Source of the DNA: Haloferax volcanii DS2
GTDB lineage: Archaea > Halobacteriota > Halobacteria > Halobacteriales > Haloferacaceae
Direction of reading: 5' to 3'
NCBI RefSeq assembly: GCF_000025685.1
Contig: NC_013967.1
Coordinates: forward strand, 1,860,001 to 1,892,000
Length of the DNA: 32,000 bases
The position numbers were made by a program, and so were the translations under genes. Of this stretch, positions 1 to 32,000 are shown one piece after another. The notes beneath the pieces were generated by a model, which saw only the letters and a list, made by a program, of their open reading frames with translations, did no database searches and had not been told where the DNA came from. Numbering within the stretch: the stretch's first letter is position 1; every line of letters starts with the position of its first letter.

Positions 1-14
1 CATCGGCAAACTGC

Positions 15-512
15 ATGACTTGTCCGCGGTGTTCACAGCCACTCTCGACGCTCTCGTTCGACGGTCGCGCGGCGCGCTACTGCGAGCGCTGCGGCTTCGT
101 CGGCGTCGAGACCGTCCACGAGCGCGACGCGCCGAGCCGAGAGTCGTGGGACGACGCCATCGCTCGCTTCCACGAGCGGGCGCTCCGCGAGGCGCGCGAG
201 CGGGACGACGGCGCGGGCGGTACCGGCGGAGCCGACAGCGGCGAGGCAACCGACGGCGACACCGCGGTCGAAGCCGAGCGCAACGGAGCCGGCGCGGAGG
301 ACGATGAGACGCACCCGGCGGACGATGCGACCGACGCGGCGGACGACGCCGAAGCCGAACACGGGGGCGGCGACACGACTGAAGACGTGGCTGCTGCCGG
401 TGACGACGAGGGCGACGACGAAGCAACCGACCGCGAGCCCAGTGACTCGCAACTGAAAAACGGGGAGGACGGCGACCGCGGGGACCGCGCTGACCGCGCG
501 GGCGACGAGTGA
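15..512 (+). CDS. zinc-ribbon protein with long acidic low-complexity tail
   Basis: ATG ORF. The N-terminus has two CxxC pairs (CPRC ... CERC) typical of a zinc ribbon. The remaining ~100 aa are D/E/A/G-rich. No family recognised. Confidence 0.55.
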   Translation: MTCPRCSQPLSTLSFDGRAARYCERCGFVGVETVHERDAPSRESWDDAIARFHERALREARERDDGAGGTGGADSGEATDGDTAVEAERNGAGAEDDETHPADDATDAADDAEAEHGGGDTTEDVAAAGDDEGDDEATDREPSDSQLKNGEDGDRGDRADRAGDE

Positions 513-593
513 CGCGCGCTCGCGCGTCGCCGGCGGCGCGTCGACCTCGGTCGTGACGTACTGTCCGGCCGGTGTGTCAGCTCGGACCGGCGC

Positions 594-1631
594 TCAGTTC
601 GATTCCGGCGCGGCTTCGGCTTCCGGTTCGGGGTCGGAGGCGCCCCCGTCGGATTCCTCTTCGGAGCGGGCGGCGACGAGCGACCCGCGGGCGACGCTGT
701 ACAGGGGGCGGTCGATGCTCCGGACCTCGTTGACCGAGAACGGAATCGTCGAGTCTTCGAGGTGGTGTTCGAACAGCTCCTCGAAGCCCTCGGGGCTGGA
801 GGTGCCCCCGGTGACGACGACGGGCACGTCGAGGCCCTCCTCGATGTCTTCCTCGTCGACCTCGCGTTCGATGTTCTCGATGACGTAGTCGAGGAGGTTC
901 TCGTAGTAAATCGACAGCGCGCCCTCGACGCCGCCGACGTCCGTGCGGAAGTCGAGCTGGAAGTCGTCTTCCTTGATGGACGTGACCTTGTCGACGGCCG
1001 TCCCGGTGGCCTGGGCGGTCTGCTGGTCTATCCAGTCGCCGCCGCGGGCGATGGAGAACTGCATGACCGGCACCGCGTAGTACGCCAGGCAGATGTTCGT
1101 CATCCCCGCGCCGAACGAGACGCCGAGGCCGGTGAAGTTGTTGTCGGCGAGTTCGCTGTAAATGACCGCCATCCCCTCGTTGATGGGTTCGGGGTCGTAG
1201 CCCATGTCGCCGAGCATCGATTCGAGCGTCTTGTCGTGATACAGCGTCGAGAGGTCGGAGTCGATGGGGTCCGCCGGACTCGAATAAAACAGGCGCTCGT
1301 TCGGCCGGGAGGGCGAGCCGACGACCTGCTCGATGATGAGCTTAATCATCGGAATCGCGGAGGACTCCTCGCTGGAGAGGATGCCGTGTTGCATCGGCCG
1401 TCGCGTCTCCTTGCCGAAGATGTTCGCGAAGTTGAGCGCGTCGTCGCCGACGACGTACACCTTGTCGTCCTTGCGGATGTGGAGCACGTCGCTTCGCGAG
1501 AGCATCTGCTCCGCCATGTCGCTGTAATCGATTTCGACGAACGAGTTGCGCTGCTGGACAAATACGGTCTCACTCCCATCCTGACTCGCGGACAGGATGT
1601 TCATGGTTCCTACGTCAAGGCCTTTCGCCAT
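594..1631 (-). CDS. actin-fold ATPase (ParM/MreB-like; haloarchaeal salactin/volactin-type cytoskeletal protein)
   Basis: 345 aa. N-terminal phosphate-1-like [11 protein letters not shown], internal [10 protein letters not shown] (phosphate 2) and [13 protein letters not shown] (adenosine motif) fit the actin/Hsp70 fold. Acidic C-terminal tail. TATA-like ATTTAT about 30 nt upstream. Confidence 0.8.
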
Positions 1632-1769
1632 ACCTCACGCGTCGTAGGGCTGTCGCATAAATCTGTATGCGCGTTTGCGATTCGGTTCGGCCGGGACCGA
1701 CGCCGAACCACCGTCGCGTCACTCCCTGACCGACGCCGCGTCAGTCCCCGCCCGCCGGCCCGCGACGCC

Positions 1770-2669
1770 TCAGGAGAACAGCCCGCGAATCCGGTCGACC
1801 AGTCCCTCGGCGTCCTCGCGTTCGGCCTCCGCCTGCTGTTGTTTCCGTAACTCGGCCAGCGCGGCGGTCTGGTCGTCCGTGCTGTCACCGACCGCCGTGT
1901 CCTTCTTCCCGCCGCGAAGTCCCTGGAGCCCCGCGACCGCGTCGTCGACGCCGCCGCCGCGCGTCTCGGTCGCTTTCGCGTTCTCGAAGCTCGCGCGGTC
2001 CGCGTCGTCGACGGCGGAGGTGTCGAGCTTCAGGCGGGTGGTCTCGGTCTTGCGGACGCCGCCCCACGACAGTTCGGTGTTCGACAGCGCCTCGTCCATG
2101 TCGCGGCGAACCTGCGCGGAGACGGCCTCCTCGTCTTCCTCGTCGGTCGCGTCGGCTTCTGCGTCGCTCCCGGCCGCGGCGGCGGCGCTCGTCCTCGCGC
2201 GGGCGAGTTGGAAGCCGACGAGCGACGTGCCGCTCGCGGCGACGACCGCCACCGCACCGAGCGAGTAGATGCCGACGATGCGGCCGCTCCGGTCGGCGTT
2301 CGCGGCGACGTTCCAGTTGTGGGGATACGCGCCGACGAACTGGACGACTGCGACCGCACAGACGAGCAGCCCCGCGCCCGCGAGGAGCTTCGGAAACCGG
2401 TACTGCGAGGGAAGCAAGACAACGACCGAGGCGAGGAGGAGGGGAATCCCGAGCGCACCGGTGACGCCCGCGACCTCGCGGAGTTCGTACTTGAAGATGT
2501 TCTCGGGCGGGATGCCGCCGCTCCACACGACCGCCGCGAGCGCGACGGCGAGCAGTCCGATAGCCGTAAAGAACAGTGCGAAGCCCGCGTAGACGGTCGT
2601 CTCGTCGGGGTCGGCGTCGACGTACCGTCGGTAGAGGGCGATGAGGGTGTTCTGCCCGTCACTCGACAT
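1770..2669 (-). CDS. polytopic membrane protein with long charged cytoplasmic C-terminal region
   Basis: 299 aa. About 4 hydrophobic helices in the first 150 aa, then an acidic/Ala-rich region ending in a coiled-coil-like LRKQQQAEAEREDAEGLVDRIRGLFS. High GC3. TATA-like CATTATATG upstream of the ATG. Confidence 0.7.
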   Translation of the reverse strand: MSSDGQNTLIALYRRYVDADPDETTVYAGFALFFTAIGLLAVALAAVVWSGGIPPENIFKYELREVAGVTGALGIPLLLASVVVLLPSQYRFPKLLAGAGLLVCAVAVVQFVGAYPHNWNVAANADRSGRIVGIYSLGAVAVVAASGTSLVGFQLARARTSAAAAAGSDAEADATDEEDEEAVSAQVRRDMDEALSNTELSWGGVRKTETTRLKLDTSAVDDADRASFENAKATETRGGGVDDAVAGLQGLRGGKKDTAVGDSTDDQTAALAELRKQQQAEAEREDAEGLVDRIRGLFS

Positions 2670-2776
2670 ACCTCAGACCATTCCCCCGCGCGACATATAA
2701 TGTTCGCCGGACTCGGGTCGAACCGCGGCCGGGCGTTCGACTCGACTCGACTCGACTCGCCCCGACCCGACTCACG

Positions 2777-4156
2777 TCACGAGCCGCCGGCGGGCTCGAC
2801 GGAGATGTCGTAGGCCGCGACCGTGTCGCCGAGGGCCGCCTCGGTGAGCGAGGGGTCCGCGTCGAACCGGGCGCTCGTGAATCGGGCGGGACCGTGGACG
2901 ACGGTGTCACCGAAGGCCGCGGCGTCGGTCACGTGCGTGTACGCGAAATCCAGTCGCCCCTCGATTTCGACGCCGAACGTGAGCGTCCCGACGGTGCAGT
3001 CGGAGAAGTCGACGTCGCGTCCGACGCGGACGCCGGAGCAGAATAGCTCGTCACCGAAGCGCGCGTGGTCGCAGATGACGCTCCCGTCGACCGTGGTTTC
3101 GACCAGTCGCACGGGCGAGTCGGCCGAACAGACCGCGTCGGAGAGGTCGAACTCCCCGTCGACGGCCGCGCGGACGAACGACGCCGGTCCCGACCCGAAC
3201 CGGGCGTTCCGGAAGCGGAGCGCCCGACCTTCGACGGTCGCGTTGTCGAAGTATACCGGCCCGTCGAACGCGCTGTGCGTGAAGTCGACGGGGCCGTCGC
3301 GGGCGGTCAGCCCCGCGCAGTCGACCCGGCCGCCGAAGGCGGCGGTCGTCGCGTCGATACCGCCGCCAACCGTGAGCCGAGTCGCGTTGAGTTCGCCGTC
3401 GACGACCACGTGTTCGAGCGAGAGTCCGCCCTCGACGGTCGCCGACGCGGCCACGACGCCCGCGCGGATGCGGCAGTGCGCCAGCGAGAGCCGGTGGTCG
3501 AACGCGGCGTTTCCGAGGTCGAGGCGGCCGCCCAGTCGGGTGTGGGAGAACCACGCCGGCCCGCCGAACCTCGATTTCGCGAGCGACACGTCGTCGTCGA
3601 CGACGCCTTTCCTGAACGTCGCTCCGCCCTCGAAGCGCGCCTCGGTCGCCACGACGGACCCCGCACCGAAGCCGGTCGCGTCGAAGCGCTCGCTCAGTTC
3701 GGCCTCGCAGAGCACCCAGCGGTCACCGACTTGCAGGTGGCGACAGCTGACCGCTCCGGTGGCGTCGAAGCGCTGCATGCACACCGCACCGCCGACCGAG
3801 ACGCGGTCGAGTCGGAGCGCGCCGTCGAGCGTCGCATCCCGGAGGTCGATATCCGATTTCACCATCGCGCCGCGGAAGTCCAGCCGCGCGTCGGGCGGGA
3901 GCGTCACCCCCGCGAGGCCGATGCGTTCGAACGTCGCGCCGACGAACGCCGAGGGTCGCCCGTCGTCGGTGACCGCCTCGCGGAGCGCCTCGGTGACGGC
4001 CGCGGGTCGCGTTTCTTCGACGGGGCGGTGGAACAGACAGCGGGCGGAGCCGTCGCTCGCGGGATGCGGACACCGCCACACCGACGACGACTCGTCGGCA
4101 CCCGTCTCGTCGGCGGCGTCGAAGACGTGCTCGTAGGCACAGCGACCGTGTTCCAC
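2777..4156 (-). CDS. pentapeptide-repeat protein with Cys/His-rich N-terminus
   Basis: 459 aa. A long run of A(D/N)LxG-type five-residue periodicity (e.g. ATFERIGLAGVTLPPDARLDFRGAMVKSDIDLRDATLDGALRLDRVSV). The N-terminus carries C..H...C.H......C..H. Confidence 0.75.
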   Translation of the reverse strand: MEHGRCAYEHVFDAADETGADESSSVWRCPHPASDGSARCLFHRPVEETRPAAVTEALREAVTDDGRPSAFVGATFERIGLAGVTLPPDARLDFRGAMVKSDIDLRDATLDGALRLDRVSVGGAVCMQRFDATGAVSCRHLQVGDRWVLCEAELSERFDATGFGAGSVVATEARFEGGATFRKGVVDDDVSLAKSRFGGPAWFSHTRLGGRLDLGNAAFDHRLSLAHCRIRAGVVAASATVEGGLSLEHVVVDGELNATRLTVGGGIDATTAAFGGRVDCAGLTARDGPVDFTHSAFDGPVYFDNATVEGRALRFRNARFGSGPASFVRAAVDGEFDLSDAVCSADSPVRLVETTVDGSVICDHARFGDELFCSGVRVGRDVDFSDCTVGTLTFGVEIEGRLDFAYTHVTDAAAFGDTVVHGPARFTSARFDADPSLTEAALGDTVAAYDISVEPAGGS

Positions 4157-4255
4157 GTCACCTGACCGTTCATCGCCTTAATATAAATAGGTTGTCACTA
4201 AATCGGATGTCGTCGTCGTTCTCCCCACTCCTCCCGTCGCGTCGCGTCGCTCGAA

Positions 4256-4615
4256 TCAGTCTCCGGCGAGCGGTGCGCCGACTTCGGCGTCTCCGACGAC
4301 GGCCGAAAACGTCGCCGCGAACTCGAAGTCGCGGGCAGGAAGCGTGACCAGTCGAACCGTCTCGCCGGTGCTGTCGTGGAAGCCGACGATGGTCCGCTCC
4401 GGTTCGAGTTCGACGGAACAGTCGGCGAAGACGGGGCGGTTGAGCTGTATCGTCCGTACCTCCCGGACCTCCTCGGGGTTCGCCTGCTCGCCGTCGTGTC
4501 GAATCTGGACGAGTCGCGTCTCGGTCAGGAGCACCGTCATCTCCTCGTAGTGCCTCACCGACCGGAGCGTCTCGCGCTCGCCGACGAACTGATGAATCGA
4601 CTCGTAGAGACTCAT
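4256..4615 (-). CDS. hypothetical protein
   Basis: 119 aa ATG ORF with acidic composition and high GC3. No motif recognised. Confidence 0.55.
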   Translation of the reverse strand: MSLYESIHQFVGERETLRSVRHYEEMTVLLTETRLVQIRHDGEQANPEEVREVRTIQLNRPVFADCSVELEPERTIVGFHDSTGETVRLVTLPARDFEFAATFSAVVGDAEVGAPLAGD

Positions 4616-4684
4616 ACGCCGCCTACTCGGTCCACTCGTATCAACGTATCTACAACAGTTTTCCGCGACCGCCTCGCGGCGTCC

Positions 4685-4712
4685 CCGCGGGCTGCGTGCT
4701 CACAGCCCGCGG
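4685..4712. other. perfect 10-bp GC-rich hairpin (CCGCGGGCTG-8 nt-CAGCCCGCGG)
   Basis: The arms are exact reverse complements. Intergenic, about 70 nt upstream of the 4615 start and about 175 nt downstream of the PRC-barrel stop. Confidence 0.4.
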
Positions 4713-4885
4713 TCGAATCGCCGGACCATCGGCCGCCCGTCAGAGGCAACCGGGCGGGACGGATAGGCGTGATTGGGCAATCGTGCTGTCCACATCCTGA
4801 CTCATCGACTGCCCGCCGTACAGTCGTCGTTCGGAGTATATCAACGTTGTCCGACGGAGCGGCCAGTCGAGCGAAGTCGCCGCGG

Positions 4886-5158
4886 TCAGTCGGCGGCTTC
4901 GAGCGCCGGGTCACCCGTCAGGACGACGATGTCGGCCATCCCCCGTATCCACTTGAACGGCACTCGGACGCCGCGCGGGCCGACTTCCAACCCCTCCGGG
5001 GGGTCTTCGACGGAGACGAGAAGCGCGGTCACGCGGTCGGCGTCGAGGTCGACACAGAGGTCGACGGCCTCGCCCAATCGCTCGCCCGAGGCGGTGTACA
5101 CGGGGCGGCCTTCGATACTCGGAATCGGTTCGATGCCCGTCGGTGACTGGGGGACCAT
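4886..5158 (-). CDS. PRC-barrel domain protein
   Basis: IEGRPVYTASGERLGEAVDLCVDLDADRVTALLVSVED...VRVPFKWIRGMADIVVLTGD fits the PRC-barrel pattern. Start moved to the internal ATG at 5158, preceded by GGAGGT and an A/T-rich TATA-like box at 5171-5185. The track ORF extends to 5281 across that promoter. Confidence 0.7.
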   Translation of the reverse strand: MVPQSPTGIEPIPSIEGRPVYTASGERLGEAVDLCVDLDADRVTALLVSVEDPPEGLEVGPRGVRVPFKWIRGMADIVVLTGDPALEAAD

Positions 5159-5350
5159 ACCTCCGGTATCGGACGTGTCAATAAAAAATACCTCGGTCGG
5201 CGCAGGCCGTGTCGGCTCCGCGGTTGCGACGCCTGCGGTGCGCTCGGTCCGGACGCGGTTTCCAGTTTCGGCGTGCGCCACCGTGACTGAAACGTCGTTT
5301 TAGGCGCTCGTGGCGGCGTGAACGGCGAATATCCACAATTTCCGATACGT

Positions 5351-5379
5351 ATTTAGGCTCACCTAACAGATAGCTATCT
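5351..5379. promoter_or_regulatory. two adjacent palindromes: TTTAGGCTCACCTAA and AGATAGCTATCT
   Basis: TTAGG-N4-CCTAA inverted repeat at 5352-5366, followed by the perfect 12-bp palindrome AGATAGCTATCT at 5368-5379. Closely resembles the site upstream of the binding-protein gene at 24328-24356. Confidence 0.35.
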
Positions 5380-5494
5380 GGTCAGGATAGCTGGGCCTCG
5401 GTGTTCCTTCCGTAGACCCACCACCACTACCGGGGCCTCTGGCCACATTCTGGTCTCCGAAGTCGCCGGCGAGCGCGCTTTTTTCCGGCAGCTG

Positions 5495-5797
5495 TTGGCC
5501 GTTGCGGCGGCCGTCAGCGGTGCCGTCATCCGCTCGGGATTCGTCGCTCTCGACTTCGTGCTCGACGCGGTCACCGTCTGGGGTTATCCGGCCGCGGTCG
5601 GCGTGATGGTCGTCTGCGCGGTCGTCAGTTGGCCGACCGACCTCCCCGGTATCCTGTCGAGCGAGTTCGGAGGCAGCGGCGGCGAACCGCCCGGAGCCGA
5701 CCTCGGAAACGCGACTCGCCTCCGTCCGACTGCGCTGCGGTCAGTCGTCGTCTCGCTTCTCGTCGGTCGTAATCATCGACTCGCGGATGTCCTGTAA
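5495..5797 (+). CDS. possible small hydrophobic protein (weak call)
   Basis: High-GC3 hydrophobic ORF (AVAAAVSGAVIRSGFVALDFVLDAVTVWGYPAAVGVMVVCAVV). It has only a TTG start and overlaps the convergent DUF502 gene by 57 nt. Confidence 0.25.
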   Translation: MAVAAAVSGAVIRSGFVALDFVLDAVTVWGYPAAVGVMVVCAVVSWPTDLPGILSSEFGGSGGEPPGADLGNATRLRPTALRSVVVSLLVGRNHRLADVL

Positions 5798-6544
5798 CCG
5801 TTCGGTGCCGCGGAGTTCGGACATGTTCACGCCGAGGGCGTCCTCGTCCTCGTCGGTGGCGACGCCGCTCGTGAGGATGCTCCGGATGCCCTCCTCGACG
5901 GTCATGTCGATGTCGTACACGTCGTCGGCGGGGATGTAGGTGAGCAAGCCGCCGGTGACGGGGTTCGGTGCGAGCGGGAGGAACATCGAGACCATCTCCT
6001 TGTGGCCGGTCGACTGTTCGATGGTCGCTGGCGACCCCCCCGTCTGGAAGCCCAGCACGTACACGTCGTCGTCGAAACACTGGACGAGTTTCACGTCCTG
6101 GAACTCGTCGGCCCCCTCGTCGAGGACCACGTCGCCCATGCGGCGGAAGCTCTTGTACACCGTGCCGACGCCCGGAATCGACGAGACCACGAGGTCGAAC
6201 ACGCCGATTATCTTCTCGCCGTACTGGTTGCGACCGACGGTTCCCACGACTGCGACGATTGCGAAGAGGACCAACAGCGCGACCAACTCGGTGAAGAAGT
6301 CGACGACGAACGAGTAGACGCCGAGGTCGATGAGGAGGCTGATGAACTCGACGCTCTCGAAGCGGCTGATGACGCCCGCCCAGCGCAGGAGTTCGATGAA
6401 CGGTTCGAGGGCGTTTCTGACGAAGTCGATGCCGACGCGCAGGACGTACAGCGTGATGACGATGGGAATCATAATCGCCACGCCCGTCAGCAGGGTGTTG
6501 TACGCCCGTTCGTACAGCGACTGACCGGTTTCCTTAGCGCTCAC
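5741..6544 (-). CDS. DUF502 family membrane protein
   Basis: TM-rich N-terminal half and a conserved-looking LAPNPVTGGLLTYIP motif. Start set at GTG 6544 (VSAKETGQSLYERAYN...). The upstream extension to 6724 is R/S/P-rich and non-coding-like. Confidence 0.75.
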   Translation of the reverse strand: MSAKETGQSLYERAYNTLLTGVAIMIPIVITLYVLRVGIDFVRNALEPFIELLRWAGVISRFESVEFISLLIDLGVYSFVVDFFTELVALLVLFAIVAVVGTVGRNQYGEKIIGVFDLVVSSIPGVGTVYKSFRRMGDVVLDEGADEFQDVKLVQCFDDDVYVLGFQTGGSPATIEQSTGHKEMVSMFLPLAPNPVTGGLLTYIPADDVYDIDMTVEEGIRSILTSGVATDEDEDALGVNMSELRGTERLQDIRESMITTDEKRDDD

Positions 6545-6806
6545 GGCGAGTGTACCCGGCGAGCGCGGAGGGTCTGCGGAAGACACGCCCGGAGATTCCC
6601 GTGGGCGGTAAAAATAGTACTGGCAGTCGAACCGTCTGTGTTTCAGGCGCGTGCCGGCGCTGACGCTCTGCGAGCGTCCGGCGGGAAGCGAGTCCGGCGA
6701 GCGCGACGAAAACGGGGACCACAAGCGGGCCGAGAAGATGCGGGTACGGTAACCGTGAGCGACGACGGAAGGCGAGACGGCGGCCCGTGCCGTCCCGAAC
6801 GCGGGG

Positions 6807-7007
6807 TCAGGAGACGACTTCGAACCGTCCGACCGAGAGGTCGACCGCGAGCTGTTCGCGCGGGTAGACGAACTCCTCGTCGTCGTACATCGTCCGGACG
6901 GTCTCGTCTTCGATCTCCACCACCGTCTGTTCCGTACACAGCGTCGAATGCCGGATGGTCGACCCCTCCGTGATTACGTGCGGGGCGACCTCGAGTGTTT
7001 GCGTCAT
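6807..7007 (-). CDS. small acidic hypothetical protein
   Basis: 66-codon ORF from ATG 7007 (MTQTLEVAPHVITEG...). TATA-like AATTATACTATT lies about 30-40 nt upstream. The extension to 7250 crosses an AT-rich promoter region. Confidence 0.5.
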   Translation of the reverse strand: MTQTLEVAPHVITEGSTIRHSTLCTEQTVVEIEDETVRTMYDDEEFVYPREQLAVDLSVGRFEVVS

Positions 7008-7277
7008 CGTTTCACTAACGGGCGGTGAATAGTATAATTCTTTCGCAACTCCGGAATCTAGTATCCAAATGTGACTATATAGTGGTATTGTCAGGTGGAT
7101 TGTGCACTTTCTGTTGCGGTCGCCTTCACACCGATACGAGTCACTCTGACGGACTCGTAGTCGGACGATGACGGCAGTCGGGAGCGTCAGACGCGCCGCT
7201 ATCGGGAGCGTCACCACTCGCGGACGGGACTCGCATGACTCGACTCGCACCGCGCCTCGGCGGTTCTCCCCGGCGCG

Positions 7278-7883
7278 CTACTCGCCGTCGAACGGGTCGC
7301 GCTCGGGGAGTTCGTCGTCGAGGACGGCCGCCACGGCGTCGACGAACGGCTCGTGGGCCGACAGCGCCTCGCGGAGCGCCTCGTAGTAGGCGACGGTGTC
7401 GCCCGCGAGGAACTGCGAGTCGACCCGCCAGAGCGTCCGCCCGGTGCCGAACTCGCCGGTGGGGAGGTCGTCGCGTTCGTCGCGCGCCTCGTCGAGCGCC
7501 GCGACGAGTCGGCCGCGGAGCGCCGCGTACGGCGAGTCGCCCGAGAAGTCGGCGTCGCCGTGGATACCGTCTTCGAGGTGGAGTTCGAGCCGGAACTGCC
7601 CGCGCTGGAGGGCGCGCGGCGTCGGGTAATGCTCGAAGTGGAGGTCGTAGCCGCGGTCGCGGCCGCGGTCCCACGCCGCGGGCGTGACGCGACCCCACGG
7701 CTTGCCAGAGTCGAGGGCGTGCCACGCGTGGGTGCCCCCCGGGGGCGACGCGCGGAGATAGTCGGCCCACTCGTACTGGAGGACCTCACGAGCGAGCTTC
7801 GCTACGGCGTCGCGGGTCGCATCGACCTGTAGCTCGTAGTCGAAATAGAAACTCGTTTCGTCCGCGGTGTCCGGGCCGTTCAT
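7278..7883 (-). CDS. hypothetical protein
   Basis: 201 aa ATG ORF with acidic composition and high GC3. No motif recognised. Confidence 0.65.
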   Translation of the reverse strand: MNGPDTADETSFYFDYELQVDATRDAVAKLAREVLQYEWADYLRASPPGGTHAWHALDSGKPWGRVTPAAWDRGRDRGYDLHFEHYPTPRALQRGQFRLELHLEDGIHGDADFSGDSPYAALRGRLVAALDEARDERDDLPTGEFGTGRTLWRVDSQFLAGDTVAYYEALREALSAHEPFVDAVAAVLDDELPERDPFDGE

Positions 7884-7947
7884 ACCTCCCTGCTAGACGC
7901 CCACACGGATAAAGATTCGACACAGACCCTCGAGGGCCCGTGTTCGT

Positions 7948-8175
7948 TCAGTTCTCGCGCCGTACTCGGCGTCCGACCCCGAACAGGAGCGCCGCGATGG
8001 CGACGTTCGTCGTTCTCGACGTAGCCCCCGTGGCCGTCGCGAAGGCGGCGGTCACGTCCGGCGAGGCGGACGCGTTCGCCGCCGACTGGACGCTCGAATC
8101 GAGCGCGCTCGCGTCCGCCTCAGCCGCGACGCCCGCCGCACCGGTGGGGAGCGTCGCGGCCGTGAGATCTAACAC
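7948..8175 (-). CDS. possible small Ala/Thr-rich protein with C-terminal hydrophobic anchor plus basic tail (weak call)
   Basis: GTG start and high GC3. C-terminus NVAIAALLFGVGRRVRREN resembles a C-terminal membrane anchor or sorting signal. The start is uncertain. Confidence 0.3.
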   Translation of the reverse strand: MLDLTAATLPTGAAGVAAEADASALDSSVQSAANASASPDVTAAFATATGATSRTTNVAIAALLFGVGRRVRREN

Positions 8176-8834
8176 CAGTAAAAACGTTATAGTGTGTCTG
8201 AAAACCGGTCGTGGTGTCGCGTGCGAAAACGGAATTACTTAAATCTGATAATAACTCGGATACATTAGATATAGTAGACTATTCGAAGCGGTAGCCGGGG
8301 ACCAACTGAACCAGATGGTGCAGACGCCGGCGCTCGCCCGAAAGCCCCCAAGAGACGCCCGGCGTCGAGTGTAGGGTGTCGCGCCGTCGGCGGGCGGTCA
8401 ACGATGCTGGGCTTCGTTCTCAGAACCCCGTCACTCCGCCACTTGACCGTGGAGAGCCGCGAAGACGGACGGCGACGTTCCGTGATGGCCTCGGGAACGG
8501 CGGCGAGAGATGGAGGCTCTCGTAGGCCGTATCGGCCACCGCGAACTGTCCGTTCGAGCCGTGTTTCGTGTTGTTCGAGCCGCGTACCGTTCGCATCTCG
8601 TGGGTCCGGGCGGCACGCGGCCGTCTGTCGAACGTACTGGCTGGTCCGGCCGGACGTGTCTCCCGGGCGCGCTCACTGACATCGGTGAGCGCGTTTCCGG
8701 CCGAGTTGCGGCGGACACCACGGCCGAATACGCAGTAAATACACTATTTCAATCATACTTTGAAATCAAAGATGTTCCGTCGTCGCTCCCGGTGGGGCGG
8801 CGTCTCTCGTCGCGCCGATGCTCCTCCGGCCGAG

Positions 8835-10061
8835 TCACTCGGCGTTCTCATCGAGCGCGGCGCACACTCGGGTTCGAACGTCGGCGGGACTCGCCGCCGA
8901 CGCGTCGCGCCGGGCCATCCGTCCGGTGACGAGGTCGAGGAGGTCGAGCGCGGTCAGCGCCTCACGGACCTCGGCGCGGTCGAGTCCGAGGCGACGCTCG
9001 ACTTCGTACAGCGTCTTCGCGCCCGCGACTGCCGCACACACGTCCGCCGTCGAGCAGTCGAGCGAGGACAGCGACGCGGGAAGCGACGGGAGGTCGGTCG
9101 CGGTCGGCGACTCCTCGGTCGTCCCGCTCGTCTCGTCGGCGTCGAGCGCGACCGACTCGGCGTCCGCGTCGGCGTCCGGGGCCGCGTTCGATTCCGGTTT
9201 GGGAGACGGTTCGGGAGCCGGTTCGGACTCGGTCGCGTCCTCCGCGTCGGCAACGCTCGGCTCCGAGTTCCGCACTTCGTCGTCGCCGTCGCTCGTTCCG
9301 CCCGAAGACGCCGGTTCGGACGACGGGCCGTAGCTATCCGGCTCGTGAATCCCGCGTTGAATCATCTGGTTGCGGACGGTCTGTGGGGTCACGTCGACGC
9401 CGAGGGCGTCGGTCATCTCCTTGAACGTCTCGCAGGTCTCGTAGGCCTCCCGAAGCCGAACCGGGTCGTGATGGGCCGGTACCGTCTCGGGTTCAGTCTT
9501 CGCGTCTGCGTCCGCGCCCGTCGCTGTCTTTCGGCTGGCGTCCGCGTCCGCCCCCGCGGCCGCCTCGCCGGCGTCGTCGGCCGATTCCGCTGCGGCCCGG
9601 TCGCGCTCCGGCGCTCCGTCTTTCACCGTCGGGACCGCGGACTCCATCGTCGGCGGCGACGCGCCGGGGGTGACGGGTGGGTCGACCGACGAGTTGCGCG
9701 TCCCGGACCCGTCGGTTCGGGCGACCGGCGACGCAGTCGGTTCGGGGTCGTCCTCGCCGGCGCGTCCGGACGACATCGGTTCCGGTTCGGCGGCTCCGCT
9801 CTCCGGGGGCGCGAGCGTCACGTCGAGTTCGAGTCGAAGCAGGCCGTCGGTAACCGCCGCCGCGGGTGACGACACGCGGAGTCGGTTCGGGTCCACCGCG
9901 CACTCGGATGCGAGGTCGTACTCGACGGTGGCGGAAGCCGAGACACTCGCCGCGGTCGAATCGCCTCCGCTCGCCAGTTCGACCCCGATAACCGCGCCCG
10001 TCATCTCCGTCAACTGTTCGAGAACCGCCGTGAGTTCTCGGACGTTTCTGACCACTTCCAT
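8835..10061 (-). CDS. acidic hypothetical protein with two HTH-like segments
   Basis: 408 aa. Long D/E/A/S/P low-complexity linkers. The segments FKEMTDALGVDVTPQTVRNQMIQRG and LYEVERRLGLDRAEVREALTALD look like helix-turn-helix. Confidence 0.65.
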   Translation of the reverse strand: MEVVRNVRELTAVLEQLTEMTGAVIGVELASGGDSTAASVSASATVEYDLASECAVDPNRLRVSSPAAAVTDGLLRLELDVTLAPPESGAAEPEPMSSGRAGEDDPEPTASPVARTDGSGTRNSSVDPPVTPGASPPTMESAVPTVKDGAPERDRAAAESADDAGEAAAGADADASRKTATGADADAKTEPETVPAHHDPVRLREAYETCETFKEMTDALGVDVTPQTVRNQMIQRGIHEPDSYGPSSEPASSGGTSDGDDEVRNSEPSVADAEDATESEPAPEPSPKPESNAAPDADADAESVALDADETSGTTEESPTATDLPSLPASLSSLDCSTADVCAAVAGAKTLYEVERRLGLDRAEVREALTALDLLDLVTGRMARRDASAASPADVRTRVCAALDENAE

Positions 10062-10300
10062 ATGTGTGTGTCAACTGTCCCACACCGGATATAATTTCTT
10101 GCCGCCCACATCATCTAGTAATATATATTCTATACAGGCGTCTATTCCCTCGGTTCCCGGTGTCGCGGGCGGTCCGTGCCCGTCGTCGCCCCGTTCGGCC
10201 GCCGCCGTAGCTGTTTTTATCGTTGTGCCGTGATACCACGGATGTAATGGACGTGTCTCCGCTCCACGGCATCGCTCCGTTCAGCACGGGACAGCGTGCG

Positions 10301-11404
10301 ATGCGAATTCTGCTGGTCGACGATGACGAAGCGATGGTGGATCTGTCCGCGACCTTCCTCGAACGCGAACCCGACGATGCCGAGACGGAGACGTACACCG
10401 ACCCGGAGTCGGCGCTCGACGAACTCACAGACGGAGAGTACGACTGCGTCGTGAGCGACTACGACATGCCGGGGATGGACGGGCTCGAACTGCTGACGGC
10501 GGCGCGCGAGCGGTCCATCGAGATTCCCTTCGTCCTCTTTACCGGCAAGGGGAGCGAGGAGATTGCGAGCCGTGCCATCTCCGCCGGCGTCGACGAGTAC
10601 CTCCAGAAGGGCGGTCCCGAGGAGTACCCGGTGTTGGCGAACAAGGTCTCGAACCTCGTCGAGAAGTACTGGGCCGAGACGCACATGCGACGCGGCTTTC
10701 TCGCCATCGAATCTGCCGAGGAGGGAATCGGCATCATCGACGACGACGGCGTCTACCAGTACCTCAACGAGGCGTACGCCGCGCTCTACAACCGCGACCG
10801 GTCCGAACTCATCGGTGAGCACTGGGACATCCTCTACCCGGCCGACGAGGCGCGACGCTTCCACGACGAAATCCTCCCGCAGCTCGAATCAGAGGGGTCG
10901 TGGCGGGGGCTTTCGACCGGTATCACCAAAGACGGCGAAGCCGTCCCCGAGCGCCTCGTGCTGACGCAGATGGACGACGGGGGCCACGTCTGCATCGTCC
11001 AAGAGCTCACCGAGGTCGACGCGCTGCGGGCGGAAGCCGAGCTGAAAGGCCGGGTGCTCGACGCCGTCGAAGTCGCCATCGTCGTCATCGACCCCTCGCG
11101 GCCTGACAACCCCATCGTCTATCTCAACGCGGCGTTCGAGACGCTCACGGGCTACGACGCCGAGTCGGTGACGGGGCGCAGCTACCGGTTCCTCTGTGGT
11201 CCCGAGACGGACCCGGAGACGGTCGCCGAGGTTCGGCGGGCCGGCGACGCCGGCGAGTCGATTTCGACCGAGATTCGCAACTACGACGCCCACGGCGACC
11301 CCTTCGTGAGCCGCCTCGATATCCGTCCCGTCCGGGACGACAACGGTGCGCTCGACTGTTCGATCCGCTTTCATCGTCCGGCCGACGACGCGGGGTCGTC
11401 CTGA
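10301..11404 (+). CDS. response regulator: receiver domain + two PAS domains (second is LOV-like)
   Basis: MRILLVDDDE...DCVVSDYDMPGMDGLELL...LFTGKGSEE...DEYLQKG is a canonical REC domain. PAS-like blocks follow. The last one, NPIVYLNAAFETLTGY...GRSYRFLCGPETD, aligns to the LOV core. Start moved to ATG 10301. Confidence 0.85.
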   Translation: MRILLVDDDEAMVDLSATFLEREPDDAETETYTDPESALDELTDGEYDCVVSDYDMPGMDGLELLTAARERSIEIPFVLFTGKGSEEIASRAISAGVDEYLQKGGPEEYPVLANKVSNLVEKYWAETHMRRGFLAIESAEEGIGIIDDDGVYQYLNEAYAALYNRDRSELIGEHWDILYPADEARRFHDEILPQLESEGSWRGLSTGITKDGEAVPERLVLTQMDDGGHVCIVQELTEVDALRAEAELKGRVLDAVEVAIVVIDPSRPDNPIVYLNAAFETLTGYDAESVTGRSYRFLCGPETDPETVAEVRRAGDAGESISTEIRNYDAHGDPFVSRLDIRPVRDDNGALDCSIRFHRPADDAGSS

Positions 11405-11506
11405 CGCGGCGGCCGATGGCTGTCGGCACCCAGATACTGGAAACGGTGGGGTGTCCGTCCCCGGTGTGAGTAAGAACTATGCTCGCGGCGGGTATCAGCC
11501 GCGACC

Positions 11507-11686
11507 GTGTCGGCCCACGTTCGACTCTATCAGGTCCTCGCCCTCTCCGCGTTCGGCTTCGCGACGTACCGGTGGTTCGATGACTCGCCGCTCGTCGCGG
11601 CCGGCTGGACCGCCGTCGGGCTGTGGTATCTGTACGCGCTCCGGTTCGGACCAGACCGCATCGACGAGTATGCCGTGGATACGTAA
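11507..11686 (+). CDS. possible 59-aa two-helix membrane peptide (weak call)
   Basis: GTG ORF I translated by hand: VSAHVRLYQVLALSAFGFATYRWFDDSPLVAAGWTAVGLWYLYALRFGPDRIDEYAVDT. High GC3. Below the 60-aa cut-off of the ORF track. Confidence 0.3.
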   Translation: MSAHVRLYQVLALSAFGFATYRWFDDSPLVAAGWTAVGLWYLYALRFGPDRIDEYAVDT

Positions 11687-11716
11687 CAAAAAGACGGACC
11701 GGCTGCGTCCGGGCTG

Positions 11717-12112
11717 TTATTCGTCCGAAGCGCGCTTGAAGAACGCCAGCGCCGCGCCGAACAGCGTCAGGTTCTGGAGGAACGACGTGAGCTCCTCGTC
11801 GCGGGCGTCGTCGTCGACGGCCCAGAAGTCGTGCATCGTCGGCGTGACGCCGGCGAAGAACGCCGCGATGCTCGCGGAGGCGAGTCGGGGAAGCTTCCAG
11901 AACCCGACGCCGAGGCTCCCGCCGAGAAGCAGGCCGGTCGCCGCGGGAACGAGTCGGTCCGCCTCGGGGACGCCTTTCGCCTCCGCGTAGGCGATGCGGC
12001 CGTCGAGGTCGGTCAGGTTGCGAATCGCCAGAATCGCGAGGCCGCTCGCGAAGAGGGCGCGGGCGAGCCGGGATGGCGTGCTGCGTTCGGATTCGTCGGT
12101 GTCTGTCATCAC
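11717..12112 (-). CDS. DoxX-family membrane protein
   Basis: 131 aa with 3-4 TM helices. The pattern AFFAGVTPTMHDFW...FLQNLTLFGAALAF fits DoxX. Confidence 0.6.
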   Translation of the reverse strand: MMTDTDESERSTPSRLARALFASGLAILAIRNLTDLDGRIAYAEAKGVPEADRLVPAATGLLLGGSLGVGFWKLPRLASASIAAFFAGVTPTMHDFWAVDDDARDEELTSFLQNLTLFGAALAFFKRASDE

Positions 12113-12298
12113 CGTTTGAAAGCGGATTGCTAATTATAAGCGCTCTGGTTACAGACCGCCCGGTACGCTTTTCATCGTTCTGCGCTCCGTCCGCCGACTT
12201 CGGCCGCTCTCGCGTCGCGGACTCCGCGGGCGCGCACTGCTGCGTCGGCTTCGCCCGGCACCACCATTATGTTCTCTTGGCGTCATCTACCACCGCGT

Positions 12299-14488
12299 AT
12301 GGACTCATCTCGTGACGCGCCGCGTTCACTCTCGAAACCGGCGTCTATCGCCGTTCTCTACGTCGGCGGCGGTTGCGACTTCGCGGCGCGCTTGGAACGC
12401 GAGCGCGAGCGCTTTACGGTCCATACCGAGTCGGACCCGCGGGCCGCACTCGACCGGATTCGGGGCGGTGACGCGGCGTTCGACTGCGTCGTCTGCGACT
12501 AAGACCTGCCCGCCCTCGGCGGTCTCGACGTGCTGGACCGCGTCCGCGCCGAGTTCCCCGAACTACCGTTTATCCTCGTTACCGAACAGAGCGACGACGA
12601 GGTCGCGAACGAGGCGATTTCGGCGGGCGCGACCGACCACTTTCGCAAGCGCGACGACGCGGCCCGACACCAACTCCTCGCCGCCCGCATCGAGAACGCC
12701 GCCGAGCGCGCCCGAACCTCGCGAGCGCTCGAATGGGGGCTCACGGCCGTCGAGACCGCGCGCGACGCCGTCTGCATCCTCGACGAAGACGGGACGGTCG
12801 AGTACGCGAACGCGGCCTCTGCGACGCTGTTGGGCTCCGACCGCGAGGGCCTCGTCGGTCGCAGGTGGGGGTCGTTCGTCCCCGACGACGAACTGCAACC
12901 GACCCGCGACGCGATACTGTCCGAAGCCCGCGAGGGGCGCTGGTCGGGCCGGTCGTCGCTCGTCCGCGGGGACGGCGACCGCATCGAGGTGGAGCACACG
13001 CTCACGTCCACGAGCGACGGGTCGCTCGTCTGGACGGCGTCGCGCAGCGACACGCTCGAAGAGCGCCTGTCGCGTCGGGAGCGGGCGATGGACGAAGCGC
13101 CAATCGGCATCGTGCTCACCGACCCCAGCCAAACCGACAACCCCATCGTCTACGTCAACGACGAGTTCACCGCCCTCACCGGGTACAGCCGCGACGAGGT
13201 CCTGGGGCGGAACTGTCGGTTCTTGCAGGGCGAAGCGACCGACGAGGACGCCGTCGCCGAACTGCGGGCGGCGGTCGACGAGCGCGAGGCCGTGACGACC
13301 GAGCTACTGAACTACCGCAAGGACGGCACCGAGTTCTGGAACCGCGTGCGCATCGCGCCCCTGTTCGACGACGACGGCGTAATCGACTTCTTCGTCGGCT
13401 TTCAGGACGACATCACGCCGCGGAAGACGTGCGAGGAGCTCTTGCGGTCGAACACCGCGCGGCTCGAAGCCCTGTCCGAACACTCACCAGACCTCGTCGT
13501 CGTCCACACCGACGACGGCAGCATCCGAGACGTGAACCAACGGATGTGCGAGGAGTTGGGGTACAGCGAGGCGGAACTCGTCGGCAAGACCGTCTGGGAG
13601 CTCGACCCCACGTCCGAACCGGAGCGGTCGCGGTCGTTCTGGGCCGGCCTGCCGCCGAACGAACCCACCCGGTTCGAAGGTGCGCTCGAACGCCGCGACG
13701 GCACGACGTTCCCGACCGAAGTGCATCTCATCGAACTCAACGTCGACGGCGAGGACCTGTTCGTCGCGATGATTCGAGACATCAGCGAGCAGAAGCAACG
13801 GGAGGCCGAACTCGTCGAGCAAAACGAGCGACTCGACCGCTTTGCGAGCGTCGTGAGCCACGACCTCCGCAACCCGCTGCAAGTCGCGATGGGTCGGCTC
13901 GAACTGCTCGCAGACGACTGCGACAGCGACCACATCGACGATATCAGCCGGGCGCTGGACCGCATGGACGACCTCATCAGCGACCTGCTCGTCCTCGCCC
14001 ACGACGGGAACGACGCCATGGATATCCAATCGGTCGCGCTGTCCGACCTCGCGCGGACGTGCTGGCAGAACGTGATGACCGGCGACGCCACGCTCACCGT
14101 CGAGACCGAACTGGGCCTCGACGCCAACCCCGAGCAACTCCAACAACTCCTCGAAAATCTGTTTCGGAACGCCGTCGAGCACGGCTCGACGGGCAACCAG
14201 ACCGCGTCTGGTGACGCCGTTGAGCACGGCTCCGGCGACGGCGGCGTGGCCGTCACCGCCGGCGAGACCGACCGCGGGTTCTACGTCGAAGACGACGGCG
14301 TGGGCATCGACCCAGAGGACCGCGACACCGTGTTCGAGGCCGGCTACACCACGTCGGCGCAGGGGACCCGCTTCGGCCTGAACATCGTCTCGCAGATAGC
14401 GGCCGCACACGACTGGGAGGTGGGGTCACGGAGGGCACCGAGGGCGGTGCGCGGTTCGAGTTCCGCGTCGAGTGAGCGACCGACTTAG
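12299..14488 (+). pseudogene. hybrid sensor histidine kinase (degenerate REC - PAS - LOV - PAS - HisKA - HATPase) with in-frame TAA and a 3-prime frameshift
   Basis: ORFs 12269..12502 and 12530..14488 are in the same frame and are separated only by TAA at 12500-12502, inside a receiver domain (DCVVCD*DLPALGGLDVL). The motifs GRNCRFLQG (LOV), SHDLRNPL (H-box), NLFRNAVEH (N-box), DDGVGI (G1) and GTRFGL (G2) are present. The expected C-terminus VTEGTEGGARFEFRVE* is in the +1 frame after the G-run at 14422-14425. Confidence 0.75.
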
Positions 14489-14946
14489 GCGTCGTCGTCC
14501 CCGAGGTCGAACTGCTCGTTCTCGGAGACCGCGTTGAGGACGACGCTCGTGTTCGACTCGCGAATCGGTGCCTCGCTCAACAGCGCCTTGATTTGGCGGT
14601 TCATGTCGTCGGTGTTCTTGAACTTCCCGACCGCGAGCACGTCGTAGTCGCCGGTGACCTCGTACACCGAGACCATCTGCGGTTCGTCTGCGAGCAGTTC
14701 GGTGACTTCCGCGAGGGCGCTGCCCTCGACTTTGAGGTGCATGACCGCGGTCACGTCGTAGCCGAGCGCGTCGTAGTCGACGCGGGGCGTGTAGCCCTCG
14801 ATGATGCCCTCGTCTTCGAGGTCTCGCAGGTGATTCGAGACGGTCGTCACCGACACGTCGAGCTCTTCGGCGAGGCTCCGAAGGCTGCGTCGCCCGTCTT
14901 CGAGGAGTGCGTTGATGAGGTCGGAATCGAGGTTCTCGTAGGTCAT
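14485..14946 (-). CDS. Lrp/AsnC family transcriptional regulator
   Basis: 153 aa. The N-terminal [47 protein letters not shown] plus a C-terminal RAM/AsnC-type domain ([10 protein letters not shown]) match the family. Confidence 0.9.
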
Positions 14947-14993
14947 CTTCGGGAATTTTGCGTGTGATTGTGATTAATCTCCCGGTCTAAATT

Positions 14994-15012
14994 GACGATT
15001 CGGTGAATCGTC
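14994..15012. promoter_or_regulatory. palindrome GACGATTC-GGT-GAATCGTC in the divergent lrp / ABC promoter region
   Basis: Perfect 8-bp inverted arms with a 3-nt spacer, about 50 nt upstream of the Lrp/AsnC start codon. Candidate autoregulatory operator. Confidence 0.3.
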
Positions 15013-15178
15013 GCCCAGTGGCGTCCGGAAACTAGGTCGAACGTGACGGTCGAAGCGCGTTTGTCGTGCGGCCGCCTCGTCGCACCCGGCCGTTTTCGAG
15101 CGGACGTGCGATAAACGAATATCTCACACTTTCCTCTCACCCGTTCACAATATGAAAATAGCGAATAATTATTTATGT

Positions 15179-15194
15179 TACTCAGGACTGAGTG
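15179..15194 (+). promoter_or_regulatory. TACT-N7-GAGTG element (TrmB-type operator candidate)
   Basis: TACTCAGGACTGAGTG lies between the A/T-rich box AATAATTATTTATG (15163-15177) and the ATG at 15211. From memory, the TACT-N7-8-GAGTA motif was reported for Halobacterium TrmB, and this matches it. Confidence 0.4.
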
Positions 15195-15210
15195 AGTCTG
15201 AGGAAACACA

Positions 15211-16422
15211 ATGGCAGCAAGGGACACTGGAAACGGAGATGCGGCAGACGAGACGACTCGGGAGACACGACGCGGCATCGAGCGGCGCGACGTTCTCAAA
15301 TCGGGAATCAGCCTCGCGGCGATAGCTGGGGTCGCGGGCTGTCTCGGGGGCGGGTCGGACGACGAGACCACCACGACGACCGCCGCGGACGACGGCGGCG
15401 GCGACCCGGAGACCACCGGCGAGACGACCGAAAGCGGCGGGTCGGAGGGTGAGACGACGAACGTCGCAATCGTCTCCAGTCCGGCCGGCTTCGGTGACCA
15501 AGCGTTCAACGACCTCGCGCTGCAAGGGCTTCAGACGGCGGCCGAGGAGTACGACATCGAGATTCAGCAGGTCGAGGAGACGAACCAGTCGAACTACCAG
15601 ACGGTTCAGTCTCGACTCGCCGAGAGCACGAACCCCGACTACGACCTCGTCGTACTGGTCAGCTACAACCACACGCAGGCGCTCCAGACGAACGCCGAGG
15701 CGTACCCGGACCAGAACTGGATGTTGATTAACGACTCCATCGACCAGCCGAACGTCGCGGGGTACACGTGGGCGAACCACCAGATGTCGTTCCAGGCGGG
15801 CGTGCTGGCGGGGACGATGACGACCCGCGAACTCCCCTACGAGGGGAACTCGCTCGACCCGGACTCGTCGACCGTCGGGTTCGTCGGCGGCGTCGACGGC
15901 TCGCTCATCAACGCCTTCGAGCGCTCCTACCGGGCGGGCGTCGAGTGGGTCGACGAGAACCTCGACGTCACCGTCGGCTACATCGGGAACTACACGGACA
16001 CGCAGACCGCCAACAACATCGCCACCTCGCAGTACGACGCCGGCGCGGACATCGTCTACCACGCGGCGGCGGCGGCGGGACAGGGCGTCTTCCAGGCGGC
16101 GCAGGACGCAAATCGCTTCGCCATCGGCGTCGACGCGGACCAGTCCGTCACGCTCCCCGAGTACCAAGACGTCATCATGGGCTCTGCGGTGAAGTACATC
16201 AACGAGGGGACCTACGAGGTCGCGGAGGCCACCGTGCAGGACAACTGGTCGGCGGTGCAGGGCTCGAACATCCTCGGTCTCGAAGAGGAGGCCGTCCGCG
16301 TCGTCTTAGGGCAGGCGGTCGGCGACGAGCTTCCGGACGTGGTCACGGAGAACCTCGAAGCGGCGAGAGAGGCCATCATCAACGGCGACGTCACCGTGCC
16401 GTGTAGCGCCAGCGGCTGCTAG
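15211..16422 (+). CDS. BMP-family (PnrA/Med-like) ABC transporter substrate-binding lipoprotein
   Basis: Tat signal plus lipobox (RRGIERRDVLKSGISLAAIAGVAGC), a Thr/Asp/Gly-rich linker, then a BMP-like body (GFGDQAFNDLALQGL..., AIGVDADQS). Confidence 0.85.
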   Translation: MAARDTGNGDAADETTRETRRGIERRDVLKSGISLAAIAGVAGCLGGGSDDETTTTTAADDGGGDPETTGETTESGGSEGETTNVAIVSSPAGFGDQAFNDLALQGLQTAAEEYDIEIQQVEETNQSNYQTVQSRLAESTNPDYDLVVLVSYNHTQALQTNAEAYPDQNWMLINDSIDQPNVAGYTWANHQMSFQAGVLAGTMTTRELPYEGNSLDPDSSTVGFVGGVDGSLINAFERSYRAGVEWVDENLDVTVGYIGNYTDTQTANNIATSQYDAGADIVYHAAAAAGQGVFQAAQDANRFAIGVDADQSVTLPEYQDVIMGSAVKYINEGTYEVAEATVQDNWSAVQGSNILGLEEEAVRVVLGQAVGDELPDVVTENLEAAREAIINGDVTVPCSASGC

Positions 16423-16479
16423 CGACGCAGCCATGGCACCACCTCGCAGGCTTTTTCGAGATAGCGTAGACTCCAACCC

Positions 16480-18048
16480 ATGACAGACACGACCGCACCA
16501 GCAGTTCAGCTCACGGACATCACGAAACGCTTCGGCGACGTCGTCGCCAACGACAGCGTCGACCTCACCCTCGACCGCGGGTCGATTCACGCCGTCATCG
16601 GTGAGAACGGCGCGGGTAAGACGACGCTGATGAACGTCCTGTACGGCCTGTACGACCCGAACGAGGGGACCATGGCCGTCGACGGCGAACCCCGTTCGTT
16701 CGACTCCCCCAGGGACGCCATCGCGGCGGGCATCGGGATGATTCACCAGCACTTCCAGCTCGTCGACAACATGACCGTCCTCCAGAACATCGTGCTCGGT
16801 CACGAGCCCTCGACGCGGGGCCTCGTCGACGAGCAGGCGGCCCGTCGTCGCATCACCGACATCTGCGACACCTACGGCTTCTCCGTCGACGAGCACCTCG
16901 ACACGCCAATCGAAGAGCTCGGACTCGGCATCCAACAGCACGTCGAAATCGTCAAGAGCCTCTATCGAGGTGCCGACACGCTCATCCTCGACGAGCCGAC
17001 GGCCGTGTTGACGCCCCAAGAAGTCGAGGGGCTGTTCGACGTGATGGAGGCGCTCACCGCCGACGGGCGGTCGCTCATCTTCATCACCCACAAGCTGGAC
17101 GAAGCGATGCACGCCGCCGACGACATCACCGTCCTCAGAGACGGGAGCGCAGTCGGGACGGTCGACGCGGCGGCGACCTCGCAGAACGAACTCGCCCGCA
17201 TGATGGTCGGCCGAGAGGTGCTGTTCGACGTCGACTCGCGGGGCGGAACCCCCGGCGAGGTCGCGCTCACCGTCGACGGCGTGACCGTGCGCGACGAGCG
17301 CGGGCTCGAACAGGTCCGCGACGTGAGCCTCTCGGTTCGGGAAGGAGAGATTCTCGGCATCGCCGGCGTCGAGGGCAACGGCCAACAGGAGCTCATCGAG
17401 GCCATCACCGGGATGCGAACCCCGGAGCGGGGCACGGTCTCGCTCCAAGGGCGCGACATCACCGAGCTGTCCCGTCGTCGCCGCATCGAAGACGGCGTCT
17501 CGTACGTCCCCGGCGACCGGCTCGAAGAAGGCCTCGTCCAGGACTACTCGCTCGTCAGGAACGCGCTTTTGAGCAATCAGACGATGGACGCCTTTTCGGA
17601 CGGGCTCTTCCTCGACTGGCAGCGAATCGGTGACCACGCCGACGAGATAATCGAAGCGTACGACGTGCGCCCGCGGAACCCCGAGGCGACCGCGAAATCG
17701 CTCTCGGGCGGCAACCAACAGAAGTTCATCGTCGGCCGCGAACTCGAACGCGACCCGTCGGTGCTCGTCGCGGCCCATCCGACCCGCGGCGTCGACATCG
17801 GCTCTATCGAGTTCATCCACCAGCGGTTCCAGGACATGCGGGCGGAGGGCGTCGCCATCCTCCTCGTCTCGTCGAAGCTCGACGAGGTTCAGAAGCTCTC
17901 TGACCGCACGGCAGTCATGTACGAGGGGTCGGTCGTCGACACCGTCGACCCCGACGACGTGACCGAAGAGGAACTCGGCCTGCTGATGGCAGGCCGGGCT
18001 CGGGACGGCACCGAACGCGCGGCGCGCGGCGCGGAGGGTGACGCGTGA
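16480..18048 (+). CDS. ABC transporter ATP-binding protein (tandem ATPase domains)
   Basis: Walker A GENGAGKTT, Walker B LILDEPT, and a second cassette with the signature LSGGNQQK. 522 aa, typical of BMP/sugar-type importers. Confidence 0.9.
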   Translation: MTDTTAPAVQLTDITKRFGDVVANDSVDLTLDRGSIHAVIGENGAGKTTLMNVLYGLYDPNEGTMAVDGEPRSFDSPRDAIAAGIGMIHQHFQLVDNMTVLQNIVLGHEPSTRGLVDEQAARRRITDICDTYGFSVDEHLDTPIEELGLGIQQHVEIVKSLYRGADTLILDEPTAVLTPQEVEGLFDVMEALTADGRSLIFITHKLDEAMHAADDITVLRDGSAVGTVDAAATSQNELARMMVGREVLFDVDSRGGTPGEVALTVDGVTVRDERGLEQVRDVSLSVREGEILGIAGVEGNGQQELIEAITGMRTPERGTVSLQGRDITELSRRRRIEDGVSYVPGDRLEEGLVQDYSLVRNALLSNQTMDAFSDGLFLDWQRIGDHADEIIEAYDVRPRNPEATAKSLSGGNQQKFIVGRELERDPSVLVAAHPTRGVDIGSIEFIHQRFQDMRAEGVAILLVSSKLDEVQKLSDRTAVMYEGSVVDTVDPDDVTEEELGLLMAGRARDGTERAARGAEGDA

Positions 18049-19175
18049 GCGACGCTGCGACCGGCGTCCGGTCTCTCGCGGACCGCATCGCCGCCCGGAT
18101 GCTCGACGCCTCGGTGCTCGAACGCGTCGTCATCGCGCTCGTCGCGACCGCGCTCGCGTTGCTCATCGGCGCGGTCATCGTCGCCGCCTCGGGGTACGAC
18201 GCCGTCGAGTTCGTCTCGTCGCTCGTCTACGGCGCGGTCGGGAACGTCTCGAACCTCGCGTTCATGCTCCGGCAGTCGTCGATGCTGATTCTGACGGGCG
18301 TCGCGGTCGCGGTCGCGTTCCGCGCGGGCGTGTTCAACATCGGCGTGCAGGGCCAGTTCGTCGTCGGCGGCTTCGCGGCCACCCTCGGCATCCTGTTCGC
18401 CGCGCCGCTGCTCCCGAATTCGCCGGTCTCCGCGATTCCGCTGTTGGCGCTGGCCACGCTGTTGGCGCTGGCGGCTGGCGGCGCGTACGGGGCGCTCCCG
18501 GGCGTGATGAAGGCGTACGCCGGTGCGAACGAGGTCATCACGACCATCATGCTGAACTTCATCGCCTCGGGTGTCGTCTACTTCCTGCTCGACGCGTATC
18601 TCCGCCCGGAAGGGGCGGCCGCGCCGAACACCGAACAGTTCCCCGACTACGTCGGACTGCCCGGACTCGTCTTCGAGAGCCCGTCGTTTTCGATTCTCGG
18701 ACTCGGCGTGGCGCTCCTGACGGTCGTCGTCGTCTATCTGGTGATGGACCGGACCGGTTTCGGATACGACCTCGTCACGAGCGGCTACCAAGAGCCGGCG
18801 GCCAAATACTCCGGCGTCGACCCCAAGCGGATGATCGTTCGGACGATGACCATCTCCGGGATGATTGCCGGCCTCGCCGGCGCACTGTTTGCGATTATGA
18901 TTCTCGGCTATTACAGCGACCCCAACACGTTCCCCACGTTCGGCTTCGACGCCATCGCCGTGAGCCTCCTCGCGGCGAACAACCCGCTCGGCGTGGTTCC
19001 CGCCGGCCTGCTGTTCGGCGGCCTCGACGCCGGCGGCCAGTACATCGGCTTCACGCTCGACGTGCCGAGCGAACTCGTCGACGGCGTCATCGGCCTCATC
19101 GTCCTGTTCGTCGCCGCGCCGGAACTGTTCCGCGCGGCGGGGCAGCACACCTCGCTCGGAGGTGACCGCGAATGA
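18045..19175 (+). CDS. ABC transporter permease
   Basis: 376 aa polytopic membrane protein. Its start overlaps the upstream stop by 4 nt (translational coupling). Confidence 0.85.
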   Translation: MSDAATGVRSLADRIAARMLDASVLERVVIALVATALALLIGAVIVAASGYDAVEFVSSLVYGAVGNVSNLAFMLRQSSMLILTGVAVAVAFRAGVFNIGVQGQFVVGGFAATLGILFAAPLLPNSPVSAIPLLALATLLALAAGGAYGALPGVMKAYAGANEVITTIMLNFIASGVVYFLLDAYLRPEGAAAPNTEQFPDYVGLPGLVFESPSFSILGLGVALLTVVVVYLVMDRTGFGYDLVTSGYQEPAAKYSGVDPKRMIVRTMTISGMIAGLAGALFAIMILGYYSDPNTFPTFGFDAIAVSLLAANNPLGVVPAGLLFGGLDAGGQYIGFTLDVPSELVDGVIGLIVLFVAAPELFRAAGQHTSLGGDRE

Positions 19176-20227
19176 GCACCGCTCGCGCGCTTCTCGACGA
19201 CCAGCGGACGCTCGTTGGCGCGCTCGTCGCGCTCGTCGCCGTCATCGCGCTTCTGCTTTTCGTCGACCTTCCGGGGTCTGACCTCGTGACGGTCGGCGCG
19301 CTCGAACGCGCCTTGCAGGCGGCGACGCCCATCGCGCTCGCGGCCATCGGCGGCCTGTACGCCGAGAAAAGCGGCGTGTTCAACATCGGGCTGGAGGGGT
19401 TCATGATATTCGGCGCGCTCGTCGGTGCCGCGGTCGCGTGGCTCCTCGCCGGCGACGGGAGTATCACGCAGGCACACCTCTGGGTGGCCTTCGTCGCGGT
19501 CGCGGTCGTCTCCGGCGTGCTGGCGACGCTGTTTGCCGTCCTGTTGATTCGGTACGAGGCCAACCAAATCGTCGCCGGCCTCGCCGTCTGGTTCATCGGC
19601 CTCGGCTTCGGGCCGTTCGCCGCCACCGTGCTGTGGGGCGGCGTCTCCAGCCCGTCGCTCCCGAACATCGATACGATTGCCGTGCCCGTCCTCGCAGAGA
19701 TTCCGGTCCTCGGACGACTGTTCTTCGACGCCTCGCCGCTGGTCTTGCTGACCATCGTGGTCGCCGTCGCGGCGTGGGCCGTCCTGTTCCGGACGCGCTA
19801 CGGCTACTGGGTCCAGGCGGCCGGCGAGAACCCGGAGGCGCTCGACACCGCCGGCATCGACGTCAACCGCGTCCGCTACGCGACCGTCGTCTTCTCGGGC
19901 GTCATGGCCGGCTTGGGCGGCGCGGTCCTGTCAATCGGCATCGGCAGCGGCTTCACCGGCACCGGCGTGACGATGGTCGACGGCCGCGGTTGGATTGCCA
20001 TCGTCGCGTACCTCTTCGGCAACTACAACCCCCTCGGGACGTACGGCGCGTCGCTCCTGTTCGGGGCGATGGACATGCTCCAGATTCAACTGCAAACCAT
20101 CGGCATCTCGCTGCCGGGGAGCATCACCGGGTTGTTCCCCTACGTCGCCGTGCTCGTGGTCCTCGTCGGCGTCGGCTACACGCGCGTGCCGTCGGCGGTC
20201 GGTGAGTCCTACGACACCGAAGAGTAA
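19172..20227 (+). CDS. ABC transporter permease
   Basis: 351 aa polytopic membrane protein with a 4-nt overlap to the preceding permease gene. Confidence 0.85.
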   Translation: MSTARALLDDQRTLVGALVALVAVIALLLFVDLPGSDLVTVGALERALQAATPIALAAIGGLYAEKSGVFNIGLEGFMIFGALVGAAVAWLLAGDGSITQAHLWVAFVAVAVVSGVLATLFAVLLIRYEANQIVAGLAVWFIGLGFGPFAATVLWGGVSSPSLPNIDTIAVPVLAEIPVLGRLFFDASPLVLLTIVVAVAAWAVLFRTRYGYWVQAAGENPEALDTAGIDVNRVRYATVVFSGVMAGLGGAVLSIGIGSGFTGTGVTMVDGRGWIAIVAYLFGNYNPLGTYGASLLFGAMDMLQIQLQTIGISLPGSITGLFPYVAVLVVLVGVGYTRVPSAVGESYDTEE

Positions 20228-20342
20228 GGCACGGCACACTCCCCCTTTCGGCCCCGTTCGCGCCGCTCGACCGACCTGCGGTGGCCGCAGGGCTGTCACC
20301 AACGCATACATTCAACTACCGTTCGTCTCGAAAGACAGGCTA

Positions 20343-21461
20343 GTGACTGTCGACGAACCAACCGTCCGCGAACGACTGAAAACGTTCGGCTTCTCCGACA
20401 AAGAGGCCGACACCTACATCGCGCTCTTGGGACAGGGCGAGGCCAAGGCGAGCGAACTCGCCCAGCACGCCGGCGTGTCCAAGCGCTACGTCTACAACGT
20501 CCTCGGGAGCTTCGAGGACCGCGGGCTCGTCGAGGTCAACGACCACGAGACGCCGACGACGATTCGCGCCGTCGACCCCGCGGTCGTCATCAGACGGCTC
20601 TCCGACCAGTTGTCCTCGCTCGAAACGCAGCTCGAATCCATCCACAACCCCGACCCCGGCGAGGACAGACGCTACGAGGTCATCAAGTCAAAATCCACCG
20701 TGAAAAAGCGCATCGCGTCGCTGGTTCGACAGGCCGAAAACGAGGTCAACGTGTCGGTGCCGGCGTCGCTGCTGCCGGACCTCGCACCCGAATTGGAGGC
20801 CGCCGTCGACCGGAGGGTGCTCACGCTCGTCCTCGCCAACGGCCACGGCGACGAGGCCGTCTCGGAGTCGACGCTGAAGGGACTCGGCAGCGTCGTCCGC
20901 TACTGGGCCGACGGCGGCCCGATGCTCGTCTGCGTCGACCGGCGACACGGGCTGTTCTCCCCGCCGGAGTTCGTCATGGGGCGGGGGTCGGACCACCAGG
21001 CGATTAGCTTCACCGAAGACCGCCTCTCCCCCGCGCTCGTGGGGTCGTTTCTCGGAAACTACTGGCCGCTCGCCGAGGAGATTCACCTCCACGAACCGGA
21101 CGAGCTTCCGGCGACGTACGACCGCTTCCGACACGCGATTTTCGCGGCGACCCGCTATCTGAAACGCGGCTACACGCTCGTCGCGGAAATCGAACTCAGA
21201 CCGGCGGACTCGAACGAGGCGTTCGAAACCCGGTTCGGGACGATTACCGACGTCACCCAGGGGCTCGTGAAACCGACGACGAACTCGATTCCCATCGAGA
21301 ACGCGTTCCTCATCGACGACGGCACCGAACAGCTGAGCGTCGGCGGCCCCGGTGCGATCGTCGAACCCTACGAGGCCAGACGCGTGACGCTCGACGTCGT
21401 CGAATCGTCCGGCCAGTCGGTCCCGGAACTCATCGCTCGCTCGGACGCGCTCAACCGATGA
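20343..21461 (+). CDS. TrmB-family transcriptional regulator
   Basis: The N-terminal winged HTH (LKTFGFSDKEADTYIALLGQGEAKASELAQHAGVSKRYVYNVLGSFEDRGLVEV) plus a long C-terminal effector-type domain match the family. Start set at GTG 20343. The track ORF extension back to 19995 overlaps the permease and is R/S/P-rich. Confidence 0.75.
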   Translation: MTVDEPTVRERLKTFGFSDKEADTYIALLGQGEAKASELAQHAGVSKRYVYNVLGSFEDRGLVEVNDHETPTTIRAVDPAVVIRRLSDQLSSLETQLESIHNPDPGEDRRYEVIKSKSTVKKRIASLVRQAENEVNVSVPASLLPDLAPELEAAVDRRVLTLVLANGHGDEAVSESTLKGLGSVVRYWADGGPMLVCVDRRHGLFSPPEFVMGRGSDHQAISFTEDRLSPALVGSFLGNYWPLAEEIHLHEPDELPATYDRFRHAIFAATRYLKRGYTLVAEIELRPADSNEAFETRFGTITDVTQGLVKPTTNSIPIENAFLIDDGTEQLSVGGPGAIVEPYEARRVTLDVVESSGQSVPELIARSDALNR

Positions 21462-21528
21462 CGGTCGCCGTCCGCCGCGTTCTCCGCCAGTAAGCCGAAT
21501 TTACAAGCGCTCTCCCCGAACTCCGCGT

Positions 21529-21720
21529 ATGGTCTGCGACCCGCTTTTGACTGTCGAGATGAAGACGACGCTCGCGTTCATGTTCCTCGGGCTCACGTCG
21601 TGGTACTTGGCGCAGCGATATCTGAACGACGGGTTCGTCGAACTCGTCGCGCTGTTCGGCGTGGGGGTCGTGCTTCCCACGCTGATCAACGAACTGCGTC
21701 AGCGGTCGCGGACGGAGTGA
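21529..21720 (+). CDS. small two-helix membrane protein
   Basis: High GC3 with two hydrophobic helices. The start could instead be ATG 21559 (MKTTLAFMF...). Confidence 0.45.
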   Translation: MVCDPLLTVEMKTTLAFMFLGLTSWYLAQRYLNDGFVELVALFGVGVVLPTLINELRQRSRTE

Positions 21721-22055
21721 GTCGCGTCTGAAAATATCCGAATAATGATAAAATGCCTCACACACGGACACAAACACCGATTCGTGAGCGTGACGTAATT
21801 AGCAGAAATCATATATTTACATAGATAGGTGTCGAAAACGAACGCGTTGCATCTCAAGCGTACGCCTGAACTATCGGTTTTTATTACAGAAAAAGTTAAA
21901 TTCGGTATGCAGATCTAGCTATATAGATTTTATCAGATTCAAATAACGAATCGTACATGAATTCGAACACCCCGACTCACTGCTCTCGGCGTTTCGCCGC
22001 CGAGAAACTGTCTGTTCCCGGTTAGTTAAACGGAGATGTCCGCGTGCGTTGCGGT

Positions 22056-22382
22056 CTATCCCCACTCCAGGTTCAACGTGGCCGCCCGGTTTGCGAACTC
22101 CTCGTCGTCGATTTCGCCGCGCGCGTACTGCGTCCGGAGGTCCTGCATGGCGCTGTCGGCTTCCTTCGGTGGCGTCGTCTCGGTACTCGCCGCCCGGACG
22201 CGACTGACGTACACGAGGCTCACTCCTGCGAGTGCGAGAAGCAGGAGGACTCCGGCCGCGAGCCACCACAGCCCCATGCCGCCGGTGGCTGTCGCGCCCC
22301 CCGCAGCGACCCCGTGGCCGCCGTGGGGACCCATCGGCCCGTGTCCACCCCACTGGAGTACGACGGTCGCCATTTCGCTCAT
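22056..22382 (-). CDS. SHOCT-domain membrane protein
   Basis: Gly/His-rich N-terminus, one TM helix, and the C-terminal motif LRTQYARGEIDDEEFANR typical of SHOCT. Start set at ATG 22382, preceded by AGAGGTGA. Confidence 0.65.
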   Translation of the reverse strand: MSEMATVVLQWGGHGPMGPHGGHGVAAGGATATGGMGLWWLAAGVLLLLALAGVSLVYVSRVRAASTETTPPKEADSAMQDLRTQYARGEIDDEEFANRAATLNLEWG

Positions 22383-22529
22383 CTTTCTCACCTCTATGTA
22401 GTAGTTCACTCACGGACCGTATCAACTCACGCCGTGATTATCGCTCGCTGGGAACGCCCCCGTCCGGCCGTCCGAATCGCTGTCGAACAGGCACCTCCCG
22501 TCGCGACCTCCCGTTTCGTGCGCTGTGAA

Positions 22530-22706
22530 TCAGCCGTCGACGACGTTCTCAAGGACGACCGCTCCGGCGAGGTACACCGGAAGCAGATACAGAATCGCCA
22601 TCACGGGGAGCACGATGAACATCGGCGTGTGGCCGTCGCCCGTCTCGTACACCTGTGCGGCCAACAGAACGACTATCAATCCGAGGAACAGGTCCGTCCG
22701 GTCCAT
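22530..22706 (-). CDS. possible 58-aa two-helix membrane peptide (weak call)
   Basis: Hand-translated ATG ORF: MDRTDLFLGLIVVLLAAQVYETGDGHTPMFIVLPVMAILYLLPVYLAGAVVLENVVDG. Below the track cut-off. Confidence 0.35.
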   Translation of the reverse strand: MDRTDLFLGLIVVLLAAQVYETGDGHTPMFIVLPVMAILYLLPVYLAGAVVLENVVDG

Positions 22707-22816
22707 GTGTACCCGTGGGCGAGCAGTCTGTTAGTTGTGGTGTGTCCGAGACCGCTGTGTTCCGAGACACGCGTCAAACAGCAAGTCTAGACTTCGTTCG
22801 AGGGATGAGCGAGTCG

Positions 22817-23134
22817 TTATCGGGACATTCGAATTTGCAGATATATTCCACTGAAAAAGCAGACCATTGACACAAGCAACAGACCGCCGCTCAGCACGTC
22901 TCGAAGGCCGCCAGACACGCCCGGGTTCGTCACCAGTCCGAAGGCACCTTCGAACACGACCGACTGACTGACCAGCGCCAACCCTCCAATCGACATCAAT
23001 AGGTGTGGCACGCGTGCGCTCGCCTCTGAACTCATGTTGCGAGGGTCACAGGCGTCGCTCATGAACGCTGCGTATTCTTTCGTCGTTTGGTGAATGCCTC
23101 CGTCGCGCAGTGTTGCGACGAGGCTATCCACCAC
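22817..23134 (-). CDS. hypothetical membrane protein
   Basis: 105 aa with two hydrophobic segments. Begins 12 nt after the stop of the upstream binding-protein gene. A later internal start is possible. Confidence 0.4.
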   Translation of the reverse strand: MVDSLVATLRDGGIHQTTKEYAAFMSDACDPRNMSSEASARVPHLLMSIGGLALVSQSVVFEGAFGLVTNPGVSGGLRDVLSGGLLLVSMVCFFSGIYLQIRMSR

Positions 23135-23146
23135 CTCGGCGTTCGA

Positions 23147-24325
23147 CTACGGTTGCAAGTCCCCGTTGATGATGTCAGCCACGCGCTGTCGGTCGAACAG
23201 TCGCTCGGCTTCCGGAACGTCGGGATACGGGCCGCCTTCGTAGGTCGGCCACGCGCCGAACTGCTCGGGATACAACTGCTTGGCGATCATCTCCAACTGG
23301 AACAGGTTCATGAGGGGGCCGCCGTAGCGAACTCCAATCGGGAAGACGCGGTCGTTTGCGACCGCCGAGAGGCCCTGCGCAGTCGGCTCGTCGTACAGTT
23401 CCTGTTTGGTCGTCGTCCAGTCCGGGCCGAGGCCACCGTCGACGAGGACGACGTCCGGGTCGGCTTCGACGAGCGCTTCCATGTCGATTTGCGTCCCGCT
23501 CGGCACGTCGGCGAGTGCGTCTTCGGCGTCGAACACGCGCGTGTGGGCCCGGACCGTCCCGGGGCCGTTGAGTGGGTACACCCAGATGCCGCCTCGCCAC
23601 AGGAACCGCGCCGTCGACGGCCGCGCCTCCGTCTCTTCGAGGCCGGCCGTAATCGTCGATATGAGGTCTCCGTGGATTTCCGCCAGCGCCTCGTACCGCG
23701 CTCGAGCCTGGAACACCGCCGCTACCCGCTCGAAGATCTCCCAGAGCGTGTGATACCGGTACTGGTCCGCCCACCTCGCCGGCGGCTCGCTGTGGTTTCG
23801 GCTCAGCGAGTTCCCGAACCACGGGGCGACTTCCGTCCGAATCTCCGCAACGTCGTCGGGCTCCCACGCCTTCATCGTCGCCATCAACGCCGGGTCTTCG
23901 AGATGGATATCGCTGTCGAGTTCGTAGAGCTCCTCCTTGTCGGGATTCCAGGTATCCACCAGCCCGGACCAATCGACCGAGACGCCGGGGAGTCGCTCGA
24001 ATAGCAGGTCGTACAACTGCCCGAACCCCTCCGGGTTGTACATCCCGTTGAGCGACTCGCCCTGCCCGAGTGCGACCGCCATATCTGCGTGGTGAAGCAG
24101 GACGGTAAACACGTTCTCCGGGGGCTCGGTGAACTCCACACGACCGGCCGGCGAGAGGGTGGCTGCGTAACGCTCGTCGTCCGTTGGTGTCGCCGTCGTG
24201 TTCGCTTCGGTTGTCGGTGGGTCGGACGCCGACTGTCCGCCACAGCCGGCGAGTGCGGCCGTCGCTGCCGCAGCCCCGTACTTCACGTAATCCCGTCGCG
24301 TGAGTCGTTTGTACTTGTTCACCAT
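23147..24325 (-). CDS. periplasmic-binding-protein-type (Fe-siderophore/cobalamin class) ABC substrate-binding lipoprotein, orphan
   Basis: Tat signal plus lipobox (RLTRRDYVKYGAAAATAALAGCGG), a Thr-rich linker, and a body with the PDVVLV... pattern of class III binding proteins. No permease or ATPase gene is adjacent. Confidence 0.75.
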   Translation of the reverse strand: MVNKYKRLTRRDYVKYGAAAATAALAGCGGQSASDPPTTEANTTATPTDDERYAATLSPAGRVEFTEPPENVFTVLLHHADMAVALGQGESLNGMYNPEGFGQLYDLLFERLPGVSVDWSGLVDTWNPDKEELYELDSDIHLEDPALMATMKAWEPDDVAEIRTEVAPWFGNSLSRNHSEPPARWADQYRYHTLWEIFERVAAVFQARARYEALAEIHGDLISTITAGLEETEARPSTARFLWRGGIWVYPLNGPGTVRAHTRVFDAEDALADVPSGTQIDMEALVEADPDVVLVDGGLGPDWTTTKQELYDEPTAQGLSAVANDRVFPIGVRYGGPLMNLFQLEMIAKQLYPEQFGAWPTYEGGPYPDVPEAERLFDRQRVADIINGDLQP

Positions 24326-24327
24326 GA

Positions 24328-24345
24328 TTTTAGGCTAGCCTAAAA
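24328..24345. promoter_or_regulatory. perfect 18-bp palindrome TTTTAGGCTAGCCTAAAA (operator candidate)
   Basis: Begins 2 nt upstream of the binding-protein ATG, between a weak TATA-like GTTATC and the start codon. Confidence 0.5.
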
Positions 24346-24362
24346 CCAGATAACGGCTTCGA

Positions 24363-24380
24363 TTTTTAGGCAAGCCAAAA
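24363..24380. promoter_or_regulatory. second, imperfect copy TTTTTAGGCAAGCCAAAA
   Basis: Lies 17 nt beyond the first palindrome. It shares TTTTAGGC and AGCC-AAAA with it. Confidence 0.35.
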
Positions 24381-24633
24381 CACGGTGCGCTGTCGAAGTG
24401 TTTACTCTGGTTGGCCGGAGTCTCAGCATTCTGTGTGGGTTTGGTAGCGCCACGCTGTGGCACCGATACGGCTGTTATACCTCACACCGGGCGACCGTCG
24501 GTTCCCTCGGTCGTCCCCCTCGAACGCGTCCCACGTCGCGTTCACACTCCGCTTCGGCGTGAACGACGCCGTGCAGCGACAGTCGCCTGCGGGGAGACGG
24601 TTACCCAGTAGAGACTGAATCCCAAGCGGGGAG

Positions 24634-25161
24634 TTACTCCGTTCGCCCGCCGGTCTCTTCTATCGCCTTCGGCCGTAGAACCATTACGAGGCCCAGCATT
24701 GCGACAACAATCGCGCTGCCGATGTCCTCGCCAGTGAACACGGTGAGCTCTAAGCCGGCCATCAGTAGTGCGACGACACAGAGGAGCGCGCCGAACCATC
24801 TCGTCGACACCGAAATCCACGGTGAGACGATGAACGCAGTAGCGAGCACCCCCAACGCAGCAAACGCCGCGATAGTCCCGCGGTCAGCGAACGCGCTCGG
24901 CGCAACAAGCAGTGTGAGACCGGCGACGAGTCCGCCAACGAACAACAACAGCACTCCACCGGCTTGCTCATCGAGCCGATGTGAGACGAACCGATAACCG
25001 AACAACAGCGCCAGTATCGTCACCCCACCGAACGCCCGAACCACGTCGGCTGAAGTCGTCGCGTCAACGAGGTTCCGAAGCAGTAGCCCCACGAGAATGA
25101 GCGCAATCGCGATCGCTCCGGCGGTCTCTGCCAAATCGAAGTCCCAGCGTGTCCGTCCCAC
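24634..25161 (-). CDS. polytopic membrane protein, hypothetical
   Basis: 175 aa with about 5 TM helices and high GC3. Confidence 0.65.
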   Translation of the reverse strand: MGRTRWDFDLAETAGAIAIALILVGLLLRNLVDATTSADVVRAFGGVTILALLFGYRFVSHRLDEQAGGVLLLFVGGLVAGLTLLVAPSAFADRGTIAAFAALGVLATAFIVSPWISVSTRWFGALLCVVALLMAGLELTVFTGEDIGSAIVVAMLGLVMVLRPKAIEETGGRTE

Positions 25162-25449
25162 AGTCGAACGAGCGAGAGTGGCTACTTAGTACCGGGAGTG
25201 TCGGCCCGCTGGCGTAGCTATGCGGACTTCACCGTCGTACGGACCGGGGCGTACGGTTCACGGTGCACGCGCAGTACGTCTATCCACGTGCAGTCGGTCC
25301 GGCTCTCCTCGCGGAACCGTATCGCTCAAAGCGTGGTGCGGGTCGCGCGGTGACGCAACCGACCCAGCGCCGACGGACACGAGACGAACCCACGCAGATT
25401 GCACCACCGCGGGCGATACGTTCTTGTCACTCGGTGAGAGCTTCGATGT

Positions 25450-26370
25450 ATGGACGGCAAACGAGTCCTCGTTACTGGCGGTGCCGGATTCATCGGCTCG
25501 AATCTCGCGAACCATCTCGCCGAAGACAACGACGTGATTGCGATTGACGACCTCTATCTCGGAACGCCCGAGAATCTGGATGACGCCGTGGAGTTCCACG
25601 ACACGACGGTCCTCGACGACGACCTCCCGACCGAGGGCGTCGACGTGGTATTCCACCTGGCGGCGCTGTCGTCGTACAAGATGCACGAGGAGAACCCGAC
25701 GAAGGGTGCCCGCGTCAACATCGAAGGCTTCGTCAACACGGTCGAACAGGCTCGCAAGGACGGCTGCGATACCGTGGTGTACGCGACGACATCGTCGATT
25801 TACGGGTCGCGAACCGAGCCCTCGCCCGAGGATATGCCCGTCGAGTCCCGGACGGGCTACGAGGCGTCGAAACTGGGCCGCGAGCGCTACGCGGAGTACT
25901 TCCACCACCACTACGATATGCAGTTGGCCGGGATGCGCTTTTTCTCGGTGTACCAGGGCTTCGGCGGCGCGGAAGAACACAAAGGGGAGTTCGCGAATAC
26001 GGTCGCGCAGTTCACCGACAAAATCGCGAACGGCGAGTCGCCGGAGCTGTTCGGCGACGGCACTCAGACCCGCGATTTCACCCACGTCGACGATATCGTC
26101 CGCGGGCTGGAGCTCGCGGCTGACGAGCGGTTGCAGGGTATCTACAACTTGGGGACCGGCGAGAGCTACTCGTTCAACGAGATGGTCGAGATGATAAACG
26201 AGGTGCTCGGGACGGACGTCGGCCCCGTGTACGTCGAAAACCCCTTCGAGGTGTACGTCCACGACACGAAAGCCGACTACTCGAAGATACACGACGCGAC
26301 CGGGTGGGAGCCCCAGGTGTCGTTCGAAGCGGGTGTCGAACGAGTCTGTCAGCCGTATCTCGACGGCTAA
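25450..26370 (+). CDS. NAD-dependent sugar epimerase/dehydratase (UDP-glucose 4-epimerase-like SDR)
   Basis: Rossmann motif VLVTGGAGFIGSNL and catalytic YEASK (YxxxK). 306 aa. Confidence 0.9.
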   Translation: MDGKRVLVTGGAGFIGSNLANHLAEDNDVIAIDDLYLGTPENLDDAVEFHDTTVLDDDLPTEGVDVVFHLAALSSYKMHEENPTKGARVNIEGFVNTVEQARKDGCDTVVYATTSSIYGSRTEPSPEDMPVESRTGYEASKLGRERYAEYFHHHYDMQLAGMRFFSVYQGFGGAEEHKGEFANTVAQFTDKIANGESPELFGDGTQTRDFTHVDDIVRGLELAADERLQGIYNLGTGESYSFNEMVEMINEVLGTDVGPVYVENPFEVYVHDTKADYSKIHDATGWEPQVSFEAGVERVCQPYLDG

Positions 26371-26683
26371 CGCGCACCTCTCACGGGTGTGTTTCGACCG
26401 AGGGGTTGCGTTCACTCTCCGACGCGTGGGGTCGACAGTCGAACCCCCTGGACGGGTCACGCGTCAAACTGCGGTTGTCGCCCGACACGGCGTCGTCGAC
26501 GCTTCCGGAGACTGCCCCTCCGAGAACGTGTTCGAGAACGATTGACCTCCGTTTCACTTGGCGTTCGTCATTCGATTGCGCCCCCTATCTCGGCACAGTT
26601 CCGACCACACGCTCCCCGAGGGGTCCAACAGAGCCATCGCAGTGTGAAGCACTTTGGCGGTGGAGTCCCTCCGTTCTCGAGCG

Positions 26684-27007
26684 ATGGGTCGAACGGTTTC
26701 ACTCTCCGGGACGTGGTTCAGCTATCTGCTGTACGCGTTCCAACTGACTGCGCTCGCGTTGGTGCTCGTGTTCGTCGTGCCCGCGCTCCAGTACCCGGTC
26801 AATCTCTTCTTGGGCGGACTGTTCGCCGCGGTCGTCTTCGCGTCGGGAGTCGCGCTGTGGCGGCGCGCGACCGGACGGGAGGAAGGAAGTCGGCTCGGAA
26901 CCGCCGAAGACATCACCTACGACCCGTTTGCGGACCCCGGGCAGGCCGCCCGCGACCGGTGGGAACGGGCCGTTCGACGGCTTCCCGGTTCGGACGACGA
27001 GGAGTGA
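26684..27007 (+). CDS. hypothetical two-helix membrane protein
   Basis: MGRTVSLSGTWFSYLLYAFQLTALALVLVFVV... with an acidic C-terminus. ATG 26684 preferred over the TTG at 26654. Confidence 0.55.
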   Translation: MGRTVSLSGTWFSYLLYAFQLTALALVLVFVVPALQYPVNLFLGGLFAAVVFASGVALWRRATGREEGSRLGTAEDITYDPFADPGQAARDRWERAVRRLPGSDDEE

Positions 27008-27141
27008 ACTCCCGAAGGTGTGAGGGCGGTCGGTGGCTCACGAACGACCTCCTCCGTCGGTCTGCCGCCTCCACCGAGTGATACGAACGAACTGCTCCAT
27101 CGTTCCCGCAGCCAGAGCACCGACGACCGAGCGAATCCGCT

Positions 27142-27286
27142 GTTCGACGGCGACGACTCGAATCCGGTCGCGCTCGACGACGCGGTCACACCGATGCGAC
27201 GGACACAATCACTAACTCAATTGACGTTGGATACTGTTAGCTGTGTTCCCAATCTCACACCTGTGGTCCGGCGTGTCCCTCCAAAC
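27142..27286 (+). repeat. left copy of imperfect direct repeat flanking the orc1 module
   Basis: Shares three blocks with 30079-30197: the 11-mer GTTCGACGGCG, a 38-nt block (27181-27217, 32 of 38 identical including ACGGACACAATCA and CTAACT), and a 19-nt block GTGGTCYGGCGTGTCSCTC (27263-27281, 17 of 19). Inter-block spacing is 45 nt here versus 44 nt on the right. Confidence 0.7.
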
Positions 27287-27467
27287 ACCCCCCTTTCCCG
27301 TCGGCGTGCGCGAAACGCACGTGACCGGGCTCGTGGTGCTCATCGGACTCATCTTCGGCGGGATGTATCTGTACACTCGCTGGCGTCAGTATCTTCGGTA
27401 GACACAGCGACGGACCGCGTTGCACCCTCCCGACGAACAATACCACCGTCGAACTGACGGCCGAGTC

Positions 27468-27596
27468 AGAGAGTACAGTTCGTACGCTCTCCTCTCTGCT
27501 GCCTCGCGCTTTCAACGACGAACGAACGCAGGCGAACTGTACTCTCTCCCGTCCCGCTTCGGCCATCGCGTTCCACGTTAGAGAGTACATTTCGTA
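27468..27596. repeat. 15-bp perfect inverted repeat AGAGAGTACAGTTCG / CGAACTGTACTCTCT plus a third direct copy
   Basis: Arms at 27468-27482 and 27533-27547 (50-nt spacer). Third copy AGAGAGTACATTTCG at 27580-27594 (1 mismatch). Each direct copy continues with TAYGCTYTCCTC. Confidence 0.7.
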
Positions 27597-27606
27597 TGCT
27601 TTCCTC

Positions 27607-27639
27607 AATATGAAGCGTTCTACGAGGGGGTGGGTGTGG
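27607..27639 (+). repeat. degenerate ORB-like element
   Basis: AATATGAAGCG, then a 6-nt insertion, then the G-string GAGGGGGTGGGTGTGG. Confidence 0.4.
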
Positions 27640-27800
27640 AGTTTTGAATGTATCGCGTTGTACAGGTCACCGCAGATGCGATGACGACATGACGGTTCCT
27701 CGGGGAGTACCGTTTCGAGTGTATCTGATCTCGTGTCCTTCGCATCGGCCTCGGAGTCTCTGTTTCCGATTTCGTGTGTACCACTTCCTGAGACGCATCT

Positions 27801-27823
27801 AAACAGATGAAGTCGTGGGGGTC
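27801..27823 (+). repeat. ORB element
   Basis: AAACAGATGAAGTCGTGGGGGTC. Confidence 0.8.
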
Positions 27824-27915
27824 AGATTTTCGTCCCGGATTCTCAGAACGATTTCTTTGCAGTCTATTTCCTTCGTCTCCGGTATACGAACTGGTTCAGT
27901 TTACAGTTTGGTTGT

Positions 27916-27939
27916 CACCCCCCATCGCTTCATGTGTTC
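27916..27939 (-). repeat. ORB element (inverted)
   Basis: The reverse complement reads GAACACATGAAGCGATGGGGGGTG. Confidence 0.8.
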
Positions 27940-28046
27940 TTGTGGTTCGTCTCTATCCACAGCAGCGCTGCACTACCACCGGTATCTCCGTCTCGAACTG
28001 GCTTCGACTCGAAGATATTGGCATCTTGAACCCCTGTATGGGTGCT

Positions 28047-28068
28047 AAACACATGAAGTGGTGGGGGT
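28047..28068 (+). repeat. ORB element
   Basis: AAACACATGAAGTGGTGGGGGT. Confidence 0.8.
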
Positions 28069-28130
28069 AGAACGATTACCAAATCCTCTCGGCTACCTGA
28101 ACAGCCATGACCAACAATGTTGGAGACTCT

Positions 28131-28154
28131 CCCACCCCACCACTTCATCTGTTC
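28131..28154 (-). repeat. ORB element (inverted)
   Basis: The reverse complement reads GAACAGATGAAGTGGTGGGGTGGG. Confidence 0.8.
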
Positions 28155-28255
28155 TGATTATCTGCACTGTTTCTGTGTGGTTTGGGGGCTCAATAGTTCG
28201 GGTGGTCGCTGGCTCTTAACCATCATTGTCAGTCGTAGACAGATCACACAGCATA

Positions 28256-28276
28256 GAACAGATGAAGCCACGGGGT
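28256..28276 (+). repeat. ORB element
   Basis: GAACAGATGAAGCCACGGGGT. Confidence 0.7.
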
Positions 28277-28295
28277 TCTTCACTTATATATTCGG

Positions 28296-28323
28296 AGAAC
28301 AGATGAAACAGATGAACCGGTGG
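28296..28323 (+). repeat. tandem ORB half-sites without G-string
   Basis: AGAACAGATGAA-ACAGATGAA-CCGGTGG, just upstream of the orc1 promoter. Confidence 0.55.
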
Positions 28324-28353
28324 ATATATCTGGTATACAGGTCTGCAACACGT

Positions 28354-29583
28354 ATGGGATCCTTCGAGTTCTCACAATCAAATCAGATCTTCAAAAATCG
28401 GGATGTGCTACGTGAGGATTATACCCCCGAAGAACTCGTTGGCCGGGATGAAGAACTGAGTGAGTATCACTCCGCTCTCCAGCCGGTAATCAACAACGAA
28501 CTCCCGTCGAACATCTTTCTGTACGGCAAGTCCGGTGTCGGGAAAACAGCCGCAACACGATTCTTACTGGATCGGCTCCAAGACGCCGCTCGATCGATTC
28601 ACGACCTCGACTTGCACGCGGTACGGATCAACTGTGACGGACTCAACACGAGCTATCAAGTCGCCGTAACGATCATTAACCGTCTGCGTAGTCCGGAAGA
28701 TCAGATTCCCATGACCGGCTATCCACAGTCGAAGGTGTACCAGTTCCTGTGGGAAGAACTCGATCAGTACGGGACCATACTCATCATCCTCGACGAGGTC
28801 GACCACGTCAACGACGACTCACTTCTGTATCAGATTCCGCGCGCACGAGACAACGGTTACGTCACGTCAGCGAAGATCGGGCTGATCGGTATTTCGAACG
28901 ATCTGTCGTACCGAGAAGGGCTTTCGGCAAAGGTCCAATCGAGTCTGTGCGAAAAAGAGGTCTATTTCCCACCGTACGATGCGGGAGAACTCCGTAAAGT
29001 GCTCGAACAACGAACCCAAGTCGCCTTCCGTGATGACGCTCTCTCGGAGGACGTCATCCCGCTTTGTGCCGCCTATGGTGCGAAGGATTCGGGTGACGCT
29101 CGACAGGCGATTAATCTCCTGTTGGAGGCGGGGGATATCGCACGGAACGAGAACGCACCACAGGTAACGAAACCGCACGTCGACCAAGCCAAACGAAAGC
29201 TCGAATCCGACCAAATCACGACTGGGGTGTCGAAGCTCACAGAGCACGCCCGACTGACGCTGTACGCACTTACGACGTTCGCCGCAGACGGTGAGACTCC
29301 AGTCACTTCACCGACAATCCGCGAACGCTACCTCGCACTCTGCAGTTCGAGTGGCATCGACCCGCTTTCACATCGGCAGATGCAAAGTCATCTCTCCGAG
29401 CTGAAGATGATGGGTGTCATTACGGGCAAAGAGCGGAATCTGGGTCGTCGCGGCGGAAAGAAGGTGCTGTACGGACTCAACTACGACCTCGGGTTAATTA
29501 CGGAAACCCTCGCCGACACGATCGATGAAATCGGCGTCCACCGCTCGATTCAATCGTTCGCCAAGAACTGCTCGGAGCAGTAA
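28354..29583 (+). CDS. orc1: Orc1/Cdc6 replication initiator
   Basis: LVGRDEEL, Walker A GKSGVGKTA, Walker B ILDEVD, sensor and arginine-finger region, and a C-terminal winged helix. Start set at ATG 28354 (MGSFEFSQSNQIF...), about 25 nt after GATATATC. The track ORF start at 28117 would read through ORB repeats. GC is visibly lower than in the core genes. Confidence 0.9.
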   Translation: MGSFEFSQSNQIFKNRDVLREDYTPEELVGRDEELSEYHSALQPVINNELPSNIFLYGKSGVGKTAATRFLLDRLQDAARSIHDLDLHAVRINCDGLNTSYQVAVTIINRLRSPEDQIPMTGYPQSKVYQFLWEELDQYGTILIILDEVDHVNDDSLLYQIPRARDNGYVTSAKIGLIGISNDLSYREGLSAKVQSSLCEKEVYFPPYDAGELRKVLEQRTQVAFRDDALSEDVIPLCAAYGAKDSGDARQAINLLLEAGDIARNENAPQVTKPHVDQAKRKLESDQITTGVSKLTEHARLTLYALTTFAADGETPVTSPTIRERYLALCSSSGIDPLSHRQMQSHLSELKMMGVITGKERNLGRRGGKKVLYGLNYDLGLITETLADTIDEIGVHRSIQSFAKNCSEQ

Positions 29584-29588
29584 CCCAC

Positions 29589-29618
29589 AGAACAGATGAA
29601 GTGACGGGGTGTGGGTGG
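29589..29618 (+). repeat. ORB element
   Basis: AGAACAGATGAAGTGACGGGGTGTGGGTGG, 6 nt after the orc1 stop codon. Confidence 0.75.
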
Positions 29619-29644
29619 TCATGGCTCCGTTCTGTCTCTCGAAA

Positions 29645-29665
29645 AAAACAGATGAAGTGGTGGCG
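29645..29665 (+). repeat. ORB element with interrupted G-string
   Basis: AAAACAGATGAAGTGGTGGCG. Confidence 0.65.
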
Positions 29666-29710
29666 TGCCCCGGTCCTCAACTGCCGTCTCACGCGACGTC
29701 TGCCTTCCTA

Positions 29711-29808
29711 CCCGAAACCGGTGTTTGGTCGTCTCGTCTCGCGCCGCGAGGGTTGCGTGCAGACCGTCAGGACCCAGTCCCGAAACCGGTGTCTGTTCGG
29801 CTCGTCTG
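29711..29808 (+). repeat. pair of ~29-nt direct repeats
   Basis: CCCGAAACCGGTGTTTGGTCGTCTCGTCT (29711-29739) versus CCCGAAACCGGTGTCTGTTCGGCTCGTCT (29779-29807). 26 of 29 positions are identical. Confidence 0.7.
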
Positions 29809-30021
29809 CTTCTGCGATCGACGCCTGGCTCCCATAGCCCCCGAATGCGGTGTCCACACGGATGTTTCTGACTCGGAAGCACGCGAAATGCCCACTCTGT
29901 ATCAGATCGTCTCAGTCTCTCAGTGGATCCTATCTGCTGCTGAAAGACAGTACATCTTGTGTGCCTTTCCCGACTGCATTGGCTTCGATTGGTCGACGAG
30001 TCACCCCATGCCGATATCGAA

Positions 30022-30048
30022 AGAACAGATGAAGTCATGGGGGGAGGG
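30022..30048 (+). repeat. ORB element
   Basis: AGAACAGATGAAGTCATGGGGGGAGGG. Confidence 0.8.
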
Positions 30049-30078
30049 AGGACCGGATCGGACCGTTCTGTGTGGCTC

Positions 30079-30197
30079 GTTCGACGGCGCGGTTACGGTG
30101 ATACGACGGACACAATCAACTAACTACATCGATGCTCGCACCGCTATTCGCGTCTCGCACTCTCCCCCCGTGGTCTGGCGTGTCGCTCGGTCCCCAA
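30079..30197 (+). repeat. right copy of imperfect direct repeat flanking the orc1 module
   Basis: 11-mer at 30079-30089, 38-nt block at 30088-30125 and 19-nt block at 30170-30188, matching 27142-27286 in the same order and orientation. Ends 7 nt before the glycosyltransferase stop codon. Confidence 0.7.
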
Positions 30198-30203
30198 CGA
30201 ACA

Positions 30204-30875
30204 TCACCACCGACCGTCGATAGCGCGCTCGTACGCCTTCTCCGCTTGGTCGGCGACGCTGTCCCAATCGTACCGCTCGGCGCGTTTCGTCGGTTCGGTC
30301 GGCGGCGTCTCGCCCCCGAGCGCTCGGGCTAACGACTCTGCGACCGAATCGACAGTCGGCTCAGCGAGATAGCCCGCGTCACCGATGACCTCACTCGCCG
30401 CCGATTCGGGGTGTTGAACGCCGATAACCGTACAGTCGGCGGCCATCGCCTCGGCGTAGGTGATGCCGAATCCCTCTCGTGTGCTCGGAGAGGCGAACAC
30501 GTCCGCGGCGCGCATCTGGCCCAACACGTCCTCGTACTCGTCGAGGAATCCAAGCAGGCTCACGCGGTCGGCGTGGTCCAACGAGTCGGCCTGTCGTTCG
30601 AGGCGGTCGGCCTCCGGGCCGTCGCCGACGACGCCCAGCGTCACGTCGTCGTAGTCGTCGGCCACGCGGTCGAACGCGTCGAGGAGGACGGAGACGTTCT
30701 TGTCGGCGATGAGTCGCCCGGCGAACAGCACGTCGAACGAGTCGCCCTCGTCGGGGAGCGGCGCGTTGCGAATCTGGTCGACGTCGATGCCGTTCGGGAC
30801 GACCTCGATCGTGTCCCTGTCCCGGCCGGTATCGGCGAGGCGGTCGGTGTTTTTGTGAACTCGCGGTGTTTCCAC
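30204..30875 (-). pseudogene. GT4-type glycosyltransferase, C-terminal (Glycos_transf_1) half only
   Basis: VVPNGIDVDQI...FDVLFAGRLIADKNV...LGVVGDGPE...FASPSTREGFGITYAEAMA covers the C-terminal Rossmann domain including the EX7E-type region. The ~150-170 aa N-terminal domain is absent. The frame closes at a stop 30 nt upstream of the GTG at 30875. Confidence 0.6.
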
Positions 30876-30893
30876 GTCGCCTGAATCGCCTCT

Positions 30894-30920
30894 CAGTAGT
30901 CGTTACCTACACGACTACTG
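30894..30920. terminator. perfect 10-bp hairpin CAGTAGTCGT-TACCTAC-ACGACTACTG
   Basis: Exact reverse-complement arms, 15 nt downstream of the LAGLIDADG gene stop and at the point where glycosyltransferase homology ends. Confidence 0.35.
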
Positions 30921-30934
30921 TCGAAGTGCCGTAC

Positions 30935-31897
30935 TCATCCGTCTTTCACGGGGACGGGGAATTTGTAGTCGTACGCCATGAGCGTATTCGAGCGTCGGAG
31001 GTCGTCGAGGAACGTTCGTGCATCGTAGTCACGAAGACGAATATACAGACCCGAGCCGTCTTCGATGCCCTTCTGTCTGACTGCGTAGTTGTCGTAGCCC
31101 AGTCGGTCGACCTCTGACTGGAGATGTTCGACGCACGACTCGGGAAAGCCGTGGGTCGCAAAGGAAACGCGCGGTGCGCCGCTGTCACGGATTGAGCAGT
31201 TCCCGTCGCCCCAGTACCAATGTAGGAGTGCTGTCTTGTCGAGGTGGAAGTCCTCCGGGACGATTTTTCGATTGTTCTTTTCGTCCCTGACTTCGTACCA
31301 CTCCTCGTACATTCGTTGGAGACGTGGTTGCGGTCGTGACGTGACTATCCACGAAGTGTAGTCTTCGTCGGTAAACTGATTCAGCCGAGTGAACGAGTTC
31401 GGCTGGGACTCCGGGAAGAACCCATCGGGAAGCTTTGTGATTAGTCGACGTGCGTGCTCCTCCGTCGTCGTCGAGAGTTGGAAGAAACACGACCCATCAT
31501 ACCGTGAGTGCAAGCACCCATCGCCGAGTAGTTCGCCTTGAATAACCGACACCTGGGATGGACTCAGTCCGATATCAGTAGTTTTCGGGAGTGAGATGGG
31601 ATCGGCACCCGCTTTTTCAAGGTGGAATCGGATTGCGACTGGGGAGGTGTCGTATCGGTCCGCAAGCGTCTGGAGGGAACTCCGACGCTCGTACGCTTCA
31701 ACCAGTTCCTCTCTTCGGTTCGCTAACTGCGTGTACGCCGGACCACCATTTCGCATTGTGACATCGTGGTCCTGTAGACGGCGGTGAATCGTCGGTGCAG
31801 AGACATCGAAGACCTCCGCAATCTCACGGAGCGACTGTCCCGCTTCATAGCGCTCAATGAGTTCGTCAACTCGCTCGTCGAGCCACTCGTACCGCAT
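30935..31897 (-). CDS. LAGLIDADG-type homing-endonuclease-like protein with two N-terminal HTH modules
   Basis: 320 aa. Two sigma-70-region-4 / resolvase-like HTH repeats (GQSLREIAEVFDVSAPTIHRRL and SSLQTLADRYDTSPVAIRFHL). These are followed by IQGELLGDGCL and LLHWYWGDGNCS, which match the two LAGLIDADG motifs of a double-motif enzyme. GC is lower than in the core genes. Confidence 0.65.
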   Translation of the reverse strand: MRYEWLDERVDELIERYEAGQSLREIAEVFDVSAPTIHRRLQDHDVTMRNGGPAYTQLANRREELVEAYERRSSLQTLADRYDTSPVAIRFHLEKAGADPISLPKTTDIGLSPSQVSVIQGELLGDGCLHSRYDGSCFFQLSTTTEEHARRLITKLPDGFFPESQPNSFTRLNQFTDEDYTSWIVTSRPQPRLQRMYEEWYEVRDEKNNRKIVPEDFHLDKTALLHWYWGDGNCSIRDSGAPRVSFATHGFPESCVEHLQSEVDRLGYDNYAVRQKGIEDGSGLYIRLRDYDARTFLDDLRRSNTLMAYDYKFPVPVKDG

Positions 31898-32000
31898 CCG
31901 TCAGGCCCCCACCGAGGACGTTTGGTAGTCGTAATTCTGTTCAACAGACTCTTGTCGATCTCTATCTGAGTTGCTCATGCTTCGTCTTGGGCGAAGCACG

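What the first reader, a model, noticed from the sequence alone, without database searches (positions are those of the whole stretch)
27142..30197. The whole ori-orc1 module is bracketed by ~110-150 bp imperfect direct repeats, as if it were an inserted cassette
Three sequence blocks recur in the same order, orientation and spacing on both sides of the ORB-orc1-ORB unit, 2907 bp apart. They are GTTCGACGGCG, a 38-nt block containing ACGGACACAATCA(A)CTAACT, and GTGGTCYGGCGTGTCSCTC. Everything between them is visibly lower in GC than the flanks. No integrase, transposase or Rep gene lies between the repeats. The repeats sit in the convergent intergenic space between a membrane-protein gene (stop 27007) and a glycosyltransferase gene (stop 30204). 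This looks like the footprint of integration, or of homologous capture, of a minimal replicon (origin plus initiator) into a surface-glycosylation locus. Haloarchaea are known to gain and lose orc1-adjacent origins, but a repeat-delimited origin cassette with no recombinase is not a described element type as far as I know. The low identity of the central ~44 nt (about half the positions match) means the event is old, or that the repeats are functional sites rather than att scars.
Basis: partly seen in the sequence, partly recalled or inferred. Interest (0 to 1): 0.78.

Follow-up and report, generated by a model that had tools for sequence, protein, structure and literature searches.

The report
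Decayed duplication flanking dormant orc4 origin
The two imperfect repeats around the silent orc4 replication origin of Haloferax volcanii are real. They are the worn-down ends of a longer duplicated stretch of origin-border DNA that related species carry in zero, one or two copies, so they mark recombination-driven gain and loss of an origin unit rather than a new kind of mobile cassette.

Summary
The window is Haloferax volcanii DS2 chromosome, about 1.860-1.892 Mb. The initiator gene is orc4 (HVO_2042), a known laterally acquired orc gene with no origin activity found at it so far.

The repeat is real: 27171-27281 matches 30078-30188, 2907 bp apart, 73% identical, z 20 against shuffles. The block at 27142 is 30 nt out of register.

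Relatives show these are remnants of a longer unit, "RX". RX comprises R, a conserved 26-codon small ORF and a motif cluster that begins the origin.
- H. denitrificans has two 472-bp copies (88% identical) around orc4.
- H. prahovense has one copy, on the other side of orc4.
- BAA-type strains also duplicate the last ORB.
- H. gibbonsii ARA6 has one copy and no orc4, between the same flanks.
- Two species have neither.
- A more distant Haloferax has orc4 at this locus with no repeat.

In relatives, a relic of the glycosyltransferase 3' end sits beside R.

The best reading is tandem duplication or homologous re-insertion of a ~3.2-kb ori-orc4 unit, later trimmed by deletions. The repeats are not att scars. 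There is no recombinase, the longest shared run is 15 nt, and R occurs nowhere else.

Interest is moderate.

The parts
26684..27007 (+). HVO_2041, a DUF8000 protein with two TM segments. It is the left neighbour and is not part of the repeat-flanked unit. In relatives a ~30-kb island follows it directly.
   Evidence: identity, Pfam, hydropathy. (island follows it in JCM 10717-type strains, H. lucentense and H. sulfurifontis).
27133..27170 (.). Probable decayed relic of the 3' end of the glycosyltransferase gene.
   Evidence: Well preserved in relatives immediately left of R: L061 and L068 against window 30211-30282, z 14-16; tblastn to GT residues 192-209. In DS2 it is recognisable only through the multiple alignment and is not significant alone (z 0.6).
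27171..27296 (+). Left repeat copy R (core 27171-27281). It has conserved 5' and 3' blocks and a fast-changing centre.
   Evidence: Profile hit at 27167-27296. Block-wise identities.
27321..27401 (+). Conserved 26-codon small ORF (VTGLVVLIGLIFGGMYLYTRWRQYLR): a hydrophobic helix with a basic tail. It belongs to the long form of the repeat (RX).
   Evidence: Intact in 9 of 10 distinct copies from 6 genome types. Ten variable codons are purely synonymous; eight carry amino-acid changes, mostly conservative.
27461..27606 (+). D7 motif cluster (GAGAGTACAKTTCGTAYGC at 27469-27487 and 27581-27599; inverted copy at 27533-27547). It forms the right end of RX and the left edge of the origin.
   Evidence: D7, I4, I25; the motif occurs only at orc4 loci, including L003, which has no R.
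27607..28353 (.). Upstream origin half (oriL). ORB/G-string elements lie at 27803(+), 27929(-), 28049(+), 28144(-), 28258(+), 28299(+) and 28308(+). This is the lowest-GC stretch.
   Evidence: ORBs. (GC 0.494).
28354..29583 (+). orc4 (HVO_2042), an Orc1/Cdc6 initiator of 409 aa.
   Evidence: Pfam AAA_22, Cdc6_lid and Cdc6_C. Exact match to ADE04836.1. Chromosome coordinates 1888354-1889583.
29584..30060 (.). Downstream origin half (oriR). ORBs lie at 29592, 29648 and 30025, all on the + strand. A 68-nt-period repeat lies at 29711-29739 and 29779-29807.
   Evidence: ORBs on both sides of orc4 were noted by Wu et al. 2012.
30061..30203 (+). Right repeat copy R' (core 30078-30188). It is the truncated, most diverged form and abuts the GT stop codon.
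   Evidence: Profile hit at 30060-30210. 67-71% identical to all other R copies.
30204..30875 (-). HVO_2043, the C-terminal half of a GT4 glycosyltransferase (223 aa; full length is 382 aa in relatives). It is the conserved right neighbour of the orc4 unit.
   Evidence: Pfam; profile positions 155-306 of 385. (382-aa versions). (gene name).

Best explanation
The two blocks are the decayed remains of a duplicated piece of origin-border DNA. They are not attachment sites, and they are not a family of initiator-binding sites.

The full duplicated piece, called RX here, is about 470 bp. It consists of a relic of the glycosyltransferase 3' end, then R, then a conserved 26-codon small ORF, then the D7 motif cluster that forms the left edge of the orc4 origin.

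Inferred history. In an ancestor of the volcanii/denitrificans/prahovense group, the ~3.2-kb unit [D7 - oriL - orc4 - oriR - RX] came to be present more than once in tandem. This happened either by unequal crossing-over between sister chromosomes (these cells are polyploid) or by Campbell-type homologous re-insertion of a circularised unit. Homologous deletions then trimmed the array differently in each lineage. DS2 kept one full RX on the left and one orc4 unit. On the right it kept only 110-140 nt of R, fused to the HVO_2043 stop codon.

Shown: the repeat itself; its longer forms; the 0/1/2-copy states; the circularly permuted arrangement; the duplicated terminal ORB; the GT relic.

Inferred: the order of events and the choice between tandem duplication and re-insertion. 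With only 15 nt of uninterrupted identity, the DS2 pair is probably now recombinationally inert. The H. denitrificans pair, with a 73-nt identical run, may still recombine.
For: - The repeat is real and colinear.
- H. denitrificans has direct repeats at 8535-9002 and 11770-12241, 472 nt at 87.7%, flanking orc4.
- H. prahovense has a single RX to the right of orc4. The epimerase gene abuts the origin, and an exact 24-nt D7 repeat lies at both ends of the unit.
- In L058-L060 the left copy is preceded by a 116-nt fragment of oriR, including a copy of the terminal ORB (7808 = 11596). The duplication therefore spans origin sequence.
- H. gibbonsii ARA6 has one RX and no orc4. Its left and right flanks are colinear with those of H. 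denitrificans.
- H. gibbonsii ATCC 33959 and H. marisrubri have neither RX nor orc4.
- L003 (Orc4 89% identical) has epimerase - D7 - ORBs - orc4 - ORBs - GT with no R.
- All of these arrangements are substrings of one periodic array.
- R was found nowhere else: not in 57 other fetched loci, plasmids, phages or IMG/VR.
- No recombinase lies inside the repeats.
Against: - R and R' differ by about 30%, while neighbouring X, oriL and orc4 differ by 1-13% between the same genomes. Either R evolves unusually fast or R' comes from a different lineage.
- No genome with two tandem orc4 copies was seen, and no circular form was seen.
- The GT 3' relic beside R resembles the displaced gene end left by site-specific integration.
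- Only about a dozen genome types were sampled. The states were not placed on a phylogeny.
Confidence: 0.58

Rival explanations
1. Site-specific or cassette integration. A small circular replicon (origin plus orc4) integrated into the 3' end of the glycosyltransferase gene. It carried a replacement gene end, and R and R' are the element-side arms or att scars. Successive integrations at this hotspot left several relics.
For: - A significant ~70-nt relic of the GT 3' end lies immediately left of R in L061 and L068. A displaced gene end of this kind is typical of integration into a gene's 3' end (established knowledge).
- A solo-copy site exists in H. gibbonsii ARA6.
- The module is low in GC.
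- oriL is about 94-96% identical in four of the six genome types compared (87% and 92% in the other two), while the flanking genes are 88-99% identical. This hints at exchange between lineages.
Against: - No integrase lies between the repeats or in the 10 kb seen on either side.
- The copies share no identical core; the longest run is 15 nt.
- The relic lies left of R while the intact gene end lies right of R'. One integration event therefore cannot give both repeat layers.
- L003 and H. prahovense carry orc4 at this locus without a flanking pair.
- The orc4-plus-upstream fragment has no ARS activity.
- The closest plasmid-borne Orc is only 64% identical.
Confidence: 0.15
2. R is kept by selection as a functional element, and the two copies are similar because both work. 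It could be the promoter or leader of the small ORF, an antisense regulator of it, or a protein-binding boundary of the origin.
For: - Across 10 distinct copies, the 5' block (GATRCGAYNGACACAAYC.CTAACT) and the 3' block (GTGGTCYGGCGTGTC.CTC) are nearly invariant. The 33-nt centre falls to 42-64% identity.
- The two conserved blocks are mutually complementary over 13 pairs.
- R lies directly upstream of a small ORF with a coding-like substitution pattern.
Against: - R' has no small ORF behind it.
- Folding energies are no better than shuffles (z 0.1 to 2.3).
- The covariation term is about zero.
- There is no Rfam match.
- R is absent from L003's otherwise similar origin and from other origins.
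- No clear archaeal TATA/BRE was seen by eye upstream of the small ORF. This is my reading of the sequence and was not tested with a tool.
Confidence: 0.15
3. Chance similarity of GC-rich intergenic DNA.
For: The 11-mer GTTCGACGGCG alone is a common word. It has a third copy at 7283 and is out of register.
Against: Alignment z is 20.5, with 0 of 1000 shuffles reaching the score. The same unit is conserved and longer in five other genome types.
Confidence: 0.01

Closest known systems
Predicted orc/cdc6-adjacent origins of haloarchaea with ORBs on both sides of the initiator gene (Wu et al. 2012, PMC3528665, which lists H. volcanii orc4)
   Same: An Orc1/Cdc6 gene with G-string ORB elements in both flanking intergenic regions, inside laterally acquired DNA.
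   Different: That work does not describe flanking direct repeats, the RX unit, or its 0/1/2-copy polymorphism. This origin gave no ARS activity and no replication-profile peak.
Alternative (low-salt) glycosylation island of Haloferax, with an adjacent orc1 gene, HVO_2043 GT and a free-standing LAGLIDADG gene (Shalev et al. 2018, PMC5867893)
   Same: The same locus, with the same proposal that the orc gene marks descent from a replicating plasmid-like element. It is low in GC and highly variable between strains.
   Different: That paper treats gene content only. The repeat structure, the solo-copy site and the permuted arrangements are not reported there.
Integration of the pHV4 replicon into the H. 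volcanii H26 chromosome by recombination between two ISH18 copies (Hawkins et al. 2013; recalled from my own knowledge, not checked here)
   Same: An ori-plus-orc replicon joined to the chromosome by homologous recombination between repeated sequences, with no dedicated integrase. It leaves direct repeats at both ends.
   Different: pHV4 is 636 kb and the repeats are identical IS elements. Here the unit is ~3 kb, the repeats are unique non-IS DNA, and they are 12-30% diverged.
att-flanked integrated plasmids and proviruses of haloarchaea (for example SNJ2-type tyrosine integrase elements, PMC5861418; title and abstract seen only)
   Same: A low-GC insert carrying a replication gene, bracketed by direct repeats, with a displaced 3' end of a target gene.
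   Different: There is no integrase. The repeats lack an identical core, and they include origin sequence.
Dormant origins such as oriC4-cdc6H of H. mediterranei (Yang et al. 2015, PMC4595724)
   Same: An ORB-flanked initiator gene that is silent in replication profiles.
   Different: oriC4 can be activated and has ARS activity. The orc4 fragment did not transform.

Membership tests
Archaeal Orc1/Cdc6-adjacent replication origin | Orc1/Cdc6 initiator gene next to the site | tested here: met
   Pfam Cdc6_lid, Cdc6_C and AAA_22, E 2e-25 to 1.6e-12.
Archaeal Orc1/Cdc6-adjacent replication origin | Multiple ORB elements (with the halophile G-string), some in inverted orientation, around an AT-rich stretch | tested here: met
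   Ten ORB cores, of which two upstream ones are inverted. GC is 0.44-0.49 at 28000-28400.
Archaeal Orc1/Cdc6-adjacent replication origin | Initiation activity (ARS or replication-profile peak) | not testable with these tools
   Published tests were negative for orc4 plus its upstream region. The locus is described as not next to an active origin.
Site-specifically integrated element (att-flanked) | Integrase or recombinase gene in or next to the element | tested here: not met
   None between the repeats. No integrase family appears among the genes called in the 10-kb flanks of relatives. The middle ~10 kb of the neighbouring 30-kb island was not seen.
Site-specifically integrated element (att-flanked) | Identical core sequence in both flanking repeats | tested here: not met
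   Longest exact run is 15 nt; overall identity is 73%.
Site-specifically integrated element (att-flanked) | Duplicated 3' end of the target gene | tested here: inconclusive
   A GT 3' relic beside R is significant in L061 and L068 and decayed in DS2. Its position does not fit a single integration event.
Site-specifically integrated element (att-flanked) | Empty site with one repeat copy in a relative | tested here: met
   H. gibbonsii ARA6 has one RX, no orc4 and colinear flanks. Deletion by homologous recombination predicts the same result.
Segmental/tandem duplication resolved by homologous deletion | Copies in the same orientation, colinear with neighbouring sequence, with different extents in different genomes | tested here: met
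   The repeat spans 110 nt in DS2, 472 nt in H. denitrificans, and ORB plus R in L058.
Segmental/tandem duplication resolved by homologous deletion | A genome that still carries two full units | tested here: not met
   No locus with two orc4 copies was found among those fetched. Sampling was limited.
Dispersed repeat (MITE/IS-like) | Many copies at unrelated sites, with terminal inverted repeats | tested here: not met
   The profile search finds R only beside orc4 or at its solo site. There were no plasmid, phage or viral matches.
Structured non-coding RNA | Stable fold with covariation, or an Rfam match | tested here: not met
   Fold z-scores of 0.07 to 2.33, none more stable than shuffles. 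Covariation term is about 0. No Rfam match.

The most novel reading that the evidence does not exclude
The ~3.2-kb unit (origin halves, orc4, RX with its small hydrophobic ORF) is a recombinase-free mobile origin cassette. It loops out and re-enters by homologous recombination between its own RX copies, and it spreads between Haloferax species during cell fusion. The small ORF would act as an addiction-type toxin. This would give the proposed haloarchaeal 'origin pool' a physical vehicle.
Probability: 0.1. Interest if true: 0.75.

Novelty: new member of a known kind. Interest (0 to 1): 0.38.

Why it matters
Haloarchaea gain and lose orc-linked origins, but the molecular steps are rarely visible. 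At this locus one genus preserves states with no copy, one copy, two copies and a permuted arrangement of the same origin unit and its border repeat. The turnover of an origin-initiator pair by ordinary homologous recombination can therefore be reconstructed. It can also be tested in a genetically tractable organism.

The finding also explains why the DS2 pair looks like functional sites: it is simply the most conserved core of a longer unit. In addition, it flags a conserved unannotated 26-codon ORF. It does not reveal a new kind of element.

Tried and rejected
- **GTDB pattern scan.** The scan of GTDB genomes for the R 5' block found nothing. The later protein scan did not return H. volcanii itself, so that genome is evidently not searchable there. 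H. denitrificans and H. prahovense differ at the pattern. The zero is uninformative.
- **Metagenome scan.** It gave three hits of GC 0.42-0.49 that match only the pattern. These are chance. IMG/VR gave none.
- **Plasmids and phages.** RX and the small-ORF peptide gave nothing (phages were searched with RX only). The 5.6-kb region matched only a GT gene on a Halogeometricum plasmid.
- **att-like duplication at the ends of the 30-kb island of JCM 10717-type strains.** Nothing longer than 10 nt was found.
- **R as a pseudogenised continuation of the GT coding region.** tblastn finds only the 13-18-residue relic. The nucleotide alignment stops at the relic.
- **Extension of the repeat into the last GT codons, and a partial GT relic left of R'.** Neither is significant (z 0.2 and 1.2). 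I dropped both.
- **R as structured RNA.** Rejected.
- **tRNA or Rfam features in the window.** None.
Full report
**Identity of the locus.** The Orc1/Cdc6 protein encoded at 28354-29583 is an exact match to Haloferax volcanii ADE04836.1. The small protein at 26684-27007 is HVO_2041, and the epimerase at 25450-26370 is D4GU54. Hartman et al. list HVO_2042 as orc4 at chromosome 1888354-1889583. The window is therefore DS2 chromosome about 1,860,001-1,892,000.

The literature already covers several points.
- orc4 lies in a genomic island. Ausiannikava et al. 2018, citing Hartman et al., describe it as acquired by horizontal transfer.
- ORBs lie on both sides of it.
- The gene plus its upstream region has no ARS activity in H. 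volcanii or H. mediterranei, and no initiation was detected there in replication profiles.
- It is freely deletable and is described as not next to an active origin.
- Most Haloferax isolates carry an orc1 gene, an HVO_2043-like glycosyltransferase and a free-standing LAGLIDADG gene beside the variable, 52% GC alternative glycosylation cluster. This arrangement was read as a sign of plasmid ancestry.

**The observation.** The repeat is real. Two seeds at identical spacing (2907 nt) extend to 27171-27281 and 30078-30188, 73% identical. The alignment score is 20 standard deviations above shuffles. The two longer blocks occur nowhere else in the window.

The first block, GTTCGACGGCG at 27142, is 30 nt out of register. 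It is a common word with a third copy at 7283. GC between the copies is 0.543, against 0.658 in the first 25 kb. The only recognisable gene inside is orc4.

**What relatives show.** I compared about a dozen related genome types, reached through exact-protein look-ups and one genome scan. I mapped window features onto each. I use these names:
- E, the epimerase gene
- R, 27171-27296
- X, 27297-27606, containing a small ORF and a cluster of D7 motifs
- oriL, orc4, oriR
- R', 30061-30203
- GT, HVO_2043

| Genome | Arrangement |
|---|---|
| DS2 | E - HVO_2041 - R-X - oriL - orc4 - oriR - R' - GT |
| JCM 10717-type strains | As DS2, with a ~30-kb island (primase-polymerase, VirB4/TraG-like ATPases) between HVO_2041 and R. 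Homology to DS2 stops at 27097 and resumes at 27171 by BLAST, or about 27133 in the multiple alignment. |
| H. denitrificans | RX - oriL - orc4 - oriR - RX - DUF5789 - YdjM - OB_2TM - GT. The two RX copies are 472 nt and 87.7% identical. |
| H. prahovense | E - one D7 - oriL - orc4 - oriR - RX - DUF5789 - GT. The single RX lies to the right of orc4, and an exact 24-nt D7 repeat bounds the unit. |
| L058-L060 | E - D7 cluster - a 116-nt oriR fragment with a copy of the terminal ORB - R - small ORF - D7 - ~1 kb - oriL - orc4 - oriR - R' - GT |
| L003 (Orc4 89% identical) | E - D7 motifs - ORBs - orc4 - ORBs - GT, compact, with no R |
| H. gibbonsii ARA6 | One RX and no orc4. Its flanks are colinear with the outer flanks of the H. 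denitrificans arrangement. |
| H. gibbonsii ATCC 33959, H. marisrubri | Neither RX nor orc4 |

**Interpretation.** The DS2 repeats are the best-conserved core of a longer duplicated unit. In other strains that unit includes origin sequence itself: the D7 cluster and the terminal ORB. Every arrangement above is a substring of one periodic array, ...D7 - oriL - orc4 - oriR - R - small ORF - D7 - oriL..., cut at different points.

The simplest history is as follows. The ~3.2-kb unit became tandemly repeated, either by unequal crossing-over or by homologous re-insertion of a looped-out circle. Homologous deletions then trimmed it. The ARA6 solo site is what either deletion between RX copies or the pre-insertion state would look like.

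It does not support att scars, for four reasons.
- No recombinase is present.
- The longest identical run in DS2 is 15 nt.
- L003 and H. prahovense carry orc4 at this locus without a flanking pair.
- HVO_2041 is followed in relatives by a separate island, which DS2 has probably lost.

**A second layer.** In L061 and ARA6, a ~70-nt relic of the GT 3' end lies immediately left of R. It corresponds to window 30211-30282 and GT residues 192-209. In DS2 the corresponding stretch, 27133-27170, is decayed.

This shows an older recombination event at the end of the GT gene. It keeps a site-specific or successive-integration scenario alive as a minority rival. However, the relic lies left of R while the intact gene end lies right of R', so one integration cannot explain both layers. 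Apparent extensions of the repeat into the last GT codons, and a partial relic left of R', were not significant. I dropped them.

**Is R functional?** Across ten distinct copies the 5' and 3' blocks are almost invariant, while the centre drops to 42-64% identity. The two blocks can pair over 13 positions. Against that:
- folding energies are no better than shuffles
- covariation is nil
- Rfam finds nothing
- R is absent from L003's origin

R is unusually variable. DS2 and JCM 10717 differ by 19% in R but only 4-5% in X and 0.4% in orc4. This remains unexplained. It is also why R and R' (about 30% apart) need not be ancient.

R was not found at any other fetched locus, in plasmids, phages or IMG/VR. 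The metagenome hits were chance.

**Verdict.** The locus is a known silent, laterally acquired orc gene at a known variable island. The new elements are the repeat architecture and its copy-number and permutation polymorphism, which document recombination-driven turnover of an origin unit. This is a new instance of a known kind of event and of moderate interest.

Noticed in passing
window 27321-27401 (+): Unannotated 26-codon ORF (VTGLVVLIGLIFGGMYLYTRWRQYLR): one hydrophobic helix plus a basic tail. It is intact in 9 of 10 distinct copies, including the 80%-diverged H. gibbonsii copy. Ten variable codons are purely synonymous. The size and shape recall small membrane toxins; this is speculation.
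   Followed up: partly
window 27469-27487, 27533-27547 (inverted), 27581-27599; also L003:9482-9500: The motif GAGAGTACAKTTCGTAYGC ('D7') clusters at the left edge of the orc4 origin in every strain, including the one without R. It occurs only at orc4 loci among 72 fetched loci. In H. prahovense and H. denitrificans a copy also lies just upstream of a DUF5789 gene. Its role is unknown.
   Followed up: partly
window 27222-27259 compared with L004:8899-8935: The centre of R is hypervariable. DS2 and JCM 10717 are 64% identical there, while the adjacent X is 95% and orc4 is 99.6% identical.
   Followed up: no
window 30204-30875 (-) and 30935-31897 (-): In DS2, HVO_2043 is only the C-terminal 223 aa of a 382-aa GT4 enzyme. 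Homology to the full-length JCM 10717 gene ends at 30847. A free-standing LAGLIDADG_2 plus HTH gene follows 60 nt away. JCM 10717 has the full GT next to a LAGLIDADG gene only 69% identical in DNA. H. gibbonsii ATCC 33959 keeps about 90 nt of the GT next to a 94%-identical LAGLIDADG gene.
   Followed up: partly
window 27098-27132; L009:10415 onward and L004 up to ~8805: A ~30-kb island lies between HVO_2041 and R in JCM 10717-type strains. In H. lucentense and H. sulfurifontis the same island follows HVO_2041; its far end was not fetched for those two. It encodes an NrS1-type primase-polymerase, a 1200-aa VirB4/TraG-like ATPase, MazEF, IS605 OrfB and a cyclase. DS2 has 35 unrelated nt in its place, probably after a deletion.
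   Followed up: partly
window 29711-29739 and 29779-29807: A 29-nt repeat (CCCGAAACCGGTGTYTG...) occurs at a 68-nt period in the downstream origin half. JCM 10717-type strains have one unit fewer.
   Followed up: no
window 27607-28353 compared with L004, L061, L064, L015: Non-coding oriL is about 94-96% identical to DS2 both in conspecific strains (left flank 98.9%) and in H. denitrificans (GT 88.7%). This hints that origin-unit alleles are exchanged across species boundaries.
   Followed up: no
L059:7838-8047: In one BAA-type assembly the left R copy is itself partly duplicated in tandem (7838-7948 and 7950-8047), with an N at the junction. This may be an assembly artefact.
   Followed up: no

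What the first reader, a model, noticed from the sequence alone, without database searches (positions are those of the whole stretch)
27601..30050. Accessory replication origin: orc1/cdc6 between two ORB clusters (ten copies of ACAGATGAAG-N4-5-G-string)
I count ten copies of a ~20-nt motif with consensus rAACAsATGAAGynnyGGGGG, starting at 27607, 27801, 27916(-), 28047, 28131(-), 28256, 28296, 29589, 29645 and 30022. The pairs 27801/27916 and 28047/28131 are inverted, with G-strings pointing inward across 92-bp and 62-bp spacers. Those spacers are much more AT-rich than the genome, so they are candidate duplex-unwinding elements. An intact Orc1/Cdc6 gene follows. ORBs with a G-string next to orc1/cdc6 are the established signature of haloarchaeal origins. 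Three things are unusual here. There are two possible unwinding regions. A second cluster of three ORBs, all in one orientation, lies downstream of the gene. The origin also sits inside an accessory, low-GC patch. The motif contains ATGAAG, so it spawns phantom ORFs (MKSWG..., MKWWG...) that gene callers may annotate.
Basis: partly seen in the sequence, partly recalled or inferred. Interest (0 to 1): 0.62.

Follow-up and report, generated by a model that had tools for sequence, protein, structure and literature searches.

The report
Silent orc4 origin cassette, Haloferax volcanii
This is the already-published orc4 (HVO_2042) locus of Haloferax volcanii: an initiator gene flanked by its own private binding-site repeats that looks like a replication origin, has failed the published origin tests, yet is conserved under strong selection.

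Summary
The repeats are real. Eight strong copies of AACAGATGAAG-N3-4-G-string, plus one degenerate tandem site, flank an intact Orc1/Cdc6 gene. Nothing similar occurs elsewhere in the 4.01 Mb genome. The tenth claimed copy (27607) is not an Orc4-type site.

The window is H. volcanii DS2 chromosome 1,860,001-1,892,000, and the gene is orc4 (HVO_2042). The locus is already published:
- Wu 2012 listed ORBs in both spacers flanking orc4.
- Norais 2007 and Yang 2015 found no ARS activity.
- Yang 2015 reports no replication-profile peak in wild-type or origin-deleted strains.
- Ausiannikava 2018 deleted orc4 freely.

New here:
- orc4 is under strong purifying selection (dN/dS 0.04), and its ORBs are footprinted in a relative at dS about 2.
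- Its ORB is a CG-to-AT variant of the AACAGCGGAA ORBs used by Orc3/megaplasmid initiators, matched by RRMRD-to-RQMQS in the recognition helix.
- The module sits in a variable slot after a glycosyltransferase gene, among relic ORBs of a second Orc family.
- The proposed unwinding spacers have the wrong geometry.

Best reading: a horizontally acquired, selectively maintained but dormant, self-restrained origin-initiator cassette.

The parts
27799..27822 (+). Orc4-type ORB (CTAAACAGATGAAGTCGTGGGGGT)
   Evidence: 36.8 bits on the PWM. Conserved in H. denitrificans.
27918..27941 (-). Orc4-type ORB, convergent with the previous one
   Evidence: 36.2 bits. Inverted-repeat pairs I5 and I7.
28045..28068 (+). 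Orc4-type ORB
   Evidence: 36.1 bits.
28133..28156 (-). Orc4-type ORB; the only minus-strand ORB also kept in G007
   Evidence: 39.5 bits. The G007 counterpart at L049:1760(-) scores 39.1 bits.
28254..28277 (+). Orc4-type ORB at -97 from the start codon
   Evidence: 34.3 bits. It sits at -98 in G007, surrounded by unalignable spacer.
28296..28327 (+). Degenerate tandem ORB (AACAGATGAAACAGATGAACCGGTGG) abutting a TATA-like ATATAT at 28325-28330; candidate autoregulatory operator
   Evidence: Almost identical in H. denitrificans and G007 at the same distance from the ATG. The operator role is inference.
28354..29583 (+). orc4 (HVO_2042), a 409-aa Orc1/Cdc6 protein
   Evidence: Pfam AAA_22, Cdc6_lid and Cdc6_C. 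TIGR02928 at 431 bits. Match to 2QBY_A at 1.8e-68. Coordinates match Hartman 2010 Table 4. dN/dS 0.04.
29588..29611 (+). Downstream ORB, 5 nt after the stop codon
   Evidence: 38.0 bits. At the same position in G007 (L049:3296).
29644..29667 (+). Downstream ORB
   Evidence: 37.8 bits. G007 counterpart at L049:3344.
30021..30044 (+). Downstream ORB
   Evidence: 39.3 bits. G007 has a third downstream ORB at L049:3446.
27469..27599 (.). Three copies of a second repeat, GAGAGTACRTTTCGTRTGC (27469+, 27528-, 27581+). This is the ORB type of a different Orc family ('OrcX'), and no orcX gene exists in this genome.
   Evidence: 11 of 11 OrcX loci across Halobacteria carry this repeat on both sides of the gene.
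27417..27457 (+). Left copy of a ~45-bp direct repeat at the insertion border (a degenerate duplicate of the 3' end of the glycosyltransferase gene)
   Evidence: Alignment of both junctions to the empty site in G015/G010.
30179..30222 (+). Right copy of the border repeat; contains the last 8 codons and the stop of the minus-strand glycosyltransferase gene
27171..27281 (+). Left copy of a 113-bp, 73%-identical direct repeat; the partner lies at 30078-30188
   Evidence: E = 1e-8 against the whole genome. In H. denitrificans the full 435-bp segment is present on both sides.

Best explanation
Window 27458-30178 is a ~2.7-kb horizontally acquired origin-initiator cassette of Haloferax volcanii DS2. 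It consists of orc4 (HVO_2042) plus eight high-affinity-looking, locus-private Orc4 recognition boxes.

Origin of the cassette. It derives from the replicon-origin family used by pHV4/orc3 and by Halorussus/Haladaptatus megaplasmids, whose ORBs read AACAGCGGAA-N3-GTGGGGT on both sides of the gene. In Orc4 the box has switched to AACAGATGAAG. The winged-helix recognition helix has changed in parallel from RRMRD to RQMQS. The pair is therefore probably orthogonal to the resident Orc3/ori-pHV4.

Proposed mechanism (inferred). Orc4 binds these boxes. The promoter-proximal boxes (-97, -57/-48, next to the TATA-like element) autoregulate orc4. The three same-orientation boxes after the stop codon act like Har. 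hispanica oriC2D, soaking up initiator.

Activity. No strongly AT-rich unwinding element lies between divergent boxes. The module does not fire as an origin under any condition tested so far, so it is a dormant or self-restrained origin.

What is shown: the sequence anatomy, its uniqueness, its conservation, the purifying selection and the insertion borders.
What is taken from the literature: lack of ARS activity, lack of a replication-profile peak, and dispensability.
What is inferred: Orc4-ORB binding, autoregulation, titration, orthogonality and dormancy.
For: - Private motif.
- Intact Orc1/Cdc6 protein.
- Closest paralog is Orc3 of pHV4 (55%). Its active origin has the same two-sided ORB layout and a core differing at 4 of 11 positions.
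- Relatives at 55-64% identity on megaplasmids and in Halobacterium all use AACAGCGGAA boxes on both sides of the gene.
- Q344 in Orc4 replaces an Arg that is invariant in 11 CGG-type relatives.
- dN/dS is 0.042-0.043 at dS 0.15 and at dS about 2.
- ORBs, and their distances to the start and stop codons, are conserved in G007 while the rest of the spacers cannot be aligned.
- The cassette is present in 3 of 21 Haloferax species representatives and in none of the other sampled Halobacteria. Empty sites exist, and the borders are repeated.
- Literature: prediction (PMC3528665); ARS-negative (PMC1868953; PMC4595724); deletable (PMC6063281); precedent for a downstream titrating cluster (PMC3936714).
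Against: - No binding data exist for Orc4.
- Strong selection on the gene and boxes is odd for something that never fires, so some function is being exercised, and it need not be replication.
- In origin-deleted H. volcanii no peak appears here (PMC4595724 citing Hawkins 2013). This locus therefore does not behave like the H. mediterranei dormant origin that wakes up.
- The AT-richest 100 bp is only 59-60% AT, against 66-72% at four proven origins. Active oriC3, however, is also 59%.
- A 2026 paper points out that Orc4 has Gln where initiators have a base-contacting Arg, as in the non-initiator Orc1-2 of S. islandicus (PMC12890983).
- The helix/box co-variation is a single evolutionary event. 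The Halobacterium relative has Ser, not Arg, at the first of the two positions.
Confidence: 0.55

Rival explanations
1. Active accessory chromosomal origin. Orc4 assembles on the inverted ORBs, melts one of the AT-richer spacers and loads MCM during normal growth.
For: The anatomy is canonical apart from the weak DUE. Active oriC3 has an equally weak AT maximum. Neither published ARS construct contained the three downstream boxes: the Yang 2015 fragment spans 26876-29595 and cuts the first one, and the Norais fragment ends at the BglII site at 28385.
Against: There is no ARS activity in two hosts, and no replication-profile peak in wild-type or origin-less strains (PMC1868953, PMC4595724). orc4 deletion has no reported phenotype (PMC6063281). 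By precedent, a downstream ORB cluster represses rather than enables (PMC3936714). The proposed unwinding spacers lie between convergent boxes, the opposite of four proven origins in this genome.
Confidence: 0.07
2. Orc4 is no longer an initiator. It is a sequence-specific DNA-binding AAA+ protein kept for another job, such as a self-contained regulatory, silencing or architectural module, or control of neighbouring glycosylation genes. This would be analogous to the non-initiator Orc1-2 of Sulfolobus.
For: Gln sits at the base-contacting Arg position (PMC12890983; alignments). Strong purifying selection persists despite no detectable origin activity. Conserved boxes sit on the orc4 promoter.
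Against: No Orc4-type box exists anywhere else in the genome (next best 19.4 bits), so there is no regulon. The three downstream boxes lie between convergent gene ends where there is no promoter to control. The layout copies that of active megaplasmid-type origins. The Gln is matched by a change in the box, which points to switched rather than lost specificity.
Confidence: 0.25
3. Decaying relic of an integrated plasmid replicon with no present function.
For: The patch is accessory, low-GC and flanked by repeats. Relic ORBs of another Orc family lie next to it. The gene is dispensable in the laboratory (PMC6063281).
Against: dN/dS is 0.04 with saturated synonymous change. The 409-aa frame is intact in three species. 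The boxes are conserved where the spacers are not.
Confidence: 0.08

Closest known systems
H. volcanii ori-pHV4 / orc3 (Norais 2007 'ori-pHV4-2'; active origin)
   Same: Orc3 is the closest paralog (55% aa). Its ORBs have an 11-nt core, a 2-3-nt gap and a GTGGTGT/G-string, and they occur on both sides of the initiator gene. The core is AACAGCGGACA against AACAGATGAAG for orc4.
   Different: ori-pHV4 has a 71% AT DUE between divergent ORBs and shows ARS activity. The orc4 locus reaches at most 59-60% AT and shows no ARS activity. The box and the recognition helix have both diverged (PMC1868953).
Haloarcula hispanica oriC2-cdc6E with the downstream ORB-rich region oriC2D (Wu et al. 2014, PMC3936714)
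   Same: An initiator gene is sandwiched between an upstream ORB set and a second cluster of the same ORBs directly after the gene.
   Different: oriC2 is an active origin, and oriC2D has 11 ORBs in 722 bp. Here there are 3 ORBs in about 460 bp, and no activity to repress has been demonstrated.
Putative or dormant origins of Haloferax (H. mediterranei oriC4-cdc6H; H. volcanii oriP2-orc13 and oriP3-orc7; Yang et al. 2015, PMC4595724)
   Same: The initiator lies next to inverted ORBs, with no replication-profile peak in the wild type. orc4 was explicitly listed with these.
   Different: Those fragments replicate autonomously or can be activated. The orc4 fragment gave no transformants.
Sulfolobus islandicus Orc1-2 (non-initiator Orc1/Cdc6 paralog)
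   Same: Gln replaces the base-contacting Arg of the winged helix (PMC12890983).
   Different: Orc4 keeps a full array of private ORBs around its own gene and has no dispersed target sites.

Membership tests
Haloarchaeal orc1/cdc6-adjacent ORB origin (prediction criteria of Wu et al. 2012) | Adjacent Orc1/Cdc6 protein longer than 300 aa with AAA+ and winged-helix domains | tested here: met
   The protein is 409 aa, with Walker A GKSGVGKT and Walker B ILDEVD.
Haloarchaeal orc1/cdc6-adjacent ORB origin (prediction criteria of Wu et al. 2012) | At least two ORB-like repeats with a G-string, in inverted orientation, in the adjacent intergenic region | tested here: met
   There are five strong upstream ORBs (three plus-strand, two minus-strand), one degenerate tandem, and three downstream ORBs.
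Experimentally defined archaeal replication origin | AT-rich duplex-unwinding element between divergent ORBs | tested here: inconclusive
   Spacers between divergent pairs are 46% and 53% AT. The best 100-bp window is 59-60% AT, against 66-72% at oriC1, oriC2, ori-pHV1, ori-pHV3 and ori-pHV4, and 59% at oriC3. Norais 2007 states that the region lacks a DUE.
Experimentally defined archaeal replication origin | Autonomous replication (ARS) activity | not testable with these tools
   Published results are negative (PMC1868953; PMC4595724). Neither construct carried the downstream boxes.
Experimentally defined archaeal replication origin | Marker-frequency peak | not testable with these tools
The published result is negative, as reported in PMC4595724.
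Initiator-titrating downstream ORB cluster (oriC2D type) | A cluster of the initiator's own ORBs directly downstream of its gene | tested here: met
   Three ORBs of 38, 37.8 and 39.3 bits lie within 461 bp after the stop codon. Three are also kept in G007.
Initiator-titrating downstream ORB cluster (oriC2D type) | Removing the cluster raises origin activity or plasmid copy number | not tested
   This needs a bench experiment.

The most novel reading that the evidence does not exclude
Orc4 and its AACAGATGAAG boxes are a working, specificity-switched (orthogonal) initiator-origin pair. They evolved from the megaplasmid-type AACAGCGGAA system through Arg-to-Gln changes in the recognition helix. 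The pair is kept silent on the chromosome by its own promoter-proximal and downstream boxes. It fires only in special circumstances, such as stress, after excision as a ~3-kb circle, or after transfer to a new host. That would explain the strong purifying selection despite every laboratory origin test being negative. The locus is also a hot spot where whole orc/ORB modules replace one another: orc4 sits inside relic OrcX-type boxes, and an intact orcX occupies the same slot in another Haloferax.
Probability: 0.25. Interest if true: 0.55.

Novelty: already known. Interest (0 to 1): 0.3.

Why it matters
As a discovery it adds little. This is a named locus in a model archaeon. It was predicted as an origin in 2012, tested negative in 2007 and 2015, and is routinely used as a 'neutral' deletion control.

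Three points found here may still be useful.

1. The 'neutral' orc4 is under strong purifying selection together with its boxes. Using it as an inert control therefore deserves caution, and its real role is an open question.
2. The CG-to-AT box change, paired with RRMRD-to-RQMQS in the recognition helix, gives a compact natural test case for how archaeal Orc1/Cdc6 proteins read DNA and how new, compatible origin-initiator pairs arise.
3. The slot after the glycosyltransferase gene holds different orc cassettes in different Haloferax species. This is a concrete example of origin-module turnover.

Tried and rejected
- Site 27607 as an ORB: rejected. It scores -47.7 bits and is absent in G007. 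It follows an OrcX-type repeat, and in other genomes that repeat is itself followed by G-strings.
- Convergent spacers as unwinding elements: rejected on geometry and on modest AT content.
- Dispersed Orc4 regulon: none found.
- Viral source: haloarchaeal virus Orc proteins are at most 28% identical.
- Plasmid-borne orc4: none. The best plasmid hits are 60-64% identical megaplasmid initiators. In 5.8 billion protein clusters only two clusters are 89% identical or better, both from Haloferax.
- Known RNA families in 26.8-30.4 kb: none.
- Clean Arg/Gln-to-CG/AT co-variation at the first helix position: not clean, because Halobacterium has Ser there. Only the second position (Q344 against an invariant R) holds.
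- Placing the left end of the Norais 1.7-kb ApaI-BglII fragment: impossible, because there is no ApaI site in 24-32 kb.
- Hvo versus H. denitrificans footprinting: uninformative, because the core spacer is about 97% identical throughout.
Full report
**Identity of the window.** The genome held for this window has five contigs of 2,847,757, 85,092, 6,359, 437,906 and 635,786 bp. The window is contig 1, positions 1,860,001-1,892,000. From my own knowledge these sizes are those of Haloferax volcanii DS2. Table 4 of the genome paper places orc4 (HVO_2042) at 1,888,354-1,889,583, which is window 28354-29583 (PMC2841640). The 488-aa ORF from 28117 is an over-extension. Pfam domains begin about residue 106 of that frame. 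The 409-aa product from 28354 aligns from its residue 10 with S. solfataricus Orc1-1 (2QBY_A, E = 1.8e-68) and scores 431 bits on TIGR02928.

- ACASATGAAG with up to 1 mismatch gives 10 matches, all in 27803-30034, against 1.34 expected.
- With a G-run attached the motif occurs seven times in the 4.01 Mb genome, all here.
- A 24-nt PWM gives eight sites of 34-39.5 bits (28.6-37.8 leave-one-out). The next best site in the genome scores 19.4 bits.
- The site at 28296 is an overlapping degenerate tandem.
- The site at 27607 is not an Orc4-type box (-47.7 bits).
- The orientation map is > < > < > >> [orc4] > > >.

**It is already published.**
- Wu et al. 2012 state that ORB elements occur in both intergenic regions flanking orc4 of H. 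volcanii. Their supplementary file prints exactly these two spacers (PMC3528665).
- Norais et al. 2007 used the orc4 spacer as a control. A 1.7-kb ApaI-BglII fragment gave no transformants, and the region 'does not feature a DUE'. The only BglII site is at 28385, 31 bp into orc4.
- Yang et al. 2015 listed orc4 among putative dormant origins: inverted ORBs, no peak in wild-type profiles, and no initiating activity in origin-deleted H. volcanii. They obtained no transformants with 'orc4+' in H. mediterranei. Their primers map to 26876-29595, so the fragment cuts the first downstream box and lacks the other two.
- Ausiannikava et al. 2018 deleted orc4 in 100 independent clones and describe it as not next to an origin and acquired by HGT.

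**The 'unusual' features are ordinary for this family.**
- Orc4's closest paralog is Orc3 of pHV4 (55%). That origin has 14 boxes of AACAGCGGACA-N2-3-GTGGTGT, seven upstream and six downstream of orc3.
- Relatives at 60-64% identity are the initiators of 300-590-kb Halorussus, Halomicrococcus and Haladaptatus megaplasmids. A Halobacterium relative is 55% identical. All carry AACAGCGGAA(A/G)-N3-(G)TGGGG boxes on both sides of the gene.
- In Har. hispanica, the ORB cluster downstream of cdc6E (oriC2D) negatively controls oriC2, probably by titrating the initiator. The authors note that downstream ORBs are common (PMC3936714).

**The proposed unwinding elements are poorly supported.** At oriC1, oriC2, ori-pHV4 and ori-pHV1 of this genome the AT-richest 100 bp (66-71% AT) lies between divergent boxes whose G-tails point away from it. 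The correctly oriented spacers here (27942-28047 and 28157-28255) are 46% and 53% AT. The AT maximum (59-60%) is at 28214-28384, over the promoter-proximal boxes. Active oriC3 is no richer (59%), so this point is not decisive.

**New evidence that the module is maintained by selection.**
- Orthologs of at least 89% identity exist only in Haloferax. They occur in 3 of 21 species representatives (own genome; G002, which is H. denitrificans ATCC 35960; and G007) and in none of the other sampled Halobacteria.
- In 5.8 billion protein clusters there are just two such clusters, whose named members come from H. denitrificans, H. prahovense and Haloferax spp. AB510 and Atlit-19N. All sit on chromosome-sized contigs.
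- dN/dS is 0.043 against H. denitrificans (dS 0.15) and 0.042 against G007 (dS about 2.0, 88.8% aa identity).
- In G007 the spacers are otherwise unalignable, yet several elements persist: the minus-strand box, the box at -98 (here -97), the tandem at -56/-47 (here -57/-48) next to a TATA-like element, a box 8 nt after the stop (here 5-7), and two further downstream boxes. Four of them score 30-39 bits on the H. volcanii PWM.
- The H. denitrificans comparison is too close to be informative.

**Specificity switch (inference).** All CGG-type relatives have RRMRD (RSIRD in Halobacterium) in the winged-helix recognition helix. Orc4 orthologs have RQMQ(S/A). Q344 replaces an Arg that is invariant in eleven relatives. 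The box differs chiefly by CG to AT. A 2026 paper read the Gln as resembling the non-initiator Orc1-2 (PMC12890983). The matched change in the boxes suggests altered rather than lost recognition. This is a single evolutionary event and it is unproven.

**Context.**
- The patch is 48-58% GC against 66.6% for the chromosome.
- In G017 the epimerase gene abuts the glycosyltransferase (GT) gene. In G010 and G015, window 27171-27448 joins directly to 30178 onward.
- Aligning both junctions to the empty site shows a ~45-bp direct repeat (27417-27457 and 30179-30222). It contains the last eight codons and the stop of the minus-strand GT gene, so the cassette lies immediately after that gene.
- A further 113-bp repeat of 73% identity (27171-27281 and 30078-30188) brackets it. 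In H. denitrificans a 435-bp segment is duplicated on both sides.
- This pattern fits Campbell-type integration of a small circle. That reading is inference.

**A second origin type in the same slot.**
- The triple repeat GAGAGTACRTTTCGTRTGC (27469+, 27528-, 27581+, with a relic at 29946) occurs on the chromosome only here; one two-mismatch copy lies on pHV4.
- In Haloferax G001 the same slot holds a different Orc1/Cdc6 gene ('OrcX', 37% identical to Orc4) flanked by nine such repeats.
- In 11 of 11 OrcX loci from several haloarchaeal families, the repeat lies in direct orientation upstream and inverted downstream. It is sometimes followed by G-strings.
- It also appears next to Har. marismortui cdc6g in Wu 2012's supplement.
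- H. volcanii has no orcX. The orc4 module therefore sits among orphan OrcX-type boxes, which suggests that one initiator/box module replaced another.

**Verdict.** The finding is already known. The most likely reading is a horizontally acquired, selectively maintained but dormant or self-restrained origin-initiator cassette (0.55). The rivals are a non-initiator DNA-binding role (0.25), a decaying relic (0.08) and an active origin (0.07).

Noticed in passing
window 27469-27487(+), 27528-27546(-), 27581-27599(+), relic 29946-29964(+): The repeat GAGAGTACRTTTCGTRTGC is the ORB-type repeat of a different, widespread Orc1/Cdc6 family ('OrcX'; also seen next to Har. marismortui cdc6g). It flanks the gene in 11 of 11 OrcX loci examined. 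H. volcanii has these boxes but no orcX gene.
   Followed up: yes
L050:1425-2615 (G001, another Haloferax species), same slot between the 435-bp segment and the glycosyltransferase gene: An intact orcX gene with nine of its own repeats occupies the position that orc4 occupies in H. volcanii. The slot therefore holds alternative orc cassettes in different species and is empty in others (G010, G015, G017).
   Followed up: partly
window 30204-30875(-) and 30935-31897(-): The GT4 glycosyltransferase is only 223 aa here (C-terminal Glycos_transf_1 half). The orthologs in H. denitrificans and G001 are 347-393 aa. An HTH-LAGLIDADG ORF lies where the N-terminal half should be.
   Followed up: partly
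window 29711-29739 and 29779-29807 (weaker third copy near 29841): A direct repeat CCCGAAACCGGTGTYTGKTCG..CTCGTCT lies in the downstream spacer. H. denitrificans lacks exactly one 68-bp unit, as if lost by recombination between copies. Its function is unknown.
   Followed up: no
window 27306-27401(+): A 31-codon ORF (GTG start) encodes a single hydrophobic helix (…VTGLVVLIGLIFGGMYLYTRWRQYLR). It lies inside the 435-bp segment, which is conserved at 82-88% in several Haloferax genomes and duplicated in H. denitrificans. It may be a micro-protein.
   Followed up: no
window 27610-27800: About 190 bp of box-free spacer is roughly 97% identical between H. volcanii and H. denitrificans apart from a 20-bp indel, but it is absent from G007. 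This is unexplained.
   Followed up: no
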